DNA of 57,128 nucleotides. It comes from a virus (taxonomy: Duplodnaviria > Caudoviricetes). The stretch spans positions 1 through 57,128 of IMG/VR virus record IMGVR_UViG_3300032282_001405. The stretch is one strand, 5' to 3'. Positions 1 to 57,128 of this stretch are shown here, one piece after another. Position 1 is the stretch's first letter. The number at the start of each line of letters is the position of its first letter. The notes beneath the pieces were generated by a model. It saw only the letters and a list, made by a program, of their open reading frames with translations. It searched no databases and was not told the origin of the DNA. The translations under genes were made by a program, and so were the position numbers.

Positions 1-123
1 CTTTTGACGGAGGGTTGAGCGCTGTAGTGTTCCCAGACCAACATTGAAACTAAAAGATATGAGAGCATCGTACTGACCCTGAGTGAGGGGAACAGGACAG
101 AACTGAACCACACCTCGCTCAAA
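1..123. repeat. Direct terminal repeat (circular assembly overlap), left copy
   Basis: Bases 1-123 are identical to 57006-57128; the endolysin ORF reads in frame across the join. Confidence 0.97.
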
Positions 124-354
124 GCGAGCCAAATCTGCTTTAAGAATTCCATCGACTTCTTCCATGCTGAATGTTCGGTTGTCTGCGTCTTTGAGGGCAA
201 ACCCGTCTCGGTCTTCTATCTTCATCTTGCCTTGCTCTGGGTACAAGACGTGCCCCACCCCCACCGTCCACAGCTTAGCTGGGCAACGATAGGGTTTCTG
301 TCTTATGCCCTCGTGATGCTGGATCATTTTTAGGGCTTTGTCAGAGATGTTCAT
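1..354 (-). CDS. Endolysin, GH24 phage lysozyme, N-terminal part (continues at 57005..56883; 158 aa total)
   Basis: Manual translation from ATG 354: MNISDKALKMIQHHEGIRQKPYRCPAKLWTVGVGH, a GH24 catalytic E..(C)..T-x-G-x-G-H pattern; start overlaps the upstream stop (ATGA). Confidence 0.93.
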   Translation of the reverse strand, partial: MNISDKALKMIQHHEGIRQKPYRCPAKLWTVGVGHVLYPEQGKMKIEDRDGFALKDADNRTFSMEEVDGILKADLARFERGVVQFCPVPLTQGQYDALISFSFNVGLGTLQRSTLRQK

Positions 355-857
355 TTCTTCCCAAAAGCCTGAGTGCCAAACCAGAACGACACCACGGACG
401 CCCAAATGATCTGAGTCTCGTTATCCCACAGCAGGTCTAGCGCCACATCAAACGGCACTTCCTTGTGATAGGCAAACCAGAAGCCAAAGATCTCTACAAA
501 GGCAAACAGGACAAACATTCCATAGGTTATGGCAGGACGCACCATAGCGCGTGCGTTAATCACCCATAGGCTAGCCCCTTGACCGATAGCAATATCGTGC
601 GCATACAGGGCTTGGCGCTCTTGCATGGCGGTTTGCGCGTTGGTCACTTCAGCGTTAATCTGTATCTGCTCTGTCTGGATATGTTCTATGCGCTCTTGGG
701 CTTCTAAGCCAGCCTTCTTCAGGGTCAACTCGCGCTCAGTCTGCATCTGCGCCAAGGCTAGTTCATGCGACTTGTCTGCACGGTCTTGGAAGAAGTCCAT
801 CAGTTTGGGTAACCCGCCCATCAAAAAAGACAGTAGGGTTGAGAATAGTGTCATCAT
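351..857 (-). CDS. Holin-like membrane protein (3-TM, GTA-holin-like)
   Basis: VRPAITY + TM helix and C-terminal FWFG motif; directly upstream of the endolysin. Confidence 0.7.
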   Translation of the reverse strand: MMTLFSTLLSFLMGGLPKLMDFFQDRADKSHELALAQMQTERELTLKKAGLEAQERIEHIQTEQIQINAEVTNAQTAMQERQALYAHDIAIGQGASLWVINARAMVRPAITYGMFVLFAFVEIFGFWFAYHKEVPFDVALDLLWDNETQIIWASVVSFWFGTQAFGKK

Positions 858-1126
858 TTTTTAACTCCCATTTTTTCACGTTCTTCAAGCAACCTGACTT
901 TGACTTGCAATTCGTTTATGTGGTTCATCAAATGCTCCTTCATCATGGCTCGTTTTTCCGCAGAGATTGGGCTGTCCGTTGGGATGCCCTCTTTGGTAAT
1001 CAATGCAGGCATAGCGCCTTCGATTCGTGTTAAGCGTGTGGAGAAGTCGTTGACTTGACCCAAGAGCCATGCAAGGGAAGCCACAATAATGGGTATGACC
1101 GCTTTTAATACATCTGCCCAATTCAT
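854..1126 (-). CDS. Small membrane-anchored coiled-coil protein in lysis cluster
   Basis: N-terminal hydrophobic helix; ATGA coupling to both neighbours. Confidence 0.6.
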   Translation of the reverse strand: MNWADVLKAVIPIIVASLAWLLGQVNDFSTRLTRIEGAMPALITKEGIPTDSPISAEKRAMMKEHLMNHINELQVKVRLLEEREKMGVKK

Positions 1127-1299
1127 TTTGATTCCTTTAGTTCACGTTTCAATTTACGCAGTTCTTTGATCTCTTGCTTGAGTTGGGCTCGCATGTACAA
1201 GGTTTCTACGTATGCCATTGATGTAACTCCAACAATTATGCATATCGCTACTCCTATCAATATCCAATAGACCAGCTTCGTAGTTGCCACATTAGCCAC
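1123..1299 (-). CDS. Small membrane protein (about 58 aa, not in ORF track)
   Basis: GTG start; VANVATTKLVYWILIGVAICIIVGVTSMAY...ELKESK; stop overlaps the next ATG. Confidence 0.55.
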   Translation of the reverse strand: MANVATTKLVYWILIGVAICIIVGVTSMAYVETLYMRAQLKQEIKELRKLKRELKESK

Positions 1300-1966
1300 C
1301 CAAAGATTAAAGATATGAATGCCACGGCAACCACCCCACTTATTGTTTCAATGACCCGAATCTCGTCTTGTTCTTTCTGCCACCTAGCTTGTCTAGCCCT
1401 ACGAACCATCTCAGACCTAGCCCACTCCTGCTCACGCTCAATCTTTCCGTGCATTACTAAAAACCTGCTGTACAGGTTCTTTAGCTGGGGAGGCGCGTAC
1501 ACCATTACCTCTCTGACGTCCTGCATCAAATCTTCAAGCTGAAGCTCAATAAGCACGCGCTCGATCGCTTTTTTGCTGGTGTTTTGCTCAGGATTGAACT
1601 TGTTCTTTGATTCCTCTTCTAGTGCATGGTAGTGATCGTTGATCTGTTGTTGTATGTCAAAGAGAGTTCCAAGTTGGAGTCCAATGTCGTTGAAGAGCTT
1701 AGCTTCCAACTCGTTGTAGGACTGTTGCTTGGCGGAGACTTTCTTTTTCGCCAAAGGCTTGGGGGCATCGGCGGTGGGCTTGGCTGTGAACAGACCGATG
1801 AACCACTGGAAGACACCCTTGATAGCCTTCGCGTCATCAATAACTTGCTCAGCAGTTTTTTTAGCGCCCTCGATCTCCAAGCGACCAGCGTGCAACATGT
1901 CGCACCCTGATTTAATTGCAGAGACGGCTGTTTGAGCGAGGAGGAGGAGGCTAAAAACGGATCCAT
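1257..1966 (-). CDS. Membrane-anchored coiled-coil protein with an apparent frameshift after codon 4
   Basis: ATG 1966 gives MDPF; shifting frame at the T5 run (1953-1957) gives SLLLLAQTAVSAIKSGCDM, continuous with the 213-aa ORF 1257..1898, which has a C-terminal TM helix. Confidence 0.6.
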
Positions 1967-1968
1967 AT

Positions 1969-2163
1969 CTAGATGCCTAATAGCTTCTTGACGAACTCGC
2001 CTGCGACGCCCGGTCCAAACAACACGGCCAAAATCACCGCATACAAGATGTACTCGATGCGTTGCATCCGATCCTTGCCACTCTCCAAGCGGTCAGAGAT
2101 AACCCTGTACCGCTCTGAGCATATGGCTTCATGAACTGCGAAATCTTTTTCTATGTCACTCAT
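1969..2163 (-). CDS. Small coiled-coil + TM protein (holin-like)
   Basis: MSDIEKDFAVHEAICSERY...IEYILYAVILAVLFG; start chosen at ATG 2163, which overlaps the upstream gene end. Confidence 0.6.
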   Translation of the reverse strand: MSDIEKDFAVHEAICSERYRVISDRLESGKDRMQRIEYILYAVILAVLFGPGVAGEFVKKLLGI

Positions 2164-2299
2164 TTGGCGTGGGTTCAGGCTGTTCTTTAGCCTCTTTTTG
2201 GATGGCTTCAATCAGTTGAAAAACCTCTTGGTATGGGCGTGTGCCCAAGTAACCCATGATCTGGTTTAACAGTTGTGTTGATATTTGTAGTTTTTCCAT
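2156..2299 (-). CDS. Hypothetical protein (47 aa, not in ORF track)
   Basis: AGGAG RBS; MEKLQISTQLLNQIMGYLGTRPYQEVFQLIEAIQKEAKEQPEPTPNE. Confidence 0.65.
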   Translation of the reverse strand: MEKLQISTQLLNQIMGYLGTRPYQEVFQLIEAIQKEAKEQPEPTPNE

Positions 2300-2317
2300 G
2301 CGTCTCTCCTAGTTGTT

Positions 2318-2686
2318 TTAAACAGTCACTGCGTCCCAAGTCTGGGCGCCTTCATTCCATGTGAATGGCCCACCCTCTGTAGGCATAGCCACAGGAGCAT
2401 TCCACAGACAAGTGTCATCGCTCATAGTCCATGATGGATATGGCTGTGGAGGGATAAAGGCATCACGACCAGAGTCATAGGTGTAACCAATGCCAGCGTA
2501 GTTCTTACGCAGTTGCTCACGACCACTAGGCTGACCATCTTGACCATAGTGAACACCGCCACGGGTGTTGTATGAGGTCTGTACCCAGTTTGCAGGGTCA
2601 CCCAAAGCGCCAGTAGAGATGAAGGCTTCTTCAGCCACCACAACCTGTACTACAACGCCATTCTCGATTTTTGCAAAGTGTGCCAT
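2318..2686 (-). CDS. Tail-fibre-associated hypothetical protein
   Basis: MAHFAKIENGVVVQVVV...RKNYAGIGYTYD...DAFIPPQPYPSW; TAATG coupling to the upstream gene. Confidence 0.7.
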   Translation of the reverse strand: MAHFAKIENGVVVQVVVAEEAFISTGALGDPANWVQTSYNTRGGVHYGQDGQPSGREQLRKNYAGIGYTYDSGRDAFIPPQPYPSWTMSDDTCLWNAPVAMPTEGGPFTWNEGAQTWDAVTV

Positions 2687-3120
2687 TAGATTGATACTCC
2701 CAAGTTGATCTCTTTTAATTGTTCCACAGTAGTTACCGCTGTGATTGATGCCTTTGTTGCAGTACACCAAGCAATAACCTTGGCACGATATGTTGCTATA
2801 TCAGCAGGTATATCAATGCTTCTTTCTGCCTTGCGTATGACATACCAATCTGTTTGTGCAAGCGTCATGTTTGTATTGTGATTGACTTTGGCAATCCATA
2901 CTGACTTTAAGCCCTTGGTAATCAAGCGTTCTGTGGAGTCAACCATTGCAGGTTTGCCGTCTACTACGCCTAGCACCTTGACGTACATAGGGTTGCCGTC
3001 TTGGTCAGACTCTTCTTTGTCTTCCAAGGCTTTTGGAGTACCTGTGTAAGAGCCGTCTTCGTTTTGTGTGACCCAGTAATACTGGTCATCAGGTCTGATT
3101 TCGTCTTGTCTGATTGACAT
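2686..3120 (-). CDS. Putative tail fibre assembly chaperone
   Basis: LAQTDWYVIRKAE...IATYR motif; located after fibre genes. Confidence 0.55.
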   Translation of the reverse strand: MSIRQDEIRPDDQYYWVTQNEDGSYTGTPKALEDKEESDQDGNPMYVKVLGVVDGKPAMVDSTERLITKGLKSVWIAKVNHNTNMTLAQTDWYVIRKAERSIDIPADIATYRAKVIAWCTATKASITAVTTVEQLKEINLGVSI

Positions 3121-3129
3121 ATGTTTTCC

Positions 3130-4176
3130 TTATCGAGCGTTAGCGTATTTGAAAGGGTTTTCGGCAAATGCCACATAAATGTATGTGCTACCACTAGCGT
3201 TTGCTGATGCGGTACTGGTTCTAATCTTTATTCCATTAGAAAGAAAATCTCTGTCATAAAGAGAATTTACTTCTTCGGCAATGCTTGAATCTGCATATAA
3301 CTGTTTTTGAGATGCGTTGTATGTATCTCTTGATGTGTCCATAATGACCCAATCATTACCAGCCGTATCAGAACGCTTGCACATAAACCAACGGGGTCTA
3401 AAACCAAAATAAATAAATGGACCGTCTGTGCTTCCATTTCCCGTATAACTTCCCACAGAACTAAAGCCAGCCACAGAAGCAACACAATAAGCAACATTGG
3501 TTCTTCCACTACCATTTACATATCCATCTACATCGCTACCAAGTGAAAAAACGCTAGAAGTTGGTGATGTGCTATTCCAGAATCCGCTATAACCAGTACC
3601 AGCCGCATTGGTTAAGTTCAAATAGATATACCCTGTATTACCAAGAGATGTATGGTAAACAGTCCAGTTAGTGCTTGCATTGCTACGGCACTTCACAATA
3701 ATCATCTGTGGCGCAACACCTAACCCATGACCCACAGTAGCGTTAGCACCCGTACCCGTATAAGTCACCACGCTAACACCAGCAGTAGTGTTTGCTTGAA
3801 CCGATGAAGTTATTGTTCCGCTAGTATTTGAAACAGCAGAACCTAATGCCCATGTATACCCAACAAAAGTTCTTGTTGATTGGTTAATGTTGTCTCCTGC
3901 GCCTACTGTATAACTTCCATTGGAAAAAGTCATTGCGTACTGCGTTGCTGTTGTTTCTTCAGCGTTTGTAGTATTTGATTGCAAAAACGAATAATTGTTT
4001 GTCAGCCCAGTAGAGCGAGTGTCCCAGTTAACAGCATTGCTTCGTGTTTTTGTCCAAACCATTGCACCTGAACTCAATTGAGCAGTAGTGGTAATTGTCT
4101 GTGTCGCTCCTGTACCCGTATACAGATTGGCATTAAAGTATGGACGACCATCGGGAATTGCATATGTTGTTGGCAT
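3130..4176 (-). CDS. Tail fibre/receptor-binding-associated beta protein
   Basis: Repeated YTGTG/YTGNG, GHGLGVAP, GFRPRW and YIYVAFAE motifs; in frame with the upstream fibre gene. Confidence 0.7.
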   Translation of the reverse strand: MPTTYAIPDGRPYFNANLYTGTGATQTITTTAQLSSGAMVWTKTRSNAVNWDTRSTGLTNNYSFLQSNTTNAEETTATQYAMTFSNGSYTVGAGDNINQSTRTFVGYTWALGSAVSNTSGTITSSVQANTTAGVSVVTYTGTGANATVGHGLGVAPQMIIVKCRSNASTNWTVYHTSLGNTGYIYLNLTNAAGTGYSGFWNSTSPTSSVFSLGSDVDGYVNGSGRTNVAYCVASVAGFSSVGSYTGNGSTDGPFIYFGFRPRWFMCKRSDTAGNDWVIMDTSRDTYNASQKQLYADSSIAEEVNSLYDRDFLSNGIKIRTSTASANASGSTYIYVAFAENPFKYANAR

Positions 4177-4185
4177 TTCTATTCC

Positions 4186-7176
4186 TTATAGGTTATAGGT
4201 GTTGAGTCTAATGAAACCTGTAGGAGGCGTATAGACAAACGGTTGCTGACCGAAATTAAAGTTAAATGATGTTGAACCGCCTGTGTAAACAGTTCCACCA
4301 ATAAACCAAGTGTCTGATGCAATCCCTGTGTATGCCGCATTTGTCCCAGCCGCAGGGTCACCGCTTGCTTGCCATGTGCCGTTTTTACTCCACCAAATTT
4401 TTCCGTTATCAAGGTCAATAGCAATACCAACTATATCGCCTGAAGCAATTGTGTTTCCATAAGATGCACTTGTACCTTGGCTAATCTTGTCACCGTTTTG
4501 GATGTAATAGGCATAGCCTGTTCCAGTAGCAGAAGAAGCCATGAAGTCAGTAGTGTTTGCTAAATAACTTAATTTGCTCAAGTTTGCTATGCCAATAAAG
4601 TTAGCACTATTTGGTGACCCATTAACCACTACTTCGCAATACCATTTACCAGTTGTCATACCCATAGAACTAAAAAAGTTCTGATAAGCGCCAGCACTTG
4701 GTGCTACGGTAAGGTTTGCATTAGAAAAAGTTGGTTGGCTGTTTGATTTGTAAACAGGGTTCAACACAGCATAGTTAGCCGCTGTCGCACTTGTTAGTGT
4801 TGGTACATCGGTCATGCTGTCGTAGGTAGAACCAGCAGTTGTACTGATATTGTTAGGTGTCCAGTTGTTTCCATTTGGACTGAAGTCATACGCTAATGTT
4901 GTTGCACTTGTTGTATTGGTAAAAGGCAAATAGAAGCCGTTAGTACCATACGAACCACCATAGGTGATGGGTTGCCATACACCATAAGAATTGGTTGTTC
5001 CAAAACTGGACGGTGTCAGGGCCTGACCGTCAATGAAGTTGGCTTCAGCCATGTAACCATCTGTATAAGCGGGAAATGCATCGTTGTATCCAATAAAGTG
5101 TAAAACTCCATTTTTGTTCCAATATGGAAACGAGGTATAACTTGAGCGGACATCCGTACCCCATGAAGTAACTTCTACACCATTTACATAAACTCTAAAC
5201 CGCAAAGATGCAGTTGCATTCCCCATATCTGACACCGCAACAATGTGATACCAAGCGGCGGGGTCACGATATACTGCATTACTTATAAGTAAATAAGCGC
5301 CAAATACCATAACAGCAATTTGATTGCTTGAATTAAAAATTATTCCTTCTCCACCAGAATATGTCGGGCTGAAAATAGGTTGTACAGCACCGATTTTTCC
5401 TAATTTAATCCAGCCACTCCAAGTAAAAATATTTCCACTTGTAGGTGTTTTAAAAGTCCGATTCAAATAAGCTGAAGCACTAGAACGGAAACGCAAAGAG
5501 TTGTTTACATACTTGATTGGTGTCAGGTATCCGCTTGATGTGAATGTGTGAATGACATTACCACCAGTGATAGTCACAGTACCACCAGCCATTAGCTGTG
5601 TAGCACCTGCGTAAGAGATGATTACAACGCCAGAGCCACCTGCACCGCCAGTTCCATTACCACCAGAACCACCACCTCCACCAGCACCTAAGTTAGTAGT
5701 TCCAGCAGTACCAGTAGAGCCGTTACCAGTAGCACCAGCACCACCGCCACCAGTTCCACCAGCACCCGCTGGGTATGTAACTGTCGGGGTATAACCGCCA
5801 CCACCTCCACCTCCAGCATAAGTTACTGAAGAACCAGATATAGAAGATGCAGTTCCATTTCCTCCACCGCCAGAAGTATTAACACTTCCAGCGCCTCCAA
5901 CAGCACCCGCACCTCCACCGCCACCAGCACATACTGTTCCTTGAGCGCCACCATTATTTCCTTGTCCAGATGTTCCTGTTCCCGGAGAGCCGCCCCCACC
6001 TTGACCTGAGCCTCCGCCAGAACCACCATTGTTTGCAACAGTTTGACCTCCAGCACCACCACCTACTGCGGTAGTCGTGACCATGCTAAATAATGAATTA
6101 CTGCCGTTTACACCAGTTCCAGTACCGCCTGTGCCTCCAGCACCTCCAGCACCTACTGTTACAACATAGTTAGAGTTGGCATCAATGGTTACTCCAGAGC
6201 CTGATAAAAAGCCTCCAGCACCACCTCCACCACCCCAGTTTTGTCCACCACCTCCTCCGCCAGCAACAATCAAATAACTTGCTGTCAAAGAAGACAAAGG
6301 AGTCAATGTTCCTGATGTATTGAATGTATGAATAACATTAGAGCCACTTGTAGTGACTACTCCACCACCAAACTGTTGTGGGGCAGGGTATGAAATGATG
6401 ACTACGCCAGAACCGCCTTGACCGCCGGGTGCATTTGAAGAGCCATTGTTATCATTAACACCACCACCTCCGCCGCCGCCTAAATTAGCAGTTCCCGATT
6501 CGCCCGTTAAATTTCCTGAAGCGCCTCCTTGACCACCGCCGCCAGTACCACCAGCGGAACGAGTAGTAGATGCGCCACTTCCATAATTACCGCCCCCGCC
6601 CCCGCCAGCATAGGTAACGCTTGAGCCAGTTATAGATGACGCTGTTCCATTTCCACCCGGGCCAACGCTATTAGAACCAGCCGTACCAGCCGCACCAGCG
6701 CCACCGCCTCCACCACCATAATAATTTGATGCGCCCCCAGATGAACCTCCACCAGCATTTCCTTGACCAGATGTAGCAGAGCCACCTGACGTAGCAAATC
6801 GTCCTGCGCCACCGCCACCAGAGCCACCTGCTAAACCATTGCGTGAATCACCTGCCCCGCCGCCACCACCGCCTGTAGAGGTAATTGCATTAAATATTGA
6901 ATTACTTCCATTGCCACCATCGCCAGCACCAGAAGTACCAGCGCCGCCCGTTATAGGGCCAGCAGTACCACCAGCGCCAACAGTTACTGTGTATGAAAGA
7001 GTTGGGTTTAAAGTTGCTGTGCCTGATAACAACCCACCTGCCCCGCCTCCACCTCCAAAACGTGAACCACCACCACCACCGCCAGCAACCACAAGGTAAC
7101 TAGCAGTAACCGATTGCAGTCCTGTCCACCCAAAGGCGGCTAGTGCGGCGGCTCCAATCTTGGATAAGCGAGGCAT
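4186..7176 (-). CDS. Tail fibre/adhesin: two tandem glycine-rich domains + LamG/concanavalin-like + SPRY-like domain
   Basis: Duplicated unit YLxVAGGGGGG...GSGVVIISY...NVIHTF; SLRF..S.SAYL.RT, TWSGWIK, WYHIV (LamG); GKWYCEV, GDIVGIAIDLDNGKIWW, NFGQ (SPRY). Confidence 0.8.
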   Translation of the reverse strand: MPRLSKIGAAALAAFGWTGLQSVTASYLVVAGGGGGGSRFGGGGGAGGLLSGTATLNPTLSYTVTVGAGGTAGPITGGAGTSGAGDGGNGSNSIFNAITSTGGGGGGAGDSRNGLAGGSGGGGAGRFATSGGSATSGQGNAGGGSSGGASNYYGGGGGGAGAAGTAGSNSVGPGGNGTASSITGSSVTYAGGGGGGNYGSGASTTRSAGGTGGGGQGGASGNLTGESGTANLGGGGGGGVNDNNGSSNAPGGQGGSGVVIISYPAPQQFGGGVVTTSGSNVIHTFNTSGTLTPLSSLTASYLIVAGGGGGGQNWGGGGGAGGFLSGSGVTIDANSNYVVTVGAGGAGGTGGTGTGVNGSNSLFSMVTTTAVGGGAGGQTVANNGGSGGGSGQGGGGSPGTGTSGQGNNGGAQGTVCAGGGGGAGAVGGAGSVNTSGGGGNGTASSISGSSVTYAGGGGGGGYTPTVTYPAGAGGTGGGGAGATGNGSTGTAGTTNLGAGGGGGSGGNGTGGAGGSGVVIISYAGATQLMAGGTVTITGGNVIHTFTSSGYLTPIKYVNNSLRFRSSASAYLNRTFKTPTSGNIFTWSGWIKLGKIGAVQPIFSPTYSGGEGIIFNSSNQIAVMVFGAYLLISNAVYRDPAAWYHIVAVSDMGNATASLRFRVYVNGVEVTSWGTDVRSSYTSFPYWNKNGVLHFIGYNDAFPAYTDGYMAEANFIDGQALTPSSFGTTNSYGVWQPITYGGSYGTNGFYLPFTNTTSATTLAYDFSPNGNNWTPNNISTTAGSTYDSMTDVPTLTSATAANYAVLNPVYKSNSQPTFSNANLTVAPSAGAYQNFFSSMGMTTGKWYCEVVVNGSPNSANFIGIANLSKLSYLANTTDFMASSATGTGYAYYIQNGDKISQGTSASYGNTIASGDIVGIAIDLDNGKIWWSKNGTWQASGDPAAGTNAAYTGIASDTWFIGGTVYTGGSTSFNFNFGQQPFVYTPPTGFIRLNTYNL

Positions 7177-7185
7177 TAGTTATCC

Positions 7186-8556
7186 TTATGCGAACTTGGT
7201 TTGAGAAGCCAACACAACGTATGTTGCACTTCCTGTTTTTTGGATTACATATGTGTAGCAATCAGTTGAGCTTGCATTTCCACTTGTAGGTGCTGTTCCA
7301 CCTTGCCACTTAGGAGTCACAGATGTGCCGTCAATCGTCACTGCTGAGTTGTAGTATGCAGTAGAACCTTGAGTCACCAAGAATGTTGCAGAGATGGATT
7401 CACCAGTTTGCATCAAGGTGTTCAGCGATGTACCGCTTGAACCACGGAAGTTCACTGTCCAGTTTGCACTTGCGTTGCTTGTGTAGAACAGAACAGATTG
7501 AGTCGTGATGTCGTAGTTGATTGTGCCAGTCGCCGCAGTTGCAGAGATGGTGTCCACCTCGGCTATGTTTGGAGTCTTGAGAGCAGACACAGACGATGAG
7601 CCTGCGGTCTGGAGCATCGAGGTTGCAGATGCAGTACCAACTCCGACAAGACCACTTGTATCTATGCGTAGTCTTTCGCTACCGCCTGTAAGCATTGTTA
7701 GTGGTAGATATGTGCCTGTTCCTGTAATTGATGCACGCAAAGATGATTCTGTTGCATTAGCTACAACCTGAGTAATAGAAGCATTTGTTGGGTCAGAATT
7801 ATTAACAACTTGAATATTTGCATTTACGGCACTTCCGTTAGGAATAAAAAAGACTCCTGTATTCCCATTAGTTGTGCTTGACTGAAATGCAACTCGGCTA
7901 ATAAATGTGGCATTACTAAAATCACCAGTAATACGATTACCTGTACCTGTAAATGTTAAGTTGCCTGAATCTGATAATGAAGTAAAAGTACCCGCCGCAG
8001 GAGTTGTCGCTCCTACAGTGCCATTGATGTTAATTGATGCAGTTCCAGTCAGGTTAGTAACTGTGCCGCTTGAAGGTGTGCCTAATACTCCTCCATTGAC
8101 CACAAAAGCGCCTGCGGTGCCTGTATTAACACCCAGAGCAGTCACAACGCCCGTACCTGTAGTTGTGGTGCTTGGAGCCGCACCAGCCCCGCCACCGATG
8201 ACTAATGCGCTTGCGGCTAATGCCGCGCTGGTCGCCCATGTTGACGCGCTTGAAAAATACGGGATACCACCGCTTGTTCCCGCAACGGTAAGTGCCAATG
8301 TTCCAGAAGTCGTAATCGGAGAACCAGCTACAGAAATCAATCCTCCAGTGAAACTCTGAGCAACGCTGGATACCGTTCCAGTAGCCGCCGCCGCCGCCGC
8401 AAGCAAAGTAACCACATTACTGCTGTTCTTGTAGTACAGCTTTCCATCTAAGGTGTTAATTGCAAGCTCACCTGCGACAAGATTTGCCGCAAGTGGGACA
8501 GCCGAGGCTGTTGTGCTGTAGTACAGCGATATTGGGGTGTAGCCTGTTGCAGACAT
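7186..8556 (-). CDS. Tail fibre protein
   Basis: GELAINTLDGKLYYK N-terminal motif, ERLRIDTSGLVGVGT fibre repeat, Thr/Gly/Ser-rich. Confidence 0.75.
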   Translation of the reverse strand: MSATGYTPISLYYSTTASAVPLAANLVAGELAINTLDGKLYYKNSSNVVTLLAAAAAATGTVSSVAQSFTGGLISVAGSPITTSGTLALTVAGTSGGIPYFSSASTWATSAALAASALVIGGGAGAAPSTTTTGTGVVTALGVNTGTAGAFVVNGGVLGTPSSGTVTNLTGTASININGTVGATTPAAGTFTSLSDSGNLTFTGTGNRITGDFSNATFISRVAFQSSTTNGNTGVFFIPNGSAVNANIQVVNNSDPTNASITQVVANATESSLRASITGTGTYLPLTMLTGGSERLRIDTSGLVGVGTASATSMLQTAGSSSVSALKTPNIAEVDTISATAATGTINYDITTQSVLFYTSNASANWTVNFRGSSGTSLNTLMQTGESISATFLVTQGSTAYYNSAVTIDGTSVTPKWQGGTAPTSGNASSTDCYTYVIQKTGSATYVVLASQTKFA

Positions 8557-10661
8557 TAGAAGGTTCCTCCTGAAACTCCAGAGGTAATTTTACCTGTGGA
8601 AGGGTTTGCTGTCAGCCCTGTGGCAACCAATTGAGGAAGATTTCCTGTATTGGTGCTGACAACTGTGATGTAGTAATCGGCGTTTGTGCTATTTGCAGTA
8701 ATTGCTGTGTTTGTTGCGTTTGTTGCAGATCCAACCGACAAAGTGCTCTGTGCCACATACTGTGGTGCAGTACCGCTCGATGTCAGCACGTAATCTGCTG
8801 TTCCGATGGTTAGCTTTGACAATGTTGTCGATGCTGATGCATACAACATATCGCCTGTCGCATAACTGGTGTATCCAGTGCCACCCAAAGCGGCTGTAAC
8901 AGGCGCTGTAAGGCTGAACTGGCTTCCAGTTAGCGTTAGACCTGTACCAGCGGTGTACGTTCCTGCGCCTGAGAACTGCGTAAACACAATCGGGCTTGTG
9001 CCGACGGTGGTAACAGGAAGAGTCTGCACCCAGCCTGTATTGGCATATAGAGTTCCGTTGGATATAAACGTAAAGTCACCACTTGCAATCTCTACGTTAG
9101 TGTCAAAGTCTGTTGCACGGGTAAGTACTGTTCCGCCAGTTGCCCATGTGTAGATACCGTTATTGGCGGTAGATACTTCGTTCTTAACCAAAATTCGGTT
9201 GCCATTGACTAGCGTATAGCCGTCCAACGTAGTCAGGGCTACTGACAGGGTAAGAGTAGCGCCTACGCCTGAAGATCCGTTGTTGTAGGTAACCGTTCCG
9301 CCAGTAATCGATGCAAGCGTTCCAGTAGTTGCCGCCGCACAAGCCGCATGAATATTTAGATTTGATGCCACAGCATCAACATACTGCTTGGTGGCCAACT
9401 GCAACGCAGATGTAGGGTCTTGCGTGACAGCTACAGAGGTCAATCCACCCAAAGTAAGTGAAGTTGCACCCAGTGCAACTCCAGTTGTTCCAATAGTCAC
9501 TGAGCTATTTGTCAGGCTTGAGTTGCCAATACTGCTCAGCGTGTTAGATGCGCCGCTAATGGTTTTATTGGTAAGCGTTTGGGTGGCAGTATTAGTTGTA
9601 ACCGTATCCGAGCCAACGGTTGCGGTTGTCATGTTAAACACGCCGCCAGTGACTGTTTTACCCGTAAACGTCAAAGCACTCGGCAAGCTCAATATGACGT
9701 TTGTTGTGCCTGATGCTGTAATTTCATTGGCCGTTCCGCTAACCGATGCAACAGCACCAATACCACTAGCCGTAATTGATACGTTTGCCGCGGCAGTCAG
9801 TTGACCTTGGCCATTGACGGTAAACGTACCCACAGAAGAAGATGAACCATACGATCCAGCGGTTACTGTAGTGTTGTCGATTGAAATGGTGCCTGTGGAG
9901 GTGATGGGGCCGCCTGTGAGGCCAGTTCCAGTAGCGATTGAGGTAACGCCAGTACCTGTAGTAATCGCGCCCCATGCACCGTTTGCATAGCCTTCAAAGG
10001 TTGCTGTAGTGGTGTTGTAGCGAAATGCGCCGTTTGAGCCTGCGCGCTGAGCGGTAGTGCCACTAGGGATGGTGATGGAGGCGGTGCCGGGCACGACAGG
10101 ATTACTTGCAATCCCTATCGTAGGCGAACCACCTATGCCATTTCCTGTCGCAACACTTATCTGATCAGCAGTACCCACGATTGTGGTGGCCGTAACAGTA
10201 GTTCCGTTAACCGTTAACAGTCCAACCGCAGACGTGCTAGAGATGTTTTGTAAGAGCTGGCTCAGACCGATTACAGGATTGGCAGAGACGCCATCACCAT
10301 CAGATACGGTCATGCCTGAGCCGACCGTTATTGAGCGATTTACAACCGTGCTAGCGCTGTTTTTAACAACAAATCCTGTGCTGGCGCTATTCAAGCTCGA
10401 CGCAGTACCAGTCATGTTGATCGTCAGCGTACCGCCTGCACCACTGTCAGTTAAAGACAATCCTGTACTAGCGTTCAGATAACGTGCTTGTGTCAGACCA
10501 GAAGTTGATCCAACGGTCAAGAATGGGTAATTCAAAGCACCAGCACCAGAGATTGCACCAGTGGTGGTCTGTACCGTTACGCCGCTTTGAACAACAGGTA
10601 CAAGCTCAGAACCCGTCAAGGCTGACGCGGTTGGTAGTTGGGTGATGGTTACATTTGCCAT
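8556..10661 (-). CDS. Tail fibre protein
   Basis: ITQLPTA N-terminus, GTTAQR...FRYNTT, TQTLTNKTI, ATKQYVD, RILVKNE...NGIY...LTRATD fibre motifs. Confidence 0.8.
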   Translation of the reverse strand: MANVTITQLPTASALTGSELVPVVQSGVTVQTTTGAISGAGALNYPFLTVGSTSGLTQARYLNASTGLSLTDSGAGGTLTINMTGTASSLNSASTGFVVKNSASTVVNRSITVGSGMTVSDGDGVSANPVIGLSQLLQNISSTSAVGLLTVNGTTVTATTIVGTADQISVATGNGIGGSPTIGIASNPVVPGTASITIPSGTTAQRAGSNGAFRYNTTTATFEGYANGAWGAITTGTGVTSIATGTGLTGGPITSTGTISIDNTTVTAGSYGSSSSVGTFTVNGQGQLTAAANVSITASGIGAVASVSGTANEITASGTTNVILSLPSALTFTGKTVTGGVFNMTTATVGSDTVTTNTATQTLTNKTISGASNTLSSIGNSSLTNSSVTIGTTGVALGATSLTLGGLTSVAVTQDPTSALQLATKQYVDAVASNLNIHAACAAATTGTLASITGGTVTYNNGSSGVGATLTLSVALTTLDGYTLVNGNRILVKNEVSTANNGIYTWATGGTVLTRATDFDTNVEIASGDFTFISNGTLYANTGWVQTLPVTTVGTSPIVFTQFSGAGTYTAGTGLTLTGSQFSLTAPVTAALGGTGYTSYATGDMLYASASTTLSKLTIGTADYVLTSSGTAPQYVAQSTLSVGSATNATNTAITANSTNADYYITVVSTNTGNLPQLVATGLTANPSTGKITSGVSGGTF

Positions 10662-10667
10662 GTTGTG

Positions 10668-11015
10668 TTACTGCCCCGGTGATGGACTCAAGGTGTCAAG
10701 GTTTCCGTTGTTGGAAGGCGTTTGAGTATTCTGTTCAGGTGATAAGTCGTACTGATTGTCGCCTGTTGTGATGATTGCGTCAGGATCCACCGCCACTGAA
10801 ACATCAGGACGTGGAAAGCGAAGCGTTATCTTCTCTGTTTTACGTGCAGGCAAACGATAGGGATCCTTCTCATCAGCACAGCCTTGTTGACACACTCGGA
10901 GGCCGGGGAAGTTTGGATCAGGCATCTCTTCCACGATCGCGCGCTTCATCTTGCACCTGTCGCAGATAAATATCGCTATTGATGCATTGCCTGTAGTGTC
11001 AAGGAAACGAGGCAT
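10668..11015 (-). CDS. Small Cys-rich (putative Zn-binding) morphogenesis protein
   Basis: CDRC...CQQGC...PRPD; lies between the adaptor-like gene and fibre genes. Confidence 0.6.
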   Translation of the reverse strand: MPRFLDTTGNASIAIFICDRCKMKRAIVEEMPDPNFPGLRVCQQGCADEKDPYRLPARKTEKITLRFPRPDVSVAVDPDAIITTGDNQYDLSPEQNTQTPSNNGNLDTLSPSPGQ

Positions 11016-11024
11016 TTGTAATAC

Positions 11025-12098
11025 TTATCTCGTATAAACTGAAATATTCGGAGAATAATAAATCGGCGACTTATCGCGCTCTTCTTGCTCAGCCATGATG
11101 AAATACTTCTCGCCCTGTGCTTCCAAGTACTGGATGCGCGCTAGATCAACCGCAGGCAACTCCAAGCTCATCTGGTGAGCTAGCATGCTCTGTATAGCCA
11201 ATAACCAACGATCAGGTATAGCCAACTGTCCATCTAGGGCGCCAACGTCTTCAACTTGGCTGGAATACCAGACAGTCATTTGATAGAAAGCGCTCTGTGG
11301 GGTTGGCCACAAAGTGATAGTCGCATTAGGAATCGTGCGGTTTAACCAGAACTGGAAAGGCTGATTGGCCGTGAAGTTCTTGTTTGGCAGGTTGGTGTAG
11401 TCATCACGGTTCAAACGAGCCATGGTGATCTCAGTAGAGTTCACGCCTAAGTACCACTCACGCACGCCTAGCGTGGTGGTGCCAAAGGCTTGTATGCGGT
11501 AGTACAGGACGTTGGCGCCGGGATCGATGTCTTGCCATATCCACTGCCCATCCGTCACCGTCACCGCAGTTGCGGTGTACAGCGTCGTCCAATTTGTTCC
11601 ATCGCTAGACGCTTGATAACGATAGCTCCACGTTGCCGATCCACCGCCGGCAATGTATGGCATCAAGCCAATAGAGCCAATGTACTGTGGATTGTTTGTG
11701 CCGTAGTTGACTACGATGTTGCCGTTAGCACTAGTCTGTAGGCAATAAGTCGATACATCGTCATCAGCCACGTTTTGGACAATTCCACCAGCACTTGTGG
11801 TGTACGAGCCAATAGGCTGTGTCATCCAACGATACAGGGCGTTTAAGACGTCTACACCACCGTCAGGTAGGGTGTACTCATACTTGTTGGGTTGCAGGCC
11901 GTATACCTGCTTTTTGATGGCAAAGTACTGTATGCCTTGATTGATCAGGTTGCTCAATAGAAAGAACAAAGATTGCTTTGCACTTTGTACTTGCTCAACC
12001 GTCAGTTCCTCAGCCAATTTCCCAGCACGTCGCGCACCGTTGTCAATTAGATTTTGAACGGTGACTACTGTCTGTCCAACGGTGCCGCTATAAGCCAT
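11025..12098 (-). CDS. Head-tail adaptor/tail tubular-like protein with an inserted beta-sandwich (discoidin-like) domain
   Basis: Helical N-terminus and C-terminal LWPTP...IPDRW...LAHQMSL; central YRYQASSDGTNWTTL...YYRI insert. Confidence 0.6.
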   Translation of the reverse strand: MAYSGTVGQTVVTVQNLIDNGARRAGKLAEELTVEQVQSAKQSLFFLLSNLINQGIQYFAIKKQVYGLQPNKYEYTLPDGGVDVLNALYRWMTQPIGSYTTSAGGIVQNVADDDVSTYCLQTSANGNIVVNYGTNNPQYIGSIGLMPYIAGGGSATWSYRYQASSDGTNWTTLYTATAVTVTDGQWIWQDIDPGANVLYYRIQAFGTTTLGVREWYLGVNSTEITMARLNRDDYTNLPNKNFTANQPFQFWLNRTIPNATITLWPTPQSAFYQMTVWYSSQVEDVGALDGQLAIPDRWLLAIQSMLAHQMSLELPAVDLARIQYLEAQGEKYFIMAEQEERDKSPIYYSPNISVYTR

Positions 12099-12107
12099 GT
12101 TATTCCT

Positions 12108-12503
12108 TTACCATCCAGAGCAGTTCCATCGCTTCAAAGAGGCTTTAGCCCTTGGTGCATCGCCCTTAGCGTGCTCCACAACACCGCTCATACGTGCACA
12201 AAAGGAATCCTTGCGTGCGCCCCCTTGAGGCTGTGGTGCTTTGAGGTGTGAACCTGTTTCTCGATTGTACTTTTCTCTACCTTTTTTTGTGAGTCCTGCG
12301 CCTTGTTTTGTCGATAGTTTTTCACCACGACCAACGGCTAGACTCACACCGCCCTCTTTCATTTTGGCGGTTTTTGCTGACTCTTTGAAGGCATCAGCAC
12401 TAGGCGCGCCTTTGCTACCAACTCTGCGCATTTTTTCACCAGAGCCGTTAGCAATTCTTTGCTGTTTTGCATGAATGTTTGCATATAGACCTTGTTTAGC
12501 CAT
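12108..12503 (-). CDS. Small basic protein (DUF6321-like C-terminal domain)
   Basis: GLYANIHAK N-terminus; GLTKKGREKYN...SFCARMSG...SLKRWNC; MKEGG between the two parts. Confidence 0.6.
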   Translation of the reverse strand: MAKQGLYANIHAKQQRIANGSGEKMRRVGSKGAPSADAFKESAKTAKMKEGGVSLAVGRGEKLSTKQGAGLTKKGREKYNRETGSHLKAPQPQGGARKDSFCARMSGVVEHAKGDAPRAKASLKRWNCSGW

Positions 12504-12506
12504 AAA

Positions 12507-12941
12507 TCACCAGCAAGAGTTAGTTTTCTTAACCTTGCCACCCTTAGCTTTTTTCTGATGCATCTTTTCAAAGCCTTCACGAACTTTGCTCAAAAAATCC
12601 ATGCCTTGCGCTTTGTTCATTGGCTTTTGTTTTGCCATGCGCGCCTGCTCTTCACGCACTCTGCGATCTTGAGGAGTATCCATCGCCGAGCCTTCCATAG
12701 GAGGTGGCGACTTCATACGTGACGAAGGACGCTTTTTCAAAGAAGCGTAGTAATCGACATCGCTATCGTATGAGTGTGGGCTGTAAGACTCAGGACGAAC
12801 ATCTCCGCCACCAGCTTTTTTAGCCGCACGCTTGGTGCTGTAAGCAATCGCCACGGCTTGCTTTTGGGGCTTGCCTGCGGCCATTTCAGCCTTAATGTTG
12901 GATTTAAAAGCTTTGTCGGATTTTGATTTGATCAATGGCAT
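12507..12941 (-). CDS. Small basic protein with xAxGG motifs
   Basis: MPLIKSKS...NIKAEM..GKPQKQAVAIAYS; KAGGG and KAKGG. Confidence 0.65.
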   Translation of the reverse strand: MPLIKSKSDKAFKSNIKAEMAAGKPQKQAVAIAYSTKRAAKKAGGGDVRPESYSPHSYDSDVDYYASLKKRPSSRMKSPPPMEGSAMDTPQDRRVREEQARMAKQKPMNKAQGMDFLSKVREGFEKMHQKKAKGGKVKKTNSCW

Positions 12942-12950
12942 GTTATGACC

Positions 12951-13361
12951 TTATGACGTTGCGTAAGATTTAACCATCTCAAGAACAACTGTGTATGTAT
13001 CACCATTGGACTGATCGGATGTGCTGAAAACAATGTTGCCATTTTTTCCTGTGCCAGCATTGTTTGTAATGCCACCAATCTTTGAAAAATCATTTTCATA
13101 ATTGGTGTTGATGGTAGACAAGAAGAATGGAACGTCTGTAGTTGCATCCCAATACATACGTACCTCAAGACCGTGACAGACAGAGGTAATCTTGGTAACT
13201 GTTACGCCATTGCACGCAAAACCCGCCCCATTACTGGTTAAGGTTGACACGTTTACTTTAGTAACCGCAGTTTCACCAGTGCCATCACTGATGTTTGTAA
13301 ATTTCATAATTGCAAGACGCTCACCATCCAAGAGCGTTTGACTTGTGACCGCATCAGCCAT
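12951..13361 (-). CDS. Putative virion structural protein
   Basis: MADAVTSQTLLDGER...YTVVLEMVK, beta-rich; GGAG RBS before ATG 13361. Confidence 0.6.
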   Translation of the reverse strand: MADAVTSQTLLDGERLAIMKFTNISDGTGETAVTKVNVSTLTSNGAGFACNGVTVTKITSVCHGLEVRMYWDATTDVPFFLSTINTNYENDFSKIGGITNNAGTGKNGNIVFSTSDQSNGDTYTVVLEMVKSYATS

Positions 13362-13375
13362 ATATATCTCCAATT

Positions 13376-13402
13376 AAAAGTAGGGGGCACGTAGCCCCCC
13401 AC
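13376..13402 (-). terminator. Rho-independent terminator
   Basis: Minus strand AGTGGGGGC-TACGT-GCCCCCTACT followed by TTT. Confidence 0.6.
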
Positions 13403-13407
13403 TCAGT

Positions 13408-14703
13408 TTACGCTCTTCCGCCGCGTTTGCGGGGCGCCACCGTCACTGATTTCTCAGTTTTTGTAACGCTACCTGCGGGTGCTGGCTTGCTAGTGAAGTA
13501 GTCTTTGATCTTTCCGTAACCTTCTTTGATCATGCTCAAAGGGTTCAGCGCGTCTTCAAGCTCACGGCTTGCTTTGTCTGTAACCACTTTGGGATCACCA
13601 GCGGGGGTAACGGAAGCTCCTTCAGCATACTTCTTAGCCTTGCCACCTTTGGCGTAGCCTCTGTTTACTTCGTGCTTGGCCGTCATGTGAGCATCTTCTA
13701 AATCGTCGGTGTGTGAATCACCTTCAGTTAAATGCTTACCTTCAGGGGTATAGAACTTGGTTCTGTACTCTTCCCAATCACGATCTTTGTAAACTTTGGC
13801 TACGTGTCCTTTTGGGCCAGTGTGGGTCTTAACAAGACGGAGATTTGGTTTCTCCTCTTTTTTTTTAACCTCACCGCCCTTAGCAAAGGTGCCAGACTGC
13901 AAGCTGTTTGCCACTGGACGTGACACAGGCTTGCGTGGCATAGCGACGGGACGACCTGTATTAACAGTACCCCCCGTCGCGTAGGCTTTTTTTGCTGAAC
14001 CGCCCTTCTTGTAGCCGCCGCCGTTAGCTTCTTTAACACCACCAGTAGTCATGTTAGAGACGCCACCCTTGGCTGTGTTAGCAGGACGATTTTCCCAACC
14101 AACTTTGCCGCCTTTTGCGTAGCCGCCACCGTTGGCTTCTTTAATACCTTTGGTACCGTGAGCTTTATCAGTCTTGTCGCCGTCCACCACTTTGGTGTTC
14201 AGAAACTTGCCTGCATTGCCCTTGATAGTTCCGCCGTTGGCATAACCGCCACCGTTCTTTTCCTTGATGCCTTTGGTGCCATGAGCCTTATCGGTCTTGT
14301 CACCATCAACCACCTTGGTATTGAGGTACTTACCAGCATTACCTTTGACGGTAGTTTTGGTTTCAGCGCTGTCGATCTTGCCGCCATCGGCGAATTTCTT
14401 ACCAGCCATAGCCTTCTTGATCATTGCGCGATCTTGAGCGGCATCTTCATGCATGTCAGCCTTGCCACCTTTTTTGGCCATCATCAGAGGGTTCATCGCT
14501 TTACGACGAGCCATCATTGAAGGCTTTTTAGGTGCCATGCCCATAGGGGCGCCAGCAGTAGCAGGCATTTGGGCAGGCATAGTAGATTGCATAGGCATGT
14601 AACCGCCGTCCATCTTTGAAGCAACTTTGCCGCCTTTTTTAAGCTTCAGGATTACTGAAGGCTCTGTGGTCATCATTTTGACCATTGGTTTGAATTGACC
14701 CAT
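13408..14703 (-). CDS. Lys/Gly-rich protein with about 12 xA/KxGG motifs (putative internal head protein)
   Basis: LKKGG, AKKGG, FADGG, YANGG, YAKGG, TAKGG, YKKGG, YATGG, FAKGG, YAKGG, YAEGA, RKRGG; 41-aa internal duplication. Confidence 0.75.
   Translation of the reverse strand: MGQFKPMVKMMTTEPSVILKLKKGGKVASKMDGGYMPMQSTMPAQMPATAGAPMGMAPKKPSMMARRKAMNPLMMAKKGGKADMHEDAAQDRAMIKKAMAGKKFADGGKIDSAETKTTVKGNAGKYLNTKVVDGDKTDKAHGTKGIKEKNGGGYANGGTIKGNAGKFLNTKVVDGDKTDKAHGTKGIKEANGGGYAKGGKVGWENRPANTAKGGVSNMTTGGVKEANGGGYKKGGSAKKAYATGGTVNTGRPVAMPRKPVSRPVANSLQSGTFAKGGEVKKKEEKPNLRLVKTHTGPKGHVAKVYKDRDWEEYRTKFYTPEGKHLTEGDSHTDDLEDAHMTAKHEVNRGYAKGGKAKKYAEGASVTPAGDPKVVTDKASRELEDALNPLSMIKEGYGKIKDYFTSKPAPAGSVTKTEKSVTVAPRKRGGRA
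14109..14346 (-). repeat. Intragenic tandem duplication, 123-nt (41-aa) period
   Basis: KGNAGK(Y/F)LNTKVVDGDKTDKAHGTKGIKE(K/A)NGGGYA(N/K)GG occurs twice with synonymous divergence. Confidence 0.9.
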
Positions 14704-14715
14704 TACGTACTCCTA

Positions 14716-15702
14716 TTAGGAAACTAGGTTTTGGTTTACACCAAGAGCACCAACGCGAGTTGCGTTAGGACCAACTGCGATGCCGGGTAGCGTGACAGCC
14801 ATCACTGTACGGATAATTCCGTTCGATGTAGTGGCAGGCGCATAGGTTCCGCGAACGTCACCAGTACCTGTTGTTGCAGTCGCTGTATCAGCGGCGACAA
14901 ACGTACCAGCGTCTTGCGCTAGTGTGTTGTTGCTCTTGACGCTTGCAACATACGCTACATTAGCGACGCGAACTGGAATACCCAGTACATCACTTGTACC
15001 GATCACAACAGCAGTGGCAGAGCCAGAGATTGTTGCGCCAGAGATCTGGTAGAACGCTTTCAAACCAGTTACGGCAGTAGCGGCAGTGACCACAGTGATC
15101 AATTCGCTCATGGGCTGACCGTAGACGTCATAGCCAGTAACGGTAAATGCACGAGCAGTTGTCGATGAATTTACTTTTACAGCGCGAGGAACATCCAACT
15201 GGATCACAGTTACACCGTCTTGACGAACAACAGACTTAGCTGAAGTGCCAGCAGTCAAAGTGACTGATTGACCAGCAGTTGTTGTTGTTTGCGAGGCGGC
15301 GATGTTGTTTGTAACAGGAGCTTGAGGAACGACATCCCATACATAGACACGACCCAATGGGCCAATACCTAGGCTCATAGGAGCAGGATTGTCATAAGGC
15401 TCTAAGTCATGCAGGGTCAACGCAGTCGTGTTAGCGATGTTGATTGCTTGATTGAGGGTGTAAGTGCCTGTACCACCAGTACCAGTGCCAAAGGCAGTGA
15501 TGTAGGTGCCATCAGTAACACTTGTTCCATCAACATACATACCAAGAGCAATTGGTGCGCCAAAGTTAAGCGCAGTAACTGTCAATGTAGTAGATGATGT
15601 ACTACCTGTACCACCAGTTGCGGTAGTAGAGTAGTTGCGGACGCCAGTACCCATGTAGGTCTGTGCGGGGCCTAAAAATAGGTCGTCGGAAAATTGAGGC
15701 AT
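14716..15702 (-). CDS. Putative virion structural/decoration protein
   Basis: Thr/Ala/Gly-rich beta protein directly downstream of the MCP. Confidence 0.6.
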   Translation of the reverse strand: MPQFSDDLFLGPAQTYMGTGVRNYSTTATGGTGSTSSTTLTVTALNFGAPIALGMYVDGTSVTDGTYITAFGTGTGGTGTYTLNQAINIANTTALTLHDLEPYDNPAPMSLGIGPLGRVYVWDVVPQAPVTNNIAASQTTTTAGQSVTLTAGTSAKSVVRQDGVTVIQLDVPRAVKVNSSTTARAFTVTGYDVYGQPMSELITVVTAATAVTGLKAFYQISGATISGSATAVVIGTSDVLGIPVRVANVAYVASVKSNNTLAQDAGTFVAADTATATTGTGDVRGTYAPATTSNGIIRTVMAVTLPGIAVGPNATRVGALGVNQNLVS

Positions 15703-15736
15703 GGTGAACTCCTTCTTGAAAAGTTTGTTCAGGTTT

Positions 15737-15769
15737 AAAAAAAAAGGGCTGGCTTTTTAGACCAGCCCT
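15737..15769 (-). terminator. Rho-independent terminator after major capsid gene
   Basis: Minus strand GGGCTGG-loop-CCAGCCC followed by T9. Confidence 0.85.
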
Positions 15770-15776
15770 GTTTGCT

Positions 15777-16691
15777 TTAGACGCCAGCAGTGCCGTAAGC
15801 GGCACGCGGATCTGTAAAGCCTACGTCGTAACGCTCTGTAGCCTTGTAGCGCATGGAGTCGGTTTCAAAGTCACCTTCCATGGTCTTCTCAAGACGACGA
15901 CGCATCAACAACTTGAAGCCTTCTGGAGCGTCGGTCTGCACCCACCATGCGGTAGATGAAGTCAAACGTGACAGAACTGCGGCACCCTCGTCCAACAAGC
16001 CAATTGCCTTGATGGGGTTGATGTCGTTGTTTGCGTTGCCTGTACGAAGGACAGACTTCAACAACACTTCGGCTTGGAAGATGTTGCCCGGCGCCACGAT
16101 CAATTGACGTGGTACCAAACGAATCTTCTTACCGTTGTTGTCAACAGCTTGGCGGATTTGGATCAACATTTGTTCCAATGATGTCTGCGACAAGTTAGCT
16201 GATGTAGCCAACTGGTTGCTGAAAGTACCGTTCACGATTGGGTGAGCAGTGCTGATCAAAGGTACGCCGTCGCCACCGGGGTAGCTGGAGTTGAAGGCTG
16301 TGTTCAACACGTTAGCTGACAACAACTCTTTGGTTTCCACCAAAGACTGTGCCAAGTGGCGTGCATAAACTTGACCGATACGGATGTGATCGCCGTCTTC
16401 AACGAGCACTTTGGTCAAAGCGAAGGCCAAGCCATACACTTTGTACACATAGCGCTTTAAGAAGAGTACGCCACCTTGCTGATAGGTAACTGGAGTACCG
16501 TCAGGCAATTGTGGAGCGGCGCCGAATCCATAAAGGACAGGCTCTTCGTGGTAGTTACGTGGAATGCCGTCTTCCTCGCGGAACACTCGGCTCCACTCGT
16601 CGGCACGTTGGTCATAGACTCCATCGAAGCATTCATTGAGGATAGGTTCAACAATACTTCTAAAGTCCGTACTGCGCATTGGTGCGGCCAT
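15777..16691 (-). CDS. Major capsid protein (HK97 fold, Mu gpT-like)
   Basis: GFGAAP...G..VTY, YGLAFALTK.LVED, GDGVPLISTAHP, LIVAP, EGDFETDSMRYKATERY; strong AGGAG RBS; followed by a terminator. Confidence 0.88.
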   Translation of the reverse strand: MAAPMRSTDFRSIVEPILNECFDGVYDQRADEWSRVFREEDGIPRNYHEEPVLYGFGAAPQLPDGTPVTYQQGGVLFLKRYVYKVYGLAFALTKVLVEDGDHIRIGQVYARHLAQSLVETKELLSANVLNTAFNSSYPGGDGVPLISTAHPIVNGTFSNQLATSANLSQTSLEQMLIQIRQAVDNNGKKIRLVPRQLIVAPGNIFQAEVLLKSVLRTGNANNDINPIKAIGLLDEGAAVLSRLTSSTAWWVQTDAPEGFKLLMRRRLEKTMEGDFETDSMRYKATERYDVGFTDPRAAYGTAGV

Positions 16692-16707
16692 GATTTAGCT
16701 CCTTATA

Positions 16708-17307
16708 TTAAGCGATGGCCGTAAATGCGCCAAAGAATTGAGACTGTGCATTCACAACACGAACGATCGTGTATGAATCACCCCATGCATTGTCCACGTA
16801 TGGTGCAATGTCAACCACACGCATCTGACCTTGGGTACCGTTACCAGCGGCAGTTGCAGAGCCTAGAGTAGCTTGCGACAGACCAGTAGTAGAAGAACCT
16901 GCGGTAGTGGCGGTGAAGTTGTATTCATTACCAATTGTGGTTTGTGCCATTGCGCCGTCAGCTTGGATTTCATAAACGATATTGTTATCGTTGTAGAAGT
17001 AAGCTACGCAAGAACCAGCGATGTAAGCAGTGCTTGCAGGCCAGTAGTTAGAGACGCGACGACGACCAGTAGTATCAGTCCACTCAACGCCTGAAAATGC
17101 ACCAGACCACGCAACAGCGGATCCAGATGCAGGAGCAGTAGTTAAAGGAACGATAACACCAGCGGATGCTGAATAGGCAACAGGTTGCCCTTTCAGGATT
17201 TGGGTTCCGTAACCCGACGTAATACCGCCAGCAAGCGCCTGTGCGCGATCCAAACCAGAGGGATGGAACGCAGGACGCAAGCCAAACGGAGCATTAGTAC
17301 TAGACAT
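16708..17307 (-). CDS. Capsid cement/decoration protein
   Basis: NAPFGLRP N-terminus, YEIQAD; immediately upstream of the MCP. Confidence 0.65.
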   Translation of the reverse strand: MSSTNAPFGLRPAFHPSGLDRAQALAGGITSGYGTQILKGQPVAYSASAGVIVPLTTAPASGSAVAWSGAFSGVEWTDTTGRRRVSNYWPASTAYIAGSCVAYFYNDNNIVYEIQADGAMAQTTIGNEYNFTATTAGSSTTGLSQATLGSATAAGNGTQGQMRVVDIAPYVDNAWGDSYTIVRVVNAQSQFFGAFTAIA

Positions 17308-17328
17308 AAAAAACTCCTTAGTTAAAGA

Positions 17329-17874
17329 TTACCCAGCGAAAACTGGGACTTTGCTTGGTTGCTGATCAAAAGAGCCAAGACCTTCACCTTCAACATTAAC
17401 TAGCGACTTACCATTGCTATCTCTTTGCCCTTGGAGACTTTCTAGCTGAACGCGAACTTTGTCGCTTTCCTCACGAGGTTTGTCATGATGGTGATACAAC
17501 ATGAGATCCTGATAAATATCCATTGGCAATTTAAACAGCAACATTTCGTTACAAGCTATATGCCCAATTTGCTCTCCAGATTTAACCTTGTAATCTTCAT
17601 AGCCGGGTAACTCTTCAGATTTAACTGGCACGTACCCATTGCGAATCCGTTTATCGATTGAATCGTAGCTATTGGTTGTCGAAAGCCAGCAAAGGTGCCA
17701 CCCATCCATGTTGGGCAGTTTTGGCAGTGCTGATTGCGTCCATTCCTCGTCCCACATCTTGCGACGTTCTTGCGTAGAAATGAACTTAGTCTCTGGGGCT
17801 GAGCGGCTTGCCTCCACACTTGCGCGTTCCTGACGTCCGCCAGCCTTCAAAGATTTTTTTAAACGTGATTCCAT
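17329..17874 (-). CDS. Conserved head-module hypothetical protein
   Basis: GGGAG RBS before ATG 17874; GWHLCWLS...GYVPVKSEE...MLLFKLP. Confidence 0.65.
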   Translation of the reverse strand: MESRLKKSLKAGGRQERASVEASRSAPETKFISTQERRKMWDEEWTQSALPKLPNMDGWHLCWLSTTNSYDSIDKRIRNGYVPVKSEELPGYEDYKVKSGEQIGHIACNEMLLFKLPMDIYQDLMLYHHHDKPREESDKVRVQLESLQGQRDSNGKSLVNVEGEGLGSFDQQPSKVPVFAG

Positions 17875-17891
17875 ATTATTACTCCCATGTA

Positions 17892-18872
17892 TTAGTTGCG
17901 GTTCAAGCGATCGAACTTGACGAATTCGGCGATCATCTTCTTTTTGCGCTCTGGGTTGTCCCATGCACCAATCTCCTTCATTGCTTTAACCCTTTCAGGC
18001 GAAAGCATGAACTGAGAGCGGTTGTTACCCCCAAATGCGGCTGAAGCTTCACGACCAGAACTTCCCACTACGTTCCTCGGTTTCCTAACGACGGAATTAT
18101 CGTTTGTGTTCTGATTGTAACGGTGTGGTAGAGATTTTTGCAAGCGGCTATCTAGTTCATCCCAATAATCAGGATCAGATGGATCCCAACCTTCGGTAAC
18201 TAGCAACTCATCTACCTTCTTAGCGATCTTGCTGTCGCTGTCGTTTGCGTCTGGCACATACCAAGAGTTACGCTTCATCCATTCAGCGGCATTACGCTGT
18301 ACTGTTGGGTCTGGCAACTCATGACGTGGCTGTTCTTGCACTTCTTGTGAAGCACGATTCTTCATGTTTTGCAGTTGTGCAAGCTGGTTCTCAGATTCAC
18401 GCCACAAAGTCTGTGCTTCGACCATTGCGTCGCCGTCACTGTTCTCCGCCGCCTCTTTAAGCTTCATCTTGGCGTATTCCATACGCACTTGGCTGTCTTC
18501 AATGTTCTTATCGATGCGGGAAATCTGACTGTGCTTGGTTTCGCGCTCTACATTCGACAATCTGCGCTTAAATTCTTCATTTTCACGCTGTAATTGATGA
18601 AGGCGGATGTCTTTTTCTTCTCTTGTAGCCCTCTGAGCCAGTCTTTTGGCCTTGCGGATGTTGCGTTTGGCTTCCCTAAGCTCCGCATTGTCATCAGGAT
18701 GGTCCGCATCATCGGAATCAACGTCACCACCCTTTGATTTTTCATTAGAAGGCTGGTTATTTTGGTCTGAATCGTCGTCATTGATCATGTTGTCAGGCAA
18801 ATCTACGACTGCGGAGCCGTCTTTACCCTCTTCAATGTTCAATTCCAACTGTTCTTTGGTATCTGTACTCAT
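17892..18872 (-). CDS. Putative capsid scaffolding protein
   Basis: Acidic N-terminus, long coiled coil, WMKRNSWY; located between portal/GroES and MCP. Confidence 0.65.
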   Translation of the reverse strand: MSTDTKEQLELNIEEGKDGSAVVDLPDNMINDDDSDQNNQPSNEKSKGGDVDSDDADHPDDNAELREAKRNIRKAKRLAQRATREEKDIRLHQLQRENEEFKRRLSNVERETKHSQISRIDKNIEDSQVRMEYAKMKLKEAAENSDGDAMVEAQTLWRESENQLAQLQNMKNRASQEVQEQPRHELPDPTVQRNAAEWMKRNSWYVPDANDSDSKIAKKVDELLVTEGWDPSDPDYWDELDSRLQKSLPHRYNQNTNDNSVVRKPRNVVGSSGREASAAFGGNNRSQFMLSPERVKAMKEIGAWDNPERKKKMIAEFVKFDRLNRN

Positions 18873-18884
18873 TTTTTTGCCCCC

Positions 18885-19340
18885 TTAAACATAAGCTTTG
18901 AAAGACAGTGGATCGTCAGTGATTTTTGCAATCACTTCGTGGTCATTTATCGTCATGAACAACACTGGATCCTCTTTGGAGTCTGCATTGGGGTCATTAC
19001 GCTCCCAACGATCTCCACCCCAGCGTGGTACGCGCACGAAATCACCTACTTGTGCCCAAGTTCCCTCTGGCCAAGACTCCATGGTGTCGCGGTTTTTGTA
19101 TGCCAAAGGCCCAAGTGCCACGACCTTACCGATCATGTTGTTCCACTTTTCGTTTTCTTTGGTTTCATCGACGATGATGATCATTCCAGCCTTCTTTTTG
19201 ATGCGACGTAACTGAACAATTACGCGCCCTCCAAGAGGTGTCTGACCAGCATTTACTTTGGGGAATGCCCACTCCAACTCTTGAGGATCGGACGCTTGCG
19301 CGCTTCCCTCGATCGTTGGGATCTTCTCTTTTTCACTCAT
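18885..19340 (-). CDS. groES: GroES-like co-chaperonin
   Basis: PLGGRVIVQ...GMIIIVDETKE...GKVVALGP...VGDFV...INDHEVIAKI; AGGAG RBS before ATG 19340. Confidence 0.85.
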   Translation of the reverse strand: MSEKEKIPTIEGSAQASDPQELEWAFPKVNAGQTPLGGRVIVQLRRIKKKAGMIIIVDETKENEKWNNMIGKVVALGPLAYKNRDTMESWPEGTWAQVGDFVRVPRWGGDRWERNDPNADSKEDPVLFMTINDHEVIAKITDDPLSFKAYV

Positions 19341-19418
19341 ACTAACTCCTAAAATGCACCATAGTTTCAGGTGCGTCATTTATGCGTTTTTCAACGCGGC
19401 CTCGTCCTTTAGGGGGAC

Positions 19419-19598
19419 TTATTCTTGATTTCTGTCTTCGTCTAACATTCGGTTAATGGAGTCAAGGACAAATTGCAGTCCCTGATACTCACCAACCATT
19501 CGTTGATACGCTTCCCACGTAATTGCGTTGCCCAAAGCAAGAGATGAGGCAATCTCTCCTTGGCGTAGCTTTACTACGTGGATAACGGGTTCTATCAT
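19419..19598 (-). CDS. Hypothetical protein (59 aa, not in ORF track)
   Basis: MIEPVIHVVKLRQGEIASSLALGNAITWEAYQRMVGEYQGLQFVLDSINRMLDEDRNQE; ATGA coupling. Confidence 0.7.
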   Translation of the reverse strand: MIEPVIHVVKLRQGEIASSLALGNAITWEAYQRMVGEYQGLQFVLDSINRMLDEDRNQE

Positions 19599-19747
19599 TT
19601 CTTTTTAGCTTGCGATAAACCGCTCTTAGGCTTGGCTTGTGAGCCGCCTTTGGGTTGCATGCTTGTGCCATCGAGCTTCTCGCCCATAGCCATGCGTTTG
19701 TGATATGGCACGTTAATGCCTTTTTGTTCTTGATCAGACGTTGCCAT
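19595..19747 (-). CDS. Small basic protein (50 aa)
   Basis: AGGAG RBS inside the portal 3' end; MATSDQEQKGINVPYHKRMAMGE...PKGG. Confidence 0.6.
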   Translation of the reverse strand: MATSDQEQKGINVPYHKRMAMGEKLDGTSMQPKGGSQAKPKSGLSQAKKK

Positions 19748-22271
19748 TTGGGGCTCCTTGAGGTTGTGACGTTTCCGTCGGTTGTTGCATAGCGGCTTGT
19801 TGCAAGGCCATGTCTTGCTCCAGTGCGTGCTTCTGCATATCGTTAGCTTGCTCCGTGCCATGCATCTGCATAGCGTTTTGCTGGGCTGTACTTTCCTGAA
19901 TCACTTGACCAGTGATCTTAGCGTTTTCTATTGCAATTTTGGCCGCGATCTCCTTATCGTGCTCAGCAGATTGAGCAGATATTTTGAGTTGTGCCTCTTG
20001 TGCACGCTGTTGATCTGCCTGTGTCTTACGCTGTGTTTCAGCCATGCTAGTGTCGTGGACGACTTGTGCATCAGGTGGCAGGTTCTGCTTGGCAGACTGT
20101 GCGCGCTGTTGTGCTTGCTGTATCAATTGCTGGAAGGCAGGTATAAACTGCTGGAAGACTTCTTTAACGTCTAATGTGATGTGGGCGCCAACCGTTGTGT
20201 ACAACTGGTCAATCATTGCCGTCATCTTTGGATCGTCGTAGTTGTCTACTGGCTTGCCTTTGTTAGCTTGAGCCACATAACCATTCGAGCGGTTCAAGTA
20301 CCACAGAGTCATGTGTTGCTTCAAATGCTCGATCAAATGGTTCAGATACTGTGGATCCGCAAATGGCGACTGACCCAAGAATGGGTTAAGTCCAAATTGC
20401 AAGTGATCCTGTATGTGGGCGATGTGATCTTGTTGCATGTACGCGTAGGCTGGCTGGCCAATCAGCATAGCCGCGTTCTCATCGGCAGAAGTCCGCTGTT
20501 CAGGCGCAGGCACGTCTTTCATCAGTTCATTGATGTTTGGCACCTTCATCTGCTTGAGGGATCTGGCCAACACGTTGTTCATGTTGAACTGGTCAGGATG
20601 CTTCTCCGCCAAAGCTATAACAGCCTGCATCTGAGCCATACGTTGAGTCTCAGAGAAGATGTGTGGGTCAGAGACTGGCACCACGTCTGTGTTCTTTGAG
20701 AAGTCTTCGCGGTTGATATCCAGATCAGCCACCACATCAGACTTGCGCATTTCATCAAAGTGCCAACGGTTGAGCCGGCACAAGATTTTCAATACGCGCG
20801 CTTGGCTTTCGTGTAATCTGGCATGGATAGCACTGAATACCGCGGCGCCTTGCTCAATCAAAGCCTGTGTGGTGCCTACAGGCGCGTTAGCGTTGACGTC
20901 AGCGATCTTTTCTTCACTGGTGGTCACTACCCCCTTAGCCGCGTTGTCAAGCCAGCCTAGAAGCTGGAATAGAACTGCGCTAGGTGGGTTGAATGGCATA
21001 GGCATAGCGATCTGACGGATGTCAGTGACGCCGGGTGCGCCTTCGATCTCCACAATCTGCGTAACGTCCACCGACTGGCTCTGCCCTGACATCTTCGCTC
21101 CCTTGAGCTTGAGCATAGTCGCGGCATTGTTAATGTGAGCACTGTCCAAAAGAGCACGCAAAGAACCAGTAAGGGCGGCAGACAAGCCACCAATAAGATG
21201 AGGTAATCCAATCGCATATGCACCCCTCCAAGGAATGAACTTGAACTCTACGATCCAATCCAGCTTGGTCATCGTCTCGTCTGTCTCTTCCCAGTTCCTG
21301 TACAGGCCAATAACTTCGTTATCAAGCTCATCAATCATCATGATGTAAGGAGCCATCTCACCCTTGCTGTACTTGTCTTCGTCCAACTCCAAGAAGGTGT
21401 AGACGTGATAGACCTTGCGCAGGCCGTCTTCGTTGTCTTCCCACTTCTTGCCTTCGATCTTGTCGTTGGCCTTTTGTGGTCTTGTAAGCTCAGGCGACAT
21501 GGTGGCTCTGACCATATCGATGTCACGATACATGCCACTAGCTACACGTCTATTGAATTCCCAGTGCGTAATCTCATGCACTTCCGCCGCACGTTCTGCG
21601 GTGTAAAAGTTACTGGCCGCAAAGGGCAGGATTACACGGTCGATAGGCAAGAACTCCACACAGGGACGCTTCTTCTGCTCATCAAACCATAACTTAAAGT
21701 ATTGGGAGCCACCTAGTGGTAGCTGTGTGAGCAATTGTTCTTGCTCATCTCTGAACTCTTCAATCTGCTCGGTGATCTGCCAGTTCAAGTAGTCGCGCTT
21801 ACGCTCTGCACGCTCAGACTTGATCTCATCCATCTTGCCTAGGATTTTGGTTCTGACGGGACCATCTGGGGGGAACATTTCTTTGATCGCACGCGCCGCA
21901 AAGTCCACACATCCTTCAGCCATAGAAGGGTGTACCACTTTGCTAGCGCCCATGAACGTGGCACCGCCGGGCGCGTCATTACCCATACCAGTGCGCCGAA
22001 TGCCCTCTTCATACTGCTTGTCGCGCTGTTCTCTGGCATCTTTGTCCTTCTTCAGTAAGTCAACGTAGCGACTAGCCAATGTCATCAGCTTAAAGTCGTC
22101 GTAATCCTCCGCCATGTTGGCGTAGAAGTCTGGATTAACCTCTGGGCCATCCTCCTCCATAGTGACTATGGCGCTACCGTCAGGCTGTTCTTCAGTTTCA
22201 ATCTCAGGCAGATCTACCTCGGCACTGCCGTCTTCGTTCTCTGTGATTTGTGGGTCTAATTCATCCATCAT
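19734..22271 (-). CDS. Portal protein (P22-like)
   Basis: 845 aa; GASKVVHP, LPLGGSQYFK, FIPWRGAYAIGL, APVGTTQALIEQG, VVPVSDP; Gln-rich barrel-like C-terminus. Confidence 0.85.
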   Translation of the reverse strand: MMDELDPQITENEDGSAEVDLPEIETEEQPDGSAIVTMEEDGPEVNPDFYANMAEDYDDFKLMTLASRYVDLLKKDKDAREQRDKQYEEGIRRTGMGNDAPGGATFMGASKVVHPSMAEGCVDFAARAIKEMFPPDGPVRTKILGKMDEIKSERAERKRDYLNWQITEQIEEFRDEQEQLLTQLPLGGSQYFKLWFDEQKKRPCVEFLPIDRVILPFAASNFYTAERAAEVHEITHWEFNRRVASGMYRDIDMVRATMSPELTRPQKANDKIEGKKWEDNEDGLRKVYHVYTFLELDEDKYSKGEMAPYIMMIDELDNEVIGLYRNWEETDETMTKLDWIVEFKFIPWRGAYAIGLPHLIGGLSAALTGSLRALLDSAHINNAATMLKLKGAKMSGQSQSVDVTQIVEIEGAPGVTDIRQIAMPMPFNPPSAVLFQLLGWLDNAAKGVVTTSEEKIADVNANAPVGTTQALIEQGAAVFSAIHARLHESQARVLKILCRLNRWHFDEMRKSDVVADLDINREDFSKNTDVVPVSDPHIFSETQRMAQMQAVIALAEKHPDQFNMNNVLARSLKQMKVPNINELMKDVPAPEQRTSADENAAMLIGQPAYAYMQQDHIAHIQDHLQFGLNPFLGQSPFADPQYLNHLIEHLKQHMTLWYLNRSNGYVAQANKGKPVDNYDDPKMTAMIDQLYTTVGAHITLDVKEVFQQFIPAFQQLIQQAQQRAQSAKQNLPPDAQVVHDTSMAETQRKTQADQQRAQEAQLKISAQSAEHDKEIAAKIAIENAKITGQVIQESTAQQNAMQMHGTEQANDMQKHALEQDMALQQAAMQQPTETSQPQGAPNGNV

Positions 22272-25200
22272 TTAGCCTTTTTCATAGTCAGTTCAAGTAG
22301 CATAGTGTCTAACTTCTTGTTAATTGAAACTGGCTTTTTGTGTTTGGAATGATACGTCATTTGATTTGCATTTTGTTCTTCTTGTTCACCATCACGCATA
22401 GCTAAGTGACGTTGTGCTATTACGTTTTGTTCAGGGAATGCGTGGAAGTTGTCATCTCCGTAGCCGGGGTGACGACCAAGGTTGATACTACCGCCATTAG
22501 CTAACTTCCAAGTCTTTGGAATGTTTATTGGTTTAGGCGCAACATATTCTTTTCCTTTTGCTTTCTCCTGATCTTCTGGACGATCAACTTCGTACTCGCC
22601 TTTGTTTTTAAGCGCGTGATCAATATGGCTGGCATTTACGTTGTGAGTAAATGTAGTTTGGTGACTAGCCAAATCAGTTGATTCGGTTGGCGTGGTCATC
22701 AAAATATGGCCAGCAACTTTGCCGTTCTTTGTCTTAAAACGATTCTTTGGCAAAAAGTCTTCGTCTTTAAAACGTGAATCCGTTGGAATCATGTGAGCAG
22801 TGCCATCATCATTGTGGCCAACTTGAACCAAACGGGGATGCAAGATGTGCTGGCGTTGGTAGTCGTAACGCAAACCCTTGTGGGTGCGGTGGCCATAGTG
22901 CGACTTGTCTTCGGTAGTAGGCTTGCCGTTGCCACCAAAGTGGCCTTCAGGACCTTCTGCTTTCTCTTGTTCTGTTAATTCGCTATCAGGGCGGCCAACT
23001 GACCAATATTTGGCGTGCTTGATAGCACCTTCCATTTTTTTGCTCATTGGTGAACCACGTTTTACATCAGTAACAAAGTACGAGCCTTTGGGTGGCGTTT
23101 TGTTACCCTGCTCATTGACAAAGTCACCCTTGTTATCAGCCGCCATGATGGTGTTACGTACCCTAGCTTTATCGCGTCCAATGTTTTCAGCAATCTCTTG
23201 CCCATGCTTAACTTTGGGGCCAATGTTTGAATGCGTAACGTAGTAACCGTTTTCTGGATCATGCAACTCATTGGTCTTGCCATACTGGTTGGAAATGATG
23301 TCAGGACGACCTTCTGCTTTACGTTGACTGTTGAGGTGACGAATTACGTGACGTGATGTTGTATCTGTCTCATCAACCACGTTTGGACGGAACAACATAC
23401 GTTTGTTTTGAGTGTCAGCCTTTTCTGCCGCGCTTCTCATAGATCCAGTGTGAGCAATGATCCAGTCCTTTGTCATGGCTGGGTCGTGTTTGGCAATTGC
23501 GTGGCCTGCGCGACGGCTAACAGCCGCGGCGTATTGAGATTCAGCGTTTGGAGCAAAACATGATCCACGCTTAGTGTCCACAATGCCTTGCGCATCAACG
23601 CCACCGCCGCACCCAGTGGTTTGCCCGGGGCAGGTGTTAATCACCTCGTAGTCCATGTCTTTGCCATGGCCCTTTGGAAATAGCGCACGACCTGCAATCC
23701 CTTTAGACGCATAGCCAACGTGTGAGCGGCCTTGGGCGTCATACTCATGATTAACAGTATCCAGCTTTTCGGACTCATCTAAAGTATCACGGTTGTCCTT
23801 AATAAACTTGGCTTCGCGCAAGCGATTCAACGCCTCTTGTTCAGCCGCGCGTTGATCATCAATTGGCTTTGCAAAATGCTCAGACAAAGCTTGTTTGTGG
23901 ATGTCGCTAATACTTCTCATGTCCAATGGATCACGATGCTCAGCACCATAGACTTTTGCCCGTGCCTTCATCATGTTCTTCAAACCCTCTGCGGAGGCAT
24001 TAGGGTTTCCTTCGATCAAGTGCCTAGGCACCACAATACCTTTGACGCCGCCACGACCTTCTGCCTTAATCAACACGCGCTTAGGCAAACTTTTCTTTTT
24101 AGCTATTTCTTTTTTCATGCTTTCAACGTCGCCACCCTTAGCTAACTGCTGTAGGTTGTCTATGTTGAATGTGCTCTCGCCGTCGTCCTGATACCAGCTT
24201 GGCTGTGCTTCAGGCATGTTGTCGCTACCACCGACCTTATAGGTCATGGGGATAGATCCACCATCAGACATGCGCGCTGGCGCCTGTGGTGGGCTCATAG
24301 CGTTCAGTGCTTGGCCTTGTGGCGTCATCTGCAAGATGTTGCTAGGAGGCTGTTGTGCTGGGCTAGAGGCGCCAGCACTGAGAGGCGAGGGCATACCACC
24401 AGCTTGTGGCGGCTGGCCTTGTGGCGCTCCTTGTGGGGGCACTAGGTTTGCAGGCATCAACTGATGACCTTGCTGTTGGCTCATATCGATACCACCGATA
24501 GGCAAAGGCTGGTTGCCCATGCTCACGCCGCCCACAGGCAACTGACCGCCTGATGGTGGGACATAAGCTTTGACGTTCATGTTAGGCGCTTCATTAGCAC
24601 CGATGGTAGATAAGTCAGACAGGCTAATAGGCTTCTTACCTAGTAACTCTGCACGCATTTGATTCATTGATGGTTGCACTTGGCCTCCTACAGCTTTATG
24701 GATTATCCCGCCTTCTTTGTGCAAAGGTAGGCCGTTGGTCAAAACGTCTTTGCGCATCTCTTCATTTATAGGGAAGTAATGCAGTTGAGCTTGTGGTTGA
24801 TCTGGGTTTGTTTCCCCAGTCATTGGGTTGAAGTCTGATACACCCTTTGGAATTGAGTGTGCATGTAACTCAGTCTTCACGCCGTATTTCTTGCCGATAC
24901 TGTTCAGGATGTTTGGCACCTTCTTGTCATAGAAGCCCTTCATGCCTTCACCGCCAACTTCCATGTCAAGACCACGAAGGGAACGAACAGGGTCACCAAG
25001 CGTGTCTCGTGGCTTTTGCGCCATCAATTTTTCTGCAAGTTCTTTTCCAACAAACGATGGCAAGTCTTGCGGCGTTACGCCAGTTTGTTTAATGACTTCG
25101 TTGCCCTCTCCGTCATACGCAACAAGGTTTGATCCAGAGTAGTGCAGATCATCAATGTACTTGGCTAAGCTGTAACGGTCTGCCTGCTCTTGACCCGGTG

Positions 25201-26617
25201 TCACCACGATGCCGTGATAGCCCTTCTCCGCGGCATGATGGATCAGGCGCTTCAACGCCATCTCTTCCCAGTTCTTTTTGAATGGGGCGTTGGGAACACC
25301 ACGGTTTTCTGGCTCACTGGGTGAGGATTCGCTAAGTATGTTTAGCTGTCGCAGTATGTTGGTTTCTCTTTGCCTGAGATCATTGGCTTCTTTTAGCTGG
25401 TCATATTGCTTTTGCATAGCCCTTAGATCTTCTACATCTTGAGGACTCTCAAAGTTAGCTATATGGGTTTTGGCCAGTAGCTTTAATCCAAGTTGATGTA
25501 ATTGATCTGGTGTAGCCGTGCCAATATTTGGCGAGTTACGCATTTTTTCTTTGAGGGTTTTGTATTCCTCGTTGAGAGTATTGCTCTCGTTCTTAACGTA
25601 CTCGTCATGTGCTTTTTGTTTTTTTTGTCTTTCTTCCTTTAATTCTTCAGGAGTCTTTTGATAACCCTTCTCACGCCCTTGTTGGTGCCAGTCTGACTGC
25701 AACTCTTCTAGGTGCAATAGCTTTAATGGAGGCTTTGCAATTTGAGCTTGTTTTTTAACCAAAGAATCCTGTATGTTGGCTGGCAATGTTTTTATGTATG
25801 CGTCCAACTCTTCTGGCGTAGCAAAATCTGGAGATGGAAATCCAGATTTTTTATTAAATGCCACATGACGTATTTCAGAAGGCTGTTCTACTATGCGATC
25901 CTTCAGGCGCATGCTGGCTAGGATGTCTTTCTCACCACCAAAGTGTGCACCTACGCCTTGGAATTGTTCTCTGCTTTGAGTTTTATTTAATGAATCTTTC
26001 CACAATTTTTTGTCTGCATTAGTTGCAAAATCAGAATTAGCGCCTGCTGGGCCGTATTTAGCCTCCAATATGTTGCGTAAATCGTTATGTTCTCCATCTA
26101 TTGCGGGGGCTTTGATCAGCATCTCGCGGTAGTTATTACCGCCGGGCAACGTGTAATCTTTATGATATGGAGCGCCGCCGCCACCTCTATTTTCCAAGCT
26201 ATCCATGGCATCTTGCATATAGTCGCGGTAACTATCTTCAGCCATTTCACGCGCTGTATCTTCTGCGGCGTTTGGGCCTAAACCTTCTGCACGCAACTCC
26301 TGCATCGCAGATTCATATGCCATCTCTTTGGCAACATTCTTAATTACATTTTTATCAAGTGTTTCGCCCAATACCTTCTCACGTATTGCTGGCGCAGGCT
26401 TGGCCGCTAACGCCGCCATAAACTGCTCATGCGTCATCTTAGGGGCACCCATGATCTCACCCAAGCCACGATCTTCAATCTCTGATTGCTTGATGCCACC
26501 TAAGCCTTTTAGCTCTTGCATGAACTCAGAACCAGTACCAACCTTGCGCTTCAGTAACCCCGCGGCTTTGTCTACAGCAGAGTAAAAGGGTTTGCCTTGT
26601 CCAACAAGTTCTTTCAT
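22268..26617 (-). CDS. Large multidomain (polyvalent-type) protein: EELQSDWHQ domain + Pro/Gln linker + Gp88-like Cys domain
   Basis: LPGGNNYRE, LEELQSDWHQQGR, APFKKNW, GMKGFYD; NTCPGQTTGC...SCFA...FRPN; domains flanked by xxxGG motifs. Confidence 0.7.
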   Translation of the reverse strand: MKELVGQGKPFYSAVDKAAGLLKRKVGTGSEFMQELKGLGGIKQSEIEDRGLGEIMGAPKMTHEQFMAALAAKPAPAIREKVLGETLDKNVIKNVAKEMAYESAMQELRAEGLGPNAAEDTAREMAEDSYRDYMQDAMDSLENRGGGGAPYHKDYTLPGGNNYREMLIKAPAIDGEHNDLRNILEAKYGPAGANSDFATNADKKLWKDSLNKTQSREQFQGVGAHFGGEKDILASMRLKDRIVEQPSEIRHVAFNKKSGFPSPDFATPEELDAYIKTLPANIQDSLVKKQAQIAKPPLKLLHLEELQSDWHQQGREKGYQKTPEELKEERQKKQKAHDEYVKNESNTLNEEYKTLKEKMRNSPNIGTATPDQLHQLGLKLLAKTHIANFESPQDVEDLRAMQKQYDQLKEANDLRQRETNILRQLNILSESSPSEPENRGVPNAPFKKNWEEMALKRLIHHAAEKGYHGIVVTPGQEQADRYSLAKYIDDLHYSGSNLVAYDGEGNEVIKQTGVTPQDLPSFVGKELAEKLMAQKPRDTLGDPVRSLRGLDMEVGGEGMKGFYDKKVPNILNSIGKKYGVKTELHAHSIPKGVSDFNPMTGETNPDQPQAQLHYFPINEEMRKDVLTNGLPLHKEGGIIHKAVGGQVQPSMNQMRAELLGKKPISLSDLSTIGANEAPNMNVKAYVPPSGGQLPVGGVSMGNQPLPIGGIDMSQQQGHQLMPANLVPPQGAPQGQPPQAGGMPSPLSAGASSPAQQPPSNILQMTPQGQALNAMSPPQAPARMSDGGSIPMTYKVGGSDNMPEAQPSWYQDDGESTFNIDNLQQLAKGGDVESMKKEIAKKKSLPKRVLIKAEGRGGVKGIVVPRHLIEGNPNASAEGLKNMMKARAKVYGAEHRDPLDMRSISDIHKQALSEHFAKPIDDQRAAEQEALNRLREAKFIKDNRDTLDESEKLDTVNHEYDAQGRSHVGYASKGIAGRALFPKGHGKDMDYEVINTCPGQTTGCGGGVDAQGIVDTKRGSCFAPNAESQYAAAVSRRAGHAIAKHDPAMTKDWIIAHTGSMRSAAEKADTQNKRMLFRPNVVDETDTTSRHVIRHLNSQRKAEGRPDIISNQYGKTNELHDPENGYYVTHSNIGPKVKHGQEIAENIGRDKARVRNTIMAADNKGDFVNEQGNKTPPKGSYFVTDVKRGSPMSKKMEGAIKHAKYWSVGRPDSELTEQEKAEGPEGHFGGNGKPTTEDKSHYGHRTHKGLRYDYQRQHILHPRLVQVGHNDDGTAHMIPTDSRFKDEDFLPKNRFKTKNGKVAGHILMTTPTESTDLASHQTTFTHNVNASHIDHALKNKGEYEVDRPEDQEKAKGKEYVAPKPINIPKTWKLANGGSINLGRHPGYGDDNFHAFPEQNVIAQRHLAMRDGEQEEQNANQMTYHSKHKKPVSINKKLDTMLLELTMKKAK

Positions 26618-35038: not shown

Positions 35039-35202
35039 TAACTTCTCCAAATAAATAAATCGCAAATTACAGCTACTAAACCGATTACAAAAATAATGGC
35101 CATCAAAATTCCAAACTCGGATGGCTTCTTATGGAACGGCCCCTCGATCACTGGATTCTTTTCCACGTTACGTGGGAACACTTTGGTGGTTTGATTAAGC
35201 AT
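35038..35202 (-). CDS. Small membrane protein
   Basis: GGAGG RBS; MLNQTTKVFPR...C-terminal TM ending DLFIWRS. Confidence 0.6.
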   Translation of the reverse strand: MLNQTTKVFPRNVEKNPVIEGPFHKKPSEFGILMAIIFVIGLVAVICDLFIWRS

Positions 35203-35554
35203 GAGATTCCTCCTTTGCTTTGATGTTGCCAAGCGCAACCTGCTCTTTATACGCGAGTAGCACGTATTCGTCCATGGTGGTTTCAATGACTCTTTCAGTG
35301 CTCTCGTTGAGGTCACCGTAACGCATTACTTCACGCAAGCCGTACAGCTTGAACAGGTTTGCAAACTCGCGTGCGCGGTTCCACAGTCCATTGTTGTACA
35401 GGTCGTAGTACGCGTTCACAGCCTTGCGAAAACGCTCTAGGTGCATGTTCTTTGTGCGGCGGTAGGGTACAGCACCCACCATAGGAATAAGCGCCTGCAA
35501 AGCCTTAGATTCCTCGTTGTAGCGACCACGGTCGTCCCAGTATCGATTAGACAT
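35195..35554 (-). CDS. Hypothetical protein
   Basis: GAGG RBS; MSNRYW...YYDLYNNGL. Confidence 0.65.
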   Translation of the reverse strand: MSNRYWDDRGRYNEESKALQALIPMVGAVPYRRTKNMHLERFRKAVNAYYDLYNNGLWNRAREFANLFKLYGLREVMRYGDLNESTERVIETTMDEYVLLAYKEQVALGNIKAKEESHA

Positions 35555-35819
35555 ATTCAACCTCATAAAATTTAGAAATGATCTTGCCAAGCACATGCAT
35601 TGGCTCGGTGTCGCTAGAGCCGTACTCAGACATGCGATCCATGAATTTGTCGCAGGCGCGAACAGCTTCTCTGAAGTCCTCTGTTGTGTTGAGAACCTGA
35701 GCTACGTTTAGGTTCAAGAAGTTGGCGGCATTGCTACTGCCCTTCATGTTGGTATACAGATCCCAGTCTTCAGCAGTTAGCTCAAGCCTGATGTGTTTTG
35801 ATATGGTTACGTTTTTCAT
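35547..35819 (-). CDS. Hypothetical protein
   Basis: Packed ORF with GGAG RBS. Confidence 0.6.
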   Translation of the reverse strand: MKNVTISKHIRLELTAEDWDLYTNMKGSSNAANFLNLNVAQVLNTTEDFREAVRACDKFMDRMSEYGSSDTEPMHVLGKIISKFYEVEYV

Positions 35820-36077
35820 TTAATTCTCCCAAACGATTAAACAGCCTGCGTTTTCCCACTCGCAGTACAGGCCATGCTTTTTCATGATCTCTTCCAGCTT
35901 GGGGCTGGTGTTCTCGCCTTTCCAGCGGCCATCAGCGTAGGCGTAGTAGTCAGCCCACTTGTATGACTCTGGATCCTCAGCGCTGATCAGGAAGCGGCCT
36001 TCATAGTCGCTACGCTCAAACACTGGGCAACCCAGCTTCTTAAGTTCATTGAATGCTTTAATAAATGCGCGTTTCAT
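35820..36077 (-). CDS. Hypothetical protein
   Basis: AAGGAG RBS; FLISAE...WADYY...GLYCEWENAG. Confidence 0.65.
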   Translation of the reverse strand: MKRAFIKAFNELKKLGCPVFERSDYEGRFLISAEDPESYKWADYYAYADGRWKGENTSPKLEEIMKKHGLYCEWENAGCLIVWEN

Positions 36078-36086
36078 GTGTGCTCC

Positions 36087-36401
36087 TTATGCATTTGCCG
36101 CGGCTTCTACCATCATCATTGCCCACTCTGCCTGCTCGTCTTCCAGTATGGCGACAGCATTCAAAATATCCGCTTTAATGTCTTTGTAGTAGCTATAGCT
36201 TTGGAATGATGATTTCATTTTTGAAGCAATCTTGCGTCCAATTTGAGAATCAACATCTGCTCTAAATACCCAATTCTGAGATGGAGATTTTTTGTCTGAT
36301 CCCCATCCGTATTTGGTTACATGCAACAAGCCAACTGATTTGCCATCGACAAATACTTCTTTGTCACTTGATGCCCAAAATTTTTCAAACTTTACTTTCA
36401 T
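36087..36401 (-). CDS. Hypothetical protein
   Basis: AGGAG RBS. Confidence 0.6.
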   Translation of the reverse strand: MKVKFEKFWASSDKEVFVDGKSVGLLHVTKYGWGSDKKSPSQNWVFRADVDSQIGRKIASKMKSSFQSYSYYKDIKADILNAVAILEDEQAEWAMMMVEAAANA

Positions 36402-36413
36402 GATGTGCTCCTG

Positions 36414-36737
36414 TTAATAATCTTCGCCAGCACGGGCTGGTTGTGCGCCCAGAAACTGGGGGTTGAATGAAGCGTCATGTTTCCATGACATCTCTTTTTG
36501 CATTTGTTCCCACTCTTTTACAGTGATCATTTTTACGGCAACTTCGTCCCAGCGGCTAAAGTGGTTGAAAGCTTCGCCGGCTTGCTTAATAGTCATTGGC
36601 AAAGTTGGCTTCCACATTTTTAAAGCACCTGCATAGGTGTCCATGCGGATCACGATCCATTCTTTGCGTGCGTTGGGGTTAGGTCCTCTCCTAGAAGAGT
36701 TTCTAACCACCGTGCCGTCTGATGTTGAGTACGCCAT
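36414..36737 (-). CDS. Hypothetical protein
   Basis: AAGGAG RBS. Confidence 0.6.
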   Translation of the reverse strand: MAYSTSDGTVVRNSSRRGPNPNARKEWIVIRMDTYAGALKMWKPTLPMTIKQAGEAFNHFSRWDEVAVKMITVKEWEQMQKEMSWKHDASFNPQFLGAQPARAGEDY

Positions 36738-36748
36738 AGTGGTGCTCC

Positions 36749-37063
36749 TTATGCTGTTGGAGAAACTTTGATCACAGCGATAGACTCGCCGCGGAACTGC
36801 TCTGCTTGCTCGGCAGTGATACCGAAGTGAGCCAACAAGGCTTCCATGTCGATAGAACCTTTGCGGTTCTCGATGGTGACGCGTACACCGTACTTCTCAC
36901 CGCGGTGCTTGCCTTCGCCTAATGTGTTGGCGATGCTGTCTTTGAGAGACTTGGTAGTTACCGTCATCTCTTTGATCTGGCGATCTAACACAGCAAGTGT
37001 GTCGATGTCGTTGGTGATGGACTCGACTGTTGCGAGGGCTTGGATCTGTGCTACTACTGTCAT
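36749..37063 (-). CDS. Hypothetical protein
   Basis: First gene after a promoter cassette; AAGGA RBS. Confidence 0.65.
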   Translation of the reverse strand: MTVVAQIQALATVESITNDIDTLAVLDRQIKEMTVTTKSLKDSIANTLGEGKHRGEKYGVRVTIENRKGSIDMEALLAHFGITAEQAEQFRGESIAVIKVSPTA

Positions 37064-37182
37064 GATGATTTCCTTTAAGTTAAACCCGCTTTCTGTTGCG
37101 GTAAGGAATCATAACAAGAAATTAGGCTTTAGAACACCCTAAACAGACTATTTTCTAAGGAAAACCCTAATACGCCACCCTA
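37064..37182 (-). promoter_or_regulatory. Promoter-stem-loop-RBS cassette with three upstream TAGGG boxes
   Basis: AATTTCTTGTTATGAT, CCGC-loop-GCGG, GTTTA, AAGGA; CCCTA (plus strand) at 37137, 37165 and 37178. Confidence 0.6.
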
Positions 37183-37200
37183 GTTTTAATACTTGTGTTT

Positions 37201-37473
37201 TCAGTTTTGGTTTATGTACTCAATGACGTTCTCGATTGTTTTGTTCAAAGCGTCGATTTCGTCCATCTTTGCAATAGCCCATGCACGCTTCTCACCGTGC
37301 CAGCCCATCTTGCTACCCTGATGGCAGGATTTACAGAGGGCAACAACTGTGTATTGCCTGTGCTGTTTGACGTGGTGTGCGTCGCTTGGACCTTCCTGTT
37401 TGCACACTGAGCAAGGCATGAGCTTGACTAGCCCTACGTATGCCTTCTCTTTGTTTGACATGTTGTTATTCAT
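37201..37473 (-). CDS. HNH-like Zn-finger nuclease (Ref/DUF968-like)
   Basis: CSVC...DAHH...VALCKSCH...GWH. Confidence 0.7.
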   Translation of the reverse strand: MNNNMSNKEKAYVGLVKLMPCSVCKQEGPSDAHHVKQHRQYTVVALCKSCHQGSKMGWHGEKRAWAIAKMDEIDALNKTIENVIEYINQN

Positions 37474-37708
37474 CGTATTCCCACATGATGATTGGCGTAG
37501 ATGGTCCCATGTATGCGCCCTCGATGTTGAATGAGATCCACTCTATGGCCTCCTCATCTGTCATGCCTTCGTCCATGAATATTTCCATGAGCTTCTGGCC
37601 GCTGTAGATGAGGGTTTCAACACGTTGGTTTTTTTGCCATACAGAGGCAATGCCGGCAATAGCTTTATCGTACTTCTCGCCTGTGATTTTTAAGAGCTCG
37701 TCTTCCAT
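37466..37708 (-). CDS. Hypothetical protein
   Basis: DKAIAG...EEAIEWISFNIEGAYMGPSTP. Confidence 0.65.
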   Translation of the reverse strand: MEDELLKITGEKYDKAIAGIASVWQKNQRVETLIYSGQKLMEIFMDEGMTDEEAIEWISFNIEGAYMGPSTPIIMWEYDE

Positions 37709-38046
37709 TACGCCACCGACCTATCCATGAGTCGATTAGACGCCTCCAGAGAGCGCCAGACCTCTACACGAGCTTGTGCTGACACCAACCCCCAGCGAAA
37801 GCCTTCTGCGACCTGTACGGCCTCTTTGAGGGCTTGTAGGTGCTCTTCGTAGGCAACGTCAGCATAGGCTTCCATTTCGGCCGTAGCGGCTGATCTACAG
37901 CCATTGGCTAGCGCCTCCTTCATGAGCTTGGACTTGAGGGTCTTGCGGTACTCTTCCATGTAGGTCAGTTCAGCCTTTGCTTGGGCGTACTTTTGTCCAT
38001 GTGTGTAGATGTAATCGACTGCATCATTTATCTGTTTTTGGTTCAT
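37708..38046 (-). CDS. Hypothetical helical protein
   Basis: GGAG RBS before ATG 38046; YAQAKAEL...EVWRSLEASNR. Confidence 0.65.
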   Translation of the reverse strand: MNQKQINDAVDYIYTHGQKYAQAKAELTYMEEYRKTLKSKLMKEALANGCRSAATAEMEAYADVAYEEHLQALKEAVQVAEGFRWGLVSAQARVEVWRSLEASNRLMDRSVA

Positions 38047-38203
38047 ATCGTTCTCCAATAATTCTTAAATTTTCTAAGTGTCTGTGATAGCCAGCGATCT
38101 CGCCAGCTTCGTATCCAATGTCAAATGCATTGATTGCTAAGTTAACGGCGTTCTCTTCTACGCCTGCGCTTCTTAAAAGCGACACCAAGTCGTCTTTGGT
38201 CAT
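38024..38203 (-). CDS. Hypothetical protein (59 aa, not in ORF track)
   Basis: MTKDDLVSLLRSAGVEENAVNLAINAFDIGYEAG...; ATGA coupling to ruvC. Confidence 0.55.
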   Translation of the reverse strand: MTKDDLVSLLRSAGVEENAVNLAINAFDIGYEAGEIAGYHRHLENLRIIGERYEPKTDK

Positions 38204-38661
38204 AGTCCATACCTCGCTAATAAAGCCGCATCCGCCAGAGCTTGACCCTGACCCTTTTTATCCAACTCACGCCAGTGTGGCCACATTTGTATAGCCAACG
38301 ACCGAGCCGCATCTTTGTCTTTGTTTGTCAAGTGTGCGCGCATCTTCCACATCTGTGGAGTTACGTAGGTCACAGGTATCTCAAACGCACCTAGTACGCC
38401 TGCAATGACGCCACAGGAATGTCCAAAGCTAAACATGCTCGATACGCCTTGCTTGGGCATAGCGTGCACTTGCTCGACGTATGCGTGTATCTCTCGATAG
38501 CTCTGGCCATAGCCGCGAAGCAGTGCCGCCAAAGCAACTGCGTTTACGCGGTTCTGGGATCCAATCTTCATGGTGGGCATCAAAGCCCACTCCACTGGGG
38601 TGTTATCTTCCAGCACGACTATTGCGCCAGAGATCCCCGGGTCAATTCCTATGCGTCTCAT
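38200..38661 (-). CDS. ruvC: RuvC-like Holliday junction resolvase
   Basis: IGIDPG, YVEQV, SMFSFG, VTPQMWK, ADAALLA. Confidence 0.85.
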   Translation of the reverse strand: MRRIGIDPGISGAIVVLEDNTPVEWALMPTMKIGSQNRVNAVALAALLRGYGQSYREIHAYVEQVHAMPKQGVSSMFSFGHSCGVIAGVLGAFEIPVTYVTPQMWKMRAHLTNKDKDAARSLAIQMWPHWRELDKKGQGQALADAALLARYGL

Positions 38662-38942
38662 TTTTTTCCTTTAAGTTGTATCCAATCACACCTCTGCAAA
38701 ACAAACTTCAGCGCTGGCTGAGGCTTGCCCTTCTTATCAACAATTTTGGGACAAGTTCCACTTTTTGGATCAAAGCGCTTGCACTCAAAGCATAGGCGCC
38801 TGTCGTCCTGCGGATCTGCGTCACGATCAAAAAGTTTGTCCGCCAGCTTCCAAGCTTCATCTTGAGACAACCCAGCATCCATAAATGCTTGGGTACGCTT
38901 GTTGTGCTTGGCTGTAGCGACTTCAATCTCTTCTTCAGTCAC
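38658..38942 (-). CDS. Hypothetical Cys-containing protein
   Basis: DDRRLCFEC...C...LQRC. Confidence 0.6.
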   Translation of the reverse strand: MTEEEIEVATAKHNKRTQAFMDAGLSQDEAWKLADKLFDRDADPQDDRRLCFECKRFDPKSGTCPKIVDKKGKPQPALKFVLQRCDWIQLKGKK

Positions 38943-39169
38943 GCCTCAGCCCTAGCTTTAATCATTGCGTCAGCAACTTCATAAGCAAATTTTGCAAGTT
39001 CATCAGTTGGATATCTGATACCAGAGTTTTCTGACAACATGCCTTGCATAGCCTTGGCCGCAAAATAATCTTGAATCGTTATTCCCGTATGCGCAGGGTG
39101 AGCAATACTGTCGTCAAAAGCCTCACGGGTATCCAAACTGAATGGACGTGGAAAAGCTGGTGTAGCCAT
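38939..39169 (-). CDS. Hypothetical protein
   Basis: PAFP...DYFAAKAMQG...AYEVADAMIKAR pattern seen in small phage proteins. Confidence 0.7.
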   Translation of the reverse strand: MATPAFPRPFSLDTREAFDDSIAHPAHTGITIQDYFAAKAMQGMLSENSGIRYPTDELAKFAYEVADAMIKARAEA

Positions 39170-39235
39170 TTAATTTCTCCTTAAACCACAACATCGTGGT
39201 AATCACACTATAACAGTTTATTACTGTTTGTAAAC
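39170..39235 (-). promoter_or_regulatory. Promoter-stem-loop-RBS cassette with AACAG-N7-CTGTT inverted repeat
   Basis: AATAAACTGTTATAGT, ACCAC-loop-GTGGT, TTAAGGAG. Confidence 0.65.
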
Positions 39236-39603
39236 AAAAAAAGGGGTCACCCCCCCTGTACTCCTTATTACCTTATTAACCCTTTCTTAATTCCTGTTTG
39301 ACTGCTTTCTGGTGGACAGACTCAGCCCTCCCACAGGGGGCTAAGCCTTCACATGTTTCTGCTAACTGGAGCCACATGACCCGACAGCCGTTCGATGTTA
39401 GGGCGCTATCTTCGCCACCCATGCCTCTATCTCAACATCTATCCCGTAGTAGAGGTGTCCCTGTATCGCTACCGCCAGTGCGCGTCCGATACAGCGGTCG
39501 TCAAAATGCAAAAAGCCGTTACTACTGCACTGGGTCGTTCCCTCCTGTGAAGGAGGCCAATGCATGAGTAACGGCTTTCAACTGTTGTGAACGACTACAA
39601 CAG
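39236..39603 (-). ncRNA. Candidate structured non-coding RNA with a C4/CI-like 5' part
   Basis: Bounded by a TTGACA/TATAAT promoter and GGGG-TGA-CCCC-T7; dense inverted repeats; no credible ORF. Confidence 0.55.
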
Positions 39604-39608
39604 ATTGG

Positions 39609-39639
39609 ATTATAAACACTAACCCCCAACAGGTGTCAA
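39609..39639 (-). promoter_or_regulatory. sigma70-type promoter
   Basis: TTGACA-N19-TATAAT, both hexamers at consensus. Confidence 0.7.
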
Positions 39640-40494
39640 TACCTCTCTACGTAAATCCATAACTTTTTTTACAACTGCCATCAAACCGCACTTATCGTGC
39701 AGGTCGTTAGCGTCGTATCCCACCTCATCAGCCATCGTCCAAGGCAGGCCAGTCTCGATAGCCGCCTTCTCGCCAGTCTTGCTCTCGTCGTTGTCTGCAA
39801 AGATGTAGCGATCACCTTTTACTTGGTCGGCCACTTGGACCATGTTAGATGCTGAGAAGCAAACCACCACCGCGGCGTTAGAACCAGTGCTACGCAGGGC
39901 TTTATGCAAGGATAGACCTGTGGCATACCCTTCGACAAACCACGTCTCTGACGCCTCTTTAGAGCCCATGATGAGCACAGCGTTCTTAGCGCGCATACCG
40001 TGGAGCATCTTCTTCTCATACTTGCGGTTTGGCTCATCCCAGTAGATCTCCTGAAAGCCCTGTAGTTTGCCAGTTATCACGTTGCGCATAGGTATCAATA
40101 ACTTGCCGCCCATCACGTAGCCCTGCATGCCAGCAAACCCCTTGATCTCCAAGTAGGGATGCTCTTCCATCTTCGCTGTACGTAAAAGGATTTCCGCACG
40201 ATCTGCGGCCATGTCGTATGAACGGTTTCTGTCAGCACTCAACATCTGACGCTTTGCCGCCCAATCAGCCTTTTCCATTTCAGTCCATGGTTTGACGTTT
40301 GGATCTTCGTACCAAATCACTCTGGCTTCTTCCGCCCAGTTCATCACCCAACCACGCTTGCCGTCGTAAAAGAATGCGCCGTTAGTTGACTTAGGTTTGT
40401 CTACCGTCCCACAGCGGCGGATCCGCTCAGATGGGTACAGGTTGTTTTGGTCAATCTCTACGCCATGGGCGCGTGCAAAGTTAATAAAGCTCAT
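39619..40494 (-). CDS. TOPRIM-domain DNA primase
   Basis: HPYL..KG, LLIPMR, VEGYATG, FADND, DANDL. Confidence 0.85.
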   Translation of the reverse strand: MSFINFARAHGVEIDQNNLYPSERIRRCGTVDKPKSTNGAFFYDGKRGWVMNWAEEARVIWYEDPNVKPWTEMEKADWAAKRQMLSADRNRSYDMAADRAEILLRTAKMEEHPYLEIKGFAGMQGYVMGGKLLIPMRNVITGKLQGFQEIYWDEPNRKYEKKMLHGMRAKNAVLIMGSKEASETWFVEGYATGLSLHKALRSTGSNAAVVVCFSASNMVQVADQVKGDRYIFADNDESKTGEKAAIETGLPWTMADEVGYDANDLHDKCGLMAVVKKVMDLRREVLTPVGG

Positions 40495-42017
40495 TTGCTT
40501 ATCGCTTTCTTGTAAGCCATATTAAATTGTTTAATTTTGTTATGTACGTTGTTTGTAATTTCTACATTTGGCGCTGTGCTGAACTTCCATATCGGATCCT
40601 GACCCGTAATCTTTTTGTATAAGTGATACGCACGCCCTTGTTGGGTAGCGCTGGAACTGTGCTCCCTTGCGTACCTTACAACTTGATTCCAAAGGTGCTC
40701 AGCGTTATCGGCTAGTTTCTTTTTGTTCTTACCCTCACCAATAAAAATTTCCTGCATTTCGCCGGGCAACGCCATCTCCATTGCTTTCGCTGGCCTCTCA
40801 TACCCACACCCCATACAGCGCTTGTAAAAGGGTTTGTAGCCGCACTTGGGGCAACCCTTTGACTCTTCTATATCCTCATCTTTGCGGATCTTCTTATCAA
40901 GCTTCTCACCGTCGTCGAGCTTCTCCAGACCATTAAAAAACACGTCAGTAAAGTCTTCAGCGAAGCGAACAATGTTGCCACTGAAATCCAATAGGAAACA
41001 ATCCTTTTTGTTAGGATATGAGCGCAAGCCCCTGCCCCACATTTGGATGGCCGTAGACAACGACTTACGCAGGGGACGTGCATCGCATATACAACCCACG
41101 TCAGGCACGTCAAAACCCTTTGCAAGCGCCTCTACAGAAATCAAAACCCGTAGGTAACTATCTTCCTTGCGATACTCTTGTAACAGGTCTTCTCGCTCTT
41201 TGGCGTTGGTGTCTGAAGTAAAGACCGCGGCCATCACGCCTTGATCAATAAATTGTCTGGCTAACTCTTCGCAGTGCTTGATCGTTGCGCCAAACACAAT
41301 CGTCTTGCGGTTCTCAGCAAACTTCACCCACTCTTGGACAACGTCACCCACAATGCCCATCTCGCGCTCTTCAGCGGCCTTGTCTGTCCACTCACCGCCT
41401 GCGGTAGCCGCGCCTGTCATGTCGGGTTTTGTACAGGAGAAAATCCGCATAGGCACCAACACACCTGACTGGGTCAGATCGTGCATCGTGGTAGCGTTTA
41501 TGAGGTTTGTAAATATCTTTCCAAGACCATTGGAGAAGGGCGTAGCAGATAAGCCAATGATGGCCGCACCACTCTCCAATGCATAGTCAGTCCAGACCTT
41601 GTACTGCGTATGAGCTTCGTCTACCACCAGAACGTCCAACTGTGGCCAAAACTCCCGTTTAGCAATAGTCTGCGCCGACGCTATTTGCAACAGCATCTCT
41701 GGTTGCCGACGCCAATGGTTGGCTTGAATAATTCCGTGTTCTGTTAACCCGTAATCCTCTGCCACCGTAGAAGTTTGATTGATTAAAGTAGTACGGTCAC
41801 ACAGGAATACTGCACGCTTACCCTTTTGCATGGCTTCATTACAGATTCGTAATCCAAGGTAAGTCTTGCCAGCACCCGTGGGCGCCATGATCAATTGTCG
41901 TTTGTGGCCGTTTCTGAAACCCTGACGTAGGGCTTCATGCGCGGATAGTTGGAATGGTCGTGGTGTTGGAAAGGTTGTTCCATCATCACACCTACTTGGT
42001 GCTAGGACTGCATTCAT
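40491..42017 (-). CDS. Superfamily 2 DEAH-box helicase with Zn finger
   Basis: APTGAGKT, DEAH, GLSATP, GFDVPD, QMWGRGLR, CPKC/CMGC. Confidence 0.93.
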   Translation of the reverse strand: MNAVLAPSRCDDGTTFPTPRPFQLSAHEALRQGFRNGHKRQLIMAPTGAGKTYLGLRICNEAMQKGKRAVFLCDRTTLINQTSTVAEDYGLTEHGIIQANHWRRQPEMLLQIASAQTIAKREFWPQLDVLVVDEAHTQYKVWTDYALESGAAIIGLSATPFSNGLGKIFTNLINATTMHDLTQSGVLVPMRIFSCTKPDMTGAATAGGEWTDKAAEEREMGIVGDVVQEWVKFAENRKTIVFGATIKHCEELARQFIDQGVMAAVFTSDTNAKEREDLLQEYRKEDSYLRVLISVEALAKGFDVPDVGCICDARPLRKSLSTAIQMWGRGLRSYPNKKDCFLLDFSGNIVRFAEDFTDVFFNGLEKLDDGEKLDKKIRKDEDIEESKGCPKCGYKPFYKRCMGCGYERPAKAMEMALPGEMQEIFIGEGKNKKKLADNAEHLWNQVVRYAREHSSSATQQGRAYHLYKKITGQDPIWKFSTAPNVEITNNVHNKIKQFNMAYKKAISK

Positions 42018-42823
42018 TTTTGTGCTTTATAAAATTTATCGAGTTGTACTTGTTGCTTCTTGCAAAGCTTAATGCATTCGTTTTTCTCGCGCATGAGAGC
42101 CGCGTTACGGACTTCAAGTTGAACGTTTAAATATCTAAGTTTTTTGTTTTCCGCCCAGACTTCAGCCATCTTTTCGTCTGCGTCTAAAAAGTTAGCTACG
42201 GCCTGTAAATCTGCTTGTATAGACTTTTCGTTAGCCTCAAGCTCTTGGTCACTAGGTATGTTGCCGTCCAACATAGATGGCCTTGGCTCTGGTGGCTCAG
42301 TAATGGCTTTTCCTTGTTGTTCTTTGGGCAACTTGGCAATCTGGGCACCACGCTTAACGCTAATTGTGCCCTTGCGTACAGCATCAATAACCGCTTCACC
42401 ACCCTTGGTAAGAACTGCTTTAGCCTGCTCCATAGTTCTAGCGCTTACCTTAGCTTCTTCGGCTAATTCCTTGGTTGTTTTTAATTCCGCACCCGGTGCG
42501 GTATTAGAGGGTTTACCCACGGGTCGCCATAGTCGTATGGTGGCGTATGAAATTGCCTCCTGCCCCTTGGTTAGGTGCCTGCGATTACCGTTTAAGGCTC
42601 TCACAAAAGTAATTGGATCAATCCAATCATCAAGTTCAACCTCTGGGCATGGCATACCAAGCTCATTGGCAATGCTGTATCGATGCCAGCCATCAATCAC
42701 TTTGTCTTCAAAGATCACAATTGGCACCTGCACACCAATGTCTTCTATGCTGTCTCTCATCTCTTGCACTTTGTCTTCTGGTATGGGCGGAAATGCCTTA
42801 CTCAGTTCATGCTGTTCTCTCAT
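42014..42823 (-). CDS. ParB/Spo0J-like protein with HTH
   Basis: VPIVI..KVIDGWHRY, NGNRRHLT, ELAEEAKVSARTMEQAK. Confidence 0.8.
   Translation of the reverse strand: MREQHELSKAFPPIPEDKVQEMRDSIEDIGVQVPIVIFEDKVIDGWHRYSIANELGMPCPEVELDDWIDPITFVRALNGNRRHLTKGQEAISYATIRLWRPVGKPSNTAPGAELKTTKELAEEAKVSARTMEQAKAVLTKGGEAVIDAVRKGTISVKRGAQIAKLPKEQQGKAITEPPEPRPSMLDGNIPSDQELEANEKSIQADLQAVANFLDADEKMAEVWAENKKLRYLNVQLEVRNAALMREKNECIKLCKKQQVQLDKFYKAQK
42482..42506. promoter_or_regulatory. 25-bp palindrome, copy 2 (inside the ParB-like gene)
   Basis: TAATTCCGCACCCGGTGCGGTATTA. Confidence 0.65.
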
Positions 42824-42837
42824 TTTTTTTCTCCAGT

Positions 42838-42940
42838 AAAAAAGCCCTAGGCGAGACTCTCATTCTTGTGGAATGTTGGCGGACACCGAGTAGGTGCAGA
42901 GTCCCGTCTAGGGCTTACTCTAAAACGCCGCCAAGCGTTC
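42838..42940 (-). ncRNA. C4/CI-like structured leader RNA upstream of the replication operon
   Basis: 5' hairpin with TTGGCG loop; long stem AAGCCCTAG/CTAGGGCTT enclosing two hairpins and a CCGCCAA bulge; ends in T6. Confidence 0.6.
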
Positions 42941-42950
42941 AAAAACTATA

Positions 42951-43151
42951 TCACGAAAACAAATCTGGCCGCAATTCTTTTTTAGTTATTAAGCCTTGTG
43001 TTGCATCTTCAATCTTCACACACAGCAAAGGAGACGGACGCTTACGCCCCGTCATGATCAAGAAGAGCCACGTAGGTGTGATGCCAAGGTGCTCGGCCAT
43101 CTCCAGCTTTGCCCCCCTTGGCTCTGTAGAAAAGTATTCCGTCAGAGTCAT
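42951..43151 (-). CDS. Cro/YdaS-like HTH regulator
   Basis: EMAEHLGITPTWL...GRKRPS...IEDATQGLITKKELRPDLF. Confidence 0.8.
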   Translation of the reverse strand: MTLTEYFSTEPRGAKLEMAEHLGITPTWLFLIMTGRKRPSPLLCVKIEDATQGLITKKELRPDLFS

Positions 43152-43357
43152 GTTTATTTTTTCCTGTTTTCTGTACACGTCCTCATGGATATGTACACTT
43201 TTTGCCATTTTTTGAGCATATGGGTGTTGATAGCACGCCTCACATAAAGCAGTGTTCCGTACCCGCACAACACAAATTAGTAAAAGCACGGAAGGCGCTA
43301 ACCCTTTTACGTACTACCAACAAATGCATTCTACGATAACTACTTGTTAAAAAGCAA

Positions 43358-43422
43358 TTGACACCTCGCAATAATTTTGTGTTATAGTTGCCGTGCGGTA
43401 TGTACCGTTTAAGGAGTTTTAC
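43358..43422 (+). promoter_or_regulatory. Rightward promoter-stem-loop-RBS cassette
   Basis: TTGACA-N19-TATAGT with TG extension; CGGTA-TG-TACCG; TTTAAGGAG. Confidence 0.7.
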
Positions 43423-44073
43423 ATGAGTTTTATAGTAGAAGATAAAGGTAATTTTGAATCAGTCCCGTCTGGGATGCACCTTGCAAGATGTTACCGAATC
43501 ATTGATCTCGGAACGCAAAAATCGGAGTACATGGGTCAAGTCAAGTACCTCCACAAGATCATGTTGGGCTGGGAAATCCACGGCACCAATGATGATGGAA
43601 CCCCCCTCAAAATGCGTGATGGTCGCCCATTCGCCATATTCAAGAACTACACGTTATCGTGGTCTGAGAAGGCTACTTTGCGTGGTGACTTGCAATCATG
43701 GCGCGGTAAGCCCTTCACACAGGAAGAGATGCGTCGCTTTGACCTCAAGACCGTGCTCAACGCATGGTGCATGCTGAACGTAATCGAGCGCGCAGGCCAA
43801 GACGGAAAGATGTATGTCAACGTTTCTGGCGTAACACCAGTTCCTTCCATGATCAAGAAGAACGGCTTGCCTGAAGCGATCAACAAGAACGAACTGTTTA
43901 ACCTGACTGATCCAGACATGGTGATGTTTGAGACGTTCAGCGAAAACCTCAAGAAGAAGATTCAGTCTTCACCTGAGTGGGAGAAGCTGAACAAGAAGAC
44001 AAAGACTGTAGACGACATCGCTCCAAAGGCGCCTGCCACGAGCTTTGATGAGGATGAAGACATCCCTTTTTAA
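43423..44073 (+). CDS. Putative single-stranded DNA-binding protein
   Basis: ARCYRIIDLGTQ, YTLSWSEKA.LR, acidic SSB-type tail DEDEDIPF. Confidence 0.7.
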   Translation: MSFIVEDKGNFESVPSGMHLARCYRIIDLGTQKSEYMGQVKYLHKIMLGWEIHGTNDDGTPLKMRDGRPFAIFKNYTLSWSEKATLRGDLQSWRGKPFTQEEMRRFDLKTVLNAWCMLNVIERAGQDGKMYVNVSGVTPVPSMIKKNGLPEAINKNELFNLTDPDMVMFETFSENLKKKIQSSPEWEKLNKKTKTVDDIAPKAPATSFDEDEDIPF

Positions 44074-44084
44074 GAAGGGGGCTG

Positions 44085-44315
44085 TTGGACAAACACTCAC
44101 ATCACGGCATGATAGTTCAATGCTTGCGCGATCATGGCCCCCTTGGAAAAGACGGTATAGCGCGCAAGCTTGGTCTTCGTGTAAATCAATGTTCTCGTGC
44201 TTTGCCAGTGCTTGAGCGTGATGGTTTTATTGAACAGACTGGCGGATACGTCACATCTGATTCAAATAGATATGAACGTGAATGGAGGGCTTGCTATGAA
44301 CCGCGACTTATTTGA
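44085..44315 (+). CDS. Winged-HTH protein
   Basis: GIARKLGL...SRALPVLERDGFIEQTG. Confidence 0.55.
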   Translation: MDKHSHHGMIVQCLRDHGPLGKDGIARKLGLRVNQCSRALPVLERDGFIEQTGGYVTSDSNRYEREWRACYEPRLI

Positions 44316-44625
44316 TGACGATGAACCAATGAATTTTGGTTCTGTAGCCTACAGCAGAGGCACGGACGCAATAACTAGCCACATAGCAGGCGCACTGGTA
44401 GACACAAATAAGCTGGAGAGTTTGGTTTATGAAGTTGTCAAAAGATATCCAAAAGGATGCATCTTGGACGAAGTCATATCTGCTCTTCCGCATATACGTG
44501 AACACAGCATACAACCTCGTTTTGCACCATTGATTCGAAAAGGGTTTTTGGTGGATACAGGTCAAAAACGATTTGGTCGCGCAGGGCGGCTACAACGTAT
44601 TGTTAAAGCAAAGGAAATTTTATGA
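44296..44625 (+). CDS. Winged-HTH protein
   Basis: GGAGG RBS; SIQPRFAPLIRKGFLVDTG.KR...GRLQ. Confidence 0.6.
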   Translation: MNRDLFDDDEPMNFGSVAYSRGTDAITSHIAGALVDTNKLESLVYEVVKRYPKGCILDEVISALPHIREHSIQPRFAPLIRKGFLVDTGQKRFGRAGRLQRIVKAKEIL

Positions 44626-44879
44626 AATACATAGCACTCTTGGCGGTGGTGCTTGCTGGTTGCGGTTCAGGAAATCGCACTGGCAACCCCTACCCTTCAC
44701 AACAACTAATCATCGATCGGCAAGTCTCAGCGATGACCCGAAACGAAGTTATCAATGCCATCCATGACTGCCAAGATAACAATCTTCGCGCCGTTATGGT
44801 GACTGGTAAAAAAAACACAAACGGCCACATCACAGATGTAATTACAGAGGTTACGTGCGCGCCTCGGTATAAATTCTAG
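44622..44879 (+). CDS. Lipoprotein
   Basis: Signal peptide with LAGC lipobox. Confidence 0.75.
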   Translation: MKYIALLAVVLAGCGSGNRTGNPYPSQQLIIDRQVSAMTRNEVINAIHDCQDNNLRAVMVTGKKNTNGHITDVITEVTCAPRYKF

Positions 44880-44888
44880 GAGAACACT

Positions 44889-45062
44889 ATGAAGATTGCA
44901 ACCATCACAAAAACAAACGATGGAGAAATAGAAGTTAAATTCTCAAAGGAATTTAAATATGACGTTGATTTCCATCTTGTAATTAAAGATGTTATGAAGA
45001 CTCAAGAAATTTTGCGAGAGCAATTATTAGAAATTTTAAAAACAAGGATTGAACAAAGATGA
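44889..45062 (+). CDS. Hypothetical protein (57 aa, not in ORF track)
   Basis: AGGAG RBS; MKIATITKTNDGEIEVKF...; ATGA coupling to the exonuclease. Confidence 0.55.
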   Translation: MKIATITKTNDGEIEVKFSKEFKYDVDFHLVIKDVMKTQEILREQLLEILKTRIEQR

Positions 45063-45835
45063 CAACAATAATTGCACGATCCGCTGAGTCGGTTCATTGG
45101 TACGGCCAAGATGGCTCACCCCAGTACACCGTCAAAGCAAAGGATGGCTCAGACCGTCCTACAACCCTCAGAGACGCACGTAAGTTCAACTTGGTACCTT
45201 CGGTTACCACCATCCTAAAAGTCTCTGCAAAGCCTGCATTAGACGTCTGGAAGAACGAACAGTTGCTACTAGCGGCGCTGACCTTACCCAAAGTAGATGG
45301 GGAGACAGAGAAAGAGTTCATTGCACGCGTTGTGGCGGACTCCAAGGAAACAGGTAAACGTGCCGCAGAAGCAGGTACCCGTATCCATGAGGAAGTTGAA
45401 AGCCACTTTGCTGGCAAGAAGTCTACGCGTGGCATCAAGGTAGAAGAGTCTTTGTTTGATCACTTCAAGCTGGATCCATTCCAGCCTTGGTTGGTTGAGC
45501 GCTCATTCTCTAGCCCACTAGGGTTTGGCGGCAAGGTGGACTTGTACTGCAAGCCTGACAAGGTCGCCCCCTACGGCATAGTGGCTGACATCAAGACCAA
45601 AGACTTTGCGCCTGATGACAAGGTAGAAGCCTATGACGAGCACCTGATGCAACTCTCAGCCTACCGCTATGGATTGGGCATCCCTGATGCACGCTGTGCA
45701 AACGTGTTTGTATCGCGCACGCATGAAGGGTTAGTCAAGATCGTAGAGTGGTCTGAAGAAGACCTAAAACGCGGCTGGGAGATGTTCCAACATCTACTCA
45801 ACTATTGGATCCTTAAAAACAAATTTGGAGCTTGA
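45059..45835 (+). CDS. PD-(D/E)XK exonuclease (Cas4/RecB-like)
   Basis: PSVTTIL, GTRIH, GGKVDL, DIKT, QLSAY. Confidence 0.85.
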   Translation: MTTIIARSAESVHWYGQDGSPQYTVKAKDGSDRPTTLRDARKFNLVPSVTTILKVSAKPALDVWKNEQLLLAALTLPKVDGETEKEFIARVVADSKETGKRAAEAGTRIHEEVESHFAGKKSTRGIKVEESLFDHFKLDPFQPWLVERSFSSPLGFGGKVDLYCKPDKVAPYGIVADIKTKDFAPDDKVEAYDEHLMQLSAYRYGLGIPDARCANVFVSRTHEGLVKIVEWSEEDLKRGWEMFQHLLNYWILKNKFGA

Positions 45836-45836
45836 T

Positions 45837-46139
45837 ATGAAAAGAATTATTGTTGACATGTCAAAAGGTGAGTTGGACTTTATACGTGAAGCGTTAAAAA
45901 CTAAACACATAAATCTTATGAGCTATCTTGATACGTGTGAAGAAAATGCAAACCCAAAACCAAGTTGGGAAAAAGTTGCTGAAATAGTAGAGGCGGAATT
46001 TGACAAAGAATTGGCCAAACTTACTGGTAAGAAATATGATTTTTCCGACGAGCCTGTAAAAGAACCAGCACCATACGGTTTGAAAAAAGACGGCACACCT
46101 AAAAAGAAATCAGGACGCCCAACAAAGGAGTTCTTCTAA
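45837..46139 (+). CDS. Hypothetical protein with basic AT-hook-like tail
   Basis: GGAG RBS; APYGLKKDGTPKKKSGRP. Confidence 0.6.
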   Translation: MKRIIVDMSKGELDFIREALKTKHINLMSYLDTCEENANPKPSWEKVAEIVEAEFDKELAKLTGKKYDFSDEPVKEPAPYGLKKDGTPKKKSGRPTKEFF

Positions 46140-46339
46140 TGACACCAGAACGCATCAATGAGATCTTCCGTGGTCTTAACCTAGAAGAGAACCATAACTT
46201 CCTTGAGGAGGATCTAAAGCAGATCGCAGAAGCCTATGCAGAGGAAGGCGCCAGACAAGAGCGCGCAGGCTGTTTAGAGGTGGTTACAAGCCTTAACCGA
46301 GTGGTCGGTGAGAAGCTGGCTGAGGTACGCGGTAAATAA
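46139..46339 (+). CDS. Hypothetical protein
   Basis: AAGGAG RBS; TAATG coupling. Confidence 0.6.
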   Translation: MTPERINEIFRGLNLEENHNFLEEDLKQIAEAYAEEGARQERAGCLEVVTSLNRVVGEKLAEVRGK

Positions 46340-46372
46340 AAAAAGACCCCCTACCAACACGGTAGGGGGCTC
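46338..46372 (-). terminator. Rho-independent terminator between convergent operons
   Basis: Minus strand CCCCCTACC-GTGTT-GGTAGGGGG followed by TC and T7. Confidence 0.8.
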
Positions 46373-46417
46373 AAGAAAGGCAACTGCTTGCCTTCACGGG
46401 TGGAGACACACCAGTGA

Positions 46418-47833
46418 TTAGTCTAGGCCAAACACGTTTCTGTTAGCAAAAGGAGTTTTGCCGTGCATGGCTTCAAGATATCTCTTTTTAGCTTCTGGAT
46501 CGTTTTGTAACGCCAAGAAAGCTGGAATCAATGTAGCTGGCGCCGCTAATGTTGTAGCCGCTCCAGTTCCAACAAATGGCATAGCTGTACCTGCCGCAGT
46601 ACCAGCCGCAGATAGGCCAGCCTGTATTGGCTTTTTCTCTTGTATTTTGTTGTATACGTCAGCAACACCCTGTGCAAGGTTAGCGCCAGTTAAACCGCCA
46701 ATTGCTGGGTACTTCAAATAAGGCGTATAGTTTTTTGCAAAATTTGCTAAGCCACCCATAATGGTTGGAGTTTCAGCTACCGGAACTACTGGAGGAATTG
46801 GCACATTAGGCGTGCCACCAAACCTAGGCGAAGGACCTCTGCCAGCGCTCTCAGGAATAAATAAATTAGCACGACTTGGATCAGGACGCATCTCTGGTGC
46901 AATCGATCTAATCTTGTCTTCTGCGGCCATAGCGGCACGCTTCATTTGGTGAGCTTCTGCTTGATCTCTGGCACCAATTCCAACGTCTGTATAACGCCCC
47001 TGAGCGTCTTGTGAACCTACCCAGTTCTGTGTCATTCGGCCACCAGCAGGCTCACCCGTTAAAGGGCCTTGTGCAGGCGGTAAATTGGCGGCGTTGGCTT
47101 TACCCTTCAGAACAATATCTAACGCTTCAGCAGGCGATTTACCAGCCTTTAAAGCGGCCACAACTTCTGGGTAAGAGGCAAGCGCTCTAGCCGCGTCGTA
47201 CTTCATGCGTAGACGGGCGGCAGTCGCGCCAGCACCAGCACCCATGGTAGTGCCAGTTACACCACCAGCAATACCAGAAACTGTTCTTGGTATCCTTTGC
47301 TCAGAAAGTTTTGGAGGCTCAATTTCACTACCAACTTCAGTTACTTCTTCTTCAGAAGGATTGCCTGCTTCCACTTCTTGCGCAGGGGTTTGAGTCAATG
47401 TTACTTTTGGTAATTCACCACCATAGATATCACTAATCTTAACTATGTGATCAATAGTCTCATCTTTTAAAACATTTAAATCGCCAGACTCATAAAACTT
47501 GTTGCGTGTCTCTGTGCTTGCGTTGTATCCAGCTAAAACCTTGTATGGGTCATTGCCAATCTTTGGGTTAGAAACCAATTCTTTTAACAAAGATATACCA
47601 CCACGGATGTTTTGATCCATGTCTTTGGCGTCTACACCCAAGCCCTTAGCGGTATCAGGCATCAATTGCATGACACCATAAGCGCCTCTTTTTGAGGTCA
47701 AGCTTGGATTAAAACCGCTTTCTTGCATAACCATTGGCAAAACAAAATCAGGGTTTAATCCTTGACGTTTTGCTTCCTCACCAACTTTAATGGCAATTTC
47801 TAATTGAGCATCGGTAAGCTTGGATAAATCCAT
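46418..47833 (-). CDS. Ejection protein with N-terminal lytic transglycosylase (SLT) domain
   Basis: QESGFN, GAYGVMQLMP, NIRGG, LAGYNA. Confidence 0.88.
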   Translation of the reverse strand: MDLSKLTDAQLEIAIKVGEEAKRQGLNPDFVLPMVMQESGFNPSLTSKRGAYGVMQLMPDTAKGLGVDAKDMDQNIRGGISLLKELVSNPKIGNDPYKVLAGYNASTETRNKFYESGDLNVLKDETIDHIVKISDIYGGELPKVTLTQTPAQEVEAGNPSEEEVTEVGSEIEPPKLSEQRIPRTVSGIAGGVTGTTMGAGAGATAARLRMKYDAARALASYPEVVAALKAGKSPAEALDIVLKGKANAANLPPAQGPLTGEPAGGRMTQNWVGSQDAQGRYTDVGIGARDQAEAHQMKRAAMAAEDKIRSIAPEMRPDPSRANLFIPESAGRGPSPRFGGTPNVPIPPVVPVAETPTIMGGLANFAKNYTPYLKYPAIGGLTGANLAQGVADVYNKIQEKKPIQAGLSAAGTAAGTAMPFVGTGAATTLAAPATLIPAFLALQNDPEAKKRYLEAMHGKTPFANRNVFGLD

Positions 47834-47842
47834 AATTGATCC

Positions 47843-49405
47843 TTATGGCTGACGATTTCTTTGACGTTCAGCTTGTATTGCTCTAGCGCGATCAAGAGTG
47901 CTACCGCCACCAGTTGCAGGACGTGCAGAGGCAGGTGCAGTTGTAGTGGCCGCTGGGGGATTAGCAGGCGGCATAGTAGTAGCCGTTGGAGCACTTTGAG
48001 GAGTTTGTGTGTTTGTCGGTCTATACCAGCTTGGCATCACATTTAAAGCATTACTTCTTGCTAATTGATCTGCTTCATCTCTATACCTGTTTTCCATGGC
48101 GCGAGATTCATTGCTAGACAAAATCTTACGTGCAGGAATGTTGCTATCAACCCGCAGGCTATGCCTATCAATTTCATGCTTGGCTTGCAATCCCATTTGA
48201 TCCAAGATGCCAACAAAGCCAGCTTGCGAGTTAGCAAGATTTGGTGATTGAAGACTATTCAAAGTCTGCAATGCGTCAGTTGGGTTTACGTTAGAACCAC
48301 GCAAATTAACTTCAAGTCTAGCAATTCCTTTAATAAGCTTATCAGCTTTTTGACGTGTTTCGTAATCAGCATTCTTTAATGAGTCAGCCGCCGCGGCAAC
48401 CATACCCTCAACAGCCCTGCTGACGTTACCCTGATTTTGATCAAGGAAAGACCTAAACATAGATATTGCATCGCCATTTTTATACAAAGAAAACAATGGG
48501 GAAAGTTTTGGTTCAATAGCCAATGTACGAAGGTAAGTTAAATCGTTTAGCAAGTTATCCGAAGAACGGGCAGTAAAAGCAGACTTTTGCTCTTCGTCCA
48601 TACCTTTAGTAGCCAACTCACTGTTGTAATTTCCAAGAAGGGCAAGCTTTGCAGAAGTGCCCATTGCATTCCATTTATCAGCATCGACATCTTTAGGTCT
48701 AGCCGCATCAAGTTTGGCTAAGGATTGTTGCATTTGCTCAGAAGATTGATTGACAGCAGTTCCGCTAAATGCAGGATCTTTCAATACAAGTGTAGGAAGC
48801 TTTGCGGCGGCTTCTTGAGCCGCAATTTGCGTTTGTGTTTCTGTACCGCGTGTTGTTGTTCCTAAGTTAAATGCATCCAAAGCGGCTTTTAAAGAATCTG
48901 CATAGTCATTTTGGCCAGCGGCTCTAAGACGACCAATCGCTCCAGATATTTGGTTTACGTTTTCTGGAGTAATAACAGTTTTTAAGTTTTTAGTAGAAGT
49001 TAATTTTCTACCAGCATCTGGACCAAGACCAAGAACTTCAGCGACCATGTTTGCGCCACGCTCGTTCTTTTTCATCAATGATTCCATCTGAGCAAGCTTG
49101 GCACGCTCTACAGCAATAGTAGGCGCAAGAGCACGCTGTTGCTCTACGTTCTCACCCATGGCATTAAAAGCAGAACCTAAAGACGCACCAAAACCACCCA
49201 ATTTGGGTTCTAAAAATCCAGCAGATACTTTGAACCAGTTAGGTTGCGCATAACGCGCCTCAAGCGTATCTAATGCCTTGTTACGGGCATCCATAATGTC
49301 TTGCTGTTCTTCTGGTGGAAGGTCTGCGGTACTTAATATTGATTCTTTTGGAACGTCAAAATTTAAAGCGCCGACACCAGTAACTGTTTTTACCTTGTCA
49401 TTCAT
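47843..49405 (-). CDS. Putative internal virion/ejection protein
   Basis: Helical, Ala/Gln-rich; located in the ejection-protein block. Confidence 0.6.
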   Translation of the reverse strand: MNDKVKTVTGVGALNFDVPKESILSTADLPPEEQQDIMDARNKALDTLEARYAQPNWFKVSAGFLEPKLGGFGASLGSAFNAMGENVEQQRALAPTIAVERAKLAQMESLMKKNERGANMVAEVLGLGPDAGRKLTSTKNLKTVITPENVNQISGAIGRLRAAGQNDYADSLKAALDAFNLGTTTRGTETQTQIAAQEAAAKLPTLVLKDPAFSGTAVNQSSEQMQQSLAKLDAARPKDVDADKWNAMGTSAKLALLGNYNSELATKGMDEEQKSAFTARSSDNLLNDLTYLRTLAIEPKLSPLFSLYKNGDAISMFRSFLDQNQGNVSRAVEGMVAAAADSLKNADYETRQKADKLIKGIARLEVNLRGSNVNPTDALQTLNSLQSPNLANSQAGFVGILDQMGLQAKHEIDRHSLRVDSNIPARKILSSNESRAMENRYRDEADQLARSNALNVMPSWYRPTNTQTPQSAPTATTMPPANPPAATTTAPASARPATGGGSTLDRARAIQAERQRNRQP

Positions 49406-49415
49406 AATTTATTCC

Positions 49416-50513
49416 TTATGTAGCGTTTTCATCGGTAATAGTATTTGGCACAGTTCCGCCATACGTTGGATCAAATACGCTTTCTCCACCACCGCCAACT
49501 TGACCAGAAGTTAATCCAGATCCATCATTGCTTGCAGGATTATTTCCAACAAGCTTATCGTATGCAGTACCTAAACCTGTTATCAAGCTTTGGTAAGGCA
49601 TAGAGTTCGCAATAGGATTGCCGTTCTTGTCGTACTGAGGAGTAAAGAATCCAGCAGTACCAGTTGCAACTCCACCGATTGCAGACAATGGAGACATCTG
49701 CGCAGTAGTCTTGGTAGTTGTTGGCACGCTGTAGCCACGCAACATGCCAGACAATGTTGACAAGTTGTTCAATGGAAACAGTTGCTGGTTTTGAGCAATA
49801 GTCTGTTGTTGGCCACCCAAGGTAGACAACGCATTGATATCAGCCAAGCTCAAGCCTTGCTGTTGTGCCGCCAATGCACTTTGCGCTTGGCCTGCTTGAG
49901 TTAGGTTCTGTTGACCAGAGGATGCTAGTTGACCCGCTGTGCTACCCATCTGGGCTTGCAGTGCGTTCTGCTGTCCTGCGGCACCCAATGCAGTGTTGTA
50001 GCCAGCATTCAACGCTTGGTACTGTTGATTCAAGATGTCACGGTCAGCATTTGATATGGTTTGACCAAGCACCTGAGCACCACGCTGTGAACCAAACTGT
50101 CCACTACCCACAGCACCAGCGGTTGCGCGTGGAGCTAAGTTCTGTTGTATGTTGCGTTGACCAGCATCACCTAAAGCATTCACCACGTTAGTGATATATG
50201 GGCTCATGTACTGGGAGGCCAATTGAGAAGGATCTGTACCCGCCGTCTGCAAGTAAGGCGTGGCCGAACTAAGTGGTGACGCAGAACCTGCCGCGGCACC
50301 CAATGTCTGACCAGCCGCTTGTAGCGTTGGCTGATAAGTTTGTGGAACGCCCTCAACAGCTTCAAAAGCTTTTTGTTGCAGGGGTTGAGCACCGACGTAC
50401 TGCGCGCCAGTTGCCGCTGTAGTGCCTGCACCAGCTAGGTTGCTCAGATAATTGGTATAAAAATCTGGTGCAACCGTCTGTTGACTTTGTGAACTTTCTA
50501 GTAGGTTTGCCAT
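49416..50513 (-). CDS. Putative DNA transfer/ejection protein
   Basis: YMSPY, GQFGSQR, Gln/Gly/Ala-rich. Confidence 0.65.
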   Translation of the reverse strand: MANLLESSQSQQTVAPDFYTNYLSNLAGAGTTAATGAQYVGAQPLQQKAFEAVEGVPQTYQPTLQAAGQTLGAAAGSASPLSSATPYLQTAGTDPSQLASQYMSPYITNVVNALGDAGQRNIQQNLAPRATAGAVGSGQFGSQRGAQVLGQTISNADRDILNQQYQALNAGYNTALGAAGQQNALQAQMGSTAGQLASSGQQNLTQAGQAQSALAAQQQGLSLADINALSTLGGQQQTIAQNQQLFPLNNLSTLSGMLRGYSVPTTTKTTAQMSPLSAIGGVATGTAGFFTPQYDKNGNPIANSMPYQSLITGLGTAYDKLVGNNPASNDGSGLTSGQVGGGGESVFDPTYGGTVPNTITDENAT

Positions 50514-50515
50514 GT

Positions 50516-52342
50516 TTAACCTTTCACCATCTTGAGATAGTCAAGAGGGGATTTTGCCTTTGGTGGAATTTTACTCGTGGGAGCCGATCTTTTGTGCGCT
50601 CTAATCTCTTGGCGCATTGCATCTAACAATTTAGCGCCTGCCTTGTTGTCACCGCGTCCAATCGCAGTCACAAAGCTTGCAGGGAATACATACTCACCGT
50701 CAGCGATCTTGGCAGGCACAACCGTACCACCCTCTGCTGATTGCTTGTGTGGGATTTGGCGGCGGAACTTCTCTAGGGCTTCAGCGCCAGCTTTGCTAGA
50801 ACCGTCACCAAGAGCCGCAACTAGGTCGGCGTCAGCTACATAGTCACCGTCGTGAAGCATGGCTGGAATGTCGTCTGATTGGCCTGTACCCTTACCTTGT
50901 GCGTAGTAGCCAGTCAATCCTGTTACAAACTCAGGGTTGTGACCTTTTGGAGCCGCATCGGTGTACTTGGATGGCAAAGCGCCACCAGCCGATAAATGGG
51001 GCTGTTTGCTACCTATACCGCTGAAGATGTGCTTGAGAGCACCAAGACGCGACTGTTGGGCAGTTGTTGGTACTGGTGCCGCAGGCAACAAATTAGGCGT
51101 GACATTCTTTATGGGAAGGTCAGTGAAATATGAGCTAGTTGAGCCACCTGTAGCCATAAGTTTTGTTGTACTTAGTTGTGGATCAATTGTGTTTGATGCA
51201 GTAATGTCTGGAGCAATTCCACGCAGTCTTAGCTGTTCTGCCAGCCTAGGATCCAAAGAATCAAACAGTTGTTTTAACTCATAAGGATTCTCAGCCTCAG
51301 TGCCAGCATTTGGATTTGCAATGTTGTACCCAAGATACTGGGGGGCGCTAGACAGTTCTGGATCTTTGAGTAATTGGCTCAAAGATGTAGGCGTAGTAGT
51401 CTGACCTGTACCTGTAGTACCTGTTGTGCCATCTGATGAATTTAATAAATTATTAGTGGCGTATGTCAGTCCAGCTTTGATGTCTTTTTCTTTAAGAGGA
51501 TCGTATGCCTCTGGCGCAACGTCAGAGGGTGGTGGAAGCACTGACCCAGTATCCAAAGGCGATTGCGTGTTGGATAAGCCAGTTAGATCAGCATTCTCTT
51601 TTACGCTACCTAGGTTAGTACCAGACGTGTTGTCTAAAGGGGCTTGTAATCCGCCATTTGGATCGGCTATGTACTTACCAGTTTCTTCATCAAAGTAGCC
51701 TGAACCAGTCTCCGTTGTGGGTGTAGATAGCGGAAAGTCCATCTTGATGGATGGATCTGCCGCCAACACATCCTGCTCAGTTGGGCTAGGTGCATTCTCG
51801 TAAGAAGCTTCTGCGTTCTTTTGCGACCAGTCTGCAAGTCCAGCATCAGATATTTCTTTTGCGCCTGAACTAAGGCCGCCACTGATTACGCCGCTTGTTA
51901 GTGCTTGGTCTAATGGCCTGCCTTTTAAAACTCCACTTGTAGTGCTTCCAGCAACATTGCCTGCAAAACCAGAGCCTGTTTCAGCACCTACATTGCCACC
52001 GACTTCACCAGCAATTTGGCTAATAACATAAGCTTTAGCGGCGTCTTCAAGATTACCGCCTTTGTCTATTACGTTTGCCGCTTGCACATAGGGCGCTAGA
52101 GGAGGTGCGGCAAGAGAAACAACGGTTGTCCATCCGCCGGGCACTACTTTGTTGACTGTGTCATCAACATCAGCCAACACATCTGAAGTGCTATTAACAA
52201 ATTTTTGACCTTCATCAAGAACTTCATCAACAATAGGAATACCAGTACCACCACCTTGTGGCTGAATCTTTCTATCTCCAACGTGGCGAAACGCCCTAAT
52301 TGGGAGGTCTGGTATGCCTAATAAAGCAAGACTATTTCTCAT
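50516..52342 (-). CDS. Putative ejection protein with a duplicated C-terminal PAx(L/I)xDG(D/E)YV module
   Basis: MATGG, LSAGG, GTGQSDDIPAMLHDGDYV, SAEGG, VPAKIADGEYV. Confidence 0.65.
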   Translation of the reverse strand: MRNSLALLGIPDLPIRAFRHVGDRKIQPQGGGTGIPIVDEVLDEGQKFVNSTSDVLADVDDTVNKVVPGGWTTVVSLAAPPLAPYVQAANVIDKGGNLEDAAKAYVISQIAGEVGGNVGAETGSGFAGNVAGSTTSGVLKGRPLDQALTSGVISGGLSSGAKEISDAGLADWSQKNAEASYENAPSPTEQDVLAADPSIKMDFPLSTPTTETGSGYFDEETGKYIADPNGGLQAPLDNTSGTNLGSVKENADLTGLSNTQSPLDTGSVLPPPSDVAPEAYDPLKEKDIKAGLTYATNNLLNSSDGTTGTTGTGQTTTPTSLSQLLKDPELSSAPQYLGYNIANPNAGTEAENPYELKQLFDSLDPRLAEQLRLRGIAPDITASNTIDPQLSTTKLMATGGSTSSYFTDLPIKNVTPNLLPAAPVPTTAQQSRLGALKHIFSGIGSKQPHLSAGGALPSKYTDAAPKGHNPEFVTGLTGYYAQGKGTGQSDDIPAMLHDGDYVADADLVAALGDGSSKAGAEALEKFRRQIPHKQSAEGGTVVPAKIADGEYVFPASFVTAIGRGDNKAGAKLLDAMRQEIRAHKRSAPTSKIPPKAKSPLDYLKMVKG

Positions 52343-52701
52343 ATATTTGCCTTCCAGTTGTACTGTGGTAGGTCAGATGCTTCGACGTTTAATCCAACGC
52401 GCTTCATCAGTTCCACAATACCTTGGTTATCTGCCTTTCCGTAAACGGTCTTAATTCCTAGCTCTCTACCGCGCCTAACAAATCCAATTACAGACTTTGC
52501 TAACGTCATAGGGCTATCTTCTGTAAACAAATGGATCTCTGCTGAGGTTGGGTCAACCTTACGCACCAAGAGAACAGAATTGTTTTCTTGCATCAAAACG
52601 CCAGAATTGTTTTTAGTCATTTCACGAATAGAAAGCAAAGCCTTAGCTGGGTCAATGTTTCTTTTGACCGCGTCTGCCGTGATGATTTCTGATGCTTTCA
52701 T
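52339..52701 (-). CDS. Possible GNAT-fold virion assembly protein
   Basis: EIHLF...GIKTVYG..DNQGIVELMKRVG; position before the ejection genes. Confidence 0.45.
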   Translation of the reverse strand: MKASEIITADAVKRNIDPAKALLSIREMTKNNSGVLMQENNSVLLVRKVDPTSAEIHLFTEDSPMTLAKSVIGFVRRGRELGIKTVYGKADNQGIVELMKRVGLNVEASDLPQYNWKANI

Positions 52702-52711
52702 TGCATGCCTT

Positions 52712-52945
52712 CTATGTTTGTAAATTCATGATGCCGACCATTTGTTCAGCCCATTCTTGCCATGTTTGAAATAGTCTTTGGTCAGGGATTGCAGATTGTC
52801 CAAAGTAGCCTATACCGTTAATACCGTCTACCCAATCCCTCCAGCGGTCTTCTTCCACCGTACCAATGTCGTTTGACGAAAACAGTTCCGCCATCAACTT
52901 GCAATACAGTGGCCATTCCATGCCGCGTGGATCGTAGGTAACCAT
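52712..52945 (-). CDS. Small Trp-rich hypothetical protein
   Basis: TAATG coupling; WRDW...FQTWQEWAE. Confidence 0.6.
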   Translation of the reverse strand: MVTYDPRGMEWPLYCKLMAELFSSNDIGTVEEDRWRDWVDGINGIGYFGQSAIPDQRLFQTWQEWAEQMVGIMNLQT

Positions 52946-54966
52946 TATGGATTGCCCGTTCCGCGCACGTCGCCTGTATCGAGGCTCAAGAGCACTTTAC
53001 CCATGAAATAGTTTCCGTTGTAGGTGTTTGATCCAAAACGCAAACGCATCTCACGGCGCTGTTCACGCATGTCTACCTTCAGGGTGTCAACTTCAAAGTA
53101 GTAAGGGTCAGATGGATTGTCGATGTCATCAGCGTAGCCCTTACCAGTGACGACAAGGTACATCTGCTCAGATTGCACAAAGTCAGGCTCAACACGCTCA
53201 CAGCGCGTCCAGACATTGTCACCCGGTTGTGCTGTCGTGCCCACCAATCCCGCATACGTACCCAACGCAGGCGTCTCAAAGTACGAATCTATAGCATCCA
53301 CAAAGTTCAAGTAGATCTGGTTAACGCCTGTCTCGTGTTGCCACAGGGTATAGGTGTTCACGTTGTTCACCTCGTTGCCAGCCCAGATAGGTTGGCGGAA
53401 AACTTCGGAGAAAGTGCCAGCGGAGCGGTACGCGCCCGGCGCCTGCCCCGCGTCGTACCAAACCTTTTCACGCACGTTGTAGATCACCGCATCATTGCAC
53501 TCAGTCGCATCACCGCGTGGGTAGAAGAACCATATCTCACCCCAGCGTGGCACCTTAGTCACCCACACCTTTTGGCGCTGTACGTAGTTCAAGTTATCAA
53601 AGAACCAGTTCATGTTCTGTGTATTGGGGACTTCTTGTACAACACCGTTGTACATCAAGAAGCGATCAGTTCCAGCCCAATAGAAGATGCCGTCATACTC
53701 AATCACGCATGACGAAGACATGATCGAGCTTTGGCTAGAAATCAGGTCATACTTCCAGAAGTAATCGATACCACCCACAGTAGACGGTGAGTAGGTGACC
53801 CGCACCACGGAATCTAGCGTCCAGAATAGGCCAGCAGGCGACGTTGTACCGCCACGCAAGGGTAGCCCTTTGACTACCTTACCAGTCGATACAGACGTCT
53901 CGTTGGCGTCCGCAGACACCCAGTCATTGAAGTTGCCTGCTGAACTGTTTTTAATCAATCCATAGTTGCCGTAGACAAACAGGTAAGGGTGAAGCATCAC
54001 CACGCCACCAGACACTGATACGTTAGCGTCAAATGTCAGAGTAGCGTAGACGTTGAATGTCAGACCAGTAGTTGTGCCTGCGGTAGTTGTGATGGCTGTG
54101 CCACCCAATGTTGCAGACAAAGTAAACGTGCTGGTTGTGTTGGTAGCAATTACATAGTAAGTTCCAGCCGCAATACCTGTGGCCGTGCCTGTAAGAGTTC
54201 CTGCAACAACAACGGTTTGTCCAACTGCAATATTTGTAGTGGCGGTGCATGAAAACTGACCAGCAGTACCAGTGACCGCTACGGCGGCCAATGCGGCGGC
54301 TGGTGTGGATGCTGTTGCGTTGGCGCTTAAAACAACCGTCCAGACAGTTGAAACAGTAGAAGCCGATACAACAGTGGTTCCCGATGGAATGCCAGTACCA
54401 GAGACGCTTACGCCAGCACCCATAGCCACGTTAGTAGCTGGAAATGTTGTAGTGGCTGAACCGCTGGTAGTGATAGCGTTGGCAGTAAAAACGCCTACAG
54501 GAGCCAAGGTGGTGTTGGGGAACTGACCATACAAAGGGCGAGTGTTCTCAATGCTGTCAATGTTGGTGAGGTTTTGACCGGGATGAGCAATCAGGTTATT
54601 TACCCCTGCACCAGTCGAGTCATATCCAATATCAAACTGCCACAAGTTGTTATCACTTGCAGTAAACCCAGTCATCGTAAAGTCAGTGGGGCCAGATCCG
54701 ATACCGTCATCGTTGTCTGTCGTCCATTGTTGAAGCTTGTTGTTTGTTCCAGAGATGACGTAGTTCAAGCCATTGGTAGAACTCATGGTCATGCCACGAG
54801 ATATACCAGATGCGTTCAAGAAGATGCCGCGGTAGCCAGCCATCTTGCGGGGTAGGCCGTTTTGAAAGCGTACCCACTGCCCATCCATGTAGGACGGGGC
54901 GTTGAAGATGGTGCCGTCGCGCTGGATGCCCGGTTTGATTTGGAGCGCAACAACCTTCGCCGTCAT
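52945..54966 (-). CDS. Tail nozzle/packaged-DNA stabilisation protein (P22 gp10-like) with inserted Thr-rich domains
   Basis: KPGIQRDGT, WVRF..G.P.K, FLMYNGVVQEVP, EIWFFYP, VIYNVREKVWY. Confidence 0.65.
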   Translation of the reverse strand: MTAKVVALQIKPGIQRDGTIFNAPSYMDGQWVRFQNGLPRKMAGYRGIFLNASGISRGMTMSSTNGLNYVISGTNNKLQQWTTDNDDGIGSGPTDFTMTGFTASDNNLWQFDIGYDSTGAGVNNLIAHPGQNLTNIDSIENTRPLYGQFPNTTLAPVGVFTANAITTSGSATTTFPATNVAMGAGVSVSGTGIPSGTTVVSASTVSTVWTVVLSANATASTPAAALAAVAVTGTAGQFSCTATTNIAVGQTVVVAGTLTGTATGIAAGTYYVIATNTTSTFTLSATLGGTAITTTAGTTTGLTFNVYATLTFDANVSVSGGVVMLHPYLFVYGNYGLIKNSSAGNFNDWVSADANETSVSTGKVVKGLPLRGGTTSPAGLFWTLDSVVRVTYSPSTVGGIDYFWKYDLISSQSSIMSSSCVIEYDGIFYWAGTDRFLMYNGVVQEVPNTQNMNWFFDNLNYVQRQKVWVTKVPRWGEIWFFYPRGDATECNDAVIYNVREKVWYDAGQAPGAYRSAGTFSEVFRQPIWAGNEVNNVNTYTLWQHETGVNQIYLNFVDAIDSYFETPALGTYAGLVGTTAQPGDNVWTRCERVEPDFVQSEQMYLVVTGKGYADDIDNPSDPYYFEVDTLKVDMREQRREMRLRFGSNTYNGNYFMGKVLLSLDTGDVRGTGNP

Positions 54967-56189
54967 GTAAACGTACCCCCAGCAATACCGTTAGGCACCG
55001 CCAAACCAGTTGATGACAATGTCATCCGATTTGAACCACTCGTAGAAAATCCTAACTGCCCACTAGCGGCCAAGTACAAACCAGTTGTCGTATCGCTAGT
55101 AAACGCCAATGATGGCGCCGCGGCAGAGCCTGCACCTAACTTCAAAGCAGAGATCGTGCTTGATGTAGATGTCTGTGCGTTATATACGTTTGTTCCATCA
55201 CAAATCGCAATAATCGTTTCATTTGAAGGCAGGACAACAGTGGTAGCGCCTACAGCAGTTGTTTTAAATGTCAGTGTAAATGCGCCTGTAGTCTTGTTTT
55301 GCAAAGAATACAGTTGAACTGTAGATGGAAGAACCACAATACAGTTTGACGTCAGAGTGCCTGTGTACTCTTGTATGGTGCTAGACGCCTCAACCACAGT
55401 CAAAGTTACCGTACCGCCAGTAACTACCTTATTTAGCTGGGTATAGACAAATGTGGCTGATTGGCCATAGCCGTATGAGTTGTAGCCTGTTGTTCCGTTT
55501 GAGACAAGGACAAACGATTCTGCTAGTTGAAGTTGCGCTTGGGAATTTCCATCAATCGTATCGCTACCAGCGGGATAGACAGTCAAGATGCCCGTACCGT
55601 TGTTGCGGATCATTACAAACCAGTTGTTTCCAACGCTTGCCGCGGTTGGCAGTGTCATGCTTCCTGCGCCACTTTGCCATACAAGGAAAGATGCTCTATC
55701 TACGTTGGTTAACGTGTAGTTAGAGTAAACGCTTGTTAATGGGTAAGACTGGTTTAGCGTTGTGCTAGTTGCAACCAATCCATATCCAGCCAAATCAGCG
55801 GCATTTGCGGAGGAGGTGCCAGCGCCAAAGGTGACCGATGACCAAGTGCCTGCGATCGTGGTGTTGTTAGTCACATAGACATATTGAGCCACACCAGAGG
55901 CCACAGAAACAATGGTTGCCAAAGTAGTGTTCTTGACAACCGTAAATGAATAAGAACCAGTATTTCGGATCAACGCACTTTGACCATCTGACACCTGAGT
56001 TGCAGGCGGCATGATCAGCTTAAAGCCTGCGGCGGATGCTGAAACCTCAATGATGTTAGCTACAACGTCAGAAGTGTTGCCATTGATTGGCCACTGTAAT
56101 TCTGTGTCTGCGGTCAGCGAGATGTATTCATAACCCACTTGTGATGGGTTAATCGTCTGTCCTGTGTAGGGATTGGTGTATGTTGTCAT
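54963..56189 (-). CDS. Tail structural protein
   Basis: Beta-rich TLPTAA..NNGTG motifs, GSAAAPSLAF.SDTTTGLY. Confidence 0.6.
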   Translation of the reverse strand: MTTYTNPYTGQTINPSQVGYEYISLTADTELQWPINGNTSDVVANIIEVSASAAGFKLIMPPATQVSDGQSALIRNTGSYSFTVVKNTTLATIVSVASGVAQYVYVTNNTTIAGTWSSVTFGAGTSSANAADLAGYGLVATSTTLNQSYPLTSVYSNYTLTNVDRASFLVWQSGAGSMTLPTAASVGNNWFVMIRNNGTGILTVYPAGSDTIDGNSQAQLQLAESFVLVSNGTTGYNSYGYGQSATFVYTQLNKVVTGGTVTLTVVEASSTIQEYTGTLTSNCIVVLPSTVQLYSLQNKTTGAFTLTFKTTAVGATTVVLPSNETIIAICDGTNVYNAQTSTSSTISALKLGAGSAAAPSLAFTSDTTTGLYLAASGQLGFSTSGSNRMTLSSTGLAVPNGIAGGTFT

Positions 56190-56190
56190 G

Positions 56191-56829
56191 TTAAGAGTCC
56201 ACGGCTATAGCTGAACGATCACCAACACGAGCGACGTCTTCCGTCTTCAGTGCGGTAATGGCTTCGGTGTATTTTTGCTGAAATATCGCACGCGCATCGT
56301 TCTTTAAGAACGGCATCGCCTGCAACAGGGTTCCGTACAGCATCGCATTGGGTGCGTACTGGGTAAGCCAGTTGGTCTGGTTTGTCGAGCTTAAAGGCGC
56401 TATACGCTCGTAGTACAGCACCTCAAAGGTGTATGCCTGATCTGGCGTAGGAGCCAAGTACCAGTGTTCATAATCGGTGTCTGCGTAATACTTAGGCAAG
56501 CCTGTTTCGGTGACGGTTGGCCAATAATTCTTGAGGTACTCAAACTTGCGCAAAAAGACGGGTTCCATAGTCGTGCCGTTATTGACACTCATAGATACAG
56601 TTTTGCGCCAGCGTGCAGGCTTAGCCAATGTAGGCTCGTCTGGTGTAACTGTAGAGTTAGCCACCGTCAGTTGGCCTAGTGTCTTAATTTCTTGCGCGAT
56701 TTCAAACTCGCACAAAGTGATGAATGTGGGGATAGCGGCGACAACGGCGGCGTCACTACGCTCAAGGTACTGAAGCACCGTGCTCGTCAGTGAGTCGTAT
56801 GTCATCACCCATGATGGTGTCGTTGCCAT
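56191..56829 (-). CDS. Head-tail adaptor protein
   Basis: MTYDSL...IPTFI, GLPKYY, LAPTPDQAY, TNWLTQYAPNAMLYGTL. Confidence 0.7.
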   Translation of the reverse strand: MATTPSWVMTYDSLTSTVLQYLERSDAAVVAAIPTFITLCEFEIAQEIKTLGQLTVANSTVTPDEPTLAKPARWRKTVSMSVNNGTTMEPVFLRKFEYLKNYWPTVTETGLPKYYADTDYEHWYLAPTPDQAYTFEVLYYERIAPLSSTNQTNWLTQYAPNAMLYGTLLQAMPFLKNDARAIFQQKYTEAITALKTEDVARVGDRSAIAVDS

Positions 56830-56851
56830 ATTTGCCCTTTATATATACCTT

Positions 56852-56880
56852 ATTGTCCCATTACCTGAAGATGGCGGCAA
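56852..56880 (-). promoter_or_regulatory. Possible promoter for the adaptor-tail-ejection operon
   Basis: TTGCCG-N17-GACAAT in the intergenic region. Confidence 0.35.
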
Positions 56881-56882
56881 CC

Positions 56883-57128
56883 CTATGACAGGAAAATCGC
56901 ACGCTCATCTTTGCGGCGGTTCTCTAACCCTTTGAGGATCTTTCCACCAGCCTTGCAATACTTCAACAACTCTTCTGCCGCGCCTTCCATATCCCCGCGC
57001 AGAACCTTTTGACGGAGGGTTGAGCGCTGTAGTGTTCCCAGACCAACATTGAAACTAAAAGATATGAGAGCATCGTACTGACCCTGAGTGAGGGGAACAG
57101 GACAGAACTGAACCACACCTCGCTCAAA
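56883..57128 (-). CDS. Endolysin, GH24 phage lysozyme, C-terminal part
   Basis: QGQYDALISFSFNVGLG...STL...KGLENRRKDE is the typical GH24 C-terminal signature. Confidence 0.92.
   Translation of the reverse strand, partial: FERGVVQFCPVPLTQGQYDALISFSFNVGLGTLQRSTLRQKVLRGDMEGAAEELLKYCKAGGKILKGLENRRKDERAIFLS
57006..57128. repeat. Direct terminal repeat (circular assembly overlap), right copy
   Basis: Identical to 1-123. Confidence 0.97.

Follow-up and report, generated by a model that had tools for sequence, protein, structure and literature searches.

Adenain of adenovirus and pS273R of ASFV are viral maturation proteases specific for Gly-Gly. In T4 and the phiKZ-like phages, prohead-protease motifs are confined to some of the internal head proteins. 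Heads built from a small major capsid protein (MCP) with a separate scaffold often mature without a protease. Polyvalent proteins are regarded as the weapons with which a phage strikes first. The main text of Iyer 2017 (J Bacteriol, PMC5512222) describes them as polypeptides of phages and conjugative elements which each carry two to fifteen distinct effector-type domains, and it argues that they need processing, which it ascribes to a zincin-like MPTase domain that is common but not universal. The words “linker” and “glycine” do not occur in that main text, and literature searches by motif string and by the terms prohead protease and polyvalent protein, which covered papers without their supplements, found no Gly-Gly joint in phages among the papers listed.

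Together, the 966-aa and 1449-aa ORFs described here form an array of polyvalent effectors as Iyer 2017 uses the term. Judged from its sequence, the combination is the known polyvalent class with one lineage-specific joint at each cassette edge. The likeness to the proteins described in the main text of that paper lies in the many unrelated effector-type domains gathered in one phage polypeptide that adjoins virion genes, and in extreme mosaicism. Among 33 diverse cassette-sharing relatives are carriers of the signature domains ART-PolyVal (15), PcfJ (5), LPD23 (2) and PBECR5 (1), and further domains in relatives are GNAT, GDSL, ParB_N and ASCH. In the 966-aa protein itself ASCH is the only Pfam match, and together with two PHROG families and breakpoints that define four cassettes and an N-terminal domain it makes the protein a multi-domain one. 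The difference is that one fixed short motif parts the cassettes here and that no MPTase or other peptidase family was matched in the two ORFs or in the 33 relatives.

The window, meaning the whole stretch of DNA that was analysed, is the complete genome of a phage, about 57 kb long, in which ORF coordinates and family searches give the order TerS-TerL-966-1449-portal-Cpn10-scaffold-...-MCP (Table 1). The 966-aa ORF sits between the large terminase and portal genes with stop/start overlaps, the overlap into the 1449-aa ORF being an ATGA that is seen in the sequence, and the relative MW202545.1 has an identical layout around TerL and the portal. The MCP has 304 aa and the scaffold-like gene is separate. 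The terminase-portal location and the polyvalent signature domains of the relatives fit a virion-delivered protein, as far as sequence comparison goes, and we infer that the array proteins are packaged into the virion. No cultured relative with virion proteomics was present in the phage collection searched.

Table 1. Positions of the array, its joints and cassettes, and other genes discussed in the text
Feature	Coordinates	Strand	Remarks
Polyvalent protein of 966 aa, the array's first ORF	26614..29514	(-)	GTG start; leader, N-terminal domain and four cassettes, motif-joined
Joint motif 1, PRANG-G, residues 52-56	29347..29361	(-)	GG first base 29352
Joint motif 2, KAKGG, residues 203-207	28894..28908	(-)	GG first base 28899
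Mini-cassette GG-VIDMDRMRLELMNKAK...MAEGG, residues 208-233	28816..28893	(-)	Conserved helix-like element between motifs
Joint motif 3, MAEGG		(-)	GG first base 28821; end of mini-cassette
Cassette, residues 234-386	28357..28815	(-)	PHROG 2579 (“ParB C-terminal domain”)
Joint motif 4, KAKGG		(-)	GG first base 28362; end of PHROG 2579 cassette
ASCH cassette, residues 387-514	27973..28356	(-)	Pfam PF04266, E 2e-05, residues 403-474
Joint motif 5, EAKGG		(-)	GG first base 27978; end of ASCH cassette
“YRPGWH” cassette, residues 515-711	27382..27972	(-)	PHROG 30118, E 9.7e-62
Joint motif 6, FASGG		(-)	GG first base 27387; end of YRPGWH cassette
Spacer VVAPDEWKAEEHVNY with joint motif 7, residues 712-731	27322..27381	(-)	Recurrent 20-aa unit
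Joint motif 7, MAKGG		(-)	GG first base 27327; after spacer
C-terminal cassette, residues 732-952	26659..27321	(-)	Contains IEGHEGRHRSR; ends in joint motif 8
Joint motif 8, YKSGG		(-)	GG first base 26664; end of C-terminal cassette
C-terminal tail ATHAHHLDIEERPL	26617..26658	(-)	Coding DNA immediately precedes the start codon of the next gene
Coupled 1449-aa ORF	22268..26617	(-)	Module A, disordered stretch, module B, motif, tail
Cpn10-like gene	18885-19379		Beside portal gene
431-aa basic repeat protein (p431)	13408..14703	(-)	Motif in 50/50 relatives
144-aa basic protein (p144)	12507..12941	(-)	Motif at residues 44, 134
131-aa DUF6321 protein	12108..12503	(-)	MKEGGV at residue 51

The eight Gly-Gly motifs that an earlier note on this DNA had listed in the 966-aa protein were all found where it had placed them, and the element proved to be longer than described there: it is a joint of seven residues, [K/M/Y/L/F]-A-x-G-G-x-[V/I], with logo information at -3, -2 and +3 across 163 non-redundant sites. 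In the numbering used for cleavage sites, Ala occupies P4 and a hydrophobic residue or Lys occupies P5, Val occupies P2' in 119 of 218 non-redundant sites, and at P1' Ser is enriched 4.7-fold and Pro is depleted (7 of the 218 sites). Val at +3 reaches ten times its background frequency, and the +2 position is mostly Ser or polar. The core pattern [AK]xGG occurs nine times in the 966-aa protein when overlaps are counted, compared to an expected 1.0 ± 0.98, and none of 20,000 shuffles reached nine; Gly-Gly pairs as such number 12 compared to 5.6 ± 2.2 in shuffles, 20 of 2,000 of which reached that count. The three extra pairs (residues 650, 668 and 834) lie within domains and have no A/K two residues upstream, and the pair at 834 is not always retained in relatives. 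The motif itself is conserved in homologues even with differing flanks, a positive outcome for a test that the earlier note had set, and at joint motif 1 it is A/K-x-GG that is kept. Because the codons of the motif vary from site to site, selection acts on the peptide, and the same variation rules out both an RNA-level signal and a plain DNA repeat.

The proposal that the motifs mark domain edges is borne out by the ends of BLAST segments, which in 119 relatives cluster at the motifs (residues 196-235, 369-390, 502-517, 704-737 and 946-966). Pfam ASCH (403-474) and PHROG 30118 (520-708) are each bracketed by two motifs, and the PHROG 2579 match (194-382) ends at a motif and at its start crosses the joints at 206 and 232. 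The domain names that had been suggested fared unevenly. The ASCH label is confirmed by the PF04266 match, while the label “ART-like” has to be replaced, the segment having no Pfam ART match at E <= 0.1 and corresponding to PHROG 2579, “ParB C-terminal domain”. The C-terminal cassette (732-952) has no Pfam match, and the label “ParB/Srx-like” for residues 732-946 presumably reflects a resemblance of motifs only; a cassette of P0137 is 61% identical to it. The tail ATHAHHLDIEERPL is confined to protein ends in the family (22 terminal occurrences and no true internal one) and may be a docking peptide. An AlphaFold2 model of the 966-aa protein, built from a 30-row alignment, was poor (mean pLDDT 42.5); within this low-confidence model there appear to be dips at the motifs at 55, 206, 232, 385 and 513, and the leader before joint motif 1 is predicted to be helical. 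Comparison of the 966-aa and 1449-aa proteins with the sequences of solved structures gave nothing significant.

Homologous loci have domains swapped, deleted and permuted exactly at the motifs, as the earlier note had anticipated. The PHROG 2579 cassette is cleanly missing from P0003, P0010 and P0013, the C-terminal cassette is deleted precisely at motifs in some relatives (rows VNYNRSGGATHAHH), the ASCH cassette stands at permuted positions in P0054, P0023 and P0018, and P0004 is 98% identical on one side of a joint and 63% identical on the other. A breakpoint lies within 10 aa of 594 of the 664 internal motif sites, compared to 336 of 919 other GG sites, and 30% of 8,480 internal homology breakpoints fall within 5 aa of a motif, compared to 6.5% under the null model (maximum 7.7% in 200 trials). 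The 225 family proteins comprise about 159 architectures, a count that is approximate because the single-linkage clustering of motif-cut segments lumps some families (family 0 mixes YRPGWH and C-terminal cassettes). At the DNA level, an 8-nt direct repeat, AAAGCCAA, is present on both sides of the PHROG 2579 cassette, taken as residues 224-384, and a natural deletion variant joins exactly there, and sites 206 and 385 have 11 nt in common; short microhomology of this kind at the joints probably aids in-frame cassette exchange.

These repeats and the accumulation of breakpoints at the joints also speak for an explanation that we consider unlikely, namely that the joint is a partnerless helix-cap and flexible hinge between cassettes that fold independently and unfold one by one for ejection, and that it persists mainly since exchanges there give viable in-frame products and the DNA repeats promote exchange. 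It is in keeping with this explanation that the YRPGWH domain also occurs in Roseobacter phage CRP-212 gp38, where it manages without AxGG flanks, and that the more distant proteins with the conserved module B of the 1449-aa ORF, which are free of cassettes, lack the flanking motif. A plain hinge, however, needs neither Ala at -2, nor a hydrophobic residue or Lys at -3, nor Val at +3, and the variation of the motif codons between sites also speaks against this explanation. The motif also recurs in small basic proteins which are not mosaic, and in one of them, p431, the motif positions have a conservation of 0.72 compared to 0.49 for the rest. If the joint is a hinge only, the lineage would be a clear natural case of standardised connectors driving mosaic evolution.

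The earlier note was right in placing the motif in the 966-aa ORF and missed its presence in the coupled 1449-aa ORF and in three small basic proteins of the head gene block. From N- to C-terminus the 1449-aa ORF encodes module A (residues 8-637), then a disordered stretch rich in Met, Pro and Gln that bears motifs at 636, 644, 786, 796 and 828, next the GP88-like conserved module B (about 860-1365), and finally a motif at 1375 with a tail. Module B is invariably C-terminal and is 67-99% identical among the 120 relatives listed, in which the N-terminal parts vary and total length ranges from 811 to 2074 aa; in other phages, module A or module B occurs in fusion with cassettes known from the 966-aa protein. 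In a confident model of module B, predicted order stops at about residue 515 and the motif follows just beyond, at model residue 526. The fold relatives of module B in a library of viral models are uncharacterised “gene product 88” proteins only, which leaves module B unsupported as a candidate for a protease. A fold search of module B against solved structures gave no match (best E 0.6), profiles of modules A and B against solved structures gave nothing, and the ESM Atlas held no usable match for module B and, for module A, unnamed viral clusters only (scores below 0.9). A complex prediction for module B (alignment A2, residues 1-520) and the 195-245 segment of the 966-aa protein scored 0.02 against a mark of 0.32, which speaks neither for nor against binding.

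Across 80 related loci, the number of motifs per 100 aa is 2.24 in p431, 0.77 in p144, 0.45 in the 966-aa protein and 0.36 in the 1449-aa protein, compared to 0.000 in TerL, MCP, Cpn10, p211 and p199; the motif is not found in capsid, portal or terminase proteins. In p431 the strict pattern [AK]xGGx[VIA] occurs eight times, a looser left-flank pattern 11 times and the plain core [AK]xGG 14 times. The motif is present in about 95% of 19 relatives of p144, while the DUF6321 protein is a weak member of the set, with the motif in only about 11% of 36 relatives. In four proteins a motif lies 24-55 aa from the N-terminus, and the N-terminal 20 aa of p431, which directly precede its first motif, are very conserved (leader 93% conserved).

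The presence of the motif in several head-block proteins and its absence from others recall the prohead-protease motifs of T4, phiKZ and SPN3US, the last being the subject of PMC10052503 and PMC7411985. Such motifs are short, are common to several internal head proteins and occur with near-N-terminal leaders. They differ from the joint in having Glu as their last residue and in being cut by a known prohead protease that the phage itself encodes, whereas the ORFs scanned here included no gene of that kind and the head genes look scaffold-based. With the sites of adenain and pS273R the locus would share Gly-Gly at the edges of virion precursor proteins, small basic ones included, and in the 966-aa protein Gly-Gly stands at all cassette edges; its consensus departs from that of adenain at P4, which is Ala and not Met/Ile/Leu, at P5 and at P2', where Val is conserved, and its sites are tandem.

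The explanation that we would put forward is that the two-gene array, running from terminase to portal, encodes a virion-delivered polyvalent effector protein. Its order runs from an N-terminal leader through interchangeable effector cassettes, module A and a disordered stretch to the conserved module B beside the portal, with each cassette edged by one lineage-specific 7-residue joint that selection maintains as a peptide. The joint would be a specific recognition element, and its likeliest use would be in processing, by cleavage behind the Gly-Gly pair, a reading that we hold tentatively and that could well be wrong. Cutting, inside the head or after injection, would free separate effectors, remove leaders and break the small basic head proteins into pieces. 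Several observations count for a processing site: the motif near the N-terminus of four proteins together with the conserved p431 leader, its restriction to polyvalent and small basic proteins, the enrichment of Ser and depletion of Pro at P1', the predicted end of order in module B just before a motif, and the argument in the main text of Iyer 2017 that polyvalent proteins need processing. Others count against cleavage. No peptidase family was matched by Pfam, PHROGs or NCBIfam in a scan that covered nearly all ORFs of 90 aa or more and a minority of the shorter ones, cysteine proteases of clan CE or of any other clan were equally without a match in the scanned ORFs, and no prohead protease gene was recognised between portal and MCP. 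The scaffold-based head type, with its MCP of 304 aa, also weighs against cleavage, and the tandem spacing of the motifs at 8 or 7 residues, the strong preference for Val at P2' and the eight strict copies in p431 are unusual for cleavage sites.

The same tandem spacing (8 residues in 80 cases, 7 in 24), the recurrent “motif-helix-motif” units of 17-20 residues (AxGG - x-V-x-P-T-x-D/E-x-M-R/K-x-x-L - AxGG) and the many copies in p431, all 50 of whose relatives carry the motif, favour a possible though rather improbable alternative in which the joint is bound and not cut. A beta-hairpin formed by [hydrophobic]-A-x-GG-x-V, often paired with an adjacent amphipathic helix D/E-x-M-K/R-x-E-L, would dock on a repeated site of the procapsid, the receptor being capsid, scaffold or portal, so that any cassette between joints would be loaded into the head and p431 would be an internal multivalent binder. 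The conserved Ala -2 and Val/Ile +3 would pair across a two-residue turn, the motif is limited to candidate internal proteins, no protease was found in the scanned ORFs, and in the models the motif regions do not appear to be folded onto their own domains. The motif is, however, without confident predicted structure in both models, and one pocket would have to accept acidic joints (MAEGGSDED) and basic ones (KAKGGKVKK) alike, both of which are present. A short peptide could load any domain into an HK97-fold shell here, as with the T4 capsid targeting sequence, encapsulin cargo-loading signals and microcompartment encapsulation peptides, but signals of that kind tend to occur singly and at a terminus, whereas the joints are internal, repeated and present at every junction. 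If the joint is a signal for either cleavage or loading, it would supply a rule to predict mature effectors from sequence and a means of placing proteins of choice inside phage heads.

The Cpn10-like gene beside the portal gene, which MW202545.1 has kept, and the resemblance of FASGGVVAPD and KEGGIIHK to GroES loop sequences point towards a further explanation, that the joints mimic the GroES mobile loop and bind the host chaperonin to fold domains or block GroEL. This is very improbable: the GroES loop requires three consecutive hydrophobic residues after its glycines, whereas in these joints conservation is confined to +3, and +2 is for the most part taken by Ser or a polar residue.

It is also conceivable, though we think it improbable, that hairpin and companion helix together form a universal head-cargo connector which would at once be the tag that loads any cassette into an HK97-type capsid, the release point and the in-frame splice site for effector exchange, with a code reader, protease or receptor, of no known family, for example p211; phage heads would then have a natural plug-and-play cargo code. 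The p211 protein (183 aa) is highly conserved and is encoded between the scaffold and capsid genes. It had no match among the sequences of solved structures, and a search for its homologues gave 1,804 clusters, of which the 120 listed are 78-95% identical and have no Pfam domain.

Through its single short peptide at each junction and its natural swap variants, which number in the hundreds, the lineage offers a defined and testable handle on the loading, separation and diversification of polyvalent effectors. It is very common in metagenomes: a neighbouring head gene is present on more than 594 viral contigs, and among 8,000 candidates scored, 682 relatives of the 966-aa protein were found at E <= 0.001.

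The eight Gly-Gly motifs reported in the earlier note were all found at their positions in the 966-aa ORF. The protein contains 12 GG pairs compared to 5.6 ± 2.2 in shuffled sequences, and 9 copies of [AK]xGG compared to 1.0 ± 0.98, a count reached in 0 of 20,000 shuffles; three extra GG pairs, at residues 650, 668 and 834, are domain-internal and off-pattern. Among the domain labels proposed in that note, ASCH is borne out by a Pfam match at residues 403-474, the sole Pfam match in the protein, and the ART-like label for residues 234-386 is without Pfam support. The ParB/Srx-like label for residues 732-946 is tentative, taken from a motif resemblance. The relative P0137 holds a 61% identical counterpart of this last cassette, and its ParB_N match probably comes from a separate, second ParB-like cassette with the classic GGHR motif. 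PHROGs families match at residues 520-708 (family 30118, unknown function, within the YRPGWH domain) and 194-382 (family 2579, labelled "ParB C-terminal domain").

A protein search with the 966-aa query gave 682 relatives at E <= 0.001 among 8,000 candidates scored, and the usual relative is 93-95% identical, yet over only 25-48% of the query. The ends of BLAST segments against 119 relatives pile up at residues 196-235, 369-390, 502-517, 704-737 and 946-966. The relative P0003 consists of residues 1-223 (96%) and 382-742 (95%), with one cassette cleanly lost, P0028 and P0054 carry the cassettes in another order, and in P0004 the two sides of a joint differ in identity (98% versus 63%). When 120 proteins were compared all-against-all, 30% of the 8,480 internal breakpoints lay within 5 aa of a motif, compared to 6.5% for randomised sites (maximum 7.7% in 200 trials), and a breakpoint was present within 10 aa of 594 of 664 internal motif sites versus 336 of 919 other GG sites. 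The swapping of domains at motifs that the earlier note proposed to look for in homologous loci is seen as loss, reordering and breakpoint enrichment. When split at the motif, 225 family proteins yield 159 architectures, an approximate figure based on coarse clustering. An 8-nt direct repeat lies on both sides of cassette 224-384, and the natural deletion joins there.

The joint motif extends further, and is more specific, than was first reported. In a logo built on 163 non-redundant A-x-G-G sites, position -3 is K, M, Y, L or F (1.4 bits), -2 is Ala and -1 is K, E or D, followed by GG, and +3 is Val or Ile (63%, 1.5 bits). With a stricter left side, Val occurs two places past GG in 119 of 218 sites; directly past GG, Ser is enriched 4.7-fold and Pro occurs in 7 of the 218. 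The motif is kept in homologues, the A/K-x-GG core being retained at each junction where the flanks of relatives differ, and because the codons vary between sites, it is the peptide that is conserved. Motifs are frequently tandem, spaced 8 residues apart in 80 instances and 7 apart in 24, and they also enclose recurrent helix-like units of 17-20 residues. Specificity of this kind speaks for a partner that recognises the joint. A passive hinge, maintained through exchange at microhomology, is a rather unlikely alternative and leaves this side-chain specificity unexplained.

In 33 diverse relatives, Pfam identifies ART-PolyVal (15/33), ASCH (14/33), GP88 (8/33), PcfJ (5/33), GNAT (3/33), GDSL lipase, LPD23 and DUF3990 (2/33 each), and PBECR5, DnaJ_C and ParB_N (1/33 each), with a peptidase in 0/33. 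These are signature domains of polyvalent proteins as described in the main text of Iyer et al. (2017; PMC5512222). The class of the protein is already known, and the apparently new part is the fixed joint, which is not described in that main text (supplements aside), a text containing neither "linker" nor "glycine"; a literature search found nothing on a Gly-Gly joint.

The array extends from the 966-aa ORF into the 1449-aa ORF. Other phages have cassettes of the 966-aa protein fused straight to module A or module B; a single ORF holding these modules reaches 2,074 aa there, and module B is C-terminal in all cases. Among the 120 relatives listed, module B is 67-99% identical in proteins of 811 to 2074 aa in total, and 1.84 billion proteins contain just 85 representative clusters of it. 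AlphaFold2 models it with confidence (pLDDT 86.1, pTM 0.80), order stopping at about residue 515, a short way ahead of the motif (model residue 526). Compared with solved structures, the fold finds no counterpart (best E 0.6), and it matches only models of the uncharacterised viral "gene product 88". Eleven residues, mainly polar, are invariant (D202, R228, E234, N247, Y263, S281, G284, T307, Y331, S340 and H377 in model numbering), and three Cys are nearly so. Module B looks like a putative enzyme that is always encoded beside the portal gene. The flanking motifs are missing from more distant proteins that have module B by itself (33-48% identity), and the YRPGWH domain of Roseobacter phage CRP-212 gp38 is likewise without them, so the joint is a trait of the cassette-bearing lineage. 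This gp38 (L020, MZ892988.1, 5023-8634; 1,204 aa) is encoded directly after the portal of a cultured marine phage, and it would offer a practical handle on the function of the cassette.

Features of the window and joint-motif density ([AK]xGGx[VIA] per 100 aa, across 80 related loci); residue numbers refer to the 1449-aa protein
Feature	Location	Strand	Density	Relatives with motif
966-aa ORF and family	26614-29514	-	0.45
1449-aa ORF and family	22268-26617	-	0.36
Module A	residues 8-637
Met/Pro/Gln-rich stretch, five motifs	between modules A and B
Module B, GP88-like	residues ~860-1365; 22523-24040	-
Motif, then tail	motif at residue 1375
431-aa basic repeat protein	13408-14703	-	2.24	50/50
144-aa basic protein			0.77	~95% of 19
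Adaptor			0.10
Scaffold			0.09
Portal			0.004
Cpn10-like gene	18885-19379	-	0.000	none
p211 (183 aa)	17329-17880	-	0.000	none
Terminase, p199, capsid protein			0.000	none
996-aa protein	4186-7176	-

The joint motif marks a subset of the proteins of the head gene block. The 431-aa protein, which may be an internal head protein, is 93% conserved over residues 1-20, immediately ahead of its first motif, and 25-80% conserved beyond them, with conservation of 0.72 at motif positions versus 0.49 elsewhere. It is very basic and rich in Gly, Lys and Met, with a Met-rich N-terminal part, and it contains internal repeats of about 41 aa, GNAGKFLNTKVVDGDKTDKAHGTKGIKE-NGGGYAxGG.

Of the roles considered, a processing site is ranked first, if tentatively, because the motif occurs at every cassette edge and after leaders near N-termini, because it is confined to candidate internal proteins, and because the main text of Iyer et al. 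(PMC5512222) argues that polyvalent proteins need separation into units and invokes a peptidase domain that has no match here. Cleavage is opposed by the absence of any protease-family match in the scanned ORFs, by the predicted fold of module B, which does not appear protease-like, and by the tandem sites and strong Val at P2', both unusual for cleavage sites. Nearly as likely as a processing site, and doubtful in its own right, is a beta-hairpin that is bound uncut and serves to dock cargo in the procapsid; mimicry of the GroES loop is very unlikely.

Positions 1-123 of the window are identical to 57006-57128, and this exact 123-bp terminal overlap shows it to be the complete and circularly closed genome of a phage, about 57,005 bp long. 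The minus-strand order is small terminase, large terminase (Terminase_6N, E 3.7e-26), 966-aa ORF, 1449-aa ORF, portal, Cpn10-like gene, acidic scaffold-like gene, p211 (211 or 183 aa), p199 (199 aa) and major capsid protein; beyond it come several small basic proteins plus an SU10-type adaptor. Judging by the ORF coordinates, stop/start overlaps of 4 nt lie at 26614-26617 (966-aa/1449-aa), where the ATGA joining the 1449-aa start to the 966-aa stop was checked in the sequence, and at 22268-22271 (1449-aa/portal), where the coordinates are the source; these overlaps suggest that the array is translated coupled with the portal. The closest named record, MW202545.1 (uncultured phage, 57,457 bp, circular), matches this gene layout and has one 890-aa protein alone between terminase and portal.

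The Cpn10/GroES-like gene, between portal and scaffold (Pfam Cpn10, E 8.6e-05), is also present in MW202545.1 as "chaperonin 10 kd subunit", and its mobile-loop region in the window reads, by eye, KKKAGMIIIV. The 996-aa protein probably serves as a fibre or in receptor binding. It ends in a SPRY domain and also contains two Gly_rich_2 domains, whose repeated runs (VAGGGGGG, YAGGGGGG) have no relation to the joint motif. The p211 gene, between scaffold and capsid, is 78-100% conserved in the 80 loci and very widespread (at least 594 viral contigs; 1,804 protein clusters), with no family assignment found; one source assigns a copy to a Betaproteobacteria bin, a hint as to the host.
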